Positions 1 through 64,000 of a DNA stretch of 64,000 nucleotides are shown piece after piece (the stretch's first letter is position 1; each line of letters begins with the position of its first letter). The notes below the pieces were generated by a model. That model ran no database searches. It was not told where the DNA came from and saw only the letters and a program-made list of their open reading frames with translations. The DNA is from Candidatus Doudnabacteria bacterium (GTDB lineage Bacteria; Patescibacteriota; Doudnabacteria; UBA920), in NCBI GenBank assembly GCA_963837465.1, contig CAWINB010000001.1, positions 437,646-501,645 of the forward strand, in the 5' to 3' direction. The position numbers and the translations under genes are program-made.

Positions 1-14
1 GAGAAAAAACGCGT

Positions 15-479
15 ATGACGACGAAACGAGCAACCCTCCAGCTGCCAGTTTTGGCAGCCCTCTTGGTTGTAGCGATGATGGCCACCTGCGCTTTCGCGGC
101 TCCGACGATGGCGGCAACGAACGCAGCAATGGCGAACAACTCGGCGACTCTCACTCTCACTAACCCGGCGACCGGTACGGTCGCAACGAACCAAGTCGTT
201 TTCAAAGAAGCGAAGGCTGGATACACCGCGGACATTGTCGCAAACACCAACACCACCGCGGCCAAATCGAGCGTCAAACCTGGAACTTCCACTGCGATGA
301 CCGGCACGTCGCCTGAAATCGTGGGTCAAAACGGTGCACAGTTGAAAACACCCATCGTCGGCGCCGCCTCCACTAACGGCGCCAGCATTACGATGGTATC
401 AACCATCGCCGCCAACCTCACCGTCCGAACTCAACCGATGGACTATGGCGCGGCTCGCACCAATCTGAACGTTTGCTGA
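15..479 (+). CDS. Secreted pilin-type protein, spore-coat-protein-U/Csu-like (SCPU domain) with signal peptide
   Basis: ORF with N-terminal signal peptide (…AALLVVAMMATCAFA) and C-terminal …AARTNLNVC resembling CsuA/B/SCPU pilins; GC about 58%, far above the rest of the window. Confidence 0.4.
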   Translation: MTTKRATLQLPVLAALLVVAMMATCAFAAPTMAATNAAMANNSATLTLTNPATGTVATNQVVFKEAKAGYTADIVANTNTTAAKSSVKPGTSTAMTGTSPEIVGQNGAQLKTPIVGAASTNGASITMVSTIAANLTVRTQPMDYGAARTNLNVC

Positions 480-697
480 TTCGGTCCGGCACGCACAATT
501 AGGAATTCGGCCTTCCAAAAGTCGTTTTCCCAAGGGTGCGTGTCGGTACCCTTTTCTAAAATTTATTTTTTCGCCCTAGAGACGGTTTTTTTATTTCTTT
601 ATTTTTATATAGATTCAAATTAATAGGTAATTTTTAGCGCCGGGTTGGTGATTACCAGACCGGCGCTTTGTTTGTCGGAAATAATTTTGGGGCGGGA

Positions 698-847
698 TTA
701 GGGCGGGGTTTTTTGCTTTTTGGGGAAACGTAAAAGGTGAAAAAGATCCCATATGGGCTCAAGTACAAACTTCATAAAAACGCCCACGACCCACAGCAAC
801 GCATCCATCACCGCCGCAAAGACTACTTCAAAACTTACTTTTTTCAT
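698..847 (-). CDS. Small hydrophobic protein, 49 aa (MKKVSFEVVFAAVMDALLWVVGVFMKFVLEPIW…), not in the ORF track because it is under 60 aa
   Basis: ATG preceded by GGGGGAATAATT (Shine-Dalgarno-like), single hydrophobic helix, TAA stop. Confidence 0.25.
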   Translation of the reverse strand: MKKVSFEVVFAAVMDALLWVVGVFMKFVLEPIWDLFHLLRFPKKQKTPP

Positions 848-881
848 AATTATTCCCCCATTTTTTTTCCGATAAAAATCT

Positions 882-944
882 GTAGTTAGCCCGATTTTCT
901 GGGGCTGTCCAAATATTTTAACAGCTGATAAATCAGCTAACTAC
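882..944. repeat. Compound palindromic element, family A, copy 1 (GTAGTTAGCC-hairpin … hairpin-GGCTAACTAC), intergenic upstream of purL
   Basis: gtagttagcccgattttctggggctgtcc…aacagctgataaatcagctaactac; the arms are reverse complements and each half carries its own hairpin. Confidence 0.85.
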
Positions 945-1093
945 ATTATTACAAAAAATTGACCTAAGGGTATTTTCCTGTTAAACTGCGGGTGAGGAAA
1001 CCACGGATACACAGATTAAAAAATAGATAGTGCGGATACTCATTTAAGCCTCCCAAATCCAAAATTATTTTCAGGGAGTTTTTTGTTTTTAGG

Positions 1094-1121
1094 TTAATTG
1101 TTAATTGTTAATTGTTAATTG
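1094..1121. repeat. Heptanucleotide tandem repeat (TTAATTG)x4 immediately 5' of the purL start
   Basis: Four perfect copies read directly. Confidence 0.9.
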
Positions 1122-1126
1122 TTGTT

Positions 1127-4100
1127 ATGCTTAGGTTATACGTCCAATCAACTATCCCCGATGCCCGGGCCGAGGTTAAAAAAAAGCAGTTTAGCGCCTT
1201 GGGAATAAAAAGCAAAATAGGAATGGTGTGTCTGGCGGATTGTTATACTATTGATTGTGCTCTGAATAAAAAACAAACTGAAAAAGCAAAAATTCTGCTG
1301 GCCAATCCCCTGGCGCAGGAAGTTAGCTTGGATGCAGATGTAGTTAGCCGATTTATCGGCTGCCCTGATAAGATAACAGCCCATAAATGGGCTAACTACA
1401 AGGGCCAAGCACAATCGACCTTCTCATACGCTATAGAAATCGGCTTTCTGCCGGGAGTGACGGATAATATTGGGCACACGGCAAAAGAAACGCTGGCCGA
1501 TGGCGCCAAAATCAAATTTAAAGACGGGCAGAATGTTTATTCAAGCGCCGTCTTTTTTGTTTTGTTTAAACCGGAACGCAGCGGGCAAAATCCTCGATCG
1601 CCGATAAATCGGCACGCTACGGCGGATATCCAAAAAATCGCCAACTCGCTTTATAATCCGCTTATCCAAAAAGCTACAATAACATCGGCGGCTGATTTTA
1701 AGCGCCGGGGGGATTTGGATTTTTCCGTGCCTAAAGTTAAATTGTCCGCCAGCAGCAAAGTTAGCAGGGTTAATTTGAATGTTGGGGATGAGGAGCTAAT
1801 TAAGTTGGGAAAGTTGGGCATTCCCGATAGTGTCATTGCGAGGAGGAGTGCCTCCGACGACGAAGCAATCTTATTTAAATCCAGAAAAAAGATTGCCGCG
1901 TCGGCCAGACAAAGCCCCCAACTTCGCCAAGGCTTTGTCGGGCAGGCTGGCCTCCTGGCAATGACACTAAGGCGGGGACCGCTCGCGCTATCCCTGGAAG
2001 AACTTAAAGCCATCCGCGATTATTTTAAGCGCCGCAACAGGCGGCCCACGGACATAGAACTGGAAATGCTGGCCCAGACCTGGAGCGAACACTGCAAGCA
2101 CACTATTTTTAACGATCCCATAGACGAACTAAAAGACGGGCTTTATAAAACTTACATAAAAAAAGCCACGGAAGTTATCCGCAGGCAAAAAACACGCACA
2201 CAGCGGAACAAGGGGAATCCTAGTGCCGCGCTAGGATTCCCCTTGTTGGCAGGCGACTTCTGTGTTTCCGTGTTTACCGACAACGCCGGAGGGATTTCGT
2301 TTGACGAGGATAATATAATTGCCTACAAAGTGGAAACCCACAACACGCCTTCGGCGCTGGACCCGTTTGGCGGCAGCATCACAGGTCTTGTTGGCGTTAA
2401 CCGCGATGCTTTGGGTTTTGGCCTGGGCGCCAAACCAATTGCTAATTTTTACGGTTTTTGCCTGGCGGATCCGAATGATAAAGCAGAATTGTACAGGGAT
2501 AAAAATTTACGGCAGCCGATGCTGTCCAGCCGCCGCATTATGGACGGCGTTATTGCGGGCATTAATTCCGGCGGCAACCAAAGCGGCATCCCCACGCCTT
2601 TGGGTTTTTTATATTTTGATGACAGGTTCCGCGGCAAGCCGTTGGTATTTGCCGGCACCCTGGGCTTAATCCCAAAAAAAATCGGCAACAGGCTGGGCCA
2701 TGTAAAAAAGGCGCGGCCCGGGGACTTAATAGTTACAGTCGGCGGCCGCGTGGGAGCCGACGGCATCCACGGCGCAACTTTTTCTTCCGAAGGGTTGTCA
2801 GAACACAGCCCGGCCACGGCCGTACAGATTGGCGACCCGATTACCCAAAAAAAATTCAGCGATGCCATTTGCAAAGAAATACGGGATATGAACTTATACA
2901 ACAGCATTACCGACTGCGGCGCCGGCGGTTTGTCTTCGGCCGTGGGCGAAACGGCTGAACAGGCAGGCGGTTGCGAAGTGTATCTTGACAAAGTTCCTTT
3001 AAAATATCCCGGACTTGCCCCGTGGCAAATCTGGATTTCCGAAAGCCAGGAAAGGATGGTTTTGGCCGTGCCGCCCGCCAAGTGGAAAAAATTTGAAAAA
3101 CTGATGGAAGCGCGGGGCGTGGAGGCGGCTGCAATCGGAAAATTTACAGCCGGCGGAAACTGCGTTGTAAAATACGGCGGCAAAACTATTTTGGATATTA
3201 AAATGGATTTTCTGCGCAACGGCCGGCCGAAAAAACATCTAAAAACCGAAAAACCAACATCGACAAAAATCAATCATGTCCGAAAATTGGAAATTGGAAA
3301 TTGGAAATTGGAAATCCTGCGCCTTCTTGCTTCTGCCAACATCACCTCCTCCGAATTCGTTTCCACCCAATACGACCACGAAGTCCAGGGGGGCAGCGCG
3401 CTTAAACCTTTGCAGGGCGCGGGGCGGGTAAACGGCGAGGCTTCTGTAATCCGCCCACTTTTAAATTCCCAAAAAGGCGTGGTGCTTTCTTACGGTTTGG
3501 CGCCGGAGCTTTCGGAAGTCAACCCGTACGCTATGGCCGGAGCTTCCATAGACAGCGCCATCCGTGCCGCCGTGGCCGCCGGAGCCAATGTGGATTATCT
3601 GGCTTTACTGGATAATTTTTGCTGGTGCAGTCCGGACGACCGGCGGCGTTTATGGCAACTTAAGGAAGCCGCGCGCGCCTGTTATGATTTTGCCGTGGCT
3701 TTTGGCACTCCTTTTATTTCCGGCAAAGATAGTATGTATAACGATTTTAAAGGATTTTCGGCTGACGGACAGCCGCTGAAAATTTCCATCCCTCCCACTC
3801 TGCTGATTTCGGCCGTGGGCGTAATTCCCGACGTTACAAAAGCCATATCTTTAGACGCCAAGCTTCCCGGCGACCTGATTTATATTTTAGGAGATACGGA
3901 TGATGATTTAAAAAACGGCAATGTAGTGCAGGCCCGTGGCCTGGCTCCCGCCTATGTCAACGCCCAAAAAAACCTGTCCCTCTACCGCGCCTTTTATAAA
4001 GCCGCCCAAAAAAACTTAATTGCCTCGGCAATTTCCATAAACCGCGGCGGCATGGCTATTGCTTTAGCTAAAAACCTAATTGGCGGCAATTTAGGCGCGG

Positions 4101-4366
4101 AAATAGGTTTAAAAAAAATTCCCGGTAATTGGCAGGAAAATAGCCGCGCTTTATTTAGTGAAAGCCAGGGCCGGATATTAGCGGGCATTAATCCAAAAAA
4201 ATCGGCGGAATTTGAAAAAATAATGCGGGGGAATATTTTTGCCAAAATCGGCCACATAACAGCACGAACGAATTTAAACATTATCGATAAGTCCGGCAAA
4301 AAAGTCGTACAAATTAAAACTTCCGACATGACTCGGGCTTACAAATCTACTTTTAAGAACTATTGA
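1127..4366 (+). CDS. purL: Phosphoribosylformylglycinamidine (FGAM) synthase PurL, with a large-PurL-type N-terminal (PurS-like) domain but no fused glutaminase
   Basis: N-terminus aligns with E. coli PurL (SAFRINKLL / ADLNAPLNDDEHAQLERLL vs FSALGIKSKI / DCALNKKQTEKAKILL); WSEHCKH, VETHNTPSA and QYDHEVQGG motifs; the ORF track starts at TTG 1112, ATG 1127 is more likely; TGA stop. Confidence 0.9.
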   Translation: MLRLYVQSTIPDARAEVKKKQFSALGIKSKIGMVCLADCYTIDCALNKKQTEKAKILLANPLAQEVSLDADVVSRFIGCPDKITAHKWANYKGQAQSTFSYAIEIGFLPGVTDNIGHTAKETLADGAKIKFKDGQNVYSSAVFFVLFKPERSGQNPRSPINRHATADIQKIANSLYNPLIQKATITSAADFKRRGDLDFSVPKVKLSASSKVSRVNLNVGDEELIKLGKLGIPDSVIARRSASDDEAILFKSRKKIAASARQSPQLRQGFVGQAGLLAMTLRRGPLALSLEELKAIRDYFKRRNRRPTDIELEMLAQTWSEHCKHTIFNDPIDELKDGLYKTYIKKATEVIRRQKTRTQRNKGNPSAALGFPLLAGDFCVSVFTDNAGGISFDEDNIIAYKVETHNTPSALDPFGGSITGLVGVNRDALGFGLGAKPIANFYGFCLADPNDKAELYRDKNLRQPMLSSRRIMDGVIAGINSGGNQSGIPTPLGFLYFDDRFRGKPLVFAGTLGLIPKKIGNRLGHVKKARPGDLIVTVGGRVGADGIHGATFSSEGLSEHSPATAVQIGDPITQKKFSDAICKEIRDMNLYNSITDCGAGGLSSAVGETAEQAGGCEVYLDKVPLKYPGLAPWQIWISESQERMVLAVPPAKWKKFEKLMEARGVEAAAIGKFTAGGNCVVKYGGKTILDIKMDFLRNGRPKKHLKTEKPTSTKINHVRKLEIGNWKLEILRLLASANITSSEFVSTQYDHEVQGGSALKPLQGAGRVNGEASVIRPLLNSQKGVVLSYGLAPELSEVNPYAMAGASIDSAIRAAVAAGANVDYLALLDNFCWCSPDDRRRLWQLKEAARACYDFAVAFGTPFISGKDSMYNDFKGFSADGQPLKISIPPTLLISAVGVIPDVTKAISLDAKLPGDLIYILGDTDDDLKNGNVVQARGLAPAYVNAQKNLSLYRAFYKAAQKNLIASAISINRGGMAIALAKNLIGGNLGAEIGLKKIPGNWQENSRALFSESQGRILAGINPKKSAEFEKIMRGNIFAKIGHITARTNLNIIDKSGKKVVQIKTSDMTRAYKSTFKNY
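1340..1399. repeat. Family A palindromic element, copy 2, in-frame inside the purL N-domain (encodes VVSRFIGCPDKITAHKWANY)
   Basis: gtagttagccgatttatcggctg…aacagcccataaatgggctaactac, 60 nt, a multiple of 3; the homologous E. coli segment is shorter. Confidence 0.8.
2207..2247. repeat. 41-nt perfect hairpin palindrome in-frame inside purL (17-nt arms aacaaggggaatcctag / ctaggattccccttgtt, 7-nt loop)
   Basis: Read directly; encodes NKGNPSAALGFPLL in a region about 14 aa longer than the E. coli PurL equivalent. Confidence 0.8.
3284..3311. repeat. Heptanucleotide tandem repeat (AAATTGG)x4 inside the purL coding sequence (encodes KLEIGNWKLEI in an interdomain linker)
   Basis: Four perfect tandem heptamers read directly. 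Confidence 0.9.
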
Positions 4367-4372
4367 TAGCAT

Positions 4373-4431
4373 GTAGTTAGCCGATTTATCGGCTGTTATA
4401 AAAATTGACAGCCCATAAATGGGCTAACTAC
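4373..4431. repeat. Family A palindromic element, copy 3, filling the purL-purQ spacer
   Basis: gtagttagccgatttatcggctgtt ataaaaattg acagcccataaatgggctaactac. Confidence 0.85.
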
Positions 4432-4445
4432 GCTCAAATATTCTT

Positions 4446-5228
4446 ATGCTGAACCCCCCAAAAATCCTCATCCTCTCCGGCTACGGCCTCAACTGCGAAC
4501 AGGAAACCGCGTTGGCTTTTAATTTGTCCGGCGGGGCTTCGGATATTGTCCATATAAACGATCTAATTGCCGCGCCAAAAAAACTCGCGCGATACCAAAT
4601 CCTGGCAATTCCCGGAGGCTTTTCCTACGGCGATGATTTGGGATCAGGCCGCGCTTACGCCAATAAATTAAACAGCCATTTAAAACAACAGTTGGCGGAT
4701 TTTGCTTCCAAAGACAAACTGGTCATGGGCATTTGCAACGGCTTCCAAATTTTAACCAACCTCGGGCTGCTGCCCGGCGTCCTGACTTTTAACGACAACT
4801 ACCGCTACACCGACCGCTGGGTGGATGTGTCAAGGGTGACCCTTGACACTAGCCCCTGGCTGAAAGGCATTAAAACGCTTTCTTTGCCCATAGCCCACGG
4901 TGAAGGCAAATTCGCGGCCGACGCGAAAACCCTCAAATCCATCCAACAACAAAATATGATTGGTGCTGTATACTATAAGGGTGACGTTTGCGGCTACCAA
5001 AGCCTGCCTCCGAATCCCAACGGCTCTATGCTGGACATAGCTATGCTGACATCGGCAAACGGAAAAATCCTGGGCACTATGCCCCACCCCGAACGCGCCA
5101 TCTTTTTTACCCAAACCCCCGACTGGCCGCTGCAGAAGGAAAAATTAATAAGAGCGGGCAAACTGCTTCCCGAATATGGTCCCGGATTGCAGATTTTTAA
5201 AAATGCCGTGGAATATTTCACCAATTAA
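4446..5228 (+). CDS. purQ: FGAM synthase glutamine amidotransferase subunit PurQ
   Basis: GMCNGFQ catalytic Cys motif, PIAHGEG, MPHPER; TAA stop. Confidence 0.9.
   Translation: MLNPPKILILSGYGLNCEQETALAFNLSGGASDIVHINDLIAAPKKLARYQILAIPGGFSYGDDLGSGRAYANKLNSHLKQQLADFASKDKLVMGICNGFQILTNLGLLPGVLTFNDNYRYTDRWVDVSRVTLDTSPWLKGIKTLSLPIAHGEGKFAADAKTLKSIQQQNMIGAVYYKGDVCGYQSLPPNPNGSMLDIAMLTSANGKILGTMPHPERAIFFTQTPDWPLQKEKLIRAGKLLPEYGPGLQIFKNAVEYFTN
4827..4849. repeat. 23-nt perfect palindrome gtgtcaagggtgacccttgacac inside purQ (encodes DVSRVTLDTS); an identical copy lies at 28960-28982
   Basis: Exact 23/23 identity between two unrelated genes 24 kb apart. Confidence 0.85.
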
Positions 5229-5234
5229 GTATGA

Positions 5235-5396
5235 GAAGCTGTTTAAAAAGTCATTTGGGCCGCAATTCCAGAATGTTTGGCGCCTTGCCGGAAAAAATTT
5301 TTCCGCTTAGCTTTAGGCTAAACGTCAAAATTTGTTTCCGTCAATCCGCGCAAAATTCTGTAATTTCGCCTACAAAGCACTTTTTAAACATCTTCT
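5235..5396 (+). mobile_element. MITE family 1, copy R1 (162 bp; TIR GAAGCTGTTTAAAAAG / CTTTTTAAACATCTTC; flanking TGA/TGA duplication)
   Basis: Near-identical copies at 26685-26845 and 34507-34668 in opposite orientation; 16-nt terminal inverted repeats; 3-bp TNA direct repeats. Confidence 0.8.
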
Positions 5397-5629
5397 GAGA
5401 GAATCTGACCTTATTGAGCGATATGAAGAAAACATAATGCTAGGACTGTGCGATCAAGCCAGCCACACTGGTTTTATGGATGCCTGTACAAATTTTCCAA
5501 AAAACGACCAATACGCCCAATCAATAGTTACTAGAAAAATTAGTATAACAGAGAAAGATAGGCTCATATTGTCCCAGGCGTACCAAGATGGTTACGCAAG
5601 AGGATTAATTAAAAAAGCAAGAATCGACA

Positions 5630-5737
5630 ATGAACGACTTAAATGAAAAATGCGGAGTCTTTGGGATTTTTGGTAAGAACTTGGACGTCAGCCGTCTGAC
5701 TTTTTACGGTTTGTTCGCGCTGCAGCATCGGGGTTAG
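5630..5737 (+). pseudogene. purF: purF N-terminal segment (propeptide MNDLNEK, then Cys1 nucleophile CGVFGIFG…LQHRG) ending at an in-frame TAG (5735-5737) where homologues have Gln
   Basis: Same frame as the downstream purF ORF; aligns with B. subtilis PurF MLAEIKGLNEECGVFGIWG…LQHRGQEGAG. Confidence 0.7.
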
Positions 5738-5755
5738 GAGTCATCGGGAATTGCC

Positions 5756-7051
5756 GTGTCCGATGGCAACCATATGGATGCTTACAAAAATATGGGTTTG
5801 GTAACACAGGTTTACAAAGAAGAAACCATTCAAAACCTTAAAGGGCATATTGCCATTGGCCACAATCGATATTCTACATCCGAAGGCTCGCACATCAAAC
5901 ACGCCCAACCAATAGTCATAAACAACCAACTGGCCCTGGCGCACAACGGCAATTTGCCATCGGTAAAAGCTTTAAAAGAATTTTTGGAAGCCAAGGATAT
6001 CGCCACAAATGACTGCAGTGATTCCGAGCTGATGGCAAAAGCGCTGGGTTATTATTTGGAACATGGCAACTCCATTAAAGACGCGGTTATAAAAGCTTAT
6101 CCGCTTTTTACCGGCGCTTTTTGTTTGACAATTTTAACCAAAGATTGTTTGGTGGCCGTAAGGGATACTTATGGCGTGCGACCGCTTTCCCTTGGCAAAA
6201 TAAATGGCGACGCGACTGTTGTAGCTTCGGAAACCTGCGCTTTCCACACCGTGGGCGCGGAATTTACGCGCGAAGTCCAGCCGGGTGAAATGGTTATTGT
6301 CAGCGACAAGGGAATTGAATCGGTGCAGATAGAACCGTCCCAAACCAAACTGGATATTTTTGAATTTGTTTATTTCGCGCGGCCCGACAGCCAAATTCTG
6401 GGCAAATCCGTTTACCAGGTCCGGCGCGACTCCGGCATCCAGCTGGCCAGGGAATGCCCCATTGATGCCGACATAATCGTACCCGTGCCGGAAACCGCGC
6501 TGCCGGTTGCCACCGGCTACAGCAAGCAAAGCGGCATTCCCATGGAAATGGCTTTGGTAAAAAACCGCTACATCCACCGCACTTTCATCCAGCCCGAACA
6601 GCACAGCCGCGACCTGGGGGTAAAATTAAAGCTCACTCCCCTGCCCGAAATTTTATCCGGCAAAAAAATTGTGGTAATGGACGACTCTATTGTAAGGGGC
6701 ACCACCTCGCGTCAATTGGTAAAAATGTTGTTTGAGGCGGGATGCGAGGAAGTCCATATGCTCATAAGTTCGCCGCCGGTAAAATTTCCGGACTTTTACG
6801 GCATAGACACGCCCAAGCAAAAAGATTTAATCGCCGCGCGTAAAACCGTGGAAGAAATCAGGATGTATTTGGGCGCGACTTCGCTTTACTTTTTATCTTT
6901 AAAAGGCTTAATAGAAGCCACCGGACTTTCCGAAGATGTTTTTTGCACCTCCTGCTTCACCGGAAAATATCCCATAGATTTACTGGAACGCGAGACTGAA
7001 GTTCAGCAGCCGACATACGCGGAAATTAAATCTCCGGGCGCTTTATTTTAA
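5756..7051 (+). CDS. purF: Amidophosphoribosyltransferase PurF, the portion downstream of the in-frame TAG; the functional gene would be 5630..7051
   Basis: ESSGIAVSDG…IGHNRYSTSEG (Ntn glutaminase domain) and C-terminal PRTase domain (VVMDDSIVRGTT); the ORF track starts at a GTG directly after the TAG. Confidence 0.85.
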   Translation: MSDGNHMDAYKNMGLVTQVYKEETIQNLKGHIAIGHNRYSTSEGSHIKHAQPIVINNQLALAHNGNLPSVKALKEFLEAKDIATNDCSDSELMAKALGYYLEHGNSIKDAVIKAYPLFTGAFCLTILTKDCLVAVRDTYGVRPLSLGKINGDATVVASETCAFHTVGAEFTREVQPGEMVIVSDKGIESVQIEPSQTKLDIFEFVYFARPDSQILGKSVYQVRRDSGIQLARECPIDADIIVPVPETALPVATGYSKQSGIPMEMALVKNRYIHRTFIQPEQHSRDLGVKLKLTPLPEILSGKKIVVMDDSIVRGTTSRQLVKMLFEAGCEEVHMLISSPPVKFPDFYGIDTPKQKDLIAARKTVEEIRMYLGATSLYFLSLKGLIEATGLSEDVFCTSCFTGKYPIDLLERETEVQQPTYAEIKSPGALF

Positions 7052-7127
7052 CTTAAAAGCGCCATCCCGGAATTTTAAGGGCTGTTAAAATATCCAGGAT
7101 CCAGAACCATACAACATAGTTATAAAT

Positions 7128-7724
7128 ATGCAAATTGTAATCCTAATTTCCAACGCCGGAACCGGCACTAATTTGCAGGCTATCATTAACGGCATTGGGG
7201 CCGGCCAAATAAAAGCCCGAATCGCGGCGGTGATTTGCGACAAAGCCGGCGCGCCGGGACTGGAGCGCGCTGAAAAAAGTAATTTACCCGCAAAAATTTG
7301 CCCGAAAAAAGAGGAATTGCTGCCGCTGCTAAAAAAACTTAATCCCGATTACATTTGCCTGGCCGGCTGGAAACAAATAATTCTGGACGAAGTTATTTTG
7401 GCTTTTCCAAACAAAATTTTAAATCTGCATCCGGGCTTAATTCCCGACAGAGCCGATGGTAGCGTAAAAAATCCCGACGGCACAGAGGGGCTTTGGAACA
7501 AAGGCATGTTGACCACAAAAGCTATTCAAAATTTCTTGGACCAAAAGGCCACGTTCGCCGGCTCATCCATCCATTTTTTATCTCTGGAATTTGATTTTGG
7601 CCCGGTGCTGGGCAGGTGTTTTGAAAAAATTGCGGCTGGCGATACGGTTGATGATTTGTATAAAAGACTGAAGGAAAAAGAAAACCGGTTGTACGTGGAA
7701 GTTTTAACAAAGCTTAACGGGTGA
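7128..7724 (+). CDS. purN: Phosphoribosylglycinamide formyltransferase PurN (with an insertion of about 18 aa)
   Basis: N-terminal MQIVILISNAGTGTNLQAII and NLHPGLIP motifs; TGA stop. Confidence 0.8.
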   Translation: MQIVILISNAGTGTNLQAIINGIGAGQIKARIAAVICDKAGAPGLERAEKSNLPAKICPKKEELLPLLKKLNPDYICLAGWKQIILDEVILAFPNKILNLHPGLIPDRADGSVKNPDGTEGLWNKGMLTTKAIQNFLDQKATFAGSSIHFLSLEFDFGPVLGRCFEKIAAGDTVDDLYKRLKEKENRLYVEVLTKLNG

Positions 7725-7757
7725 TAATTTTGTCAATTTCTTAATTTTTGTTCAATT

Positions 7758-9164
7758 ATGGCAAATATTCTTGTCATCGGCTCGGGAGGGCGCGAACACG
7801 CTTTGGCGTGGAAGCTTAAGCAGTCGCCCAAGGTCGGCAAAATTTTTGCGGCGCCGGGGAACGGCGGCAGTTCTTTGCTGGCGGAAAATGTGGAGATTAA
7901 AGCTACAGACGTTTTGGCTTTGGCCGACTGGGCGGAAAACAATAAAATTGATTTTACGGTGGTCGGGCCGGATGACGCCCTGGCTTTGGGTATTGTGGAT
8001 GAATTCCAAAAAAGAGGCCTTAAAATTTGGGGGCCGGGCAAAGCCGCGGCTAAAATTGAATCCAGTAAGGCTTTTGCCAAAAAGCTGATGGAAGAAAATG
8101 ATATTCCGACGGCGGAGTTTAAGGTTTTTAATGATTACGGTCAAGCATTGTTATACGTTCAAAGCCATTTCCAAGGTAGCGTGCCCATCGCGTATCAAAG
8201 TATGGGACAAGCTTATGGGCGTCCTAGTTCGCCCATAAATGGGCACGCTACAAGACCCGTTGTCATCAAAGCCTCGGGCCTGGCCTTGGGCAAAGGCGTT
8301 GCCGTGTGCGAAACCTTGGACGAGGCCAAAAACTTTTTGCAAGACGTTATGGTCAATAAAATTTTCGGCGACTCCGGAAGTGAAGTCGTCATAGAAGAAT
8401 TTTTACAGGGCCGGGAATTTTCCGTCCACGCTTTTTGCGACGGCAAAAACTTTAAGCTTTTTCCGTCGGCGCAGGATCATAAAACCATTTACGACAATGA
8501 CCAAGGCCCCAACACCGGCGGTATGGGCGCCATTGCTCCGGTGCCGTGGGTTACAAATGACCTGATGAAACAAGTATCGTCGGAGATTGTAAAACCCGCG
8601 CTGGAAGGTTTAAAAAATCTGGGCTCGCCGTTTGTGGGGTTATTATATCCGGGATTGATGGCAATAACAGCCGATAAATCGGCTAACTACGCGGCTTTTG
8701 TAGTCAGCCCATTTATGGGCTCAATCAAAATTATAGAATTCAACGCCCGTTTCGGCGACCCCGAAACCCAAAGCTATATGCGCCTGCTGAAAACAGATCT
8801 TTACGATATTTTAGAAGCCTGCGTCAACGGCAGTTTGGACAAAATCAATATTGAGTGGTCAAAAAAGTCGGCCTGCTGCATAGTTTTAGCCAGCGGCGGC
8901 TACCCCGGCGAATACAAAAAAGGTTTGCCCATTACGGGAATTGCGGACGCGGAAAAAATGGATGATATCATAATTTTCCACGCCGGAACGGCAATCAAAG
9001 ATGGTCAATTAGTTACCAACGGTGGCCGCGTTTTAGGAGTCACGGCAATTGCAGATGATTTACAGACAGCGCTCAACAAAGCCTACACAGCCATCAAGCT
9101 AATCAATTTTAAAGGAATGCGATACAGAAGCGATATCGGGCAAAAAACTTTAACCTATGTTTGA
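7758..9164 (+). CDS. purD: Phosphoribosylamine-glycine ligase PurD carrying two in-frame palindromic insertions
   Basis: MANILVIGSGGREHALAWKL, VIKASGLALGKGV, GPNTGGMGA, EFNARFGDPETQ; TGA stop overlapping the next ATG (ATGTTTGA). Confidence 0.9.
   Translation: MANILVIGSGGREHALAWKLKQSPKVGKIFAAPGNGGSSLLAENVEIKATDVLALADWAENNKIDFTVVGPDDALALGIVDEFQKRGLKIWGPGKAAAKIESSKAFAKKLMEENDIPTAEFKVFNDYGQALLYVQSHFQGSVPIAYQSMGQAYGRPSSPINGHATRPVVIKASGLALGKGVAVCETLDEAKNFLQDVMVNKIFGDSGSEVVIEEFLQGREFSVHAFCDGKNFKLFPSAQDHKTIYDNDQGPNTGGMGAIAPVPWVTNDLMKQVSSEIVKPALEGLKNLGSPFVGLLYPGLMAITADKSANYAAFVVSPFMGSIKIIEFNARFGDPETQSYMRLLKTDLYDILEACVNGSLDKINIEWSKKSACCIVLASGGYPGEYKKGLPITGIADAEKMDDIIIFHAGTAIKDGQLVTNGGRVLGVTAIADDLQTALNKAYTAIKLINFKGMRYRSDIGQKTLTYV
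8176..8251. repeat. Divergent family A-like palindromic element in-frame inside purD (arms gtagcgtgcccat / atgggcacgctac; inner gcccataaatgggc)
   Basis: 13-nt perfect inverted arms; encodes about 25 extra residues relative to E. coli PurD just before the VIKADG motif. Confidence 0.7.
8667..8722. repeat. Family A palindromic element in-frame inside purD, in right-half then left-half order (aacagccgataaatcggctaactac … gtagtcagcccatttatgggct); encodes AITADKSANYAAFVVSPFMGS
   Basis: About 20-aa insertion between the conserved GLM and KVIEFN(C/A)RFGDPETQ motifs. Confidence 0.8.
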
Positions 9165-10008
9165 GCTTACCGAACAAATAAAAATTTGCAAAAAAACCCG
9201 GGAGCTGGCGTCTCAAACCGTGGCCGCGGTTTTATCTGAAAATAATTTGTCGGAAACGGGATTCTGCGCGAAATTAGCCCAAAGGCTTTATCAAAAACCC
9301 AATTGGGACCAAGGCTGGTACAGTCCGCCGCCAAAAGGCCTCGCGGCGCTGTTCGGTGTTGGGCGCGTGGCTTACGACAGCTTGCGCAAAGAAGAATTCT
9401 GGCCCAAAAACCGGTTTATTTTTTCCGGCGGTTCACTGGGTTACGTTTATGCCTCGCCAGTTAACAGGCTTAGCGGGATAATCGGCGATTTTGGCCTTAC
9501 AATTTATAAAGGCGCTGACCAAAAAATTATCAATCATATAAAAGTCTGTCTGGATATTACGGAAAAAACCGCCGAATACGCGCGGGCGGGTATGGAACTC
9601 CGGGAGGTTTACAATTACTGCCAGAAGCTGATGGCCGAAAAAGGCCTCAACAATAAAAGGATGCTGGCATATAATGACAAAACCAAAACTAACATAGGGC
9701 ATACTGTCCCCTGGAGTCATAAGCGGCCTTTGGATGAAGAATTTAAGATAATTGAAGATTCAAATTTTGAAAAACTTAAAGATCTCATCAGCTCAAAGCG
9801 GATAACATTAAACGCGCGAGAAACTTTTAAAATTCCCCCAACCATTGCTTTTACAATTGAACCTCGTATGGAAAACGACGAGAGTCCACTTGTCTCATTT
9901 CATATGATTGTGGCTTTTAAAGATGGCAAAAAAGAAATCCTGGCAAATTTCAAACCGGTTTTTCAGGCCTTAAATATGGATAAATTAATTGTCAGCAAGT
10001 ATGATTAA
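9157..10008 (+). CDS. Divergent M24-family (methionine aminopeptidase / pita-bread fold) protein of unknown role inside the pur operon
   Basis: Weak motif matches NIGHTVPW (HGIGH-like) and IAFTIEPRM (FTIEP); 283 aa; start overlaps the purD stop. Confidence 0.35.
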   Translation: MFELTEQIKICKKTRELASQTVAAVLSENNLSETGFCAKLAQRLYQKPNWDQGWYSPPPKGLAALFGVGRVAYDSLRKEEFWPKNRFIFSGGSLGYVYASPVNRLSGIIGDFGLTIYKGADQKIINHIKVCLDITEKTAEYARAGMELREVYNYCQKLMAEKGLNNKRMLAYNDKTKTNIGHTVPWSHKRPLDEEFKIIEDSNFEKLKDLISSKRITLNARETFKIPPTIAFTIEPRMENDESPLVSFHMIVAFKDGKKEILANFKPVFQALNMDKLIVSKYD

Positions 10009-10672
10009 ACTCATTGCTTTTGACTGGAATGGCACTTTGCTTTCGGATGCCGCCCTTACCGTTAAAGCCGAAAATAAGGCTTTAACAGCTGTAGGGGTAA
10101 AGCCAATAACCCTGACAGAATTTAGGGAAGCTTTTGACATACCTATAACAAAATATTGGAAAAATATCGGTTTCTCGGACAAATTCGCTAAAGCCAACCT
10201 CCGGACTCTTGAAGACGTGTTTCATTTAAACTATAAAAAAATGACGGCCAAGGCAGAAACACGCTCGGGGGTCAGGGAAATTTTAAAATGGTTGAAAAAA
10301 ATAAGAATTAAAACGGTTATTTACAGCAACCACGACATACCGGACATTAAAAGACATTTGTCCCGACTAAAATTAAGCGGACTCCTGGATGAGGTCTTAG
10401 CCAACAAAGCGGACGAGCGGCTGCAGGTTTTTATAAGGCATAAGGGTGAAAAGCTTCACCGTTACTGCCTGAAAAATAAAATTAAGCCTCACGAAATAAT
10501 TTCCGTTGGAGATATGGAAGAGGAAATAGACATTGCCAAAAAATACGGCTACCACAGTGTCGCGCTTACCGGAGGTTTTAATTCCACCGTCCAGCTAAAA
10601 AGTAAGCATCCTGACTTTTTAATCAACAACATGAGAGAACTTATAGGGATTATCAAAAAGCTTAATTCCTGA
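10001..10672 (+). CDS. HAD-superfamily hydrolase
   Basis: Motif I FDWNGTL and motif IV GDMEEEID; ATG 10001 overlaps the upstream stop (ATGATTAA); TGA stop. Confidence 0.65.
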   Translation: MIKLIAFDWNGTLLSDAALTVKAENKALTAVGVKPITLTEFREAFDIPITKYWKNIGFSDKFAKANLRTLEDVFHLNYKKMTAKAETRSGVREILKWLKKIRIKTVIYSNHDIPDIKRHLSRLKLSGLLDEVLANKADERLQVFIRHKGEKLHRYCLKNKIKPHEIISVGDMEEEIDIAKKYGYHSVALTGGFNSTVQLKSKHPDFLINNMRELIGIIKKLNS

Positions 10673-10716
10673 TAATATAAAGTTATAAATCTAATATTCT
10701 AAATCTTACATCTTAT

Positions 10717-11229
10717 ATGAATCCACTTGTAGGAATTCTAATGGGTAGTGACAGCGACCTTAATGTGATGCGGGAGGCGGCCAAGGTTTTGGAGGAATTT
10801 GGCGTGGGTTATGAAATAACCGTTTGTTCGGCCCATCGCACCCCGGAACGGGCGCATAAGTACGCGTCTACGGCAGTCGAAAGAGGCCTTAAAGTTATTG
10901 TTGCCAGCGCTGGCGGCGCGGCGCATTTAGCTGGAGTTATGGCGGCCAATACAACTCTGCCTGTTATTGGCGTGCCTATCAATTGGAAACTTAATGGCCT
11001 GGATTCCCTGCTATCCACCGCGCAAATGCCGCCGGGCGTTCCTGTGGCTACAGTAGGAATAGACGCCGGCAAAAACGCCGGACTGTTAGCCGTGCAAATT
11101 TTGGCAACGGCCGATGAAGCTTTAAGCAAAAAGCTTACCGACTACAAAACCAAAATGGCGGAACAAATAAACGCCAAAGCTAAAAAATTGGAAGAGATGG
11201 GGTATAAAAAATATTTGGAATCAAAGTAA
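10717..11229 (+). CDS. purE: AIR carboxylase / N5-CAIR mutase PurE
   Basis: GILMGSDSD…CSAHRTP…[18 protein letters not shown]. Confidence 0.9.
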
Positions 11230-11231
11230 AT

Positions 11232-11297
11232 GTAGTTAGCCCTATTTTCTGGGCTGTCCCCTACCATAAATTAACAGCCGATAAATCGGCTAACTAC
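11232..11297. repeat. Family A palindromic element, copy filling the purE-purM spacer
   Basis: gtagttagccctattttctgggctgtcc…aacagccgataaatcggctaactac. Confidence 0.85.
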
Positions 11298-11306
11298 AAA
11301 AACACG

Positions 11307-12440
11307 ATGACTAAATCAGAATACGCCAAATCCGGAGTGGACTATACTGTTATGGAGCCTTTTAAGATGGCTATGATCGCGGCCGGGAAGAAGACTTTAA
11401 AGTTCCCCAATAAGCGGAGGGTTTTTATTAACGAAGACGCGGCGCACGCCCACGGCGCCGTGTTTGAATACAGAGGCGCAAGTCCGCACATTTGGTGCCA
11501 GACCCAGGAAGATTTAGGGAACAAAAACTGGATAGCGGAATGGATGTATGAAAGGACGGGAAAAAGTTATTATGATTCCATAGCGATTGATACCGCGCTA
11601 ATTGTGGTCAACGATGTTATTGCCCAGGGCGCTATGCCCGTGGTTTTTACGGACCAACTGGAAGCATCGGAAAGTTCCTGGTATGCCGACGAAAAACGGG
11701 CTAAAGATTTCGCGGACGGATTTTTAAAAATCTGCGAGGAAGTCGGTATGGCTTTGCCGGCCGGCGAAAGCGCCAGTTGCACTTATTTGATTAACCCCAA
11801 GGCTCCGGTAAAACAAATTGCCACATTAAGCGGCTCGGTTACAGGAATTGTCGCGCCCAAACAAAATTTAATTACGGGACAAAAATTGCAGGCAGGAGAT
11901 CACATCATAGCGGTGTCATCATCTGGCCTGCACGCCAACGGAATTTCTTTGGTCATAAAAAAGGCCATGGAGTTGCCGGAGCAGTTTTTAACGAAAATTG
12001 ATACTGACGGCATGCCCCGGCATGCCGCTACGATCGGAGAACAAGCTTTAATCCCCACGCGATCTTACGTTAAGTTAATAGAAACGCTTTTGGAAAACCG
12101 GATTAAAATCCACGCCTTGCTCCCCGGCACCGGCGACGGCGTGGGCAAAATCGCCTTTGACCACCGCAGCTTTACTTACCGTATACATTCCTGGCTGCCT
12201 GTGCCGCCGCTTATGCGCTATTTTAAAGATGTGATAGGAATTAACATCCAGGACTGCCTAAAAACCTTTAACTGGGGTGTCGGCTACTATATTTTTACTC
12301 CGGCCGAGGAAGTTGATAGAATACTTAAGCTGGGTAAGCAGGCTGGTTACGAACTCGCGGATGTGGGAATTGTAGAAGCCGGAAAAAGACAAACAATTTT
12401 TGAACCTGAGAATATAACATTAAACCCTCCGGGGGAGTAA
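11307..12440 (+). CDS. purM: AIR synthase-related (PurM-like) protein
   Basis: YAKSGVDY and IAIDTALIVVNDVIAQGAMP align with PurM SYKDAGVDI / [20 protein letters not shown]; divergent, 377 aa. Confidence 0.65.
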   Translation: MTKSEYAKSGVDYTVMEPFKMAMIAAGKKTLKFPNKRRVFINEDAAHAHGAVFEYRGASPHIWCQTQEDLGNKNWIAEWMYERTGKSYYDSIAIDTALIVVNDVIAQGAMPVVFTDQLEASESSWYADEKRAKDFADGFLKICEEVGMALPAGESASCTYLINPKAPVKQIATLSGSVTGIVAPKQNLITGQKLQAGDHIIAVSSSGLHANGISLVIKKAMELPEQFLTKIDTDGMPRHAATIGEQALIPTRSYVKLIETLLENRIKIHALLPGTGDGVGKIAFDHRSFTYRIHSWLPVPPLMRYFKDVIGINIQDCLKTFNWGVGYYIFTPAEEVDRILKLGKQAGYELADVGIVEAGKRQTIFEPENITLNPPGE

Positions 12441-12448
12441 AAGTATCT

Positions 12449-12509
12449 GGTATTTTGTATAGTATTTAGCATGGAGACGCTTTGATACTAAATACTATAT
12501 ACAAAATAC
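12449..12509. repeat. AT-rich long hairpin (about 22-bp arms) in the purM-purC spacer
   Basis: ggtattttgtatagtatttagcat … atactaaatactatatacaaaatac; no U-tract follows. Confidence 0.6.
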
Positions 12510-12524
12510 TTAATACTACAAAAT

Positions 12525-13526
12525 ATGGACAAACAAACCATTGAAAAAAACTTAGACAGGGTGTTGGAAAAAACAGTTTTTTCCGCCAAAGGCGGATCCG
12601 CCTCCGGCGGAAAAAACCTTAACCTCGGCCAACGGCGGCAAGGGAAGGTGCGGGATATTTATACCCAAGCTGATAAGATTATTTTAGTATCAACCGATCG
12701 CTATAGCGCTTTTGACCGAAACCTGGCGCTTATTCCATTTAAGGGCCAAGTATTAACCCAGGTCAGCAAGTGGTGGTTTGAGCAGACCAAGGATATTATC
12801 CAGAACCATCTTATAGAAAGTCCGGACCCTAACGTGGTGGTGGTAAAAAAATGCTCGGTCATTCCAATAGAAATGGTGGTAAGGGGTTACATTACGGGCG
12901 TGACCGGCACATCTTTATGGACTTTGTACCAAAACGGCCAGCGGGATTTTGGCGACTTTACATTGCCGGACGGGATGAAAAAAAACCAAAAATTGGACAA
13001 GCCGGTGCTGACTCCCACGACCAAATCCGACGAGCACGACAAACCGCTGACGACCAAAGAAATAATTGAACAAAAAATCGTGCCCAAAGAACTGTGGAAA
13101 CAATTAGCAAGCACGGCGACCAAACTTTTTATCCGTGGTCAGGAGCTGGCTTTACAGCACGGGTTAATTTTAGTGGATACTAAGTATGAGTTTGGATTGG
13201 CTGATGATGGTAGGCTGATGTTAATAGACGAAATCCACACGCCGGATTCATCGCGCTACTGGCAGGCGGATTCCTACCAGGCCAGAATAGACGAAGGAAA
13301 AGAACCGCAGAATTTTGACAAAGAATTTTTAAGGTTGTGGTTTAAGGAAAATTCAAACCCCTACGAAGACAAAATTTTACCAAAAGCTCCCTCAGATATG
13401 ATAGCGGAACTTTCTTCCCGCTACATCCAGATTTTTGAACAAATTACCGGGGAAAAATTTGAGGCTGATTTGGACACGCCGATTGTGGAGAGGATAGAAA
13501 AGAATTTAAGACGTTTCGGAGTGTAG
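12525..13526 (+). CDS. purC: SAICAR synthetase PurC (long form)
   Basis: GKVRDIY, VVRGYITG, LILVDTKYEFG motifs; the TAG stop is supplied by the first bases of a family A element. Confidence 0.85.
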   Translation: MDKQTIEKNLDRVLEKTVFSAKGGSASGGKNLNLGQRRQGKVRDIYTQADKIILVSTDRYSAFDRNLALIPFKGQVLTQVSKWWFEQTKDIIQNHLIESPDPNVVVVKKCSVIPIEMVVRGYITGVTGTSLWTLYQNGQRDFGDFTLPDGMKKNQKLDKPVLTPTTKSDEHDKPLTTKEIIEQKIVPKELWKQLASTATKLFIRGQELALQHGLILVDTKYEFGLADDGRLMLIDEIHTPDSSRYWQADSYQARIDEGKEPQNFDKEFLRLWFKENSNPYEDKILPKAPSDMIAELSSRYIQIFEQITGEKFEADLDTPIVERIEKNLRRFGV

Positions 13527-13603
13527 TTAGCCCATTTATGGGCTGTTGAAATATTACTGTTGTTATTTAATAGTTTTGAACAGCCCATAAATGGGCTAAC
13601 TAC
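13523..13603. repeat. Family A palindromic element filling the purC-purB spacer (it overlaps the purC stop codon)
   Basis: gtagttagcccatttatgggctgtt…aacagcccataaatgggctaactac. Confidence 0.85.
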
Positions 13604-13607
13604 AACT

Positions 13608-14993
13608 ATGCTAAACTCCATCTCTCCTATCGACGGCCGCTACGGCAAAACCACCGAATCTTTAGCTAAATATTTCAGCGAAGCCGCGCTTATGAAATTC
13701 CGCCTTATTGTTGAAGGTGAATATTTAATCGCGCTGGCGGATTTAAAAGTCGCGCGGAAATTATCGGACAAAGAAAAGCAAACCATCCGCTCTTTGTATA
13801 ACTTGTCTGAAACCGATGCCCAAATAATTTCCGATATAGAAACCAGGGGCTACAAAAACATAAAAGCCACGGACCATGACGTTAAAGCCGTGGAGTATTT
13901 TATGAAGTATAAACTGGCAGAGACATCATTAAAAGATATTTTGGAATATCTGCATTTTGCGCTGACTTCCTATGATACCAATACTGTTGCTCGTGGATTA
14001 ATGCTAAGCGACGGCTTGGGGAACATCTTGCTGCCAAAAATTGATGAAATCATCAAAGCTTTAAACACTCTGGCAAAAAAATATGTTAGGCTGGCAATTT
14101 TAGCCCGCACTCACGGCCAGCCCGCTTCTCCAACGACTTTTGGCAAGGAATTTAAAGTCTTTGCGTTTCGTCTGGAAAAACAAATTCGATTACTTAAAAA
14201 TTTAAAAGTTTCGGTCAAATTCAGCGGCGCCAGCGGCAACTACAATGCCCATATGGCAGCTTATCCTAAAATTAATTGGTTAAAATTTTCGCAAAAATTC
14301 GTGGGGGGGTTTAATAAAAATCGAGCGGTTAAAATCGAGCTGAACGAAATTGCCACCCAAATTGACCCTCACGACCGCGAAGCGGAAATTTTTGACTGCC
14401 TGCGCCGCATTAATACTATCCTCATAGATTTTAACCAGGACATCTGGCGCTATATTTCCGATGATTGGATTGTTCAAAAACCAGTTGAGGGCGCCGTCGG
14501 CAGCAGCACAATGCCGCACAAAGTTAATCCGATTAAATTTGAGAACAGCGAAGGCAACCTGGGGCTGGCCAACGCGCTGTTTGAATTTTTCGCCCGCAAA
14601 CTGCCTGTTAGCCGGCTGCAAAGGGACTTGTCGGATTCCACGGTTGAGAGAAATTTCGGGACCGCTTTGGCGCACTGCTTAATCGCCTACGAATATCTGC
14701 TCAAAGGATTGTCGCGAATAACCATTAACGAACAAAAAGTCCGCGCCGACTTAAACAGCCATCCGGAAATTTTGGCCGAAGCCATGCAAACCGTCCTGCG
14801 GCGCGAAGGCCTTAAAATGCCTTATGAACAACTAAAGGAATTAACCCGCGGCAGACAAATCACTCTGGCTGACCTTCATAAATTTATTGGCGAGCTGAAC
14901 ATTAGCGATAAAGTAAAAAAAGAGCTCAAAACGTTTACTCCGGAAAATTATATTGGCCTGGCAAGCAAATTATCATCGGATAAATTTAAATAA
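13608..14993 (+). CDS. purB: Adenylosuccinate lyase PurB
   Basis: MLNSISPIDGRYG aligns with the E. coli PurB N-terminus (SPVDGRYG); HDVKAVEYF, SSTMPHKVNP; start is ATG 13608, the ORF track start at 13560 lies inside the repeat. Confidence 0.9.
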   Translation: MLNSISPIDGRYGKTTESLAKYFSEAALMKFRLIVEGEYLIALADLKVARKLSDKEKQTIRSLYNLSETDAQIISDIETRGYKNIKATDHDVKAVEYFMKYKLAETSLKDILEYLHFALTSYDTNTVARGLMLSDGLGNILLPKIDEIIKALNTLAKKYVRLAILARTHGQPASPTTFGKEFKVFAFRLEKQIRLLKNLKVSVKFSGASGNYNAHMAAYPKINWLKFSQKFVGGFNKNRAVKIELNEIATQIDPHDREAEIFDCLRRINTILIDFNQDIWRYISDDWIVQKPVEGAVGSSTMPHKVNPIKFENSEGNLGLANALFEFFARKLPVSRLQRDLSDSTVERNFGTALAHCLIAYEYLLKGLSRITINEQKVRADLNSHPEILAEAMQTVLRREGLKMPYEQLKELTRGRQITLADLHKFIGELNISDKVKKELKTFTPENYIGLASKLSSDKFK

Positions 14994-15224
14994 AGGTTCC
15001 CCGCGGCAGAGCTGACGAGGTATTAACGCGGGAGCGGCTATCTTTTCGGAGCGGAGCTCCGCGGTATTGAACCTGTATTAAGACTCCTTCGACCCGGAAA
15101 TTAAACAGCAAGCTATTTAATTTCTCCCGCTCTTACGCCCGCGAATAAAGACACGGCCATTCATCTGGATCCCGGATATTTTTTACAGCCCTAAAAAATT
15201 CCGGGATGGACACATCTAAAAAAC

Positions 15225-15258
15225 AGCCCGGGATGTAAATTCGGGGCTGTTTTTATTT
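15225..15258 (+). terminator. Probable bidirectional intrinsic terminator between convergent purB and the YibE/F gene
   Basis: Hairpin cagcccggg…cggggctg followed by TTTTTATTT, with an A-run upstream. Confidence 0.5.
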
Positions 15259-15260
15259 CC

Positions 15261-16448
15261 CTATTTCCCTATTTCCCCGCTAAAATAGTAAGCTGCCAAC
15301 GCCGTGGTTATGGGCACTGCCAAAATCAGCGCGGTACTGCCCACCAGCGCCCGGGCAATTTCCTCGGCCAAAGATTCGCTGTTTATTATTGCCCAAAGCT
15401 GTCCCTGGCCTGTGGTCAAAATAACCAGCAAAAACAAAGGCAGGGAGGCCCCGACATAAGTAAGCACCAAACTGTTGATTAAAGAAGCAATATGCTCTCG
15501 CCCGATTGAACTGCCTTTTTTATAGAGCTGACTGAAAGTTAAGTTATTATCGGCATAAAAAATTTCTTCCACTGCCGCGGATTGCGCCGTGGTAATGTCG
15601 TTTAGGACTCCGAGCGCGCCAATGATAACGCCGCCCAAAAGCAGGCCCTGCAAATTAATGTTGCCCAAAAAACCCTGCTGTAAATAAAAAGCCTCCTGCG
15701 AGCCGTTGCCGATTAACTTCGCGCCGATGATGACAAAATAAGCCGCGGCCTCGGCCAAAGCCAGAGTTACCAAAGTCCCGATAACGGCAATTAGCGTGCG
15801 CTGTTTAAAGCCGTGTGCCAAAAACATTGAGATTAGCGCGATGCTTCCGGCGCCGACCACAGTAACAACGGTGGGGTTTTTTCCGGCAATAATATTGGGC
15901 GCGATAAAAAAAATTAAAATTCCGATGCTCACGCAAAGGCCGATTACGGAAGTCAGTCCCCTTAAACGGCCAATTGCCACGGCCAAAAGCAAAAACGCCG
16001 CGGCCAGCCATTCAAGCGCGGGCAGGCGGTAACGGTCCACCAGCACATAACTGACCGCGTCCGTGCCGCTTCCAAAAATGTCCGCCGATTCCGGTTGCTC
16101 AATTTTTCCCACCACAATCACATCGCCGACCTTAATCTGCTGCAGGCGCAGGCTGGTTAGCTGCTCATCCTGCTGGACTTGCTCCTGCTGCCCTTTTTGG
16201 GAACCGCTTAACAAAGTAACGTTTAAATCTGCCGTAATTCTGGAATAACGCTTGCCCTGTTCCGCAATCTGCCCAGAAACACTGTCCACCCTGGCCTTAT
16301 CCAGTTCGCCGTAAGACAACTGGCTACTATCCGCTGCCTGCACCGCAAACTGCTGGTTATTAACCTTGGGTTCTTTTTCAACCTTGTACCAACCAAAAGC
16401 CAAAATAATTGCGCAAACAACAACAAAGCCGACTAAATATTTCTTCAT
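15261..16448 (-). CDS. YibE/F-family integral membrane protein
   Basis: Multi-pass membrane protein with an N-terminal extracytoplasmic Gln-rich domain; family assignment from memory of YibE/F topology. Confidence 0.5.
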   Translation of the reverse strand: MKKYLVGFVVVCAIILAFGWYKVEKEPKVNNQQFAVQAADSSQLSYGELDKARVDSVSGQIAEQGKRYSRITADLNVTLLSGSQKGQQEQVQQDEQLTSLRLQQIKVGDVIVVGKIEQPESADIFGSGTDAVSYVLVDRYRLPALEWLAAAFLLLAVAIGRLRGLTSVIGLCVSIGILIFFIAPNIIAGKNPTVVTVVGAGSIALISMFLAHGFKQRTLIAVIGTLVTLALAEAAAYFVIIGAKLIGNGSQEAFYLQQGFLGNINLQGLLLGGVIIGALGVLNDITTAQSAAVEEIFYADNNLTFSQLYKKGSSIGREHIASLINSLVLTYVGASLPLFLLVILTTGQGQLWAIINSESLAEEIARALVGSTALILAVPITTALAAYYFSGEIGK

Positions 16449-16551
16449 ACAAATATTTTAGCATAAATATGGCTTGTCACTACGCGGGATGTTAAAGGTA
16501 CGATAAATATAAGGATAGGAAGGATACATTTGCTAAACGCACCGCCTTTGT

Positions 16552-17085
16552 TTAAGCCTTATTAATTTGCATTAGATATTCCGGTTCGGTTTCATCAGGC
16601 AACCGCACGGTTTTTAAATATCTAAAACCGGCTTTTTCGTAAGCTTTTATGGCTCCAATATTTTTAGGCTCTGGTCCGACTACGCAACTAACAATTTCTG
16701 GTTTGGTGAATACAATGTCTGCTAAAAAGTTTTTTATAATCTCCGCGCCCAACCCCTTATGGATGTAGTTAATGTCGCCGATAAACAGATCAAGCCCAGC
16801 GGCTTCTTCGTTTAATTCCAGATGCCTGCTATATTCAGGATAATCTTTGATTAGATAAGTTTGAATGTAGCCAATTGGCATGTCGTAATAGAAAATAATA
16901 TAACTTTGAGTGGATTCATTTTCTTTAAGAATTGAATTATATTTTTCAGCAACTGCTTGAAAATCAGATAGATCCTTATTTTTATCGTACCATTGTTTAA
17001 CGTGAGGCTGATTGTGTCAAAGGTGCAATAACATCAAGTCTTTTTCTTGTATAGGCCTAAAACCAAATTGGCTATTTACGATCAT
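16552..17085 (-). pseudogene. AAC(6')-Ib-like GNAT N-acetyltransferase with an in-frame TGA at 17017-17019 in the Trp position of the YEWLN motif
   Basis: Both halves align with AAC(6')-Ib (LMLLHL*HNQPHVKQWYD vs LAMLYEWLNRSHIVEWWG; PIGYIQTY; KGLGAEII; AIKAYEKAGF); the ORF track only calls the 109-aa part after the stop. Confidence 0.6.
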
Positions 17086-17147
17086 ATTTTAATTATATCA
17101 AAAATTGGTTTCACCATCCCATCTTGCCTATGCTATAGCGACATCCC

Positions 17148-17984
17148 CTACCTGGCGCCTACCACAAACCTCGTCGCTACGTATGCCAAAAAGGTAATGG
17201 TGGTGATAAAAAAGCTTACCGGGTATGGGAGATAGAAAGAAAGAAATAAGCTGATCCACGTAGCGGCCAAAGCTAGGGCTACGGATATGGCTATGCCCTG
17301 GGCGGGACGCCGGGCCAGTTGCTGGGCTACGGCCGCTGGGGTAACCATCAGCGCGAATATCAAAAGAACGCCGACTACCTGCACCGCTATGGAAGTAGCG
17401 ACGGCGACCAGCAGCATAAAGGCCGCGCCTATCCAAAAAATTGATATGCCCCTGGCCTCGGCGACATCTTCATCCAAAGATGTAAACAGCAAAGGACGAT
17501 ACATAACGGCAACCGCGATCATAAGCAGCAGCCCGGCTATGGCTGTCACCACTACATCGCCGCGGCTTATGCCCAGTATTTCCCCAAACAACAGCGAGTA
17601 AGCTTCGGTGGCATAACCGGAATAGAGGCTTATAAACAGCACGCCTATGCCGAGCATAAAAGCCAGCACGGTGCCGATTTGAACGTCTCGCGTGGCCGCT
17701 TTACGCCCAAGTATGGCGATGGCAAAACCGCCGCCGCAGGTAAAAACCAAAAGTCCCACAAGCGGATTTAAACCAAACAGCACGGCGCCGGCCGCTCCGG
17801 CAAACCCGATATGGGACAGCGCGTGCGCCGCGAATGACGACCGCCGCAGGACTATAAAATAGCCGATGACTCCGGCCACAACAGCGACAACCGTTCCCGC
17901 TTCAAAAGCGTGGCGCATAAAATCATACTGCCACATTGAAGCCAGGTCGCCGATGATATTAAAACTAAAATTAATGCTGTTCAT
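17148..17984 (-). CDS. znuB: Metal (Zn/Mn) ABC transporter permease, ABC-3 (ZnuB/MntB-like)
   Basis: ABC-3 family hydrophobic profile; TAG stop; start overlaps the znuC stop. Confidence 0.75.
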   Translation of the reverse strand: MNSINFSFNIIGDLASMWQYDFMRHAFEAGTVVAVVAGVIGYFIVLRRSSFAAHALSHIGFAGAAGAVLFGLNPLVGLLVFTCGGGFAIAILGRKAATRDVQIGTVLAFMLGIGVLFISLYSGYATEAYSLLFGEILGISRGDVVVTAIAGLLLMIAVAVMYRPLLFTSLDEDVAEARGISIFWIGAAFMLLVAVATSIAVQVVGVLLIFALMVTPAAVAQQLARRPAQGIAISVALALAATWISLFLSFYLPYPVSFFITTITFLAYVATRFVVGAR

Positions 17985-18765
17985 GGTGGTGGGGCGTTTC
18001 ATCTATGCCGATTATGGCAATTCTTCCGCGGGAATCTTTTAATACTTCCACCGGGATGTCGTAAAGTTTTGTCAGCGCCTCCGAAGTTAAAACCTCGGAC
18101 GGCTTTCCGTTGGTTAAGCGGCCATTGGCCACATAAATGACCCGGTCCAGCACCGACAGGAGCGGATTAATGTTATGGGCTATCAACAAAACCGTAACGC
18201 CCCTTAAGCGCACAACATCATTAATCAGCTGGACGAAATCAGACTCCCTGCGGATATCCAAATTGGCCAAAGGCTCGTCCAAAAGCAGAAGTTCCGGCTC
18301 CCCGACCAAGCTTTCGGCCAAAAATACTCTCTGCAGCTCCCCGCCTGACAGCGCGCCCAAACGGCGGTGCGCCAGATTTTCCGCGCCCACAATTTTAAGC
18401 ACATCCATGGCTTTATCGGTGGCATCTTTCCCCATGCTTATTCCAAAACGATTTCCATTAAGTCCCAACCGTACAATTTCCAGGGCTTCTATTCCTGTTT
18501 CAGCGTCTATGGGATGCCTTTGGGGAATATAGCCGATCCTGTGGTCGCCGCGGCTGGGACTCTTGCCAAAAACAGACAAAGATCCCGTTAGCGGCCGGGT
18601 CAAGCCCAGCAAAAGCCGGAACAGAGTTGTCTTTCCGGCTCCGTTGGGGCCAAGCACCGCCACAAATTCGCCCTTTTCTATGGAGAAACGGGCGTCCTGC
18701 CAAACCATTTTATCCTTATAGCCGGCCGACAGATTATTGGCCGCGATGACAATGTCTTTGTTCAT
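17971..18765 (-). CDS. znuC: Metal ABC transporter ATP-binding protein (ZnuC-like)
   Basis: Walker A GPNGAGKTT, signature LSGGELQR, Walker B LLLLDEP. Confidence 0.8.
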   Translation of the reverse strand: MNKDIVIAANNLSAGYKDKMVWQDARFSIEKGEFVAVLGPNGAGKTTLFRLLLGLTRPLTGSLSVFGKSPSRGDHRIGYIPQRHPIDAETGIEALEIVRLGLNGNRFGISMGKDATDKAMDVLKIVGAENLAHRRLGALSGGELQRVFLAESLVGEPELLLLDEPLANLDIRRESDFVQLINDVVRLRGVTVLLIAHNINPLLSVLDRVIYVANGRLTNGKPSEVLTSEALTKLYDIPVEVLKDSRGRIAIIGIDETPHHHEQH

Positions 18766-18775
18766 TTATTATTGC

Positions 18776-19723
18776 TTATTGTCCCAGCGCTTGGGCGTTA
18801 AGCGCGTTTTGGAGGCTTATCAGTTCGGCGTTCATCCATTCCTGGAAACTTGCGTCCGGCGGCTGGATGGTTTCGGTTACGCCGATGACCGGAATCTGCT
18901 CATTTGCCGCCAGAGCTTTCATGCTCTGAGTCAGGGGCGTCACTGTTTGTTCATTATAGACCAAAACCCTTATCTTGCCACTCTTTAACTGGTTCTCAAA
19001 TTCCACCACGCTGGCCGCGGGCGGATCGTTACCCTCGGCCACGGCATCTATAAAAGCGGGCGGGGAAACAAGGTCAAGCCCCGCGGCATCTGCCAGATAG
19101 GCGAAAATAGATTCGGTGGAGGCAACTTCCACGCCGCTGTATTGTTGTTTAATGGCGGCAACGCGGCCTTGGTATCCAGCCAAGCTGGATTGCAGCGTCT
19201 TGTATCGCGCCTGGTAATAGGCGGTGTCCGCCGGATCAATGGAAATAAGATTCTGTTCCATTTGCGCTATAACTGTATTAACGTACGTGGGGCTGTACCA
19301 CATATGCGGATTGTCCCCTTCTTTTTTACCAAGCAAGTCTGCCACGTTCAGAACTTTCTGGTTTGGATTGTTGGAAGCGCTAAGCAGTTTGTCCATCCAG
19401 CTATCGTATCCAGCGCCGTTTTCTATAACATAATCGGCGCTGGAAACGGCGCGGGCGTCGCCGGCGTTGCTTTCGTATTCATGCGGATCGGCATTGGGAT
19501 CGGAAACAATGCTTAAAACCCGCGCGTGAGAACCTCCGATTTGGGAGACGAGACTTCCCCAAAAATTCTCCGCGGCCACCACTTGCAGGACTTTTCCGGA
19601 CGCAGTATCTGCGGGTGCGGGAGCGCTTGCCGTCTGGTTCTGATTGCCGCGCGACAGCAATAAACTCACTCCCACGATCACGACTACAATCGCTAAAACT
19701 GCTATCCAAATTCTTTTATTCAT
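18776..19723 (-). CDS. znuA: Metal ABC transporter substrate-binding protein (ZnuA/TroA family)
   Basis: Signal/anchor N-terminus, cluster-9 SBP-like sequence. Confidence 0.7.
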   Translation of the reverse strand: MNKRIWIAVLAIVVVIVGVSLLLSRGNQNQTASAPAPADTASGKVLQVVAAENFWGSLVSQIGGSHARVLSIVSDPNADPHEYESNAGDARAVSSADYVIENGAGYDSWMDKLLSASNNPNQKVLNVADLLGKKEGDNPHMWYSPTYVNTVIAQMEQNLISIDPADTAYYQARYKTLQSSLAGYQGRVAAIKQQYSGVEVASTESIFAYLADAAGLDLVSPPAFIDAVAEGNDPPAASVVEFENQLKSGKIRVLVYNEQTVTPLTQSMKALAANEQIPVIGVTETIQPPDASFQEWMNAELISLQNALNAQALGQ

Positions 19724-19784
19724 AAAATTCTTAAATTAATTACTTTGGAACCCGTTTTAAAAATAATTTCTTTATCAAATCATA

Positions 19785-19810
19785 AACGCAAATAATTTGC
19801 GTGTCAAATA
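19785..19810. promoter_or_regulatory. Putative Fur-family (Zur) box 1, AACGCAAATAATTTGCGTGTCAAATA, about 60 nt upstream of znuA
   Basis: 7-1-7 palindrome ACGCAAAT-A-ATTTGCGT; two related copies at 21733 and 22371. Confidence 0.55.
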
Positions 19811-19811
19811 A

Positions 19812-21071
19812 CTAATCATCCGGCGTAGAGGTGGCATTGCTTGTGCCCGTAGCGTTATTAGTTGTGGAACTCGCTGCGTCATCAGAAGTTGGTTCAGTTG
19901 TGGACGCTGGTTGGGAAGATAAATCCCGCGGCAAAACATCAACAGCACTGCTGGCCGAAGAACTGGCATCGCTGGCATTTAAAGAGCCCGGCATAGATGA
20001 GGCCGCTGGTGGGCTACCCAAGTTGGCAGAAGGCGCGGCTTGGGACACCACGGAATTAACTGTGGCGCACTTACCGGCTGCTTCCCGCAGCATATTATTG
20101 GCCGAAAACACACAGACCGGTTGGCCGGTAACGGTGTCATAAATTGTAATACCCTCGGGGTCGCCTGGCGAGCCGACTTCCAGGCGCTTGGTCCGGATAA
20201 AATCCGCAGCCAGGGTTTCGACCTTTATGATGTCCTGCTGTATGGAAATTCCCAATTGATTTAAGGCCTGCAAAACCCAGGATACATCCAATAAACTGTT
20301 AATTTTTTGGTCCAGTCCCTGAATGCCGGCCAAAGCTACCCCGGCCGGATCAATGGTGGAAATGGAACTGCTGCTGTCGCCCAGGCCAAAATCGGCGTAA
20401 AAGTCTTCGGCCACCGGCCCCATATGCACTACGTTGGAATTTTCTGTTTTATAGTTCCAGGTATAAACCGGCAGACTGTCGATTTTTGTTAAAATATCGG
20501 CCGGGCTGACTGTGGCGAAATTTTCCTTTAACTCACGGCCGGAGGCATTAGTCCAGTCGTAGCCGTCAAAATTGGCAGTTGAAGCCGGCGATTCTATGGT
20601 CGCGACATTTAAATCGTTGTCCGTAATGCCGGAAGTAAAATTAGCCGGGCCGTCCACTTCCATAGGCGCTCCCGAGTTTACATTCAGGCTGGTTTGGGCG
20701 GTAACATCTCCTCCGGAAAGCTCCGTAAAGCCAGCTATGTTGCCGGGGAGATTATTGTTATAGCTTATGGGAACAGGACCGCCTATTTCGGCGGCCGCGT
20801 CCTGGCCGGGGTCGCCTTTGTCGCCTTGTTGCCCCTTAAGCAGACCCTGTGCCACCAGCGCGTTGACTTCATCAATAACCAGACTGGTTATATAAGCACC
20901 GGTAGGATCCTCTATGACGGAAGTCGCGGGTTTTTTATTTTGCCTGGGAGCAGGAGTATTTTTTTGGGAAATTGGTTTTGGCCTTTGATTTTTGTTTTGG
21001 GCGACAACCGGTGTTAAGGGCAAAAGCAAAGTCAGCGCGGACAAGCTTACGCCCAAAAATATTCTTTTCAT
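19812..21071 (-). CDS. Secreted collagen-like / Peptidase_S74 (intramolecular chaperone, tail-fibre-type) domain protein
   Basis: Signal peptide, GDKGDPGQ collagen-like triplets, S74-like C-terminal region, Ser/Thr-rich tail. Confidence 0.5.
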   Translation of the reverse strand: MKRIFLGVSLSALTLLLPLTPVVAQNKNQRPKPISQKNTPAPRQNKKPATSVIEDPTGAYITSLVIDEVNALVAQGLLKGQQGDKGDPGQDAAAEIGGPVPISYNNNLPGNIAGFTELSGGDVTAQTSLNVNSGAPMEVDGPANFTSGITDNDLNVATIESPASTANFDGYDWTNASGRELKENFATVSPADILTKIDSLPVYTWNYKTENSNVVHMGPVAEDFYADFGLGDSSSSISTIDPAGVALAGIQGLDQKINSLLDVSWVLQALNQLGISIQQDIIKVETLAADFIRTKRLEVGSPGDPEGITIYDTVTGQPVCVFSANNMLREAAGKCATVNSVVSQAAPSANLGSPPAASSMPGSLNASDASSSASSAVDVLPRDLSSQPASTTEPTSDDAASSTTNNATGTSNATSTPDD

Positions 21072-21094
21072 AGTAAGAAAATTAATTATAAAAG

Positions 21095-21715
21095 TTATTT
21101 TTTAAATGACAAGATTCTAATTTCGGAAAACCAGCCCATCTTTTTAAGGCCAACCGGCTTAAGTCCTGCCTGTGCGGCTAAAGCCTCCACTTCTTTTTTG
21201 GTGTAATATTTTTCAAAATGATACGGTTCCGGGCAGCGGTCCCAGTTATAAAGCCTTTGTTGCCAGCGGTATTTGGGCATAATGTCCGCCACATAAAAAA
21301 TGCCGCCGACAGAAAGCACCCGCGCCGCCTGCCGGAAAACTTCCACGGGCTTTTTGTAATGGTGCAGCGACATGCACGACAAAGCCACTGCAAACCTGCC
21401 GTCCGGATATGGCAGGTGTTCGGCCAAACCGGCGGAAAAAATTCCCCAGGGGTGTTTTCTGGATGCCTGCTCAACGACCGCATCGGACATGTCAATCCCG
21501 TAAAAATCCAAAGCCGGCGAGTGGCCGTAAAACAACTCCAGCATATCGCCCTGGCCGCAGGAAATATCTATAATCGAGCCTTGTTTGGGCAATTCAAACA
21601 AAGACAAAAGTCTTTGCCGCTTACGGCGGGGAAAATATTCCCGGCAGGCCCTGACCGCGGTTAAAAGCTTGCTGATAATTTCATGTTCGGTATTTTGAAA
21701 GGCGATTTTTTCCAT
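21095..21715 (-). CDS. Class I SAM-dependent methyltransferase
   Basis: DISCGQG motif I; LPYPDGRFAVALSCMSLHH. Confidence 0.7.
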   Translation of the reverse strand: MEKIAFQNTEHEIISKLLTAVRACREYFPRRKRQRLLSLFELPKQGSIIDISCGQGDMLELFYGHSPALDFYGIDMSDAVVEQASRKHPWGIFSAGLAEHLPYPDGRFAVALSCMSLHHYKKPVEVFRQAARVLSVGGIFYVADIMPKYRWQQRLYNWDRCPEPYHFEKYYTKKEVEALAAQAGLKPVGLKKMGWFSEIRILSFKK

Positions 21716-21732
21716 TGGCGACCGATTAATGT

Positions 21733-21760
21733 CTTAATAATAATGCAACTTATTTGCGTT
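21733..21760. promoter_or_regulatory. Putative Zur box 2, AATGCAACTTATTTGCGTTTGTCAAATC, just upstream of the methyltransferase start
   Basis: Shares ATTTGCGT-TGTCAAAT with box 1. Confidence 0.45.
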
Positions 21761-21816
21761 TGTCAAATCCGCGAACTTCGCGGTTCATTTTAAAATAGGG
21801 ACGAAATTCGTCCCCG

Positions 21817-22359
21817 TTAGTGCCCGAACAGCATAAAAAATGCGTGCCAGGCGCCGTCCTCTGTACCCTTTAAAACGGGTATTATCCTCCTTTTAAACCA
21901 GCTTTTCCGATGCAGTCTGCCCACTTCATCCCATTGGCTTTCACGTCCATAGGACGTTTTAAGAGGCGTAAACACGACACCGCGTTCGTCAACGGCCAAG
22001 ACAAGGTTTGTTACCGGAAGTTCTTTGTAGTAATCCTTCCACTTCCAGTTAAAGCTAACTTCCTCATCTTTCAGCAGAACGTTCCGCCACCCTCCCTCGG
22101 CTTGCTTGAGCATGCGTTCAGCAGGAACCGAAAAGTGACGTTGGTAGAGGAAAATGATGTCGTAACCCTGCTCGGCGCAGAGAGCATCCCAGTCGTACTC
22201 TTCCTCTTTTTTTGGACGTCTTTTTAATTTGTCCGACGATGATTGATCGTCAAACTTACTCCATCCGCCGCGGTCAACAGGCGGCTGATAAACCGTCTGT
22301 GGTTGGGCCAAAAGCCCGGGCACAGACACCGACAACAACAACCTGTACAGTAACGTCAT
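21817..22359 (-). CDS. Secreted hypothetical protein (signal peptide)
   Basis: N-terminal signal sequence; start 12 nt downstream of Zur box 3; two hairpins downstream of the stop (ccgcgaacttcgcgg, gggacgaaattcgtccc). Confidence 0.5.
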   Translation of the reverse strand: MTLLYRLLLSVSVPGLLAQPQTVYQPPVDRGGWSKFDDQSSSDKLKRRPKKEEEYDWDALCAEQGYDIIFLYQRHFSVPAERMLKQAEGGWRNVLLKDEEVSFNWKWKDYYKELPVTNLVLAVDERGVVFTPLKTSYGRESQWDEVGRLHRKSWFKRRIIPVLKGTEDGAWHAFFMLFGH

Positions 22360-22370
22360 AGCAATATCTT

Positions 22371-22396
22371 AATGCAAATGATTTGCATTTATCAAG
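22371..22396. promoter_or_regulatory. Putative Zur box 3, AATGCAAATGATTTGCATTTATCAAG (perfect 9-1-9 palindrome), in the divergent promoter region
   Basis: aatgcaaat g atttgcatt is a perfect inverted repeat. Confidence 0.55.
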
Positions 22397-22427
22397 AGGC
22401 TGGAGTATAGTCAAATCAGGAGGATTA

Positions 22428-22598
22428 ATGAAGCTCAAAGATGTTTTTCTTTTGCCGATTCTGCTGGGAACAATTTTAGGGCAACCCGGAAGTCATAATT
22501 GCGGGGGGACGTGCGGCATATGCAATCCCCCAAAGAGGGAAATAAAATCCGAAGGACAAGAAGATCAGCAAAACCAAGACTATGAGGGCGGCGGCTAA
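22428..22598 (+). CDS. Small secreted Cys-rich peptide, 56 aa (…HNCGGTCGICNPP…, acidic tail)
   Basis: Strong SD AGGAGG 5-10 nt before the ATG; hydrophobic N-terminus; lies directly downstream of Zur box 3 and upstream of zur. Confidence 0.45.
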   Translation: MKLKDVFLLPILLGTILGQPGSHNCGGTCGICNPPKREIKSEGQEDQQNQDYEGGG

Positions 22599-22653
22599 GC
22601 CACGGCCGCCCTATCTTCACCCACTTGGTAATTTATGGTAGTATTTAAAAGCT

Positions 22654-23082
22654 ATGGAAAAAAACTGCAAACAGCATACATCCGAATCAAAACAACAGTT
22701 AAAAACCGGCGGCCTTAAAATAACGTCCGCCCGCCTGGGGCTTTTGGATATTCTCAAGCACGCCAAAAAGCCTCTGTCCATAAAAGACATCGCCAAAAAA
22801 ATGGCCCGGAGCAATGTGGATTTGGTCACGCTTTACAGGAATGTGGATTCGTTAAAAAATTTAGGCGCTATTAAACAAATAAATTTAAAAGACAAGCAGT
22901 CCTACTACGAGCTTGCGGGCGGCATCCACCATCACCACCTTGTCTGCACCAATTGCGGAAAAATGGCCGATGTGGAACTGCCGGAAACATCTTTAAACAA
23001 AACCGCGCTAAAAAAACACGGCTTCGCCAAAATTACGGACCACAGTTTGGAGTTTTTTGGAATTTGTTCTAAATGCAATTAA
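22654..23082 (+). CDS. zur: Fur-family transcriptional regulator (probably Zur)
   Basis: HHHH … CTNCGK … ICSKC (two CxxC pairs), Fur-family length. Confidence 0.75.
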   Translation: MEKNCKQHTSESKQQLKTGGLKITSARLGLLDILKHAKKPLSIKDIAKKMARSNVDLVTLYRNVDSLKNLGAIKQINLKDKQSYYELAGGIHHHHLVCTNCGKMADVELPETSLNKTALKKHGFAKITDHSLEFFGICSKCN

Positions 23083-23235
23083 GAAGCTGTTTTAAAAACA
23101 AATGGACAGTTTTTTGGAAACGGATAACACTGATAATTACGCATTCTATCCGTGTTATCTGTTTTAAATCCGTGTCATCTGTGTTTATGTTCTGTACAAA
23201 CCTGTCCCAAAATAAGTTCACAATTATTTTATATG

Positions 23236-23685
23236 GACAAGCTAAAAAAATTTGACTTTGCGGTTTTAAATTTTGTTAAGCGGCACGATATTTTATTCGC
23301 GCGGATGGCAATTTTTATTGTCTATTTTTGGTTTGGGGCCTTAAAACTCTTTGGGGTAAGCCCGGCGGACCCGCTGGTGGAAAACTTGCTAAAACACACT
23401 TTGCCGTTCATCAGCTTCCAGCATTTTATAATTTTGTTCGCCCTGTTTGAAATGCTCATTGGCATTCTGTTTTTAATCCCCGGCCTGGAACGCCTGGCCG
23501 CCGCTTTGCTGGTCATCCACCTTATTACAACTTTTTTGCCGCTCATACTTTTGCCCTCCGAAACCTGGCAGGCATTTTTAGTGCCGACTCTTGAAGGGCA
23601 GTATATTATTAAAAACGTTTTAATTATCGCCCTGGCTTTGGTTATAACCGCCAGGATTGATTTTATGGCCGCTAAAAAATCCTGA
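23236..23685 (+). CDS. Small integral membrane protein (4 predicted helices)
   Basis: Hydrophobic profile; ATG at 23236 within the ORF-track ORF 23152..23685. Confidence 0.45.
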   Translation, partial: DKLKKFDFAVLNFVKRHDILFARMAIFIVYFWFGALKLFGVSPADPLVENLLKHTLPFISFQHFIILFALFEMLIGILFLIPGLERLAAALLVIHLITTFLPLILLPSETWQAFLVPTLEGQYIIKNVLIIALALVITARIDFMAAKKS

Positions 23686-23688
23686 CAA

Positions 23689-24582
23689 ATGCAAAGTACT
23701 TTAAATCAAAAAGTGTCCCTTGCTAATATCCTGGGCAAAGCCCTGGGGATTTTATGGCTGATTGACGGGCTGCTGCAGCTGCAGCCAAAAATGTTCGGCG
23801 CGGATTTCATTAACAATGTGCTGGCGCCAAACCTAAGCGGCCAACCCGGGTTTATGCGCGCGTTAATTGATTTTGGCATACGCGTATTTAGTTTCAACAT
23901 CGCGACTGCCAACTGGATTGCGGCGTTGCTACAAATAGCCATTGGGGTTTTATTATTGTTTCCCATTGCGGGCAAAAAATTTAAAGCGGGTTTGTATTTA
24001 TCCATTGTCTGGGGATTAATAGTCTGGATATTTGGCGAGGGCCTGGGCAATCTTCTCACGGGTTCCGCCAGCTTTTACACCGGAGCGCCGGGTTCGGCTT
24101 TGGTTTACGCGCTCATCGCGACATTCCTTTTGATGCCGGAAAAGATTGACCGCAAATTTTTTGCCAAAATCGCGGCGGCAATATTATTTATGGGCGCGGC
24201 TTTACAGCTCCAGCTGATGTTTTGGAATTCTGATGGAACACAAACGATGTTTCAACTCTCCGCTTCCGATCCCGTACACGCGATAAACTCTTTGCCCGCT
24301 ATTATTTCCAATTCCCTATCCGCTCATCCAATTGAGTTTAACTGGCTCTTGATTATTCTGCCTCTGTTGTTAGCAATCGCGCTATGGCTCAAACCCAATA
24401 AAACAACAGCCGCCACAACCATCATCTTCCTGTTTTTTGTCTGGTGGCTGGGCCAGGATTTCGGCGGCCTCTCAACAATTTGGCTTGGAACCGCCACCGA
24501 CCCAAACACCGCCCCGCTTATAATGCTGCTTGTGCTACCTTTGTTCCTGCGGAATGATGACACTCCCCGTAAACAAGACTAA
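23689..24582 (+). CDS. Integral membrane protein of unknown function
   Basis: Multiple hydrophobic helices. Confidence 0.45.
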   Translation: MQSTLNQKVSLANILGKALGILWLIDGLLQLQPKMFGADFINNVLAPNLSGQPGFMRALIDFGIRVFSFNIATANWIAALLQIAIGVLLLFPIAGKKFKAGLYLSIVWGLIVWIFGEGLGNLLTGSASFYTGAPGSALVYALIATFLLMPEKIDRKFFAKIAAAILFMGAALQLQLMFWNSDGTQTMFQLSASDPVHAINSLPAIISNSLSAHPIEFNWLLIILPLLLAIALWLKPNKTTAATTIIFLFFVWWLGQDFGGLSTIWLGTATDPNTAPLIMLLVLPLFLRNDDTPRKQD

Positions 24583-24656
24583 AATTAGTAAAATTTACCA
24601 ATGAGTAAAATTAGGCAAGGCTTAAAATAATTTTTTCAATAATCAACTTTTCATTT

Positions 24657-24947
24657 ATGGCGTTCCAAGAAAATAAACCACAGCCCCCGCAAAGTGAACA
24701 TGGAGAAATACAAAAACAAGCTCCCGAATCGCAAGAGCAGCGGAAAGAAAGTTTAGGGGACAAAATTAAACGCTTCGCCGGACGAATAAGCGAGCGTTTC
24801 GGTCAATTTGGGCAAAGAAAGCAATCTGCTGAATCTAATTTGGGCGCTGTTGTTGAATGGGCGCGTGAAAACAACGGGTTAATTTACAAAGAGGACGGGC
24901 ATACAAAACTTGCCGGACAAACTATCAAAGAACTGTTAGGCGAATAG
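24657..24947 (+). CDS. Hypothetical hydrophilic protein
   Basis: ORF with TAG stop. Confidence 0.4.
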   Translation: MAFQENKPQPPQSEHGEIQKQAPESQEQRKESLGDKIKRFAGRISERFGQFGQRKQSAESNLGAVVEWARENNGLIYKEDGHTKLAGQTIKELLGE

Positions 24948-24976
24948 CCCAACTTTATTAACTAACAAACTTTTTT

Positions 24977-25420
24977 ATGTCAAAAAAACGATTTGCCGAA
25001 GCCGCTTTTATGGTCGGTAGTTTATTGGCTGGGGAAGCCGCTGGCCAAAATAAGCAAGCCGAAACTAAAGCACCCCAAAAAACCGAACAAACAAAAAAGG
25101 GAGAAACAGCAGTAGACCCCGAAATTAAAGCAGCCCTTGAGGAGCAGGCAATAAGATTAAAAAATCCGGAAAATGCAAAAGACCCGGGACTGGTTAAATT
25201 TATTGAGCAATCGGCTTATAAGAAAATTGCGAAAATCGTTGTTGAAAGATTGGGCAAATATAACAAACCTGGACTTTTAACAGACCAGCTACAAGCAGAC
25301 CTAAAAGTTGAAGCAAAAAAATTAGGCTTGACTTATGATATGCTCGGCAAATGTATTGAAGCAGCCGATAGCGATAAAGCTTTTTTATACTCTCTTGCTA
25401 AATTAATTCCGATTATATAA
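24977..25420 (+). CDS. Hypothetical protein whose last about 11 codons are supplied by the IS630 terminal repeat
   Basis: The ORF runs into the IS TIR (…YSLAKLIPII*). Confidence 0.4.
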   Translation: MSKKRFAEAAFMVGSLLAGEAAGQNKQAETKAPQKTEQTKKGETAVDPEIKAALEEQAIRLKNPENAKDPGLVKFIEQSAYKKIAKIVVERLGKYNKPGLLTDQLQADLKVEAKKLGLTYDMLGKCIEAADSDKAFLYSLAKLIPII

Positions 25421-25988
25421 TTTCAAAATTAAGAGTTAATAGTGTTTTAAGCTCCGCTTTGTACTGAGATATGTTTTTAAAGAAATCATGTATGGCGATT
25501 GTAAACTCCTGAAAGGTTTTGTAGTACTTGTTGGCTTTAACTTTCTTTTTCATGAATTTCCAGAGGCGTTCAATCAAGTTTAAGTTGGGAGAATACGGCG
25601 GCAGGAACAACAGCTCAATGCCCAGATGTTTCGCTTCCTCGTTGGCCTGCTTGCTATGGTTGTACTTGGCGTTATCCAGGAAAATGTATATGGTTTTAGC
25701 TTTAGGATAATCTTTTCTGACTTCCCCTAAGAATATTGTCATCATTTGCCCGTCACAGTTATCTTCGGTCGTCAAAATAGTGGGTTTAAAAGCTACGGGG
25801 TTGATAGCGCCAATAACAGTTAATCTTTCCCGGCCGCTGTTTGAAGGAACCTTTTTAGTTTCACTTTTACCTTTAAGTTGCCAGCAGTAGCTATTGTCAG
25901 CATTATGGACCAGGTGAGCGGGGTCTAAAAACAGCACGATGCCTTTGTCTTTATCAGCTTTCTTTATGGTTTTAAAGATTAATTTCAC
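25413..25988 (-). CDS. IS630-family transposase, DDE catalytic part (orfB), in a different frame from orfA
   Basis: DDE-domain-like sequence (…LFLDNAKYNHS…LPPYSPNLNLIE…). Confidence 0.7.
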   Translation of the reverse strand: MKLIFKTIKKADKDKGIVLFLDPAHLVHNADNSYCWQLKGKSETKKVPSNSGRERLTVIGAINPVAFKPTILTTEDNCDGQMMTIFLGEVRKDYPKAKTIYIFLDNAKYNHSKQANEEAKHLGIELLFLPPYSPNLNLIERLWKFMKKKVKANKYYKTFQEFTIAIHDFFKNISQYKAELKTLLTLNFEII

Positions 25989-26029
25989 AAAATCTTCCTG
26001 GGTCTCTCTGTCAGGCGCGCCGCTGGGAA

Positions 26030-26449
26030 CTATATGGGTTTTTTTGTAAGATAAATTGAGTTTTTTTTACAGCAGCGAAACAGCCAGCTTTGTTCCATCT
26101 CAATTGAATATTTTTCCTTAATCCAGGCCTGCATTTCAGCTAAAGTCGTAATAGTGTTGTCTTTTACATCTTGTTTGATTTGGTCTACATAATCATTAAT
26201 TTTTGACTTCCGTTTATCTTTAAATTGTAGCTTGCGTAGTCCCTGTAGTTTCTCGGATTGATAGATTTTTATCCAGTCTGTAATCGTATCCACGCAGACA
26301 TTAAACGCTTCCGCGATCTCCTGATGGTTTTGCCCCTGGTTCAGTAACTTTATGGCCTCCAGACGGCGCAGAACTCTGACATTTTTTTCCTGTTCCTGAA
26401 GTTGTTTAATCTTTTTAAGCTCACTGACGGACAGTTTTATTTGGTACAT
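26030..26449 (-). CDS. IS630-family transposase, N-terminal HTH part (orfA)
   Basis: HTH-rich N-terminus typical of IS630 transposases; a T8/A8 run (26046-26054) near the frame junction. Confidence 0.7.
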   Translation of the reverse strand: MYQIKLSVSELKKIKQLQEQEKNVRVLRRLEAIKLLNQGQNHQEIAEAFNVCVDTITDWIKIYQSEKLQGLRKLQFKDKRKSKINDYVDQIKQDVKDNTITTLAEMQAWIKEKYSIEMEQSWLFRCCKKNSIYLTKKPI

Positions 26450-26684
26450 TTTGTTAGGGTTAAGGCTCTTGGCCTTATTCTAACATTTCGGAATTAATTT
26501 AGCAAGAGAGTATACACAGAGTTCAACTTGATTTAGGGGTTTCGGTAGATGACATAAAAGGGCCACCCAACATTTTCAAAAAAGAATAATCAAACTTTTA
26601 CTAAAAACTTATCCAACTGTTTTACCGCATACCCGTAACTTCCAGCGATTTGCACCCAATCCATAGTTCTATAATCGTCCCTAA

Positions 26685-26845
26685 GAAGATGTTTAAAAAG
26701 TGCTTTGTAGGCGAAATTACAGAATTTTGCGCGGATTGACGGAAACAAATTTTGACGTTTAGCCTAAAGCTAAGCGGAAAAATTTTTTCCGGCAAGGCGC
26801 CAAACATTCCGGAATTGCGGCCCAAATGACTTTTTAAACAGCTTC
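26685..26845 (-). mobile_element. MITE family 1, copy R2 (TAA/TAA duplication)
   Basis: Reverse complement of R1 with terminal GAAGATGTTTAAAAAG / CTTTTTAAACAGCTTC. Confidence 0.8.
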
Positions 26846-27036
26846 TAAGACCGCTCCACAAAAAACATCATCTTTCGTATGATGTTTTTTGTTTGCGCTT
26901 AAAGGCAATTATGACTCTGAGCTTAAAATTATATGGGAGAGCTGTAGTAGGGAATAAATATCGCCTGATTGACTAAAACCGCCAAAAACTATACAATACA
27001 TCCATAAATCCTACCCCGCAGCCGGGGTATATTTTT

Positions 27037-28500
27037 ATGAACGACAGTGTAATTTTGCGCTTCTCCGGCGTTAGTTATGAATATTCCCACAACAAGCCTA
27101 TTTTAACCGAGGCCGGTTTTAGCGTGCGTAACGGAAGCCGCATAACTTTAATGGGGCAAAACGGCGCGGGCAAAAGCACTTTGTTTAAAATGATAACCGG
27201 GGAAATTAAGCCGCCGGAAGGCAGTATTAGCTTTACACCCAAAGATGTTTCCATAGCAATCGCGCGGCAGGTAATGCCCAAGGAATTTTTGGATTTAAGC
27301 TTAAGGGATTATTTTGCCACGGCGTTTACTGAAACTAAATATAATCTGGATAAATTAATCCGCGAAGTTTTTGAAGTGGTTAACGTTAATCTGCCGCTGG
27401 ACAAAAAGATTAAAGAGTTTTCCGGCGGACAGCAGGCCAGGTTGCTTTTGGCTTACGCGCTCATCCAAAACCCCGACATTTTACTGCTTGACGAGCCAAC
27501 CAATAATTTGGACGCCCAGGGCATTGAACATCTTACCGGATTTTTAATGATGTACGAAAAAACCGTGCTGGTTATTTCCCACGACGCGGATTTTTTAAAC
27601 GCCTTTTCCGACGGCGTGCTTTATTTGGATGTCTTTACCCACAAAATTGAACAGTACAGCGGCAATTATTACGATGTAGTGGAAGAAATAAAAAACCGCA
27701 TTGAGCGGGAAAATTTGCAGAACGCGCGCATGCAGACGGAAATTAAGGAAAAGCGCCAGCAGTCCGAAGTCTTTGCCCACAAAGGCGGCAAACTGCGCGC
27801 CGTGGCCAAACGGATGCGCGAGGCAGCGGAAGAAGCGGAAGAAAGCATGGTGGAAGTGCGGCAGGAAGACAAAACTATCCGCGAATTTGAAATTCCGGTT
27901 CAGGAATTCGACCCGTTTTTTGACGGAAAAATTCTGGAATTCAGCTCCATCTCCGCCATTAAAAACGGCGAAGTAACCAGCAAAGACTTTGCTTTTACAT
28001 TACGCAAAAATACCCATGTTATAATTTCCGGCCCCAACGGCATTGGCAAATCCACTCTGCTGGAAAAGATATCGTCGGGAAAAGGAACCGGATTTACCAT
28101 CGGCAAAGACATCAGGCTGGGCTACTACAAACAGGATTTTTCCAATTTTAATTTCGAGCAAAAAGCCATTGACGCGCTAAAGGAAGTTATGGAAAAATTC
28201 GACGAGCATGCTTTGCGTTCTACCGCAGCGGGTTTCTTGCTGGACGGCAAATTACTGGATCAACCAATCGCCGCCCTGTCCGAAGGACAAAAAGGCCTGC
28301 TGTCCTTTTGTCGCCTTGTACTTATGAAACCGGGGCTACTGATTTTGGACGAACCCACCAACCACATCAACTTCCGCCATCTCCCCATAATCGCCCAAGC
28401 CTTAACCTCCTACAAAGGCGCAATGCTTATGGTTTCCCATATCCCCGATTTTGTTTCGCAGATTCGAACAGATGAAGCAATAGACTTAAGCTCTGTGTAA
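27037..28500 (+). CDS. ABC-F family ATPase (two ABC cassettes, no transmembrane domain)
   Basis: Two Walker A sites (GQNGAGKST; GPNGIGKST) and two signature motifs; charged interdomain linker. Confidence 0.8.
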   Translation: MNDSVILRFSGVSYEYSHNKPILTEAGFSVRNGSRITLMGQNGAGKSTLFKMITGEIKPPEGSISFTPKDVSIAIARQVMPKEFLDLSLRDYFATAFTETKYNLDKLIREVFEVVNVNLPLDKKIKEFSGGQQARLLLAYALIQNPDILLLDEPTNNLDAQGIEHLTGFLMMYEKTVLVISHDADFLNAFSDGVLYLDVFTHKIEQYSGNYYDVVEEIKNRIERENLQNARMQTEIKEKRQQSEVFAHKGGKLRAVAKRMREAAEEAEESMVEVRQEDKTIREFEIPVQEFDPFFDGKILEFSSISAIKNGEVTSKDFAFTLRKNTHVIISGPNGIGKSTLLEKISSGKGTGFTIGKDIRLGYYKQDFSNFNFEQKAIDALKEVMEKFDEHALRSTAAGFLLDGKLLDQPIAALSEGQKGLLSFCRLVLMKPGLLILDEPTNHINFRHLPIIAQALTSYKGAMLMVSHIPDFVSQIRTDEAIDLSSV

Positions 28501-28579
28501 ATAAACAAAACTGCCCCAAAAGGGGCAGTTTTTTCTAAGCCCTCACCAAATTTTTAAAAATCTACTGTATATAAGACAA

Positions 28580-29677
28580 CTATTTATCTTTTCTAATCCT
28601 CATCCGTACACGATTCCACCACATAATAACTTTTTGGAAATAAATATGGGACCCGGGAACGTAGCGCCAAAGAGCCCAACCTAAAATTACCAGGAAGGCC
28701 GTCCAGGCAATACCTTCCAAAAAACCATCTTCATGGTGATGGTAGCGGCTATTACCGTCATAGCGATAAGCAAAGCGCGTGGCTTTTAGCGGTGACATAA
28801 CAAGAGCATAAACACAAAGCCAGCCTAAAATGGCTATCCAAAGCGGGATGGCCGCGGGAATTACCAGAGTGTAAATTACTCCTTTGCTGACTAAAGTCAC
28901 AAGACCAATAACCCAAAATACCGAGACAAGGCCGATAAGCAAAGCCAAAAATGGGGAGAGTGTCAAGGGTGACCCTTGACACTGGGACCTGGTTTGCGCA
29001 CGGTATTCCTGTTTCATTTCGCGTTTTTCTTCCCGCGTGTGTTGTTTCCACTGTTGTTTCCATTGTTTTACCTGGCCGCTGCCTTTGAATTTTTGGTATT
29101 CGCTTCGGGCGCGGTTAATAAATTCCTGGGCCGTAAAAGGAGCGCCGAAGGCCGCGGCTTTTTCAGCCGAAGTGTTGGCGTGAGGAATAACCAGAAGCAT
29201 AATAAAATAAATCAACGCCCCGAAGCCGTGAGTCAACACCGTGAGCGCCACAAAAATTATTCTGACTAAAGTAACGTCCGCGTCAAAATAAGCGGCCAGT
29301 CCGGTACAAACGCCAAACAGCATAGCGCCTTCACGGACCCGGTAAAGTCGTTTTGCGCCCGAATCCTGCGGGCGTTGGCCGGCGGAAGCATTTTCATCAC
29401 CAGCAGTCCCCTCTTGTTTTTCGTCAGCCTGCACGGGACCCATTTCCTTGATAACCTCCTCGGCCCGCGCCTGGCTGACTACCGTTTTGCGCGGTCCCAC
29501 AAACCTGTCCAACTTTTCCCCCAAAGCTTGCTCCAAATCTGCCATAACCTCGGACTTGTCCGGATCATTTTGTAATTTTTTTTCGGCCGAACTTAAATAA
29601 TCCCGCAACGCGTTAAAGCCCCCTTCTTCCACCTGGAAAGCACGACCGTTTAAATTTACTGTTATAACTTTGTTCAT
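28580..29677 (-). CDS. PspC-domain membrane protein
   Basis: LYRVREGAMLFGVCTGLAAYFDADVTLVRIIFV PspC motif; contains the 23-nt palindrome at 28960-28982. Confidence 0.7.
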   Translation of the reverse strand: MNKVITVNLNGRAFQVEEGGFNALRDYLSSAEKKLQNDPDKSEVMADLEQALGEKLDRFVGPRKTVVSQARAEEVIKEMGPVQADEKQEGTAGDENASAGQRPQDSGAKRLYRVREGAMLFGVCTGLAAYFDADVTLVRIIFVALTVLTHGFGALIYFIMLLVIPHANTSAEKAAAFGAPFTAQEFINRARSEYQKFKGSGQVKQWKQQWKQHTREEKREMKQEYRAQTRSQCQGSPLTLSPFLALLIGLVSVFWVIGLVTLVSKGVIYTLVIPAAIPLWIAILGWLCVYALVMSPLKATRFAYRYDGNSRYHHHEDGFLEGIAWTAFLVILGWALWRYVPGSHIYFQKVIMWWNRVRMRIRKDK

Positions 29678-29746
29678 AGTGGTTGGCGTAAATTAGCGGT
29701 TGGCGTTTGGTGAGTAGCGTTTAGCCGGACACTTAACGACTAAATA

Positions 29747-30094
29747 CTATACGCCATTCCCCAATTCTTTAATTGTCTGATTAATTTTTTCCCAATAATC
29801 CTGCAGAATTTTAAGCTGCAGCCGCCCCTTATCCGTCAGCCGATAATATTTCCGCGGCGGCCCGGCTTCGCTTTCCACCCATTCATAGTCCACCAAACCT
29901 TTACGTCGCATCCTGCTAAGCAACGGATAAAGCGTGCCCTCCTGGGTCGCGAATTCGGTTTGCGAAAGTTTGCCCAAAATATCCGCGGCATAAACTTTCT
30001 TTACGGAAATAATCTTAAGCACCGTTAACTCAAGCAGGCCCTTGCGGATAGGGCTAAACTTGTCGTTTATATCCGGATTACTGACATTTGCCAT
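29747..30094 (-). CDS. PadR-family transcriptional regulator
   Basis: Winged-helix …YPLLSRMRRKGLV…. Confidence 0.7.
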   Translation of the reverse strand: MANVSNPDINDKFSPIRKGLLELTVLKIISVKKVYAADILGKLSQTEFATQEGTLYPLLSRMRRKGLVDYEWVESEAGPPRKYYRLTDKGRLQLKILQDYWEKINQTIKELGNGV

Positions 30095-30484
30095 AAGATA
30101 TAAAAAGAATTATTTTAAAAGCTACCTTTTTATACAAAGGTAGCATATAATAACAATAACGTCAACTCAATTTAAATAGTCGCTAATTTGAGGCTTTTTT
30201 TATGGATAAAAAGGCGCCCTTCCCTTTTTAGAGGAGGGCACCTTTTTATCCAATGGTTGGCTTATGGTTGGCTTAGCTCAACTTTATTAATTAATTGGTT
30301 GGTTAACGGTTGGTGAGTTAAAAAATAAACTCATCAAATCATCAAAATAACTCATCTCATCTCACATCTCAATTCAATCAAATAAACTTCAGATCAAAGA
30401 TCAAATCAAAATAAAAATTAATTTCAAATCTACTCTAGTCTAGCAAATAAACCTGAAAAAATTATTAAAAAATATAACTTTATC

Positions 30485-30772
30485 TCAGGGCCGGGAATCC
30501 AAACGGTTCAGCATCCCGGACATTACTTTTATTTCACGGTTGATGTTATTAATGGCTTTCAATACAGCCGGACTTATGGTTTTACTACCAATCCCAAAAT
30601 ACATCAAATCCAAATTACCTTTAATTACAGTTAAAGGTGTTCTCAATTTGTGCGCCAAATCATCCAAATCAGCCGGCCGTGGACTTGGGCTTAACGGACT
30701 TTTAATCCGGCCAAAGCTCTTTACTTTATTTTTGACGCTCCCGGAACGTTTTTTAATGCTTGAAGAATACAT
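30485..30772 (-). pseudogene. Truncated histidine kinase (HisKA H-box only; no sensor and no HATPase domain)
   Basis: LAHKLRTPLTVIKGNLDLM H-box; 95 aa; the downstream sequence is low-complexity non-coding. Confidence 0.5.
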
Positions 30773-30799
30773 AAATTTTAAGCCGCGGCAAAATTACTT

Positions 30800-31501
30800 T
30801 TAAGGCAGGCTCTGAACCTTTTGCGGCACAGGTTCAATTTTTCTTATTTTGTAACCGGTGCCGTGCACGGTAACTATCAGCGGATCCGGCGAACTGCCGT
30901 CTATTTTGGAGCGCAGGCGGCTTAAATAAACATCTATAATATTGCTTTTAACGTAATTAAAACCCCAAACGTGCTCGTTAATCATGGTGCGGCTGCAGAC
31001 CAAACCGGGATTGCGCAACAAGTATTCCAAAATCCGGTACTCCTTGCTGGTTAATGCTATGGCAGCCCCGTTGCGAGTAACTTCGTGGCTGCCGGGATCC
31101 AAAACCAAATCACCGGTGGTGAGCAGGGTGGGGGTTAATTGATTGGTGCGGCGGGTTAAAGCGCGGATGCGCGCGACCAGCTCATTTAATTCAAAGGGCT
31201 TAATCATATAGTCGTCCGCGCCCAGGTTCAGCCCCGAAACTTTATCCTGGGACATATCCCTGGCTGTTAACATCAGCACGGGAACTTTCAAGCCCAGTTT
31301 GCGGATTTGCCGGCAAACCTCAAACCCGTCTTTGCCCGGCAACATAACATCCAAAATAATTAAGTCGTAATCGTAAATCTCGGCGCGCTTAATCCCCTCC
31401 TCGCCGCTGCCCGCAACCTCCACCGTAAACTGCTCATGTTCCAGGGCTTTTTTTATAAAAGTCGCGATTTTTGGCTCATCTTCCACCAATAAAATAACCA
31501 T
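30800..31501 (-). CDS. OmpR-family response regulator
   Basis: Receiver domain (LVEDEP…DVMLPGKDG) plus winged-helix C-terminus. Confidence 0.85.
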   Translation of the reverse strand: MVILLVEDEPKIATFIKKALEHEQFTVEVAGSGEEGIKRAEIYDYDLIILDVMLPGKDGFEVCRQIRKLGLKVPVLMLTARDMSQDKVSGLNLGADDYMIKPFELNELVARIRALTRRTNQLTPTLLTTGDLVLDPGSHEVTRNGAAIALTSKEYRILEYLLRNPGLVCSRTMINEHVWGFNYVKSNIIDVYLSRLRSKIDGSSPDPLIVTVHGTGYKIRKIEPVPQKVQSLP

Positions 31502-31685
31502 AATTTTGATTTTAATGATAAAAATGATATCAGGCTATTTTTCACCCTTAATTATATTATATATTAAAAAACATTAAAAATTCATTAAATTTTATCCGTA
31601 AAAATCCATAAAAAAGCTGACAAAATAAAAAGATTTAATTATAATTTATGTACGCCAGTTAGACAAATCCAATCGGGAGTCAAAA

Positions 31686-32513
31686 ATGATTTTCGGAGGA
31701 ACGAAGATACGTTTAGAGGCGACCCCTTCAACTCAATTACGGAGAGATCCGCAAGGGTGGAACCGAAGGCTAAGTCGAAAATTTGCTTTGGCACCAACTG
31801 ATCTCGTAAAACGAGGCAAAGTAAACGAAAAAAATTACGAGACGGAGTGTCGACGCGTCGGCGAGCTTGGAAGCAGAGCCATTATCAATCAGCTTGGCGG
31901 CCGACTGGTAATGGTCTTAGGGATAGGATTATGCCGCGACTGGGGCTTCGTCGAGGAGGCCAACAGACAAGAAGTCAGCGTAGCGGCATGCGACTGGAGC
32001 AAAGTCGCGCAAAAAAATGGAGAAGAATTTTTTGAAAAGCTTCCAAGGGGTTCAAGGGTTTGGAACCGGGTGCGCAGGGTAGATGTGGAAGTATTGCTTG
32101 AAAACCTGTTTACGCCGGTGCCGCATAAAAAGAAGACCTATGCCCAAAGGGACTTGGAAGAAGCCGACTTAGTATACGGCGGTCAGTTCATCCAAGTTCT
32201 TGACAATGTCGGCAAAGGCATCGTCATGAGAGGGCTAGGAAAATGGCTCGTTTCCCGGCCCGGCCGGAAGGTGGTCTTAGTTCACCCTTTCCCGGAAGAC
32301 AATAAAGATAGGGAGTGGGGATATACGACCCCCTATTCCCTGGAGGAATTGATAAGGCCCGCAAACGCGGGCGCAGGTAGGGAACTTAACATTCTCAACC
32401 TGGACAACAAAGGGGGGTTTCTATCATCACGTTTATACCGGTCTCACTATGGCGTGATGTGGCCAAGTAACCAAAGGGGACCCTCCTCCCCTATTTTTCT
32501 TAAGATTATATAA
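31686..32513 (+). CDS. Hypothetical protein with atypical codon usage (AGA/AGG/CGA-rich)
   Basis: 275-aa ORF, GGGAG RBS, no recognisable domain. Confidence 0.4.
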   Translation: MIFGGTKIRLEATPSTQLRRDPQGWNRRLSRKFALAPTDLVKRGKVNEKNYETECRRVGELGSRAIINQLGGRLVMVLGIGLCRDWGFVEEANRQEVSVAACDWSKVAQKNGEEFFEKLPRGSRVWNRVRRVDVEVLLENLFTPVPHKKKTYAQRDLEEADLVYGGQFIQVLDNVGKGIVMRGLGKWLVSRPGRKVVLVHPFPEDNKDREWGYTTPYSLEELIRPANAGAGRELNILNLDNKGGFLSSRLYRSHYGVMWPSNQRGPSSPIFLKII

Positions 32514-32544
32514 TATATTCCAAATCTCAAAGCTGCATCTATTT

Positions 32545-34116
32545 ATGATACACAAAAAAATAGCTTTACTTAACCAAACCACTTTGGAATCGCTGAAACT
32601 GAACGACAGGGATATTATTTTAAAAAAGTTTATGCAAACCGGCATAAAAATTTTAAGAGCCGATTTTGGCTGGGCGTGGTGGAAAATTGACAAAAAATAT
32701 TCATTGGCTTATAAAAGCTCAAAAACCCCTTACAATCCTAACTATCCGCGCAGGCGAGGGGGAAATTACGTGGCCCAAAAAACAAAAAAACCTCTTTTTG
32801 TCGGTGACGTTAATAAGAAACCTGTGGTAATAAAACACCAAGTAGGGCCTTACATGAAGGCTTACGTAATAATTCCGATTTTTTCAAAAAAAAATAGCTA
32901 TGGCAACATGGTTTTTTGCTTTAAAAAAGCACATTTGTTCTCTCCTGAGGAGCAAGCCTTGTGCGCCGCTTTAAGCAGTGCAGCCGCCCAGGCAATCACT
33001 ATTCACCGCCTAGTAACCAGCGAACGCAAAGCTCGTACAGAAGCCGAACAGCATTCCAGCAGATTCAGGGCGCTGATTGAGAACAGCCACGATACTATTA
33101 TTTTAATCAGCGGTAAAGGAAAAATTTTATATGTCAGCCCTTCGGTAAAAAGAAATTCCGGCTACGGGCCTGAAGAATTAGTCGGCCATGACCAGACTGA
33201 TTTTATTTATCCCGGTGATATTGCCAAGGTAGCAACGGAGATGGGCAAAATTTTACAAAACCCCCAGGCTACAACGACTATCGAGTTCCGCTACCGGCAT
33301 AAAAACGGCGCGTGGCGCTGGCTGGAATCCACGGCTATGAATATGCTCCACAACCAGCATGTACGCTGTATTGTCATAAACGCGCGCGATGTTACCGAGC
33401 GGCGGCGGCTGGACGAAGACGCAAAAAACCTGATGAAGCAGAAAGACGAATTTTTCAGCGTGGCCAGCCACGAACTTAAAACTCCGGTTACCACCATAAA
33501 AGGCTTTAGCCAGCTGCTGTCACAAAGACTGGAAAAAAAGGACAAAAAATCCAGGCAATTTTTAGCGACCATCAATTCGCACGCCGACAAGCTCAACCAT
33601 TTAATCAACGATTTCCTGGATGTTTCGCGTATCAGCACCGGAAAGCTAAAATTCCGCTACGGAACTTTTAACCTGACGGTTCTGGCCAAAAAAACAATCG
33701 CCGACCTGAAGGTTATAATTCATTCCCACAATATAACTTTTAAAAACAGCGAAGATTTTTGGATCGCGGGAGACCAGGAACGCGTCGGCGAGGTGATTAC
33801 CAACCTGCTTACCAACGCCGCCAAGTACTCCCCCGCCGGATCCAAAATTATTTTAAGCATCACCGGGGAAAAACAGCGGGTTAAAGTCTCGGTGGAAGAT
33901 TTCGGCATCGGCATTCCCAAAAAATTACGCCACAAAATTTTCACCCGTTTCTTCCAGGCTAAAACCCATTCCGCCCAGGCTTTTCCGGGGTTGGGCCTGG
34001 GTTTGTATATCTCTTCGGTTATAATTAAGGAACATAAAGGAAGTCTGGACTTCGTAAGTAAAAATAAGGGCAGCATTTTTTATTTTATCCTTCCTGTAAA
34101 AAATTCCCGTGAATAA
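32545..34116 (+). CDS. Cytoplasmic sensor histidine kinase (GAF-like, PAS, HisKA, HATPase)
   Basis: SHELKTPVTTIKG H-box, N/G boxes (NLLTNAAKYS, DFGIGI, GLGLGL). Confidence 0.8.
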   Translation: MIHKKIALLNQTTLESLKLNDRDIILKKFMQTGIKILRADFGWAWWKIDKKYSLAYKSSKTPYNPNYPRRRGGNYVAQKTKKPLFVGDVNKKPVVIKHQVGPYMKAYVIIPIFSKKNSYGNMVFCFKKAHLFSPEEQALCAALSSAAAQAITIHRLVTSERKARTEAEQHSSRFRALIENSHDTIILISGKGKILYVSPSVKRNSGYGPEELVGHDQTDFIYPGDIAKVATEMGKILQNPQATTTIEFRYRHKNGAWRWLESTAMNMLHNQHVRCIVINARDVTERRRLDEDAKNLMKQKDEFFSVASHELKTPVTTIKGFSQLLSQRLEKKDKKSRQFLATINSHADKLNHLINDFLDVSRISTGKLKFRYGTFNLTVLAKKTIADLKVIIHSHNITFKNSEDFWIAGDQERVGEVITNLLTNAAKYSPAGSKIILSITGEKQRVKVSVEDFGIGIPKKLRHKIFTRFFQAKTHSAQAFPGLGLGLYISSVIIKEHKGSLDFVSKNKGSIFYFILPVKNSRE

Positions 34117-34495
34117 GAACCCGGCTAAAAAAATCCTGGTGGCGGAGGACGACCCGGGCATAACCGAGCTTATGAAAATAGCCTTAACCGGCCGGGGCTA
34201 TAAAATTTTAACGTGCGCCGACGGCTACAGGGTTCCGGGCGCGGTGGCCAAATTCGGGCCCGACCTGATTATTATGGATTTATGGCTGCCCGGAATTGAC
34301 GGGCAAAAACTGACAAAAAGGCTGAAAACCCAACCCGAAACCAAGGACATACCGATTGTCATAGTTTCGGCGCAAAGAAGACTTTCGGAAGTTGTAAAAA
34401 AATTTAAAGCGGACGGACATGTTTCCAAACCTTTTGATGTTAATAACTTGCTGAATTACGTTGAAAAATTTCTTTACCCGGATAGACAATTTTAA
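34109..34495 (+). CDS. Single-domain (CheY-like) response regulator
   Basis: ILVAEDDP…IIMDLWLPGIDG…SKPF. Confidence 0.8.
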   Translation: MNKNPAKKILVAEDDPGITELMKIALTGRGYKILTCADGYRVPGAVAKFGPDLIIMDLWLPGIDGQKLTKRLKTQPETKDIPIVIVSAQRRLSEVVKKFKADGHVSKPFDVNNLLNYVEKFLYPDRQF

Positions 34496-34506
34496 ACAGG
34501 CTCTTA

Positions 34507-34668
34507 GAAGATGTTTAAAAAGTGCTTTGTAGGCGAAATTACAGAATTTTGCGCGGATTGACGGAAACAAATTTTGACGTTTAGCCTAAAGCTAAGCGGA
34601 TAAATTTTTTCCGGCAAGGCGCCAAACATTCTGGAATCGCGGCCCAAATGACTTTTTAAACAGCTTCT
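34507..34668 (-). mobile_element. MITE family 1, copy R3 (TTA/TTA duplication)
   Basis: Same TIRs; interior about 95% identical to R2. Confidence 0.8.
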
Positions 34669-34671
34669 TAG

Positions 34672-34741
34672 AGGCTGTCGGAAAGTGGCTTTCGCCGGAA
34701 AATTCTGAAATCGCGGCAGAAATGGATCTTTTCAGACAGCC
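34672..34741. mobile_element. MITE family 2 (70 bp; TIR GAGGCTGTCGGAAAG / CTTTTCAGACAGCCTC) inserted immediately beside R3 and sharing its TTA
   Basis: A homologous copy lies at 51077-51147. Confidence 0.6.
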
Positions 34742-34751
34742 TCTTAACGCT

Positions 34752-35234
34752 CTATGGTTCCACGTTTAAGCTTACCCTGTTGGTACCGTCGCAATAAACA
34801 GGGCCCTGTCCCAATAAATCGGCTGTGACAATAGCGTAACCGTAACCGCCTATTGTAAGCGTTTGGTTCTCAAACTTAAAAGTATGCGGCGCCGGGTCGC
34901 GGTTATCCAGCATAAATTTGTCGCCTTTGCGTATGGCCAGACTGCCGATGGCGCCGGGGAAACTTACCGTAGCCTCGCACTGGTCAAATTGGATGCGGTA
35001 GGGATATTCAGCCAGAGCCTCGGTGTAAGCCGAGTTGCCGGATGCCGCGGCTGGCGGAACAGCAACCGCGGTGGAAGAAGCGGTGCTTGTGGCCGACGAC
35101 TGGCTTACCGAAGTTTGGACGGAGCCGGAATTTATGGCTACGGGAGCATTTTTGTCGCTTTCATGGTAAATTATCGCCCCCACTACGACTATAACCACGA
35201 TCGCGCCCGCAAGATAATAATAAGGCTTTTTCAT
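34752..35234 (-). CDS. Membrane-anchored protein with a conserved C-terminal QFDQC…LDNRDPA…GYGY…CDG domain; paralogue of 37830..38291
   Basis: N-terminal TM helix, Ser/Ala linker, conserved C-terminal domain shared with the paralogue. Confidence 0.5.
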   Translation of the reverse strand: MKKPYYYLAGAIVVIVVVGAIIYHESDKNAPVAINSGSVQTSVSQSSATSTASSTAVAVPPAAASGNSAYTEALAEYPYRIQFDQCEATVSFPGAIGSLAIRKGDKFMLDNRDPAPHTFKFENQTLTIGGYGYAIVTADLLGQGPVYCDGTNRVSLNVEP

Positions 35235-35299
35235 AAAGTTGTTTCCTTTCAGCAGAATTTTAACATACAAAAAATTAAAGAAACATTAACTTTATGGAT

Positions 35300-36850
35300 T
35301 TATTCTTGATTTGAAGCATAGGCATAGCCGGCTATTTCTTTGTCGCTTAAAATAATCAGCTTGTTTAAATTCAGTCCCAAACTATCAAGCACGCTTATGG
35401 ACGGAATGCCGCTTTTTTGGCCGCCTACTACCAGATAAACCGTAGGGTTATCCGGGGATTTAATCAGACTGCCATCGGGAACGGTAACCGGGTCAGGAGC
35501 CACGTCCCGCGAATTAAACAAGACAGAGGGAACGGTCTGGACCGAAACCCAATTGTAGCCGCGCGCCATAAAAACCTGGGCGCCGCTAAAAGGAACCAGC
35601 CAGCCGTTTTGAACCAGATAAACGGTGGGGTTGCCGCTGAACATCACCAGTTCGCCCTGGGAAAAATTGGGCAACGGAGCCGGAGGATTGGCGGCAGCGG
35701 TGCTTAAAGCTGGGGAAGTTGCTGTTAAATTAAAGGGCAAGGAATTACTGGTACCATTGCTGTTGATTACGGAAACGCCGTAGGCTCCGGGAGTAATTAA
35801 TGACGGGAATGAATTACAAGCGTTGCCGGCGGCGGGCGCGCAACCTTGGATTTGCCCGGGGACAGCGAATTGCAAAGTCATGCCATCGGGAGAGCTTAGG
35901 TTATTGATATAAGTATTCGGTCCGAACTGGACGGCATTACCGCTTTGCGTAAAACCCAAACCGCTTATAGTCAGCATCATGCCTATGAATCCGGAACTGG
36001 CGCTTAATTGGGTAATAACCGGCGTTGTGGCGGAAGCTACGGCTGAACCCGAAACAGGCAAGCTGGGCGAAGCCGTTAAATTAAACAGGCCAGCGCTGCT
36101 GCCTATCAGGCTGTTGCCATCCGGATTTACCACGCTGAGCAAATATTGCCCCGGCGGAATAATATTGCCCGCCGTGTCGGTATTAATATTCCAAGAGTAA
36201 GAGCCGGTATTGGGGATATTGGAGGCGATGGTATAAACGGTAGTTGTTGAAATACCGGAAGCAGAACAGGACGCGCTGTCGCAAGCCGGTACCAATAAAA
36301 GATTTACCGCGGGTGCCGCGGGCGCGGTGGATGAAGCCGTGGGCCAGCTTATGATTTTAGCGCTGCCTATGACCCAGGACTCTCCACCGTTAGGCGAAAT
36401 TATAGGCGAAGAACTCAGATAAGGGTTGGACGGAATAATATTAAATTGGCCGCTTGTGCCCTCGGCGCTGCTGTCGGCAAGGCCGACTTCCACGGTTACG
36501 GGGCCAGGATAAATTTCAGGCAAGGTAACCGGTACCGTCCACTCGTAACTGCCGGTGTTGGGAATGTTCTCGGCAATCACATAAGGCACCAAAGCGCCGG
36601 CGCCGCAACTGCTTGAACTGGCGCATGAGGAAACCGGGTTTAAAGTAATAAAAACTTTAGCCGGTTGCTGGTTTATGTAAACCGGAGAAGACAATGAACC
36701 GGAGGTCCAGGTAATATTTTGCGTACTGCCGGCTGTCCACAGCTGCCCCGAAGCAGGAGAATCCACCAGCAAGCTGGCTGCCTGGGCGCTGGAAGCAGCC
36801 CACAGGCTGCATCCGGAAAAAAGCAGGACGAGAAAAGTTTTGAGTTTCAT
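35300..36850 (-). CDS. Large secreted Ser/Thr/Gly-rich surface protein with a C-terminal NPTVYLV…SGIPS…SLGLNL domain; paralogue of 42343..43549
   Basis: Signal peptide; repeated IPNTGSY(E/S)W modules; shared C-terminal domain. Confidence 0.55.
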   Translation of the reverse strand: MKLKTFLVLLFSGCSLWAASSAQAASLLVDSPASGQLWTAGSTQNITWTSGSLSSPVYINQQPAKVFITLNPVSSCASSSSCGAGALVPYVIAENIPNTGSYEWTVPVTLPEIYPGPVTVEVGLADSSAEGTSGQFNIIPSNPYLSSSPIISPNGGESWVIGSAKIISWPTASSTAPAAPAVNLLLVPACDSASCSASGISTTTVYTIASNIPNTGSYSWNINTDTAGNIIPPGQYLLSVVNPDGNSLIGSSAGLFNLTASPSLPVSGSAVASATTPVITQLSASSGFIGMMLTISGLGFTQSGNAVQFGPNTYINNLSSPDGMTLQFAVPGQIQGCAPAAGNACNSFPSLITPGAYGVSVINSNGTSNSLPFNLTATSPALSTAAANPPAPLPNFSQGELVMFSGNPTVYLVQNGWLVPFSGAQVFMARGYNWVSVQTVPSVLFNSRDVAPDPVTVPDGSLIKSPDNPTVYLVVGGQKSGIPSISVLDSLGLNLNKLIILSDKEIAGYAYASNQE

Positions 36851-37123
36851 AAAATCAAATTTCCATCAGAACCTGTTTGAAAAATAATTTTTAAAACAGG
36901 TTTTAAGTTATTAAAGTTGTCTGTTATTATACGGGTATTTTCAATAAATGCGTTGCTCCTATTTATTATACGTACCTAAGACCATTTTACGTGCCTGGAA
37001 TTAATAACTCATTAAAATATTTTCATAAAATCGCAAGGTTTTAAAACTAGTGTTTGTTCACACGACAGCTAAAAAGACGCCTTCGCAGTGGCGTCTTTTT
37101 TACCGGAACCTATTTACTTGAAC

Positions 37124-37681
37124 CTACTTTACCGTTTCATAATAAAGCAAAACATTGCCGCTTTTAAACTGCTTTGAGTTTGACAGTTTCAGCTTTTGCC
37201 GCTGCCGCCAATCTTTAAACATCGGCTTGCCTTGGCCCAGGATAACAGGATTGACCATTAGCCGATATTCATCTATCAATCGCAGACCGGATAATTCGCC
37301 CACAATATTGCCGCTGCCGAATATAAACAAATCCTTACCGGGCTCCTGTTTCAATTTCTCAATATCCAATTTCCCAATACCTTGTGTTATTTTTGTGTTA
37401 TTCCATTCGGCTTTTCGCAGTGTTTTTGAAAAAACAATTTTGGGCGTATTGTTCATAAGTCCCGCCACAATCGGGTCGTTCTTAACAGCCCGCGCGCCCG
37501 ACCAATAACTTGCCATCAATTCATAAGTTACGCGGCCAAACATTAACGCGCCCACCTCTCCCAACTGCGCTATGGCGAAATCATTAAACTCCCCGTCCAC
37601 ATTATGCCAGCTTATGTCTCCATCCGCTCCGGCAAAAAATCCATCCACACTTATCATATTAAAGACAATTATTTTTCTCAT
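37124..37681 (-). CDS. RibD C-terminal / dihydrofolate-reductase-family protein
   Basis: MRKIIVFNMISVDGFF…GRVTYE…LFIFGSG; start taken at MRKII within the longer ORF-track ORF. Confidence 0.65.
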   Translation of the reverse strand: MRKIIVFNMISVDGFFAGADGDISWHNVDGEFNDFAIAQLGEVGALMFGRVTYELMASYWSGARAVKNDPIVAGLMNNTPKIVFSKTLRKAEWNNTKITQGIGKLDIEKLKQEPGKDLFIFGSGNIVGELSGLRLIDEYRLMVNPVILGQGKPMFKDWRQRQKLKLSNSKQFKSGNVLLYYETVK

Positions 37682-37829
37682 ATACGTTATCCCTAAAGCG
37701 TCATTTTTAAGATAGATTCTCTGACAAGTTATAATATAACACTGATCAACAGGGATTTCAAACAAAACAAAAACCATCCAGGGGTTTATCCACAGGATGG
37801 CTTTGTTTTTGTCATTTTGACAGAACCTG

Positions 37830-38291
37830 CTATTTTTCCACGTTCAGCGTCACCCGGGGCTTGCCGTCACAGCTGACAGTCAAGTTGCCCAGGACTTCTG
37901 GATAAAACACATCGTAGCCATAACCGGCTATGTCATAAGTCCGGGTATCGGCTTTAAAAACATGAGCGGCAGGGTCGCGGTTATCCAGCATTACGGGCGT
38001 GCCTTTTCTTACAGCGATGGTGGCAGGAGTACCCTGGCACTGGTCAAACTGGAAACGTTCGGGATAGGCTTTTAGGGCCGCTTCATAGGAAAGTTTTTGC
38101 GCGGGAACCGCGGCGCTGGCTGGAGTGGAAGTTGGGGTTGTTGTGGCGACAGCGGCGCCACCGGAGCTGCCCGATTGCGCAGCTTGCTGGGCGTTATTCT
38201 GGCTGTTTTTATCGCTCAGAGCATAAATACCCCAAATGATAAGGGCCAGCGCTGCTACGCCAACGGCGGCGTAAGTGTATTTTTTATTCAT
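37830..38291 (-). CDS. Membrane-anchored QFDQC-domain protein (paralogue of 34752..35234)
   Basis: Shares YPERFQFDQC…MLDNRDPAAH…GYGY…CDG…RVTLNVE with its paralogue. Confidence 0.5.
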   Translation of the reverse strand: MNKKYTYAAVGVAALALIIWGIYALSDKNSQNNAQQAAQSGSSGGAAVATTTPTSTPASAAVPAQKLSYEAALKAYPERFQFDQCQGTPATIAVRKGTPVMLDNRDPAAHVFKADTRTYDIAGYGYDVFYPEVLGNLTVSCDGKPRVTLNVEK

Positions 38292-38545
38292 AAAATCAAA
38301 ATTAGTTTAGAAGCTGTTTAATTAAGTCTTTCTTTCTCAAAATATCTGACCCGGCAAAAAAACCGCTATTCGGCATTTTTGCGATTCTTTCCCTGTCGTA
38401 CCATCGATAAACCTCCCCGAAGAAAAGTAATACCTATACCCGCGGCACGCAGCATTAACTTATTAATGGCTTCTACTGGATAAGAAAGCCAATATTTTAA
38501 GTCTACAGCAGTTGGCGACTAAAGACCAGCGCGGATCCATATTAA

Positions 38546-38575
38546 TTAAGCCACCCATATAAATGGGTGGCTTAA
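38546..38575. terminator. Perfect 12-13-bp stem hairpin ttaagccaccca-tataaa-tgggtggcttaa, downstream of the lipoprotein gene on the minus strand
   Basis: Read directly; core cccatataaatggg resembles the family A hairpin core. Confidence 0.4.
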
Positions 38576-38628
38576 TTGGCTTTGATTTTAAATAAGGCCT
38601 GCTTCTGAATTTTTTTTAGTATCATGCT

Positions 38629-39153
38629 TTATTGGCCGCTTGGCGGCATATTTGGACCTCCGCGATTATATGTACCGCCAGAACCACGACCGCCGGTAAA
38701 GGTCGGGTTAATTTGCATGCTGGTAACGGTAATACTGCCATCGCTGTTTACAGTTCCGGCTCCGGCCACGCGGGTGCCGCTAACCAAAGCAATCTGGGAG
38801 CCGCCTGTAAACTGGGTGCTGCCGGTAACATTAAGAACGGTGGAAACTGTAGTGCTGCTGTTGCGGCTGTGGCCGCTAATGGTAATCTGGGAACCCGAAA
38901 CCGAAGTAATAGCGCCAAAAAAAGCCTTGGAGCCTGGCGGCAGGTTTCTCATGCCAAAACTTCCGCGGGTGGACGAAGCGGTGCTGCTGGCTGACATCCC
39001 GGGCATATTGGCCATATTCTGGGAAGGTTGAGTTTGGGTTACCGCGGGTGTTTGGGCGCTGCTTTGGCTGCTTGCCTGCTGGCTGCCGCATCCGGCGGCC
39101 AACAAAGCAATTGAGGACACGAGAACCAAACCTTTGATATTTTTTGTCATCAT
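38629..39153 (-). CDS. Lipoprotein (LAAGC lipobox), Ser/Thr/Gly-rich
   Basis: Signal peptide with lipobox. Confidence 0.55.
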   Translation of the reverse strand: MMTKNIKGLVLVSSIALLAAGCGSQQASSQSSAQTPAVTQTQPSQNMANMPGMSASSTASSTRGSFGMRNLPPGSKAFFGAITSVSGSQITISGHSRNSSTTVSTVLNVTGSTQFTGGSQIALVSGTRVAGAGTVNSDGSITVTSMQINPTFTGGRGSGGTYNRGGPNMPPSGQ

Positions 39154-39402
39154 GAAATTGATTTTTTAAGAACCTATTTTAATTTAAAAATACTTCGGGC
39201 TGCGATTTATTTTTCAAATAGGTTTAAATAATTATAAAAAAATCCGCGTCCGCATATATTAAAATACGATGAATATTTTATTTTGGGTGCATTGCCTCCG
39301 TTATTGTCAGGACTTACGCTTTTGACAATATTACCCTGGGTATTGTCCAATCAGCTTTTAAAAAAGCCGTAATTTAGACCCCGAAAGCGTAAGTCCTGAT
39401 TA

Positions 39403-41112
39403 TTATGCGGATGCTTTATTGGCCGCAGATTTAGCTTCTGTATCCTGATCCTGGCCCGAAGGCAGCTGGGTTGAAACCAAAAGACCCAACAGGATAAAAA
39501 TAATTCCGTACTCCAGCGCTGTTTTGTTGCCATCCACGGTCGCCTGATAGCTGATAATCGTAACTTCATTGGCTACAGACTGCGGTACCTGGCTGCCAAA
39601 GTTGGCACCTTCGCCAAACTCAATGTTTGAGGATTGGGCGGCGGCGGCCCGGGTGACGGAAGGTTTAAGCGCGACCGGTATGGTTGGGCTGTTTTGAATG
39701 CCTGAGCTGATGTTGGTGGCCAGCGAAGACAGCAAAATAGCCCCAAGCACTGCCGAACCAAGCGTTTGGCCCAGCGATCTTACGGTATTGGTTACGCCGG
39801 AAGCTTCTCCGGACTGTTCAACGGAAACCGCCGATAAAGTCAGGTTGCTGGCCTGGGCAAACATAAAGCCCAAACCCAGGCCGAACAGAGCAAACCCCGG
39901 AGCCATAGCCCACTGGCTGGCGCCCACGCGCAAACTTTGCCTCAGCAAAATAAAACCAACCGCGTCTAAAATAATACCTATCTGGATAATATGTTTTGGC
40001 GATACGTACTTGCTCAACCAGGCGGAAAAAGGCGCGCCGATTAAAATCACAGCCGTCATGGGTATCATGGCGACTCCTGTCTGGATTGGATTTAATTTCA
40101 ACACGGACTGCAAATATACCGGAATGGAAAAACTCAGGCCCGCCTGGCCCATGGCCAAAATTGACGAAACGCCGGTGCCCGTAATAAAAGTTTTGTTCCT
40201 AAAAAGTCTGGTTGATACCAGCGGGGTCTTGCCGGTTTTTTCCACGTGGCTCTCCCAGACAAAAAATATCCCTAAAATTATCGCGCCCAACACAATAAAC
40301 AAAGGCGTGGCGGATATGCCGCCGAGGCTAACGGCGTGGTTAAAAATAGTTAACGGGGCCGCGGGGCGCCACCAGCCGTAGACCGACGCCTGGATAAAGC
40401 CAAAAACCATGGACAGCATTCCCAAGGCTGAAAGGATTATGCCGACAAAATCTATGGTCGGATTTTCTTCCTTGTCCCGGTATTCCTTGATGAATACCGA
40501 GGCGACAACCAATACCGCGGCCACAAAGACATTAACCCGAAAAGCCCAGCGCCAGCTGTAGTTGGTGGTAAACCAACCGCCAATAACCGGACCCAACGCC
40601 GCGGCACCGGCCACGATGCCGCCCCAAATGCCAAACGCCACCTGCATATCGCGCCCTTTGTAATTTGAACGCAACAGCGATAATGTGGCCGGCAACATCA
40701 AACAAGCGCCTATGCCTTCTACAATAGCTTCCCCTAAAATCATAAAACCCACGCCGCGGGCTATGGATGTCATAAAAGACCCTACGGCAAAAATAATGGC
40801 GCCCAGAATGAACATTTTTTTGCGCCCGAACAAATCGCCCAGGCGGCCGCCGGTAATGGTAAAAGCGGCAAGCATAAGCGAGTAGGCGGTTATAACCCAC
40901 TGAATTTTCTGCAGCGTCGTGTGAAGATCCACTATTATGGTCCGCAAAGTCACGTTTAAAATAGTCGTATCCAGAATAATAATCATTAAAGCCAGGCTCA
41001 TGGCCAAAAGCGGCAGCCACTTCATAAAACCCCTGGCTTCCGGCTCACTACTGCCTTCCGCTTGCGCTTTAGACGCTGGTTCGGCTTTAAGTATGTTGCT
41101 ATCAATGTTCAT
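39403..41112 (-). CDS. MFS transporter, DHA2 (EmrB/QacA-type 14-TMS drug:H+ antiporter) family
   Basis: MFS motif A GRLGDLFGRK, 14 predicted helices. Confidence 0.8.
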   Translation of the reverse strand: MNIDSNILKAEPASKAQAEGSSEPEARGFMKWLPLLAMSLALMIIILDTTILNVTLRTIIVDLHTTLQKIQWVITAYSLMLAAFTITGGRLGDLFGRKKMFILGAIIFAVGSFMTSIARGVGFMILGEAIVEGIGACLMLPATLSLLRSNYKGRDMQVAFGIWGGIVAGAAALGPVIGGWFTTNYSWRWAFRVNVFVAAVLVVASVFIKEYRDKEENPTIDFVGIILSALGMLSMVFGFIQASVYGWWRPAAPLTIFNHAVSLGGISATPLFIVLGAIILGIFFVWESHVEKTGKTPLVSTRLFRNKTFITGTGVSSILAMGQAGLSFSIPVYLQSVLKLNPIQTGVAMIPMTAVILIGAPFSAWLSKYVSPKHIIQIGIILDAVGFILLRQSLRVGASQWAMAPGFALFGLGLGFMFAQASNLTLSAVSVEQSGEASGVTNTVRSLGQTLGSAVLGAILLSSLATNISSGIQNSPTIPVALKPSVTRAAAAQSSNIEFGEGANFGSQVPQSVANEVTIISYQATVDGNKTALEYGIIFILLGLLVSTQLPSGQDQDTEAKSAANKASA

Positions 41113-41121
41113 AAAGGATTT

Positions 41122-41562
41122 TTACAATGGATTCTCGGGGAAATTATTGTTTAGTTCCCGCAGTAAACTTAGCAACCGTGTTTGCTTCACCGGTCCCAGC
41201 TTTTTAAAGGCTTTGTTTAACGCGTCATTTTTATCATCAAATGGAATTGTTTTTAGCAGCTGCCGGCCTTTGTTTGTAATAATCAATTGGATTTTCCTGC
41301 GATCCAGCCTGTCCGCCCCGCGTTTTAACAGGCCTCCGGTTTCCAGTACGTCTACGGCCGGAACCAGCGAAGGCGCTTTAAAGTTAAAGCGGCGCGCGAT
41401 GTCATTTATGGTAAGAGGATTGCTTTTGGTCATGGCCAAAACGCCGTACTGAAGCGGCGTGATGCCGATTTTGGCCCTGGTAAACCTCCTGTCCAAATCC
41501 GCCTTGGAGAGTTTTATAAGGTTATAGAGCAGTTTTTTCAGTGGATTGTCTTCAAATTGCAT
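41122..41562 (-). CDS. MarR-family transcriptional regulator
   Basis: Winged HTH …DRLDRRKIQL…. Confidence 0.75.
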   Translation of the reverse strand: MQFEDNPLKKLLYNLIKLSKADLDRRFTRAKIGITPLQYGVLAMTKSNPLTINDIARRFNFKAPSLVPAVDVLETGGLLKRGADRLDRRKIQLIITNKGRQLLKTIPFDDKNDALNKAFKKLGPVKQTRLLSLLRELNNNFPENPL

Positions 41563-41933
41563 AATAAAATATAGTTAGTTACCTAATAATAAGGCAACTA
41601 AATATATTTGTCAATAGCTTATTATGACGCCTTTAATTTACGGGTGAATAAAAATCGCCGCCGGCCCCGGCGACTTTTGGCAAGTAACCGCGACGATAAA
41701 AATTCAGCCGGCAAATCACCCTGAACAAACCAAGCTGAAAAAAAGATTAAAAATTTCTTTAAGATTATTTTCAGCTTCGGCATGATAAAATTTAATACCT
41801 ACGCAAAAATAAAGTTGTCGGTTATAAATAAGCCATTGCTGTTAACCTTTCCGAAGTTCCGAAGCCGAAAAAAAAAGAGCCGAAGTTTTTAGAGAACCGC
41901 GATAAAAATTAATCAAGGAAGAAGGTGATTAAT

Positions 41934-42179
41934 ATGAGTAAACTAGGTTTATTTTTAAACTCTTTATTTTATTCCAATAATCTTGCTTCATTTCCGGAAA
42001 AAAATATAAACCCGCTCCTCTACAAACAGCTCTATGTGGCAGGCATAAAAGGGCTGGGCGGAATCGGCAAGTATGAGTTTCCGCGTGGTTTGGGCATGGC
42101 CCTGAAGGGAAAACAGAACCAGATGGCGCGGCGCGGGAAGCCGTCACGCAAACTCTTCAGAATTACCGCTTTTGTTTAG
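41934..42179 (+). CDS. Small basic hypothetical protein (81 aa) whose stop lies in the MITE R4 target duplication
   Basis: ATG with AAGGAAGAAGGTGA RBS; TAG stop at the MITE junction. Confidence 0.35.
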   Translation: MSKLGLFLNSLFYSNNLASFPEKNINPLLYKQLYVAGIKGLGGIGKYEFPRGLGMALKGKQNQMARRGKPSRKLFRITAFV

Positions 42180-42251
42180 AGCCTGTTTAAAAATTCATTT
42201 TGGCCGCAATTTCAGGAATCCGCCCGCAAAAGCAATTTATTAAACAGGCTC
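42179..42251. mobile_element. MITE family 1, internally deleted copy R4 (73 bp; TIR GAGCCTGTTTAAAAA; TTA/TTA duplication)
   Basis: The ends and part of the interior match R1-R3. Confidence 0.65.
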
Positions 42252-42342
42252 TTAGAATCTATGATCAATAATTAAACCAAGGGTCCGGGATTTTCTTCCA
42301 AACTGTGTGGATAAAATTTCCAAAACCCGGAAACAATAACCA

Positions 42343-43549
42343 TATGAAAATAAAACAAATTTTGCTGGCGGCTTCGATCATGCTTGTGACATTGACGATT
42401 AAAGCCCAGGCCAGCTCCACTTCATTAACGGTAACCACGCCCACAGCGGGGGTCGGCCAAACCTGGACCGCCGGCAGCAGCCAAAATATTGAATGGACAA
42501 CTCCCTATACGGGCAGCGGCTCCACCGCGACCATCTCACTGATCCCCTATTCCACTTCCTACTGCTCAACCTCCGGCGACACCACAACTTGTTCCGACTC
42601 GTCCCCTTACATTATTGCTTCCAATGTACCGAACAACGGGTATTACACCAGCAACATTGCCGACGATATTTACGGCAACCCCATCCCCGCCGGCCAATAC
42701 CTGGTAAATGTTTATGACAATAATAATCTTGGCATCCCTACTGCCGGCAACAGCTCGGAAATTATTACTATTCCGCCAACCAGTTCAACCCCGGGTAATT
42801 TTCAGCTAACCCCAAACTCCGGACCGCCGGGAACAATTGTCACAATCACCGGCAGCGGCTTTGCTTCCACCATCAATCCCAGCATACAATTTGGAAACGG
42901 CTCTTATATAATGACTACCGGCAGCCCAAGCGGCGGCTATTTGCAGTTTACGGTTCCGGCTTATAGCCAGCCCTGTTCTTCCGTTTCCTATCCCGCGACA
43001 GGCACGGATACGGCTACGACAACCACCGCATTGGGTACATGCGATATTGTCTCCGCCAGCTTAACCCCCGGAACTTACAACGTGACCGTGGCCGGCACCA
43101 ACGGCGGCAGCTACGTTTTGCCTTTCACCATAACATCCGGCTCACCCGCTTCGCCCAGCGGGCTGCAATACGTATCCCCTGGTTTTTCCAACGGCAGCCT
43201 GATCCAGGTCAGCGGCAGTCCGACAGTCTATTTGGTCAGCAACGGCGAATTTGTGCCGTTTACTTCGGCCTCGGAGTTCCTCGGCCAGGGTTATCAATGG
43301 TCGCAAATCCAAACAGTCCCGCAAAACCAGTTTAATCCGGAACTGTTAAGCGCCACGCCGGTTGGGGCCAATAACGGAGCAATAATAAAAACCGCGGATA
43401 ATCCCACCATCTACTTAATTACAAACGGCGAAAAAAGCGGCATACCGTCTATGGCAATCTTTAACAGTCTGGGGTTAAACCTGGCCAACTTAATGATAGT
43501 CAGCGACCAGGAACTGCAAAACTACCCCAGCGCTCCAAACCAAATGTAA
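42343..43549 (+). CDS. Secreted Ser/Thr-rich surface protein (paralogue of 35300..36850)
   Basis: Signal peptide MKIKQILLAASIMLV; shared C-terminal domain …DNPTIYLITNGEKSGIPSMAIFNSLGLNL…. Confidence 0.55.
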
Positions 43550-43657
43550 TAATCGGAGCTGCCAGAACCCGTTTGAAAAACAGGGGACAAATTTACGGAA
43601 ACGGGTAAACAGTGGCAAAACCAGCCAACCCTTGCCGTGCTTTGCGCTCTTTAAAAA

Positions 43658-43888
43658 TTATTCTAAAAAATAAGTCCTTAAATGTTTTCTGAAAAATGGC
43701 CTCAGCCAATCCAAAACCAGCAGCAGATGAACTCCCGCCAAAACGTAAGCGGCGACAGTAAAAAATTTGGCCGGTAAATTTATACGCGGCCAAAGCTTAA
43801 GATAATAGGAAATAAAACCGACAGCCAATATCGCGACAAATCCCGCGTGAAGGGCGATAATACCGCCGATGAGCCATAAATAGACCAT
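43658..43888 (-). CDS. Small two-helix membrane protein
   Basis: Hydrophobic profile. Confidence 0.35.
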   Translation of the reverse strand: MVYLWLIGGIIALHAGFVAILAVGFISYYLKLWPRINLPAKFFTVAAYVLAGVHLLLVLDWLRPFFRKHLRTYFLE

Positions 43889-43900
43889 AACGAAAACCTG

Positions 43901-44626
43901 TCAAAAATTTTTTGCCCCGCTTAACTGTTGGTATCGGTAAAACTTTGGCACTATCTCAAAAGTTAAGATGAAAGCAAAAATTACCGCGAACCCGCACATA
44001 ACAGAGGCCACGGCCACCCGCGCGGGAGCGTACAGGGTGTAGACGATTACGAGCGGCAACATAAAAGAAAGATAGCCGATAACTACCCATTTGAGGATAT
44101 TTTGGAACATTTTGCCGGGAGTTTTATGCTGGGCCGATAAAGCTTGCCAGATGCTCAAAATCAGAAAGCCGAAATAGTAGGCGCCAAAAAATTCATAAAG
44201 AGCGGAGGGTCCGGTAAAAATCACATAATTGCCTCCGCAGAATGAACTTACGTCATTGCGTGGCGCGAAAATAAAATAAAGCGCGAAAATTACGGCCAGG
44301 GCCGACCCGAGCGGCAAAAAATGTTTTTGTTTGGTGATAAGGCTTATAAGCCTAAAGCCCAGCACCGGCAAAAGAGTGATGGCCACCAAACCGAACCTGG
44401 ACCAGCTTTGCGCGCTGTGGTTGCCGCAAACCTGGTATTCGGAAATCTGGAAAGCCGCCAAAAGCAGCAAAATGCCAACGGCGATTTTTCCGAACTCATT
44501 CTTGCGGTAGCGCAGCAGCGTCCAAAACGCCAGAGCCGATTCAATAATAACCGTGGCCAGCATTACCGGCGGCGAAAAACAAAACAGCACGGTGCCGGTT
44601 TTTCTCTGTTTTGGCAAAAAATTCAT
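43901..44626 (-). CDS. Integral membrane protein of unknown function
   Basis: About 7 predicted helices; start taken at MNFLPKQ. Confidence 0.45.
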   Translation of the reverse strand: MNFLPKQRKTGTVLFCFSPPVMLATVIIESALAFWTLLRYRKNEFGKIAVGILLLLAAFQISEYQVCGNHSAQSWSRFGLVAITLLPVLGFRLISLITKQKHFLPLGSALAVIFALYFIFAPRNDVSSFCGGNYVIFTGPSALYEFFGAYYFGFLILSIWQALSAQHKTPGKMFQNILKWVVIGYLSFMLPLVIVYTLYAPARVAVASVMCGFAVIFAFILTFEIVPKFYRYQQLSGAKNF

Positions 44627-44700
44627 ATTAATATTGTAACATTTTCGCATAACGCGCGGTAGCTAAAACCCGGAGTATTTGTTATTATCATCTCATTAAG

Positions 44701-45123
44701 ATGATAATAACAGCAAGTATGGGCAACAATCAAACAAAACCGCGGCCGGTAAACTGGGCCCATGCGGTTATAGGCTTATTGGCTGCGGCGCTTTTGGTTG
44801 TGGTAGTTTGGTTTGGTTTGGATATTCACAGCCTCTACAGACAAGGGGTTATTAGCCACGCGGAGTCACGCGTACACAGAAGGCCCGGCGGCATCCAGCC
44901 GCTGACTCCGGGAGATATCCGCGGCTGGATGACTTTCCGCTATATAGAGTTCGCTTTCCGGTTACCGCCAAACTACCTCGCGACCAAACTGAATATTTCG
45001 ACTTCCAATTACCTGGATATAACACTTAACGCCTACGCCGGCGCGCGCAAGCTGAACGCAGCGGCTTTTACGCTGTCAGTCACGCGAGCGGTGGTAAATT
45101 ACCAGGACGGGAACAACCCATGA
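44701..45123 (+). CDS. Membrane-anchored hypothetical protein
   Basis: Single N-terminal TM helix. Confidence 0.4.
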   Translation: MIITASMGNNQTKPRPVNWAHAVIGLLAAALLVVVVWFGLDIHSLYRQGVISHAESRVHRRPGGIQPLTPGDIRGWMTFRYIEFAFRLPPNYLATKLNISTSNYLDITLNAYAGARKLNAAAFTLSVTRAVVNYQDGNNP

Positions 45124-45725
45124 GCGCGGTACTCCAGGCAATTGTCAGCTACATCCTGGTTTACCGCTACCTTGCTTTGTTTGTGGTTTCCTTTCTCTCA
45201 AGCCTGGGCATACCTTTACCGGCCGCGGCCAGCGCCGTGGCAGCTTCGGCTTTTGCCAGCCAGGGATATTTGAGCCTGTTTTGGCTGGTACTTTTTGGCG
45301 CGCTTGGGAACATTTTGGGAGATCTGACTATGTATTGGCTCATGCGCCGCTACGGAATAAAGTTATTGTTGCGGCTCCATTTGCGCAAACTGGCCGAATC
45401 CCCGCTTTCGCAAAACGTGGAAGCAACGGTGGAAAAGTATAAGGCGTCGGTCCTTATCAGCAGCCGCTTCCAGGACCAGGCCACTACTTTAGTCAATATC
45501 ATTTCGGGTTTGGGCAAAATGGACCTTAAACGCTTTGCTGTATATGTCTCCATTGGAGATTTTGCCCAGATTATATTTTATGTCGCTGTTGGATTTTTGT
45601 TCGCGGACGACTGGCAGTCGGTGTACGGGGCTGTCGGAAAATTCGGCTGGATTGTGGCCCTGGTTCTGGCCATAGCCGTTATAACCATTTCAACCCAAAC
45701 CATTAAAAAAGTGTTTAAAAAATAA
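45120..45725 (+). CDS. DedA / VTT-domain membrane protein
   Basis: …LGNILGDLTMYWLMRRYG… typical DedA core; start overlaps the upstream stop. Confidence 0.6.
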   Translation: MSAVLQAIVSYILVYRYLALFVVSFLSSLGIPLPAAASAVAASAFASQGYLSLFWLVLFGALGNILGDLTMYWLMRRYGIKLLLRLHLRKLAESPLSQNVEATVEKYKASVLISSRFQDQATTLVNIISGLGKMDLKRFAVYVSIGDFAQIIFYVAVGFLFADDWQSVYGAVGKFGWIVALVLAIAVITISTQTIKKVFKK

Positions 45726-45807
45726 TTTGGAATAAACCCGAATTCTATTTATAATATATACGGATTCTATAAAATCAACATCAATACCGCGGATAAAATA
45801 AAAATTT

Positions 45808-46230
45808 ATGGTCGTGATCCCAACTCCAACAATATCGCCTCAAATTCCGACGCCGCCTGTGGCAGCTGCCACAGGCGCCATTTGCCCCTTTTGCCACCAG
45901 CCGGTTCTGGCCCAGTACTATTTTTGCCCCAACTGCGGCAAGAAGCTGGAGGACGGGCCGCTGTCCACATCCTTCTGGTCGCGACTTTGGCTTTACACTT
46001 TTAGCCTGATTATCATGCCCCTGACCTGCTATCTTGTTTACGCCCGCTGGCAGGGAATAAAATATTTTAAATCCAAAGACCCCAAGGCCCACCGCATGGG
46101 GCTTGTGGCTATTGCCCTGCTTATAATTTCAATAGTTTTTCTGGTTTGGTCAACCTGGCAGGGAACGATATGGCTGGAACAGTATGCCCAAACCCAGGTA
46201 AACAGCGCGGCCAGCCTGGGAGGGTTATAA
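45808..46230 (+). CDS. Zinc-ribbon (CPFC…CPNC) plus transmembrane protein
   Basis: CxxC…CxxC followed by two hydrophobic helices. Confidence 0.45.
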   Translation: MVVIPTPTISPQIPTPPVAAATGAICPFCHQPVLAQYYFCPNCGKKLEDGPLSTSFWSRLWLYTFSLIIMPLTCYLVYARWQGIKYFKSKDPKAHRMGLVAIALLIISIVFLVWSTWQGTIWLEQYAQTQVNSAASLGGL

Positions 46231-46234
46231 TTTT

Positions 46235-47449
46235 CTAGGAGCTTATTACTACATTTGTGATGCTGTATATTTCCCCCAAATTGTAAAAGGCGGCAAAATT
46301 AATATCTTTGCCGCTGGGGACATAGGGATCGCGCATTATGTAATTGCCGCCGCTGCCGCTGACGAGCACCACAAAGTGCGTGCCGCCATAAACATTCATG
46401 CCAATAACCACCGGATTCCCGGTTGCGAGCGTCGCGTCAATTGCCGCGGTTTTGCGCGTAGCGGTTACGCCGTCAACATTAATGCTGTTTAAAAGATAGG
46501 ACGGATAATAGACGGCAAAATTTGTGGGATTGGAGTTGATGGTGGCCGGAGTCACATCCCGATAACCATAATGGGTCATAACCATGGCCATGGCCGTAAC
46601 CAGACAACCATCGCCGGCCATGGTGTAAGCGGTGCCGTCCAAAGCATCGCCTCCCCAGGCCGAGTCGCGCTGATTGTAGTAACAGCCCCAGGCATCGCAA
46701 ACAGTCTGGTTTCCCAACAGCTGGTCGCCGCCGGCATGCTGGGTAAACTTGGAAAAACTTTCAACCTGCGCTTCGGCCTGCGCGAGAAGTTTTTGGTAAG
46801 TTGATTCTTTGTTCTTGGTCTCGGCCAAAAGCTGATTCTTTGATTGTACGGTCGCGTTAAGCGACTGCCGCTGCGAGACCAAGGATTTATTTTGCGCCGA
46901 AAGAGTCTGCTCTTTCCGCTGCACCGCGCTTTGCGTGTCAGCCAATAAAGTCTCCGCCGCCTGCAGCTGCTGGGTTTTTTGTCTGACCGCGTCCTGAACC
47001 TGGGTAGCCTCGTCAACATTTTGCCAAAAACCGGACAAGCTGCCGGCCGAAAATAACTGAAAAATCGCCGGCTGGCCGTCGGATTGCTGGATCTCTTCCA
47101 GATCCTTTGAAAGCGAACTCTGATACTGGACTATGGTTTGTTTTGTGTCCTGAATCTGGCCGTCTAACTGCTGGACCTGAAGCTGGGTTGAATTAATCTG
47201 GCTTTGGGTGGCGGCAACCTGGGTTTCCACCTCTTCCCGCTTTAAATCAAGGGTCTTAAGCGCTGTCTGAAGGGTTTTTTTGTCCGAGCCCGCTTGTTTA
47301 AGCTCGGCCTGGTACTGGGCGATTTGCTTGTTAAGCGCCGCAATCTGCTGGTTGTCGGCGCTTATCTGGTTTTGCAGGTTGCTTGAAGCCGCGGGGACGT
47401 CTACGGTCGTCGGAGCGACATAAGACAGGGCAAATACCGGAAACGCCAT
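46235..47449 (-). CDS. Secreted coiled-coil protein with a C-terminal papain-like (C39/CHAP-type) peptidase domain, PcsB-like putative cell-wall hydrolase
   Basis: Signal peptide MAFPVFALSYV; long Gln-rich coiled coil; C-terminal Cys/His domain (…CDAWGCYY…GGTHFVVLV…); the ORF-track N-extension runs through a MITE and is rejected. Confidence 0.5.
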   Translation of the reverse strand: MAFPVFALSYVAPTTVDVPAASSNLQNQISADNQQIAALNKQIAQYQAELKQAGSDKKTLQTALKTLDLKREEVETQVAATQSQINSTQLQVQQLDGQIQDTKQTIVQYQSSLSKDLEEIQQSDGQPAIFQLFSAGSLSGFWQNVDEATQVQDAVRQKTQQLQAAETLLADTQSAVQRKEQTLSAQNKSLVSQRQSLNATVQSKNQLLAETKNKESTYQKLLAQAEAQVESFSKFTQHAGGDQLLGNQTVCDAWGCYYNQRDSAWGGDALDGTAYTMAGDGCLVTAMAMVMTHYGYRDVTPATINSNPTNFAVYYPSYLLNSINVDGVTATRKTAAIDATLATGNPVVIGMNVYGGTHFVVLVSGSGGNYIMRDPYVPSGKDINFAAFYNLGEIYSITNVVISS

Positions 47450-47484
47450 TAACTCTCCCGCGACCCGCGCCAAAATAAATATAG

Positions 47485-47645
47485 AAGCTATCTTAAAAAT
47501 AGTTCGCAGGCGAAATTGCGGTAATTTCCGGCAGATTGACCCAAATAAATTTTGACGTTCAGCCAAAGCTGAGCGGAAAAATTTTTTGGGGCAAAATGAC
47601 GAAATTCCGCGATTGCAGCCCAAAAGATTTTTAAGATGGGTTCCG
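47485..47645 (-). mobile_element. MITE family 1, degenerate copy R5
   Basis: Interior aligns with R2; TIR partly eroded; a solo TIR fragment gaagctatcttaaaaaaat also occurs at 61617-61635. Confidence 0.55.
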
Positions 47646-47874
47646 GCTAAAAATCGGGTAAATTTAAAAAAAAACTTATTCATAAGCGCCTGTGGAAATT
47701 TGAAAAAACAACTTTTATTTTACATTAGCATTATATCACGATACCCGATTGCGGATTAACAAAGCCGTTTTTTACTGAAAACCTGTTCGAAAAATAATTT
47801 TTCCCAATCAAAAAATCCGCCCATATCTGCAGGAGGATTTTTTATCTTTACTTTGCGGAAGGGGTCTAAAATTT

Positions 47875-48429
47875 TTACAACGCGTTTATCCAGTCCACCG
47901 CGGTCGTCACCGCGGCTTGTCTGGGAAAAACTTTGTTTATGAGCATGGAGTGGACCTCGGGGTCAAAATCAGCGCACAGGTCTGAAAGCACGGTCAGCTG
48001 ATAATCTTTATCCGCGGCCTGGCGGACGGTTGACAGCACAACTCCGCTGGTGGCAATTCCCGCCAGCGCCAGATGACGAATATTCTTGGCGCGTAAAACT
48101 ACTTCCAGGTCGCTGCCCGAAAACGCGCTGACGCGGCGCTTTGTCACTACGACATCGTCACCCTTAGGCATTATAGCCGGTTGCGGATTTATCATGGCCG
48201 CCGCGGCTTCTTTGGGAATGTTGCCGAAAGATTTGTTGCGGGGACTGGCCTCGGGCATGCCCGGACGAAAACCCACCACCACATACACCACGGGTATCCG
48301 TTTTGTGTGGGCCGCGTCCACAGCCGCCATAACTTTAGCCAAATACTCATCCTTGTTTTCCAGCCTGTTGAGGATGCCGGGCTGGACATCCATAACCAAC
48401 AAGGCTATTTTTTCATTTTCGTTTGTCAT
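47875..48429 (-). CDS. Isochorismatase-family cysteine hydrolase
   Basis: ALLVMDVQ…, catalytic Cys region …LAGIATSGVV…. Confidence 0.65.
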   Translation of the reverse strand: MTNENEKIALLVMDVQPGILNRLENKDEYLAKVMAAVDAAHTKRIPVVYVVVGFRPGMPEASPRNKSFGNIPKEAAAAMINPQPAIMPKGDDVVVTKRRVSAFSGSDLEVVLRAKNIRHLALAGIATSGVVLSTVRQAADKDYQLTVLSDLCADFDPEVHSMLINKVFPRQAAVTTAVDWINAL

Positions 48430-48691
48430 AATTCTATTATATACTACAAAAGTTGCCCGGGGCAAAATTTATATTATAAACTGTCAGTAACCAAATGTCG
48501 GCAACTGCCAACTCAAGGAGAAGCATATAAATAGCGACACCCAAAATACTGCTCCCAAAAACGCGCCGAGCGGATTTGGAGGTACAATAAAGAAAACTTT
48601 TATTTCCCTCAGGAACCGCAACTACCGGTTATTTTTTATTGGCCAGACAATCTCAAATACCGGCAACTGGCTTACCAATGTTGCGCTGACT

Positions 48692-49780
48692 TTGCTGGTG
48701 CTAAAAATTACCGGCAGCGGCTTTGCCGTTGGCCTGGTGGCTGCCTTTCAGTATGGGCCCATACTTTTTTTGTCGGCCTGGGCCGGGGCCATTGCCGACC
48801 GTTCCAACAAACGGCTTATGTTGCTGTTGACCCAGTGCCTGGAAATGGCGCAGTCCATAGGCCTCGCGATTTTGGCTTTTATACCGCATCCGCCTTTGGT
48901 AGGGCTGTATATTCTTGCCGTTGTCGGCGGCATTGTGCTTTCGTTTGATAACCCGCTCAGGCGTTCTTTTGTGACGGAAATGGTCAGGCCGGATGATATT
49001 CCAAATGCCGTGGTTCTGTACAGTACCATTGTAAACGTCTCGCGCGTATTCGGTCCCGCCCTGGCGGGGCTGCTGGTTATAACTTTAGGTTACGGCTGGT
49101 GCTTTTCGCTGGACGCGGCTTCGTATGTGGCAGTTATAATTTGCATAATTATGATGCGGCACAGCGAGCTCTATCTCCAGCCAATTAAACCTAAAAGCAA
49201 AGGCGAGGTGCGCGAAGGCCTGCGCTATATAATGTCCCAGCCACTGCTTTGGGTAAGCTTTATTATGCTGGCGGCTATTGGCACGCTGGCCTACAATTTT
49301 TCCGTAACCCTGCCGCTGTTTGTCATCCATTCCCTGCGCGGCACCGTTGGCGCGTTTACCGTCCTATATTCCATTTACAGTTTTGGCGCGGTTGTTACCG
49401 CTATGGTTATAGCCCGCAGGGGTTTGGTAAAAATTCAACATATTATAACCGGCGCCGCGGCTTTGGGACTTACAATGATCATGCTTGCCCTGGTTCCAAA
49501 TGTCATAACTGCCGTGCCGGTAATCTTTTTGGTGGGCGTGGCAAGTATCTTATATATGACTTCAACAACCACAATTGTCCAGACCGAAGGCAAGCGCGAA
49601 ATGCACGGGCGCTTGTTGGCGATACAAAGCGTTTTGCTAATCGGCACAAGCGTAATCGGCGGCCCTCTCTCCGGCTGGATTGCCGATGCCTTGGGCGCCC
49701 GCTCGCCAATATTCCTCGGCGGCATGGTATGTTTGACAGCGGCAGTGTTCGGCTACGTTGCTACCGGGAGAGCCGGGTAA
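48692..49780 (+). CDS. MFS transporter; the ORF as called lacks TM1, and the N-terminal region continues in-frame upstream to 48491 without a canonical start
   Basis: The upstream in-frame translation …FISLRNRNYRLFFIGQTISNTGNWL… is a typical MFS N-terminus; an ATG at 48495 is in another frame. Confidence 0.6.
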   Translation: MLVLKITGSGFAVGLVAAFQYGPILFLSAWAGAIADRSNKRLMLLLTQCLEMAQSIGLAILAFIPHPPLVGLYILAVVGGIVLSFDNPLRRSFVTEMVRPDDIPNAVVLYSTIVNVSRVFGPALAGLLVITLGYGWCFSLDAASYVAVIICIIMMRHSELYLQPIKPKSKGEVREGLRYIMSQPLLWVSFIMLAAIGTLAYNFSVTLPLFVIHSLRGTVGAFTVLYSIYSFGAVVTAMVIARRGLVKIQHIITGAAALGLTMIMLALVPNVITAVPVIFLVGVASILYMTSTTTIVQTEGKREMHGRLLAIQSVLLIGTSVIGGPLSGWIADALGARSPIFLGGMVCLTAAVFGYVATGRAG

Positions 49781-49824
49781 GCAACATCGTAATTGGCGGG
49801 AAGTATTTTTTGGACAGGTTCCGC

Positions 49825-50310
49825 TTATTTTTTAGCGGCCAGGAAAATATTGAGCTTTTCTAATTGCTGGGTAAAACCCATTTGCATTCCTTCGGCGGCC
49901 ATTTTGGCTTTGGGCCCAAGTTTGTAAATAGACGCTTTGACTTTTACTTTAGTTTTTCCGTCCTCTTGGGTAAACGTTACTTCTGTGGTTTGGTCTATAA
50001 GAGTTTCATCATTTTGCTGTTCCCCGACCCACGCTTTTGCGGCATAAAAAAGTTTCGCGTTTGGCTCAATTAAAGTAAATTCGGCCAGCATTGGCCACAG
50101 CGTGCCTTTATACGGGCCCATTGCTTCCCCAGCTTCCATAACAATGTAAAATTTGCCGCCGACCCGGAGATCGACTTCACATTCAGGAATGATAACGTTG
50201 TCCGGACCCCACCATTGTTTTAACAGCTCCGGTTTTGTCCAGGCCTGCCAAACCGTTTCGGGAGAGGCATCATAGATTCTTTCCAAAATTACTTCTTTGA
50301 TTGGCTGCAT
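49825..50310 (-). CDS. SRPBCC / AHSA1-domain protein
   Basis: …WQAWTKPELLKQWWGP… typical Aha1-like start. Confidence 0.65.
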   Translation of the reverse strand: MQPIKEVILERIYDASPETVWQAWTKPELLKQWWGPDNVIIPECEVDLRVGGKFYIVMEAGEAMGPYKGTLWPMLAEFTLIEPNAKLFYAAKAWVGEQQNDETLIDQTTEVTFTQEDGKTKVKVKASIYKLGPKAKMAAEGMQMGFTQQLEKLNIFLAAKK

Positions 50311-50398
50311 ATTTTTTTCTTTCTTGCCTGGCCGGGGTTCCGGGCGAAGCCCGGAGATAAAGGCAGGTCTTAGTTGATTAAACCAACATTCCGCTGCT

Positions 50399-50647
50399 TC
50401 ACCTATGCGGGCAACCGGCCCAACAGCAAGGCCTGCGCGTGCCGCTTTTTAGTTTCGACAGCGCTTTATGTATTCTTATATCCCTTGTCTCCAGCTTCTT
50501 TCCCGAGGTAACCCAGCAAACCCACTCATTGCGCGCCAGCGGCGTAATGTCCTCCCAGACGGCTTCGGCCGCCGGAGCGGACACAATGGCCTTTTTTAAG
50601 TCTGCCGGCAGTTTATGCGCCGCTACTTTGATAATTTTTTTGCTCAT
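50399..50647 (-). CDS. YdeI/OmpD-associated-family small protein
   Basis: …ITPLARNEWVCWVTSGKK…RRPCCWAGCPHR; a paralogue lies at 59615..59866. Confidence 0.55.
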   Translation of the reverse strand: MSKKIIKVAAHKLPADLKKAIVSAPAAEAVWEDITPLARNEWVCWVTSGKKLETRDIRIHKALSKLKSGTRRPCCWAGCPHR

Positions 50648-50651
50648 ATGT

Positions 50652-50978
50652 TTACTTTGCTGATTTTAAATATTTATCCAATGAATCCAGTCGGTTTTCC
50701 CAAAGCTGTTGAAAATTTTCAAGATACTTACTCGCCACAGCCAGGGTGCCGGGGGTAATACTGACAATTTGCTCTTTGCCGCGCCGGGCTTTGCTTATAA
50801 GTTTAGCGCGATGAAGAACATCCAGATGTTTGGCAACAGCGGCAAAACTTAGCTTATAGCGCCTTGCTATATCCCCCACGCTCAGACTCTTTTTGCCAAC
50901 CCTTTTTAAAATATCCCGCCTGGTCGGATTGCTTAATGACCCAAAAACCGAACTAAGTTCTTTTACTTGTTCAACCAT
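50652..50978 (-). CDS. ArsR/SmtB-family transcriptional regulator
   Basis: HTH …LSNPTRRDILKRV…SVGDIARRY…. Confidence 0.7.
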   Translation of the reverse strand: MVEQVKELSSVFGSLSNPTRRDILKRVGKKSLSVGDIARRYKLSFAAVAKHLDVLHRAKLISKARRGKEQIVSITPGTLAVASKYLENFQQLWENRLDSLDKYLKSAK

Positions 50979-51076
50979 ATGGTTTAATGATACATCGGGA
51001 GGGAAACATGTGTCAAGAGGAGCGGAAGCAATTGCGGTACTTTGATAAACCAGACCCAAGTCGCTGCTTTTCCTTA

Positions 51077-51147
51077 AAGGCCCGTCTGAAAAGATCCATT
51101 CCTGCCGCGATTTCAGAATTTCGCGACGAAAGCGGCATTCCCGACCG
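51077..51147. mobile_element. MITE family 2, second copy
   Basis: ggcccgtctgaaaagatccattcctgccgcgatttcagaattt… aligns with the reverse complement of 34672-34741. Confidence 0.5.
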
Positions 51148-51768
51148 CCTATAAGTTACCACCCCTGAAGGCGCTGGAACCCACCGCTCCAAATGGAGGC
51201 CTTAGAGCAGTTAAATTTCCCTTTGATAACGGCGATTTAGTTCGCTTGCCAAGAGTTATCCATAGGCCACAATTATACAAATTAAGCAGTATTTTCGTAA
51301 ATGTGGTATAATTATGTCGAATGAAAAATTAAGCTATTAGAATCTATTTAAAAATACTTCGGGCTGTAAATTATTTTTCAAACAGGTTTTGGGAACAAAC
51401 GCGCGGAAAATCCAAACGAAGCCGCTGCCGGATAAAATGGCAAACTGCGCCACACTATTTTGCTCATTTTCGCCTGGCAAGTATGTTAAGTTCCCTCTAA
51501 AAATCAATCGAACAAACAAATGATTAAATTTATTCACAAAAAACACATAAATAAAAACTCCAATCTTAAGTCATTTGTCATCTATTACAGTATTTCTGAT
51601 ATTGTTTTGGGTTTCCTGCTCACGGTTTTAGTGGCTTTTTTTATTTACAACTACGTTAAGTTATCGTTCCAAAAGCTGAATATAGTTTATTACAGGACTG
51701 CGAGCAGCAGCTTTAAACCCGGGGTTTACCGAAAGGGGTAGCGCCTGAACGTAAACTTCAAGCGGGAG

Positions 51769-51840
51769 GATTTTACTTTAATTGAATTACTGGCAGCAGT
51801 ATCGGTTATTGGTCTTTTGGCCAGCGTATTTTTAGCCTGA
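51769..51840 (+). pseudogene. Remnant of a type IV pilin N-terminus (…EDFTLIELLAAVSVIGLLASVFLA*) with no start codon
   Basis: Degenerate prepilin motif and hydrophobic helix, 180 nt upstream of an intact pilin gene. Confidence 0.35.
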
Positions 51841-52023
51841 GGAACAGCCGCAATTGGGTATTATTTTTTTGTTTAGATTTTTAACAAGCAAACACTCCCC
51901 GGCTCAAATAAGCTGCAACGAATAAAGATTTGCGAAAAATCGCCCAATTTTTGCCATTTGCCATACAAACAGCTTGGCTGTATCGCGTTATCAAAAAATA
52001 ACAGATAATCATAGCGTCCAATT

Positions 52024-52590
52024 ATGAAGAAAGAGATAGTCCAGTCGAAAAGTTTGGCGGGATTTACTTTAGTGGAACTTCTCGTTGTTATTTCCATTAT
52101 CGGATTATTGGCCAGCATGCTTTTAGTAAGCGTTTCCAATATACGGGTTAAGGCGCGGGATTCTAAGCGCATTCAGGAAATCAGCGCTGTCCGTGACGCC
52201 GTGGAAATGTATAACATTGATAACGGGAGTTATCCCAGTGGGTTTTTTTCCGACCCGCCTACTCAAAACTACAACGATTGGAACACCGGGCTGACTCCAC
52301 AGCTTGCCTCGTATTTGAACTATACCCCAAATCCTTCCCCAATCCAGACCGCGGGTTTACCCATGAACTATTTTTATGTCGGCATTACCGCCACTACCGG
52401 TGCGAGTGACGATTTTGACGGTACGTTTCACTGCGTACAACTTAATCCTGGCAGCTATTGGATTGGAGCTTTCCTGGAAAATCCCAATGACGCGCCGAGC
52501 GGATATCAGCCGCTTGTCGCCCTGGGCGAATACGATATATTCGGCGGGAACTACAAGGTTCTTCCACCCCATCCCTGTCCTCCTACATAA
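52024..52590 (+). CDS. Type IV pilin / pseudopilin with a prepilin-peptidase cleavage motif
   Basis: MKKEIVQSKSLAGFTLVELLVVISIIGLLA. Confidence 0.8.
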   Translation: MKKEIVQSKSLAGFTLVELLVVISIIGLLASMLLVSVSNIRVKARDSKRIQEISAVRDAVEMYNIDNGSYPSGFFSDPPTQNYNDWNTGLTPQLASYLNYTPNPSPIQTAGLPMNYFYVGITATTGASDDFDGTFHCVQLNPGSYWIGAFLENPNDAPSGYQPLVALGEYDIFGGNYKVLPPHPCPPT

Positions 52591-52688
52591 AACTAAGGCG
52601 ATTTTGGAGTTATCACTATTCCCCGACGGGTAAACATAACCCGAATTTTTTTCGATGTTAAATTAAAGCGTAGATATACTATGCTTAA

Positions 52689-53216
52689 TCATGGGGTGGC
52701 TGTGCTGTCGTCAGCAGTTGCGGGCGGCGGTGTTTGCGGATCAGACGCCGGAGGAGTTATGGTATCGGTAGTAGCTGGCGGCGTGGATGCCGGATCCGAG
52801 AGACTGGTTGATGTTGGCGCGGCGGCCGGAGGAGACGCAGGCGGATCCGATACTATGGCGGTCGTGCTGTCGGGAGTTGTTGTAGAAACCGGCGGCTGGG
52901 TTTCATCGGGCGTGGAGGTGGAAGCATCCGGAATCGGAGTTTGATCCCCTAAAACTTGCGGGGCTGGAGTGGAGCCGGAAGAGGGATTGGTAACCGCAGA
53001 TGAGCTGACAGTTTCATTGGCAACATTAGACACAATTAACACAATGGCTGAGGCGCTGTTGTCGCTCACGGCTAACTGCGCCGCAGCCGAGGCAAAGCTG
53101 TGCCAATCAAAAGTTACATCCTGCGACTGGGGCGTTTGGACTTCAATGCTAAAGCCCAAGGCGTCCACAGAAGTTATCTTATAAGCGCCGCTGACAAAAT
53201 CCAGCGGTGTGGCCAC
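52689..53216 (-). CDS. Pro/Thr/Ser-rich low-complexity (mucin-like) protein; reading frame uncertain
   Basis: Long ORF in a locally GC-rich repetitive segment with no signal peptide seen; an alternative ORF exists on the + strand. Confidence 0.25.
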   Translation of the reverse strand: MATPLDFVSGAYKITSVDALGFSIEVQTPQSQDVTFDWHSFASAAAQLAVSDNSASAIVLIVSNVANETVSSSAVTNPSSGSTPAPQVLGDQTPIPDASTSTPDETQPPVSTTTPDSTTAIVSDPPASPPAAAPTSTSLSDPASTPPATTDTITPPASDPQTPPPATADDSTATP

Positions 53217-53270
53217 CGAGTATGTTTATATTCCAGACCTTAGCGCACAGGGGCGGATTTAGTTTGGTTA

Positions 53271-54062
53271 CTAATCATCTATGGTAAAAATATCATAGCC
53301 ATTTTCTTGCCCGGTTCTCTCTTGCTCAATACCCTTTAAATCGGAAGCGAGCAAATCTCTCGCTGAAGGCGCTTTTAAGTTACCAGGTTTTATAGCTAAC
53401 AGTATGGAGTTTGCGAAATAGGATTTGTCTCTTTCATTTTCCACTGCTACAAAATTATGGTCTTGAAAAGCTACGTCATACCCTCGTACAGAAAAAAATT
53501 CAATAAATTTCTCCGGCCCTTTAAACACAGAGTCTCTATATCTTTTCACCCCGCCAAAAGTGTGGAAGGTGGCCTTTGCCGCTCCTCCCGGGACCAAGAC
53601 CTCATCCATCCTTTTTACGGCTATTTTCGGATAGGCGGCATAAGCGATGGAGTTAACTCCTAAAATCCCGGCTAAAGATTGGTTCTCTATGCCTCTTAAA
53701 GTCTCGACTCCAGTTATATGAATTTTGTCTTTAGGAAAATATTGGGCTAGTTCCGGATTACTGCGAAGGACTGAAATATGGTAGTCGATATCCGCTGACA
53801 TTGGCATATGGCTAATTACGCTGCTTGCATTACCGCTACCCCCCCCAATATCCAAAACCCGATTTGACTTTAATTGCTTGAGATATTCAAAATAATGTTC
53901 CAGACCGCCTATTCTATACAAACACTCTTTTCCACTCCTGTGGGTTTTATAAGTTTCAGTTGCATCTTTTTCCTTTTCTTTTTCCTGTTTTCTAGCTTTG
54001 CTTATTTGGTCTGCAATTTGTGACCTTTCGAAATATTGGCTAGCTTTTTCTCTGCTGTCCAT
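53271..54062 (-). CDS. Class I SAM-dependent methyltransferase
   Basis: VLDIGGGSGN motif I. Confidence 0.65.
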   Translation of the reverse strand: MDSREKASQYFERSQIADQISKARKQEKEKEKDATETYKTHRSGKECLYRIGGLEHYFEYLKQLKSNRVLDIGGGSGNASSVISHMPMSADIDYHISVLRSNPELAQYFPKDKIHITGVETLRGIENQSLAGILGVNSIAYAAYPKIAVKRMDEVLVPGGAAKATFHTFGGVKRYRDSVFKGPEKFIEFFSVRGYDVAFQDHNFVAVENERDKSYFANSILLAIKPGNLKAPSARDLLASDLKGIEQERTGQENGYDIFTIDD

Positions 54063-54204
54063 ATAAGTTTAACTTAAAAAATATTTAACTTTATTATACA
54101 CTATTTTTCAGTTCGGGCATCCCAATTGGGTACGTAAAAATTCCTGCTTATTTACGCATGGCACGGGGTCAAGTCTTGACATTTGACGTCTTAGCCATCA
54201 AAAC

Positions 54205-54236
54205 AAATAATCATCAACTTAAGTTGATGATTATTT
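54205..54236. repeat. 32-nt perfect palindrome AAATAATCATCAACTT|AAGTTGATGATTATTT in a 400-nt structured intergenic region
   Basis: Read directly; followed by nested inverted repeats (aaatgagaca…tgtctcattt; caaataagacac…gtgtcttatttg). Confidence 0.8.
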
Positions 54237-54469
54237 ATGGCTCAGCGGGTGGGTCGTTGCTGACTCTTTCAAGGGGTTTTGGGGTCTTTCGCGGGCCATT
54301 TTGCGGCACGTGGGTTAGGGCTTATCAGCAAGGTAAATGAGACAAATAAGACACTGTAAGGGGGGTATTTGGACGTGTCTTATTTGCTCACGTTTAGCCT
54401 ATAAACATTGGGCTTTAGCATTATCTACCTGTCTCATTTGCCATTTGGGAAGTTCTATGGCGTTGTATC

Positions 54470-54823
54470 TTAAATTTTCTTTGATTCGTTATGTTTTATC
54501 CGCGCTTTAACCAATTTTTTTATAAGCGTTATCGGCAATTTTGTGAGCGGTAAGTGTATCGCGGACTTGGTGGTTACGTATGCCTTTAATTCCTTAGTAT
54601 GACCGGCAATGATAGGCGGAGGAATATAGAGCCCGATGTATTTTTTCATCGCAGCGAAATAAACTAAGCGTCCTTTGTAATCATAAAATGGCATGCCATA
54701 ACTTATGCGTTCTTCGGCAGTCGGTGCAAGATTTTTTATTAACGCTCGGAGATCTTTTAGTTTATTCCTTACTTCCTTTGGAGCTTTTGCAATGTATTGG
54801 TTTACGCTCTCTATTTTGTTCAT
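54470..54823 (-). CDS. DUF1801 (YdhG-like) domain protein
   Basis: …YIAKAPKEVRNKLKDLRALI…GMPFYDYKGRLVYFAA…. Confidence 0.55.
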   Translation of the reverse strand: MNKIESVNQYIAKAPKEVRNKLKDLRALIKNLAPTAEERISYGMPFYDYKGRLVYFAAMKKYIGLYIPPPIIAGHTKELKAYVTTKSAIHLPLTKLPITLIKKLVKARIKHNESKKI

Positions 54824-54834
54824 AGTGGAAATTA

Positions 54835-55233
54835 CTACTTTGGCTGCCATTCGGTGGCCTGGAGCAAACCAAAAACATTGCCTTCGGTGTCCATCGCGCG
54901 GGAAAACCAACCGAGGCCTTTCATTTCCCACTTCTCTTTGCCTTCCCAGGGTGTGATCTTCCCACCGTTGGCCTTGATGGCCGCGATGACTTTATCAATG
55001 TCATCCACTAGAACCGTGCAATCGAAGCTGTTGAGTTTGCCCATGGCATCCTTGCGGTTAAAAAGCCCTCCATCAATTCCCGGCCCTTCGCCGGTTTTTA
55101 CCATCCAATAGTCCATGCCCACGCCTGGCATATTAGATTTTTCTATTTGCCAGCCCAAAGCTTTTTCATAAAATTCTTTTGCCCTGGCCGCGTCATCGGC
55201 CTGAACCTCAAAATGTATTGGTCGATTGCTCAT
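54835..55233 (-). CDS. VOC-family (glyoxalase/bleomycin-resistance fold) protein
   Basis: IHFEVQADDAARAKEFYEKALGW…. Confidence 0.65.
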   Translation of the reverse strand: MSNRPIHFEVQADDAARAKEFYEKALGWQIEKSNMPGVGMDYWMVKTGEGPGIDGGLFNRKDAMGKLNSFDCTVLVDDIDKVIAAIKANGGKITPWEGKEKWEMKGLGWFSRAMDTEGNVFGLLQATEWQPK

Positions 55234-55314
55234 ATATGTTATGGTTAATTATTTTATTAAAATTAAAATTATTATAAAGCAAAATTATCGCGCAAACAAC
55301 TTTTAATAATAATC

Positions 55315-55764
55315 TTACTTATTAAACGCGTCAGGCTGATTTTTGCCGCTCGTTATCAGTTGTTGTAAATTCCCATTTATGAGCGAGCCCCAGGCGTTTG
55401 AGCATTTGTCGTAGCATTCAAATTGCGGGACTAGTCCGACATGGGTAAAACGGACTTCGGTTTTGTCATCTTTTTGGGAAATATCAAACATAATGTCCGT
55501 GCCTTTCCACTCAGCCTTGTCATTGGTAAAACTAAGATTAGCATCCAGCACGTTCCAAACAACTCTTTTATCGGGCACTAATTCGGTTACCTTTTGTTTG
55601 GAATAATGAATGTCTTTATAACGGTAAGTCCATTCTTCTCCGAGTTTGTTGGTATTGCCTTCAATTGTTCCCGTCCACCAGCCGCGAACATTATTAATAG
55701 CGGCAAAAACTTCCGTCGGAGTTTGGTCTACCAAAATGGTAACGGTGTAATTTTGATTATCCAT
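55315..55764 (-). CDS. SRPBCC-family protein
   Basis: Aha1/polyketide-cyclase-like fold sequence. Confidence 0.55.
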   Translation of the reverse strand: MDNQNYTVTILVDQTPTEVFAAINNVRGWWTGTIEGNTNKLGEEWTYRYKDIHYSKQKVTELVPDKRVVWNVLDANLSFTNDKAEWKGTDIMFDISQKDDKTEVRFTHVGLVPQFECYDKCSNAWGSLINGNLQQLITSGKNQPDAFNK

Positions 55765-55862
55765 ATTTTTGTCTATTAATTTTTTCTTATTTAAATGTTA
55801 CCTTAAAATTGCTTCATTTGGAAGCGGCATATATATATGGATTGTAGTTGTCATAAATTTAT

Positions 55863-56495
55863 TTACTTTATGAGCAGGTGCAGAGCCACAAGCGCGAGCC
55901 ATATCCAGCCGATTGCGATGGTGAGGCGTTGAAGCAGTCCAGCTATGGATCCAATCTTGTCAATTTTAGCGAAGCCGCGTGCAAAAAGAACAAATCCTAT
56001 AGCAAACAGAGTACCGGAGGCTGCGGAATAAATGAACCAGCCAACAGCTCCCGATATAGCAAACAGATGAGAAAATACAAAAAAAGCCGCAATTAGAGGT
56101 ATAAAGACGAATACTGAACACAAGTCGTGTAGAAGGCCGGGAGTATTGCGTTTTGGCGGCGTAGGCAAATTACTCGGCAGTCCGGTTGTGTCGGTAACAA
56201 AAATGCCGGCTCCAATAAGGCCTACCGCGTATATCCCAATAAGAAACGGTCCCCAAAATGAACCGCCGTAAGAAACAAGCGCGAGGCGAAGACCAAATGC
56301 GCATAAAAGCATGAGTATGCCGGTAACAATAAAGTTGATTTGCTGTATCCATCCGCGTTCGCCAATTGCAAGTGAGCTAACTGGCTGGCGCAATGAACTA
56401 TAACCTGACCGCAGTCCACCTTCAATCAGAAAGACAATTACAAACAACGGCCCGGCGATTACTCCGCACAGAAGCAATAGTTGTTGAATTTCCAT
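55863..56495 (-). CDS. Integral membrane protein (DUF998-like)
   Basis: Hydrophobic profile, 6 helices. Confidence 0.4.
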   Translation of the reverse strand: MEIQQLLLLCGVIAGPLFVIVFLIEGGLRSGYSSLRQPVSSLAIGERGWIQQINFIVTGILMLLCAFGLRLALVSYGGSFWGPFLIGIYAVGLIGAGIFVTDTTGLPSNLPTPPKRNTPGLLHDLCSVFVFIPLIAAFFVFSHLFAISGAVGWFIYSAASGTLFAIGFVLFARGFAKIDKIGSIAGLLQRLTIAIGWIWLALVALHLLIK

Positions 56496-56503
56496 AAGAG
56501 TGT

Positions 56504-56935
56504 TTACCTAAATAATTTCCATTTAAACGCTATGTAGAATGCAAAAATAATGGCGATAGCCGTACCGGCAATTATGGAAAATGTTTGCAAGAAAGAGTTT
56601 ACGGGGTATAAGCCAGCCGTAACCAAAGCGATGCGCCCAAGAACAACAACGGCAACGCTTATTTCGGCAAACGTTGCCGCCCATTTTTTCATGGTGAAAA
56701 GAAATACTCCACCCAGAGCGTACAGAATACCAATTATCGCTGCTCCATAAGTTGAGGCTTTTGCACCGGCGGTGGAGATAAGACCCAAGAAGTTATGGGT
56801 AAAACCCGTTGCCACTTCAGCAACGCCGAAAACAATCATGAGAATGGCAACAACGGTAATGCCCAAAGGATGAGGCGCTTGACTCATAGCCTTGTTGGCT
56901 TCCCTTAGGGATTGCAAATTTTCTGGATTAGTCAT
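56504..56935 (-). CDS. Small integral membrane protein
   Basis: 4 helices. Confidence 0.4.
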   Translation of the reverse strand: MTNPENLQSLREANKAMSQAPHPLGITVVAILMIVFGVAEVATGFTHNFLGLISTAGAKASTYGAAIIGILYALGGVFLFTMKKWAATFAEISVAVVVLGRIALVTAGLYPVNSFLQTFSIIAGTAIAIIFAFYIAFKWKLFR

Positions 56936-56969
56936 TTGGATTTATTGTTTATGAAATAGTCTTCGCAGG

Positions 56970-57416
56970 CTATATAATTTTTACAACCCAGGCCAGCAAG
57001 ATAAAAGCATAGGCGTTGATAAGCAAGGTTCTAATCCAGTGGGTGGCTAAAATTTTCTGTAAGTACAAACTGTTCGGACCGAGCGGATCTTGGGACAACT
57101 TGGCCTGCCACTGCCCCCAAAAGATAGCGGTCAAAATTAAAGAGATAGCTTGGCACAGCAACGATCCAAGGTATCCCCAAGCTGGCGAGTTGGCCGGGTG
57201 ATACCAAACCAGCACTATGCCGCCTAAAAGGCCCAAGCCCACCGGAGTGAAAATCCAGTAAGGAAGTTTTCGCCAGTGAACTTCTTGGACTTTGTGAAAA
57301 TCGCCACCAACCAATTTCCAAGAACGGAAGATGTCTACTTCCATGGCCCAGATGGTACCGACGTTATAAAAAGCCAGGGCAAGATTTAACAATAAAAAAG
57401 TTTTTGTCATATGCAT
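56970..57416 (-). CDS. Small integral membrane protein
   Basis: 4 helices. Confidence 0.4.
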   Translation of the reverse strand: MHMTKTFLLLNLALAFYNVGTIWAMEVDIFRSWKLVGGDFHKVQEVHWRKLPYWIFTPVGLGLLGGIVLVWYHPANSPAWGYLGSLLCQAISLILTAIFWGQWQAKLSQDPLGPNSLYLQKILATHWIRTLLINAYAFILLAWVVKII

Positions 57417-57448
57417 TAGCTAATGTAGCGAATTTGGTATTTATTTTT

Positions 57449-58672
57449 TTAATTCCGTAACAACTCTTTCAGCCCGACACGCCGTCCGTATTCCATCGAG
57501 CCGTAACGGAAGGCACGGACGGCAAACCAAACGGCTATGACTGCGCTTAAAATTAGGACTGCGAGGGCCCCAAACGACTCCGGGATGGAAAGGCTGCCGA
57601 GCGCATTGCGCAAGAGAATTGTTGTAGGGGCGGTTAGCGGAAAATAGGTAAAGATGGTTACAACTAAAGCATGCGGCGAACTAATAAGGCTCGTTAGTGC
57701 GTAAATGGGGACAAAGTTCCAAATTATGGCAAGACCCATAAATCTGCTGGCATCATTACCGCCAGGAAACAACGCGCCTAATCCGACCACAAATCCAATG
57801 TACATAATAAGCCCAACAATAAAGAATAGCGCGGCGAACGTAACGGCAACCGGGTTTACAGGGATACTACTAAGCGCTATGCCGCCGGACAGGCCGAGGC
57901 GGCTGGGAAAAAAGACATAGGCAATAACAAATGGGATAGTGAGAACCGCAATCTGAATCAACCCTAAAATAATTAGTGAGATAATTTTCCCTAAAATAAG
58001 CGTCCTCGCCTTAATTGAGGTGAGCAGTATTTCTGCCGTTTTATTTGCTTTTTCTTCGGCCGTGCTGGAAATCATGGTGTAAGACAGCAGGATTACAACT
58101 AAGAAGAAAATTGCGGCGAATATTCCGGGAGCAATGGCGTTGGCGAGATCGTTAAATTCAGCGCCATTTTTGTAGGTAATTGCGGTAACAGCCGGACTTT
58201 TCTCCAAAATCTGGACGGCTTCTGAATTTCCCGTTACCGCGCTTACGGCTTTAGCCACGCTCTGTTGTAGCAAGCTCGTGGCGACATCGTTGTATGGTTG
58301 TGAAATACTTAGCCCCTGGTCTTGGGCGTAAACTTGGATGCCGCTAGTTTCCGGATTCTGCGGATAGTAAAAAAACGCTGCAAGTTCATCGCTTTTTACG
58401 GCCGCAATTCCGGCTTGTTTGTTTGGCTCAAGGCCAATGTGCTGGGCGGCTAGCAGATGGGTGTCGATTAATCCGGAATTATCTAACACTGAAATTTTTG
58501 CGCTTTGCGTAAAATTTTGGTCCTGTATTGCGGCATTATTTTGCGCGTTCTGAATTGAAAGCTTTTCAATTCCTAAAACGGCCAGAATAATGAGCACCGG
58601 AGCAATGGAGGCATACCAAAAACTCTTTTTCTTAAGGGCCCGGAAAACTTCAAAATTTATTATATTCCACAT
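57449..58672 (-). CDS. ABC-2-type transporter permease
   Basis: N-terminal helix, large extracytoplasmic loop, 5 C-terminal helices; adjacent ATPase. Confidence 0.7.
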   Translation of the reverse strand: MWNIINFEVFRALKKKSFWYASIAPVLIILAVLGIEKLSIQNAQNNAAIQDQNFTQSAKISVLDNSGLIDTHLLAAQHIGLEPNKQAGIAAVKSDELAAFFYYPQNPETSGIQVYAQDQGLSISQPYNDVATSLLQQSVAKAVSAVTGNSEAVQILEKSPAVTAITYKNGAEFNDLANAIAPGIFAAIFFLVVILLSYTMISSTAEEKANKTAEILLTSIKARTLILGKIISLIILGLIQIAVLTIPFVIAYVFFPSRLGLSGGIALSSIPVNPVAVTFAALFFIVGLIMYIGFVVGLGALFPGGNDASRFMGLAIIWNFVPIYALTSLISSPHALVVTIFTYFPLTAPTTILLRNALGSLSIPESFGALAVLILSAVIAVWFAVRAFRYGSMEYGRRVGLKELLRN

Positions 58673-58676
58673 AGTA

Positions 58677-59573
58677 TTATTTATAGAGGGTTAGGAAAAT
58701 TTCATTAAGGGTCGGGCGGCGGACATCGAATGTGGTAACATGCAGCCCATCGCTATTGGCCAGGAACCTGAATATTTCGTCGACTGTGGCGTCTTTCTGC
58801 CATGTCAGTTCCGCGTAGTGCGGCAATTGTTTGGTAATTTGGTAAAGCTTTTCATTTATAGGTAATTGCCCGCTGTAAGCGAGCGAAATAACCGTAGCGC
58901 CAAATTGGTTTTTTACTTCATCCACCGTGCCGTACAGGGCCCGAGCGCCGTCCTTGAGCAAAACGATGCGGTCGCACAACTGCTCAACTTCTTCCATACG
59001 GTGCGTGACAAGCATGACCGTGGCGCCCTTATCACGCCGCTCGTTGATAATGTTCATTAACAGCGAACGGTTAACGGGATCCAGGGCTTCCGTCGGCTCG
59101 TCTAAAATCATAAGTGACGGCTCGTGGATAATAGTTGCACCAAGCTGGACTTTTTGTTGTTGACCGTTAGACAGGCTCGACAACCGCTCATGTGCCTTGT
59201 CGCCAATTCCTACACGCTCAAGATAAGCCAAGGATCGTTTTTTTGCTTCGTCCCTGCTTAAACCGTGCATAACGGCTAGGTAAACCATGGTATCCAGCAC
59301 CGGCTCATTGCGATACAGACCGCGCTGTTCCGGCAAATAGCCAACCGCAGCCGCCATTGTGGGACTATAGCGTTTGCCGTTTATTAAAAGCGTGCCGCTA
59401 GTTGGCTCCAAGAGCGACAGCAGTGTGCGGATGGTAGTCGTCTTCCCTGCGCCGTTCGCACCTAGCAAACCAAAGACTTCTCCTTGATTTACATTAAAAG
59501 ACAGGTCTTTAATGACCTCTATGGGGCCGAAACTCATGGCAAATGAATGTATATCTACTACAGGTAAATTCAT
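58677..59573 (-). CDS. ABC transporter ATP-binding protein
   Basis: GANGAGKTT Walker A, LSNGQQQK signature, ILDEPT Walker B. Confidence 0.85.
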   Translation of the reverse strand: MNLPVVDIHSFAMSFGPIEVIKDLSFNVNQGEVFGLLGANGAGKTTTIRTLLSLLEPTSGTLLINGKRYSPTMAAAVGYLPEQRGLYRNEPVLDTMVYLAVMHGLSRDEAKKRSLAYLERVGIGDKAHERLSSLSNGQQQKVQLGATIIHEPSLMILDEPTEALDPVNRSLLMNIINERRDKGATVMLVTHRMEEVEQLCDRIVLLKDGARALYGTVDEVKNQFGATVISLAYSGQLPINEKLYQITKQLPHYAELTWQKDATVDEIFRFLANSDGLHVTTFDVRRPTLNEIFLTLYK

Positions 59574-59614
59574 ATAGTTAAAAAATTCCTGCGTGTGCGC
59601 CCATTCCGATTATT

Positions 59615-59866
59615 TTATCGATGAGGGCAGCCGGCCCAACAACAAGGCCGGTGCATTCCGCCTCCAAGCTTAGAGAGCGCCTTCTTGATGCGGATACTGC
59701 GCGTCTCTACTTTTTTGCCAGACGTAACCCAGCATATCCACTCATTGCGTGCAAGTGGTGTAATATCTTCCCATACTGCTCGCGCCGCAGGGGTAGAAGT
59801 AAGGGCCTTTCGTAAATCCTCCGGCACTTTATGTACCACACCAGTGGGAAACTCTTTTTTGGCCAT
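59615..59866 (-). CDS. YdeI/OmpD-associated-family small protein (paralogue of 50399..50647)
   Basis: …ITPLARNEWICWVTSGKK…HRPCCWAGCPHR. Confidence 0.55.
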   Translation of the reverse strand: MAKKEFPTGVVHKVPEDLRKALTSTPAARAVWEDITPLARNEWICWVTSGKKVETRSIRIKKALSKLGGGMHRPCCWAGCPHR

Positions 59867-60185
59867 AAGATTATTTTTTGTAAATAAATTTGCTCAGACC
59901 CCAAAAAAATACACCTACACCTGCCATCCAAATCCCTACGCCTACTGGAGATGCCCAAGAAAATATTGCTTGTAAATTCATAGATTAGCTTTATGCTTAA
60001 TTTTTCTTTAAGAGCTTTTCAAGTTTTTTAAACCTCTTTTGCAAGTCTTCAACTATATCAATATCCAACACCTCTGCTTCAATAAGGAGAAGCTCCAGTT
60101 CATCTATTGATGAATGAATGCCTGTAAGTAGTATAGATTGTTTTTTCATGTTAGGCCATTAAAATTAGTATCTGCCATTTGTAGT

Positions 60186-60722
60186 TTATGCAGCTGTTTT
60201 TTTCTTCAACAAGTTTTGGCTAATTAACTTAAAAATAATCGTCAGGGCAACAGAAATACCGATTAAAATAGAAAAGGCCTCGTAAACATTGTGCACGTAT
60301 GTATTTATGCCGAGAATTATTACCCACTGGGAAATATACCATAATAAATTGCCGATAAAAAGAAAAATAAATATTTCCCAGAAAGATACATCTAGCCATG
60401 CGGACAAGAAGGAGTCCATAAAATTAAAATCTATTATGGATAAAAATACTAACGACAACCGGATACCATTCTTGCCCATAAATCCTTCAATCCTTTTGGC
60501 TTTCTTTTTGATATATGAGACAACCTTATTGTGATGAAAGGTTCTCTGCACCCACTGCCCCAGCCAGTAGCCAACCACTATCCCTATTCCCGTGCCTAAC
60601 AAAAATATTCCATGGATAATCCAGATATTATAATGTTCCTGAAAAGCCTCTAACAAAATTGCATTGGTAGAAACAAGCTCCTGGAACAATAAAGTTATAA
60701 CAATCCATATCCATAATTTCAT
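60186..60722 (-). CDS. Integral membrane protein
   Basis: 4-5 helices. Confidence 0.4.
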   Translation of the reverse strand: MKLWIWIVITLLFQELVSTNAILLEAFQEHYNIWIIHGIFLLGTGIGIVVGYWLGQWVQRTFHHNKVVSYIKKKAKRIEGFMGKNGIRLSLVFLSIIDFNFMDSFLSAWLDVSFWEIFIFLFIGNLLWYISQWVIILGINTYVHNVYEAFSILIGISVALTIIFKLISQNLLKKKTAA

Positions 60723-60925
60723 AAAAGCCCTTTGTCATAAAATTTCGTATTAGGGTTAGGATTTGCCGAGATAATTCAAGTCAAAGACTCAAGTACGCAT
60801 TAACAATAATGAAGCGCAAAGGCTGGGGCTGGACAATCAGTCGCAGCTCCCAACCCCCGCGCTCCAGGATTACCGTGTTGGCTCCAAATCAACAAGCCAA
60901 CTAAGGCAATCATATAAAAATTTTA

Positions 60926-61114
60926 CTATTTCTTCTCCATTGGCATTTTTTCAATCATGCGTTTCATCTTGCCGACAAACTCTAATTTTGCCTGTAAGAT
61001 TTTTTCTTTCTTTTCCAGCATAGCCAGCTTAAACTCTCTTTTCATAGGGCCATGCATTTGATGGCATTCGCAATCGCAAGACTTGGTATCCTGCTCTTCA
61101 TTTTCTTCGTTCAT
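60926..61114 (-). CDS. Small Cys/His-rich protein (CDCECHQMH), probably metal-binding
   Basis: 62-aa ORF. Confidence 0.35.
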   Translation of the reverse strand: MNEENEEQDTKSCDCECHQMHGPMKREFKLAMLEKKEKILQAKLEFVGKMKRMIEKMPMEKK

Positions 61115-61160
61115 ATAATTATTCCTTTCGTTTAATTATTTTTCGACCTTTTATGTTTTA

Positions 61161-61607
61161 TTACTTCGTACTATTATTCGGAGCAAACAATTTTGCATCT
61201 ATGCCAACCTGCCGAATCCAACCGGCGGTATCCCAATAATTCCGTTGCTCCACGATCAATCCCTCGGCGTTCACGCGGAAGAAAACGGAGAAAGGTAACT
61301 TGTAGGATCTGTTTGTCGGCGCTATCGCTCCCGTAGGCCAGTCCAAGGCACCAGTGAAAGTGGCGGTCTCTACGACTTCGCAAACCACCTTGTCGCCTTC
61401 CACCACCATACTCATGACTTCCTCCTTCAAATCCGGGAAAGATTTCTCGAACAGTTTTAGTCCTCCAGCAACCATATCTTTGGTAGCCACGCCCCCGCTC
61501 AAGGGACTTTGCAAAGTATAGTCGGGTGCGAGCAATGAAAGTATGGCCTCCTGATCGTGCTTGGTGTACGCCTGCCAGTATTTAGTTATGGTTTCTTTTG
61601 GGGTCAT
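61161..61607 (-). CDS. SnoaL-like / NTF2-fold protein
   Basis: …ITKYWQAYTKHDQEAILSLLAPDY…. Confidence 0.55.
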   Translation of the reverse strand: MTPKETITKYWQAYTKHDQEAILSLLAPDYTLQSPLSGGVATKDMVAGGLKLFEKSFPDLKEEVMSMVVEGDKVVCEVVETATFTGALDWPTGAIAPTNRSYKLPFSVFFRVNAEGLIVEQRNYWDTAGWIRQVGIDAKLFAPNNSTK

Positions 61608-61648
61608 TTTTAGTTAGAAGCTATCTTAAAAAAATATTTAATTCCAGA

Positions 61649-61858
61649 TTATTTCCGGCGCTGCAAAACATTCTCATAGAACATTTCCTGCTTTTTAGCC
61701 TTTGGGCCCAGCTTTCCGGATTTTGCCAAGGAATGCTTGGCTGGTGAAATCTTTTTTGACAAAGAAGTGCCGGTAGAGGCATGCAGGCCGCCTTCATGAA
61801 AAGATATTTTGTGTTGCCCTTTTTTTGCAGGCAGCATCGTTTTTTTGGAGGGAGACAT
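61649..61858 (-). CDS. Small basic Lys-rich protein
   Basis: 69-aa ORF nested in a longer ORF-track ORF. Confidence 0.3.
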   Translation of the reverse strand: MSPSKKTMLPAKKGQHKISFHEGGLHASTGTSLSKKISPAKHSLAKSGKLGPKAKKQEMFYENVLQRRK

Positions 61859-61888
61859 ATATAAAGAGGGTTAATTAAATGGTGGGTT

Positions 61889-62338
61889 TTAGGAATAGAG
61901 CTTACGATGGACACCCGGCTCAGTGGCGGTTGTCAGATCGAAATACTCTCTGATCTTGGTCAGCTTGCCTTGGCTAATTTCGCAGATTAAAACTATTGGG
62001 ATTTCTACCTTAGAGCCTGGAGCTGGCCTGTCCTTGGACGCCGGCCATTGGTCGGTAACTACAGCCTTATGTACATATTCCCAGCAAAGCCTTGTGCCGT
62101 CGGTATTAGTAAATACGTTAAATGGCAGGAGTCCTTCTCCTGATCCGTGCGTACGTGCGGCTACCGATCGTGTCGCCAGTTGCCTTATCTGGTCTGGCCC
62201 CTTGAATGTTTCGCCTGTGGCCATTATTACCCATTCGCCATCCGGAGCCCAGAGCTTCATCATGGCTTCTATGCCCTCATGAGTCATGGCCTCAGTAAAG
62301 TCCTTAACGAGATTAGTGTTATTTTGATTGGAATCCAT
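61889..62338 (-). CDS. NTF2/SnoaL-like protein
   Basis: …FTEAMTHEGIEAMMKLWAPDGEW…. Confidence 0.5.
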   Translation of the reverse strand: MDSNQNNTNLVKDFTEAMTHEGIEAMMKLWAPDGEWVIMATGETFKGPDQIRQLATRSVAARTHGSGEGLLPFNVFTNTDGTRLCWEYVHKAVVTDQWPASKDRPAPGSKVEIPIVLICEISQGKLTKIREYFDLTTATEPGVHRKLYS

Positions 62339-62391
62339 ATGATTTATTTTAATTGTTAATTTTGTAGACTGTCTTTATAGCAATGCTCATA

Positions 62392-63063
62392 TTACTCCCT
62401 GCCAAGAATGACCAGAAATTCTATTACGTCATTATTATGAATCCCAAATGGGCTTTTAATGCTCCAATCGGAAGCCAAAATAGGAGCCGATCCGGTCGCT
62501 TCAAGTACAGACCCGTTATAGCTGGCGGTGAAAGTAAAGGTAACTGGATGCGTAATGCCATCTATCGTAAGCGAACCGTTTGCTTCTGACGAAATGGTTT
62601 GACCGTTGGTAGGGATATTACTAAGCATGACAGGGCTTGTTAGGCTAAGGGTTGCCCTTGGGTAGGTACTTGTATTCAGCAGCTTCAAGAAGCTGGCGTT
62701 CTGTTTACCGCCCATTGTCAGCTGGCTTAGGTCAGCTTGAAAGGATCCCGAGGAGACCTGATTGTTTAAAATAACCAACGAGCCGGTAACCGCGCTTGTC
62801 CGCCCTACAATCACACCGCTTTGCGTTAAGAACGATTCATTTACCCGAAAACCTGCAACAGAGCCGCTGCCAGCTACCCAAGTACCGTCGGGCGAAGTTG
62901 TGCTTGCGCTTGTTATAGTGCTAAGTTGCGGCAGCTGCAATGGAGCCGCAGTGGGACCTGCTAGCAATCCGGGAGCCAATAATAATGTGGCGACTAAGAT
63001 TACAACAATTGCCACAATGACTATGATAACCCATTTAACTATTATCTTTGTTGTCATATACAT
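62392..63063 (-). CDS. YceI-like domain protein with an N-terminal membrane anchor
   Basis: …GSLTIDGITHPVTFTF… YceI-like beta-barrel sequence. Confidence 0.5.
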   Translation of the reverse strand: MYMTTKIIVKWVIIVIVAIVVILVATLLLAPGLLAGPTAAPLQLPQLSTITSASTTSPDGTWVAGSGSVAGFRVNESFLTQSGVIVGRTSAVTGSLVILNNQVSSGSFQADLSQLTMGGKQNASFLKLLNTSTYPRATLSLTSPVMLSNIPTNGQTISSEANGSLTIDGITHPVTFTFTASYNGSVLEATGSAPILASDWSIKSPFGIHNNDVIEFLVILGRE

Positions 63064-63119
63064 AGCCTCCTATATTTTTTAGTTTTTTCTTTTGACCTAA
63101 AATTCCTTATTAAATTTTT

Positions 63120-63425
63120 TTAAATAACCCCTTCGGCAATAGATCGGGCAATCCTATTATCGGCTCTTAGTTTATAAAAAACTTTTTTACCGATTTTTTC
63201 TCTTTGCAAAATTTTGGCCTGTTCTAAAATTTTAAGCTGCTGCGATGCCAAAGGTATGGAGACTTTTAGAATCCTGGCAATGTCGCTGACAGCAATTTGC
63301 TGCCGCTTGCCCAGCATTTCAAAAATGCGATAACGGTTGGTGTCGCCGAGTATCTTAAAAATTATTCTTTGGTCCGTGCCGTTAAATGCTTTTTGAATTT
63401 TTGCTACTTGTTTGTCTGTGAGCAT
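63120..63425 (-). CDS. ArsR/SmtB-family transcriptional regulator
   Basis: HTH …DQRIIFKILGDTNRYRIFEML…VSDIARIL. Confidence 0.7.
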   Translation of the reverse strand: MLTDKQVAKIQKAFNGTDQRIIFKILGDTNRYRIFEMLGKRQQIAVSDIARILKVSIPLASQQLKILEQAKILQREKIGKKVFYKLRADNRIARSIAEGVI

Positions 63426-63835
63426 ATTTTTTTTCGTTTAGAAATTTTTTATCAATTCAACCAGAGCCTTAAGCGTACTCTCTATTTCAGATAATAGATA
63501 TAGACGCAAGGTTAATCATGGACTTATTTTTAACCTTTTGCCAGTTTTATTGGTAAAATCTTAACTTAAACAGCTTATTAAGTGTTTAACTGTAGTGTTA
63601 AGTTTTTCTTAAGGCTTATCTTAGGCTGTAATGTTGTAATACATGTTTTGCCGTATACAGAAGTGGTAATAGAGCATATGCTTAAGGAGCCAAGGAGAAA
63701 AAACTTTATGAAAATTAAAAAATGGCTGCTCGATTTAAAATCATTCCTGATACGGCTGAGCGGCTACAAAAAACTTGAGCCGATAAAAGTAAAGGTCGGA
63801 AACAGAAATTACATTAACGGAAAATAATTATTTTA

Positions 63836-64000
63836 TGAATACTAAAAATACAAAAGGCGGAACCTCCCCTGCCGAAAAAAACATCCTTCAAACAGCTTTG
63901 GAAGCGGAAACATTTAAAACATTACTCGCGGCAGTCAAAGCCGCTGGACTGGAAGACACCTTAAACAGCCATGGGCCTTTTACTTTTTTTGCTCCAAACG
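63836..64000 (+). CDS. Fasciclin (FAS1) domain protein, 5' partial at the window edge
   Basis: …[14 protein letters not shown] matches the conserved FAS1 H1 motif. Confidence 0.6.

Follow-up and report, generated by a model that had tools for sequence, protein, structure and literature searches.

Three copies of a 19-bp inverted repeat lie in the promoters of a gene cluster for a ZnuA-type ABC transporter and a Fur-family regulator within the window, a 64,000-nucleotide stretch of Doudnabacteria DNA. Judged from sequence, these boxes are probably the operators of the Fur-family protein encoded at 22654..23082, which would act as a metal-dependent repressor, probably responding to zinc as a Zur of the ZUR_D class. 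A preliminary description had assigned the boxes to this adjacent regulator, within a small regulon for metal uptake of which the regulator gene is also a member, and the assignment is supported by the conservation of the boxes and by their rarity elsewhere. The system is real and conserved, yet it falls within a class of Zur box that had already been predicted. Very little work has been done on how CPR/Patescibacteria regulate transcription, and a search of the literature turned up no article that deals with their Zur or Fur operators.

The form common to the three boxes, none of which is assigned a strand, is a 9-1-9 inverted repeat, AATGCAA(A/C)T-n-A(T/G)TTGCATT. Box 1 (AACGCAAATAATTTGCGTG, 19785..19803) contains a perfect 8-1-8 palindrome, ACGCAAAT-A-ATTTGCGT, at 19786-19802; box 2 (AATGCAACTTATTTGCGTT, 21742..21760) has the core ATGCAACT-T-ATTTGCGT; and box 3 (AATGCAAATGATTTGCATT, 22371..22389), with the perfect core ATGCAAAT-G-ATTTGCAT, is as a whole a perfect 9-1-9 palindrome. 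The three sequences quoted in the preliminary description are all present, the first at 19785-19810 and the third at 22371-22396 as it had reported, but the second had been placed 9 nt away, at 21733-21760 rather than at its true position, 21742-21769. The 26-nt motif is not itself a unit; it joins the 19-bp palindrome to the -35 hexamer of the surrounding promoter, and this hexamer is the 'GTCAAAT' tail of the longer motif.

When the 64-kb window is scanned with a 19-bp weight matrix trained only on 13 sites beside Fur-family genes in other genomes, box 3 (25.7), box 2 (24.5) and box 1 (19.1) rank first to third, and the fourth-ranking site reaches 9.9. Across 200 shuffles of the window by a first-order Markov model, the best score has a mean of 14.9 (sd 2.35), and sites scoring at least 19.1 are expected at a mean of 0.055 per shuffled window. 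Elsewhere in the window the motif is rare. A consensus search that allows up to 3 mismatches is uninformative (11 matches, 8.9 expected); with up to 2 mismatches there are four matches, the three boxes and one at 9050 inside the purD coding region.

As seen by promoter scan and alignment, each box takes up the spacer of a σ70-like promoter on the minus strand, with the -35 element on one side of it and the -10 element on the other. The promoter-like site of the transporter operon (19779..19807, minus strand; 11/12 matches in the promoter scan, with a strand-wise alignment) has the -35 sequence TTGACA (19802-19807), a 17-nt spacer occupied by box 1, and the -10 sequence TATGAT (19779-19784). 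That of the methyltransferase gene (21737..21766, minus strand; 11/12 matches) is composed of TTGACA, an 18-nt spacer occupied by box 2, and TATTAT, and that of the gene for a 180-aa protein (22366..22395, minus strand; 9/12 matches) of TTGATA, an 18-nt spacer occupied by box 3, and TAAGAT. Because its ATG lies only 6 nt past the -10 element, the mRNA of the 180-aa gene looks leaderless; an orthologous locus, L192, has the same arrangement (TTGACA-AATGCAAATGATTTGCAT-TAATAT-6 nt-ATG). Besides filling this minus-strand spacer, box 3 overlaps the -35 element of a promoter-like site on the plus strand, which precedes the peptide and regulator genes (22382..22411; 9/12 matches in the promoter scan). 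Here the -35 sequence TTTGCA/TTGCAT lies within the box and is followed by the -10 sequence TATAGT and then by AGGAGG (22418-22423). Since they are upstream of the -10 elements, the boxes would be mostly untranscribed.

In the mechanism proposed for this arrangement, a metal-loaded repressor dimer bound to the palindrome would block RNA polymerase; scarcity of the metal would release the repressor and allow expression of the uptake system and the accessory genes, and of the regulator as well. Box 1 would control the transporter operon in this way, and box 2 the methyltransferase gene and probably also the S74-domain gene downstream. Box 3 would govern the leaderless 180-aa gene on the minus strand and, with their -35 element covered, the small peptide and regulator genes on the plus strand.

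The transporter operon on the minus strand encodes a ZnuA-family substrate-binding protein (18776..19723; Pfam ZnuA, 1.4e-50, and PDB alignments), an ABC transporter ATPase (17971..18765; Pfam ABC_tran, with AztA and MntA among the best NCBIfam matches) and an ABC-3 family permease (17148..18002; Pfam ABC-3, 2.2e-52, best NCBIfam match AztB). A gene for a YibE/F-family membrane protein on the same strand (15261..16448; Pfam YibE_F, 2.6e-59) has no box of its own within the window; in relatives it is the last gene of the transporter operon or adjoins a box, and it is probably a distal member of the regulon. The gene with the box 2 promoter (21095..21715, minus strand) encodes a class I SAM-dependent methyltransferase (Pfam Methyltransf_23/11/25), and a homolog that is 37% identical is found in an equivalent box-flanked arrangement at L188. 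Downstream of it, a gene (19812..21071, minus strand; Pfam 1.5e-08) encodes a secreted protein that carries a Peptidase_S74 domain (endosialidase chaperone). This gene also has a promoter-like site of its own, running from 21112 to 21085, and it comes first after the box in L081, L082, L122, L173 and L174. The 180-aa protein (21817..22359, minus strand) has a signal-like N-terminus and gave no match in Pfam or NCBIfam; it is a near-orphan with 5 representatives, and its ortholog in L192 is again accompanied by a box and an ortholog of the regulator. On the plus strand, a 56-aa ORF (22428..22598), annotated as a gene in a public assembly, is hydrophobic at its N-terminus, carries the motif H-x-C-x3-C-x2-C and was not found in relatives.

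The regulon implied by the preliminary description is supported for znuABC, the methyltransferase gene, the 180-aa gene, the peptide and the regulator, which have a box in their promoters, but not for two membrane proteins encoded beyond the regulator (23233-23685 and 23689-24582). The matrix scan of the window finds no box near these two genes, and a strong stem-loop, probably a terminator, lies between them and the regulator gene at 23117..23165 on the plus strand (RNA fold of the 150-nt spacer: 18-bp stem, z-score -2.77).

Conservation of the box upstream of transporter and regulator genes in relatives, a check named beforehand, is borne out by the compared loci. In L081, L082 and L084, where the regulators are 68-76% identical to that of the window, the regulator gene and the S74/ZnuA operon have the box between them, in some cases in two copies. 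A metagenome scan with a 25-nt pattern made up of the box and the -35 element matched 105 stretches; a Fur-family gene (25-76% identity) is directly beside the box in about 65 of these, and a transporter gene adjoins it in a further 7. Outside the -35 element, the box and the -10 element, the flanks of the metagenome sites carry zero information, that is, they are unconserved, and within the box it is the base sequence, not just the pairing, that is kept across regulators of only 25-40% identity. The CPR consensus derived from 63 sites is AATGCAAC-T-n-A-GTTGCATT. In a second set of 80 loci, picked by protein similarity alone, 11 have a box no more than 200 nt upstream of the Fur-family gene. 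Where a neighbour is identifiable at sites outside the training set, it encodes ZnuA (L010, L013, L028) or a ZIP transporter (L017, L019, L022, L030), and at one such site, L031, the box is beside a nicotianamine-synthase-like gene. Overall, the box-linked genes comprise those for ZnuABC-type transporters, ZIP/ZupT-like proteins, YibE/F and an 'all3515 Zur-repressed' protein, and conservation of the operator extends across the CPR radiation and further.

The half-site, which the preliminary description had presented as different from known ones, is that of a Zur box predicted in 2004. For two Desulfovibrio genomes, a ZUR_D site, ATGCAACNNNGTTGCAT, was predicted in front of znuABC-zur, with separate predictions of FUR and PerR binding sites (Rodionov et al. 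2004, Genome Biol 5:R90; PMC545781). The Desulfovibrio site, itself a computational prediction, and the CPR consensus are the same palindrome, ATGCAAC-N3-GTTGCAT; of the 14 bases that ZUR_D specifies, the boxes in the window match 12, 12 and 10. In both cases the 17-bp palindrome is linked to a znuABC cluster with its own Fur-family gene, the comparison covering operator and gene linkage. A box predicted from only two genomes now has many independent instances. Unlike in Desulfovibrio, the host belongs to the CPR/Patescibacteria, the inner positions are A..T rather than C..G in two of the three boxes, and the regulon in the window extends to a methyltransferase, an S74-domain protein and orphan secreted proteins.

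The regulator is a protein of 142 aa, and the preliminary description of its ORF, as a Fur-family member with HHHH and two CxxC pairs, is confirmed. Residues 20-134 match the Fur family (PF01475) at 87.6 bits (gathering score 23.1; E = 9e-25), with HHHH at 92-95, CxxC at 98-101 and 138-141, and E86, D106 and H130 conserved. In the family alignment H92-H95 and C98, C101, C138 and C141 are invariant among 36 homologs, and the structural Cys4 zinc site and the His-rich motif are retained in a distant box-linked clade as well. No NCBIfam equivalog cut-off is reached and no Zur model is among the matches; the best of these are Fur and PerR models, all far under their cut-offs. When solved proteins are scored against the regulator-family profile, Fur proteins reach 86-93 bits, PerR 82, M. 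tuberculosis Zur 77, S. coelicolor Zur 69, Nur 64 and E. coli Zur just 42. Zur proteins of the actinobacterial and Bacillus type have an Asp-Cys-His-His sensing site, which in M. tuberculosis Zur is D62, C76, H81 and H83. In an alignment to 2o03, the counterparts of Asp62 and Cys76 in the regulator are Lys74 and Ala88, and only the two His are kept; the conserved ligand candidates E86, H93, H95 and D106 resemble the Fur/PerR site. The missing Asp and Cys weaken the Zur label without excluding it, because cyanobacterial Zur proteins also do without the canonical actinobacterial sensing site (PMC3323870).

The Zur label of the preliminary description is most likely correct given the regulon content of relatives, but it has against it the lack of an equivalog match, the slightly greater closeness to Fur, the missing Asp/Cys and a Glu among the ligands of the binding protein. 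The boxes stand before zinc-uptake genes and overlap their promoters, as seen in the promoter spacers and in the cross-locus linkage. A His at the third ligand position, as in Synechocystis ZnuA and AztC, is present in 27 of 31 distinct binding proteins from box-bearing loci; at L130, an 'all3515 family Zur-repressed PEP-CTERM protein' (251 bits) is encoded behind two boxes. Taken together, these features suggest that the metal is most probably zinc and that the protein would function as a Zur whose operator is of the 'ZUR_D' class of Desulfovibrio.

It is possible, if unlikely, that operator and repressor are as described but that the metal is Mn(II) or Fe(II), the protein then being Mur- or Fur-like and the transporter a Mn/Fe-type ABC importer. 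The ligand positions of the window's binding protein are consistent with this, being His (DPHEYE), His (NPHMWY) and Glu (STESIF) rather than the zinc-type three His: the Glu aligns with the His of ZnuA/AztC and with the Glu of the Fe/Mn protein YfeA, and is shared by L082, L122, L178 and L182. However, the Asp expected as the fourth Mn-type ligand is not evident in this protein, and elsewhere the same box goes with regulators of 60-72% identity to the window's whose partner is a three-His binding protein (L084, L112, L127) or, where the identity is 72%, an adjoining ZIP transporter (L147). Likewise, the Fur/PerR-like E86/H93/H95/D106 set and the best scores of Fur structures would fit such a sensor, but the box is that of the predicted Desulfovibrio Zur, not one of the FUR or PerR sites predicted alongside it (PMC545781), and the binding proteins are predominantly of the His type. 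At L151 an FTR1 iron-permease-family gene adjoins one box, which agrees with an iron response.

The box may also mark a distinct Fur-family sensor lineage found in CPR/Patescibacteria, Verrucomicrobia, Ignavibacteria, Methylomirabilales and Desulfovibrio, characterized by a Fur-like N/O site and a surface programme; this is a doubtful reading. With a Fur-like N/O site and no Cys-type Zur site, such a sensor would detect zinc by other chemistry, or would detect another metal, and the window's clade would add an N-terminal CxxH motif to that site. Doudnabacteria-like episymbionts might then tie metal starvation to a surface programme specific to their lineage, made up of the S74-domain protein, the methyltransferase, orphan secreted proteins and YibE/F. 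If true, this would offer a first clue to the function of the YibE/F family, as part of metal uptake.

The zinc-responsive operators favoured here have counterparts in better-known systems. S. coelicolor Zur has a 7-1-7 box, tGaNNatSatNNtCa (PMC5472717); box 3 (TGCAAATGATTTGCA) has the same architecture and differs only at the symmetric third position, and the HHHH(H)LVC..C motif of M. tuberculosis Zur is also found in the window's regulator. Actinobacterial Zur represses znuABC through promoter-overlapping boxes, sometimes two to a promoter, and the predicted operators in the window are similar; in contrast to the actinobacterial regulon, no zinc-independent ribosomal-protein paralog or COG0523 gene is seen beside any box, an absence that also counts against the zinc assignment. 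The Fur, PerR and Zur boxes of Bacillus subtilis (TGATAATNATTATCA, TTATAATNATTATAA, TCGTAATNATTACGA) have the n-1-n dyad in common with the window's boxes, two of which also have the AAT-n-ATT centre, and the logic of this family, in which a dimeric metal-loaded repressor occludes the promoter, is the one proposed here. The specificity-determining bases differ, being GCA / TGC in the window and ATA, TAT or CGT in B. subtilis. None of the boxes is a classical Fur box (TGATAAT-n-ATTATCA / GATAATGATNATCATTATC); box 3 departs from the 7-1-7 Fur form at 4 of 14 specified bases, at positions that discriminate among Fur, PerR and Zur.

The S. coelicolor Nur box, tTGCaa-N5-ttGCAA (PMC2691836), has outer half-sites (TGCAA / TTGCA) nearly identical to those of the window, and box 3 matches it at 10 of 12 specified positions. 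Nevertheless, it is very improbable that the regulator is a Nur-like nickel sensor or a PerR-like peroxide sensor. The Nur box is a 6-5-6 motif with a free spacer, associated with sodF and nik genes, whereas here inner positions 8, 9, 11 and 12 are constrained as part of an n-1-n palindrome and the regulon is of the ZnuABC/ZIP type; in about 190 loci, none of the genes identified beside a box serves peroxide defence or nickel transport or encodes a superoxide dismutase. Although PerR scores well against the regulator-family profile, Nur scores below Fur proteins, PerR and the actinobacterial Zurs. It is hardly credible that the Fur-family gene is a bystander and that the palindromes bind another, unlinked transcription factor or form RNA hairpins or terminators: box 1 was picked out as a terminator-like element, with a 7-bp stem ahead of a T-rich tail, but the conservation of base sequence over mere pairing, the position upstream of the -10 element, and the Fur-family neighbour in more than 60% of matches, where no other regulator gene recurs, all argue otherwise.

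The locus offers a clean candidate operator-repressor pair that is open to in vitro testing without culturing the organism, and the box can be used as a probe for metal-starvation genes in uncultured genomes. Through it, several families of unknown function are tied to metal uptake, namely YibE/F, S74-domain secreted proteins, a small methyltransferase, proteins with an HNCDCGC motif and an asparaginase-like protein with a Cys cluster.

A real, well-conserved set of operators and a small metal-uptake regulon are present in this CPR bacterium. Three palindromic boxes lie at 19785-19803 (box 1), 21742-21760 (box 2) and 22371-22389 (box 3), with cores ACGCAAAT-A-ATTTGCGT, ATGCAACT-T-ATTTGCGT and ATGCAAAT-G-ATTTGCAT, of which the first and third are perfect palindromes. 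The 26-nt motifs quoted in the preliminary description are all found in the window, the first (19785-19810) and third (22371-22396) as placed there; the second is present too, but at 21742-21769, the 21733-21760 assigned to it being nine bases too far to the left. A consensus search of the window allowing up to three mismatches gave 11 matches versus 8.9 expected, which is chance level, while up to two mismatches gave four, namely the three sites and one within the purD coding region. Because the three-mismatch counts stood at chance level, an independent 19-bp weight matrix was used, trained on 13 sites from other genomes, each adjoining a Fur-family gene, and on no sequence from the window. 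Over the 64 kb this matrix ranks the three boxes at the top (25.7, 24.5 and 19.1), the fourth best site scoring 9.9; in 200 Markov shuffles the mean best score was 14.9 (sd 2.35), and 0.055 sites scoring at least 19.1 are expected per shuffled window. Three such high-scoring sites inside 2.6 kb are not the product of chance.

A promoter scan places each box, on the minus strand, in the spacer of a σ70-like promoter. The promoters containing box 1 (TTGACA-17-TATGAT, before the ZnuA-type gene) and box 2 (TTGACA-18-TATTAT, before the methyltransferase gene) each match at 11/12 positions and are among the best promoter-like matches of the 10.5 kb scanned; box 3 lies within TTGATA-18-TAAGAT, before the gene for a 180-aa protein. 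Since the boxes fill promoter spacers, the 'GTCAAAT' tail of the 26-nt motif represents the -35 hexamer, so that the operator part of that motif stands but its tail falls outside the operator. Box 3 also overlaps the -35 sequence (TTGCAT) of a plus-strand promoter, which continues with a TATAGT -10, AGGAGG, a 56-aa ORF and the regulator gene. Because it overlaps elements on both strands, this one palindrome could by itself silence both of the divergent promoters. Six bases separate the -10 element of the 180-aa gene from its ATG, both in the window (22357-22371, minus strand) and in the ortholog at locus L192 of another genome (about 1205-1220), and given this gap the mRNA is probably leaderless in both. 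The mechanism would be that of a textbook Fur-family repressor, in which a metal-loaded dimer sits on a dyad overlapping the promoter.

Conservation of the box in relatives, which had been proposed as a check, was found at three levels. In three loci whose regulators are 68-76% identical to that of the window (L081, L082 and L084), the box is found where the regulator gene and an operon diverge; the operon encodes an S74-domain protein, ZnuA, ATPase, permease(s) and YibE/F, or only ZnuA, ATPase and permease. Two adjacent boxes are present in each of L081 and L082; such pairs, with centres 28 bp apart (L081 1301-1347, L082 9937-9983, L122 2334-2380, L173 6608-6654), place one box in the spacer of the transporter promoter and the other over the -35 element and spacer of the regulator's own promoter. 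A single metagenome scan with a box plus -35 pattern returned 105 stretches, about 65 of which have a Fur-family gene immediately adjacent, often just 25-40% identical to that of the window, and seven more of which have an adjacent transporter gene; a few matches are plainly accidental, such as one inside a conserved coding sequence judged by eye to be a PilT-like ATPase. Across 63 distinct sites the free positions of the pattern resolve to AATGCAAC-T-n-A-GTTGCATT, a palindrome with a TAnnnT -10 behind it, and no information is left in the DNA beyond the -35, the box and the -10. Judged from these sites, selection acts only on promoter and operator. Finally, 80 loci were fetched by protein similarity alone, using generic Fur motifs (relatives of at most 41% identity among the matches listed). 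Here the box occurs within 200 nt upstream of a Fur-family gene in 11 of the 80, again among the matches listed, and these include Saccharibacteria, Peribacteria, Levyibacteriota and other Patescibacteria as well as an Ignavibacteria MAG and a Methylomirabilales MAG. Other high-scoring sites in this set, none used in training, adjoin ZnuA, ZIP transporters or a nicotianamine-synthase-like gene.

The predicted assignment of the boxes as operators of a Fur-family repressor is made with high confidence. The closest known counterpart is ZUR_D, a Zur site with the same consensus that was predicted to precede znuABC-zur in two genomes of Desulfovibrio (PMC545781); the half-site, described initially as different from those of known boxes, is therefore not new. 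Next closest is tGaNNatSatNNtCa, the Zur box of S. coelicolor, from which the box departs at a single symmetric position (PMC5472717). A Nur-type reading draws on the similar outer half-sites of the Nur box (PMC2691836), but here the inner bases are not free to vary and the linked genes are not those of a Nur regulon, and this reading is very unlikely. The box fits none of the classical Fur, PerR and Bacillus Zur boxes. Scanning the window for Rfam families and tRNAs gave no matches, so no known RNA element accounts for the palindromes, and a role as terminators, for which box 1 had been flagged, was dismissed because sequence rather than pairing is conserved and the boxes lie upstream of -10 elements.

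The presumed repressor, a 142-aa protein encoded at 22654-23082 on the plus strand, is indeed of the Fur family (Pfam 9e-25), with an HHHH motif and two CxxC pairs that are invariant among 36 homologs. Its closest relatives, at 50-76% identity, come from metagenomes, and one homolog (72% identical) is named Candidatus Doudnabacteria by NCBI; on this basis the window is assigned to the CPR/Patescibacteria. No NCBIfam equivalog was reached, and the matches of the protein to solved structures of Fur, PerR and Zur are of similar strength, those to Fur being slightly better. Where the sensing site of M. tuberculosis Zur has Asp and Cys, this protein has Lys74 and Ala88, and its conserved set E86/H93/H95/D106 resembles a Fur/PerR site; the canonical sensing site is also missing from validated Zur proteins of cyanobacteria (PMC3323870). 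An N-terminal C-x-x-H (C5 and H8, 22666-22677), at least 90% conserved in the window's clade and absent from a distant clade of box-linked regulators, could provide extra metal ligands.

Granted a Fur-family repressor, zinc is the metal that it rather probably senses. Zinc is favoured by the binding proteins, by ZIP linkage, by an all3515 match and by the Desulfovibrio ZUR consensus. The third ligand is His in 27 of the 31 distinct binding proteins of box-bearing loci, as in Synechocystis ZnuA and AztC, whereas the Fe/Mn protein YfeA has Glu at this position. Boxes are linked to ZIP (ZupT-like) transporters in Verrucomicrobia and Saccharibacteria and also in L147, where the regulator shares 72% identity with that of the window, and in L130 two boxes precede a protein that matches, at 251 bits, the NCBI 'all3515 family Zur-repressed PEP-CTERM protein'. 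For the two Desulfovibrio genomes, FUR and PerR were each predicted to have binding sites of their own (PMC545781). Against zinc, or neutral, are the regulator's Lys74 and Ala88 together with its Fur/PerR-like residue set, the Glu at the third ligand of the window's own binding protein and of those in L082, L122, L178 and L182, and one box-linked FTR1-family gene; ribosomal-protein paralogs and COG0523, the classic zinc signature, were looked for next to the boxes and none was found. Directly behind a box in L031 (7647-8467) lies a nicotianamine-synthase/CntL-like gene (Pfam NAS 1.9e-55), so that a regulator of this class may also control a metallophore.

As to the regulon outlined previously, the ZnuA-ATPase-permease operon, the methyltransferase, the 180-aa protein and the regulator itself are all supported as members, and it is the lineage-specific members that most merit attention. 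A methyltransferase homolog occurs in the same layout in L188, in the order regulator, box, secreted protein, methyltransferase, box, DUF11-repeat protein and ZIP. Among 1.8 billion representatives, just five are related to the 180-aa protein, and the gene of its sole close ortholog again diverges from that of a regulator ortholog and shows an identical arrangement of box and leaderless start; the AlphaFold model of the 180-aa protein (pLDDT 42.6) is too poor for a fold search. Two further genes are likely members. The secreted S74-domain protein (Peptidase_S74, endosialidase chaperone; 19812-21071, minus strand) is first behind the box in five other loci, described as Doudnabacteria-like (L081, L082 8551-9849, L122 1022-2245, L173 4787-6094 and L174 1885-3213). 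It may also be expressed independently of the regulator, since a near-consensus promoter-like site of its own without a box, TTGTCA-16-TATAAT, directly precedes it within the last part of the methyltransferase gene (21085-21112, minus strand). Why a metal-starvation operon should include a tail-fibre-type domain is not obvious. The YibE/F-family membrane protein (15261-16448, minus strand) recurs at the end of ZnuABC operons or beside the box in L011, L082, L094, L107, L114, L142, L160 and L173, and this repeated position suggests a role in metal uptake; a literature search on YibE/F found nothing relevant. Between the permease and YibE/F genes lies a GNAT acetyltransferase ORF (16552-16881, minus strand) whose match to its Pfam profile is confined to the C-terminal two thirds (positions 55-144 of 145), as if the gene had been truncated or degraded.

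The case for the Cys-rich 56-aa peptide is weak: its ribosome-binding site is good, but among the loci examined no relatives occur. Membership of the two genes for membrane proteins that follow the regulator gene, thought probable at first, is not supported, as no box is near and a strong 18-bp stem-loop, probably a terminator, follows just 3' of the regulator gene (23117-23165, plus strand; GAAACGGAUAACAC...GUGUUAUCUGUUUU); all that speaks for them is that in L081 the regulator gene is followed by a fragmented homolog of the second. The arms of this stem-loop, ATAACAC/GTGTTAT, recall NikR half-sites, although the spacing (21 nt) differs.

In three other loci the first gene behind the box encodes a short asparaginase-like protein with a G-C-x-G-E-x-C-x-C insertion (L152 289-864, L155 462-971, L107 1854-2363), which may be a metal-related paralog. 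Two box-adjacent proteins of unassigned family (L107 595-1308, L184 115-921) have an H-N-C-D-C-G-C motif in common. Just past the cluster in the window, an IS630-like transposase is encoded by two ORFs (HTH_23 and DDE_3; 25413-26449, minus strand).
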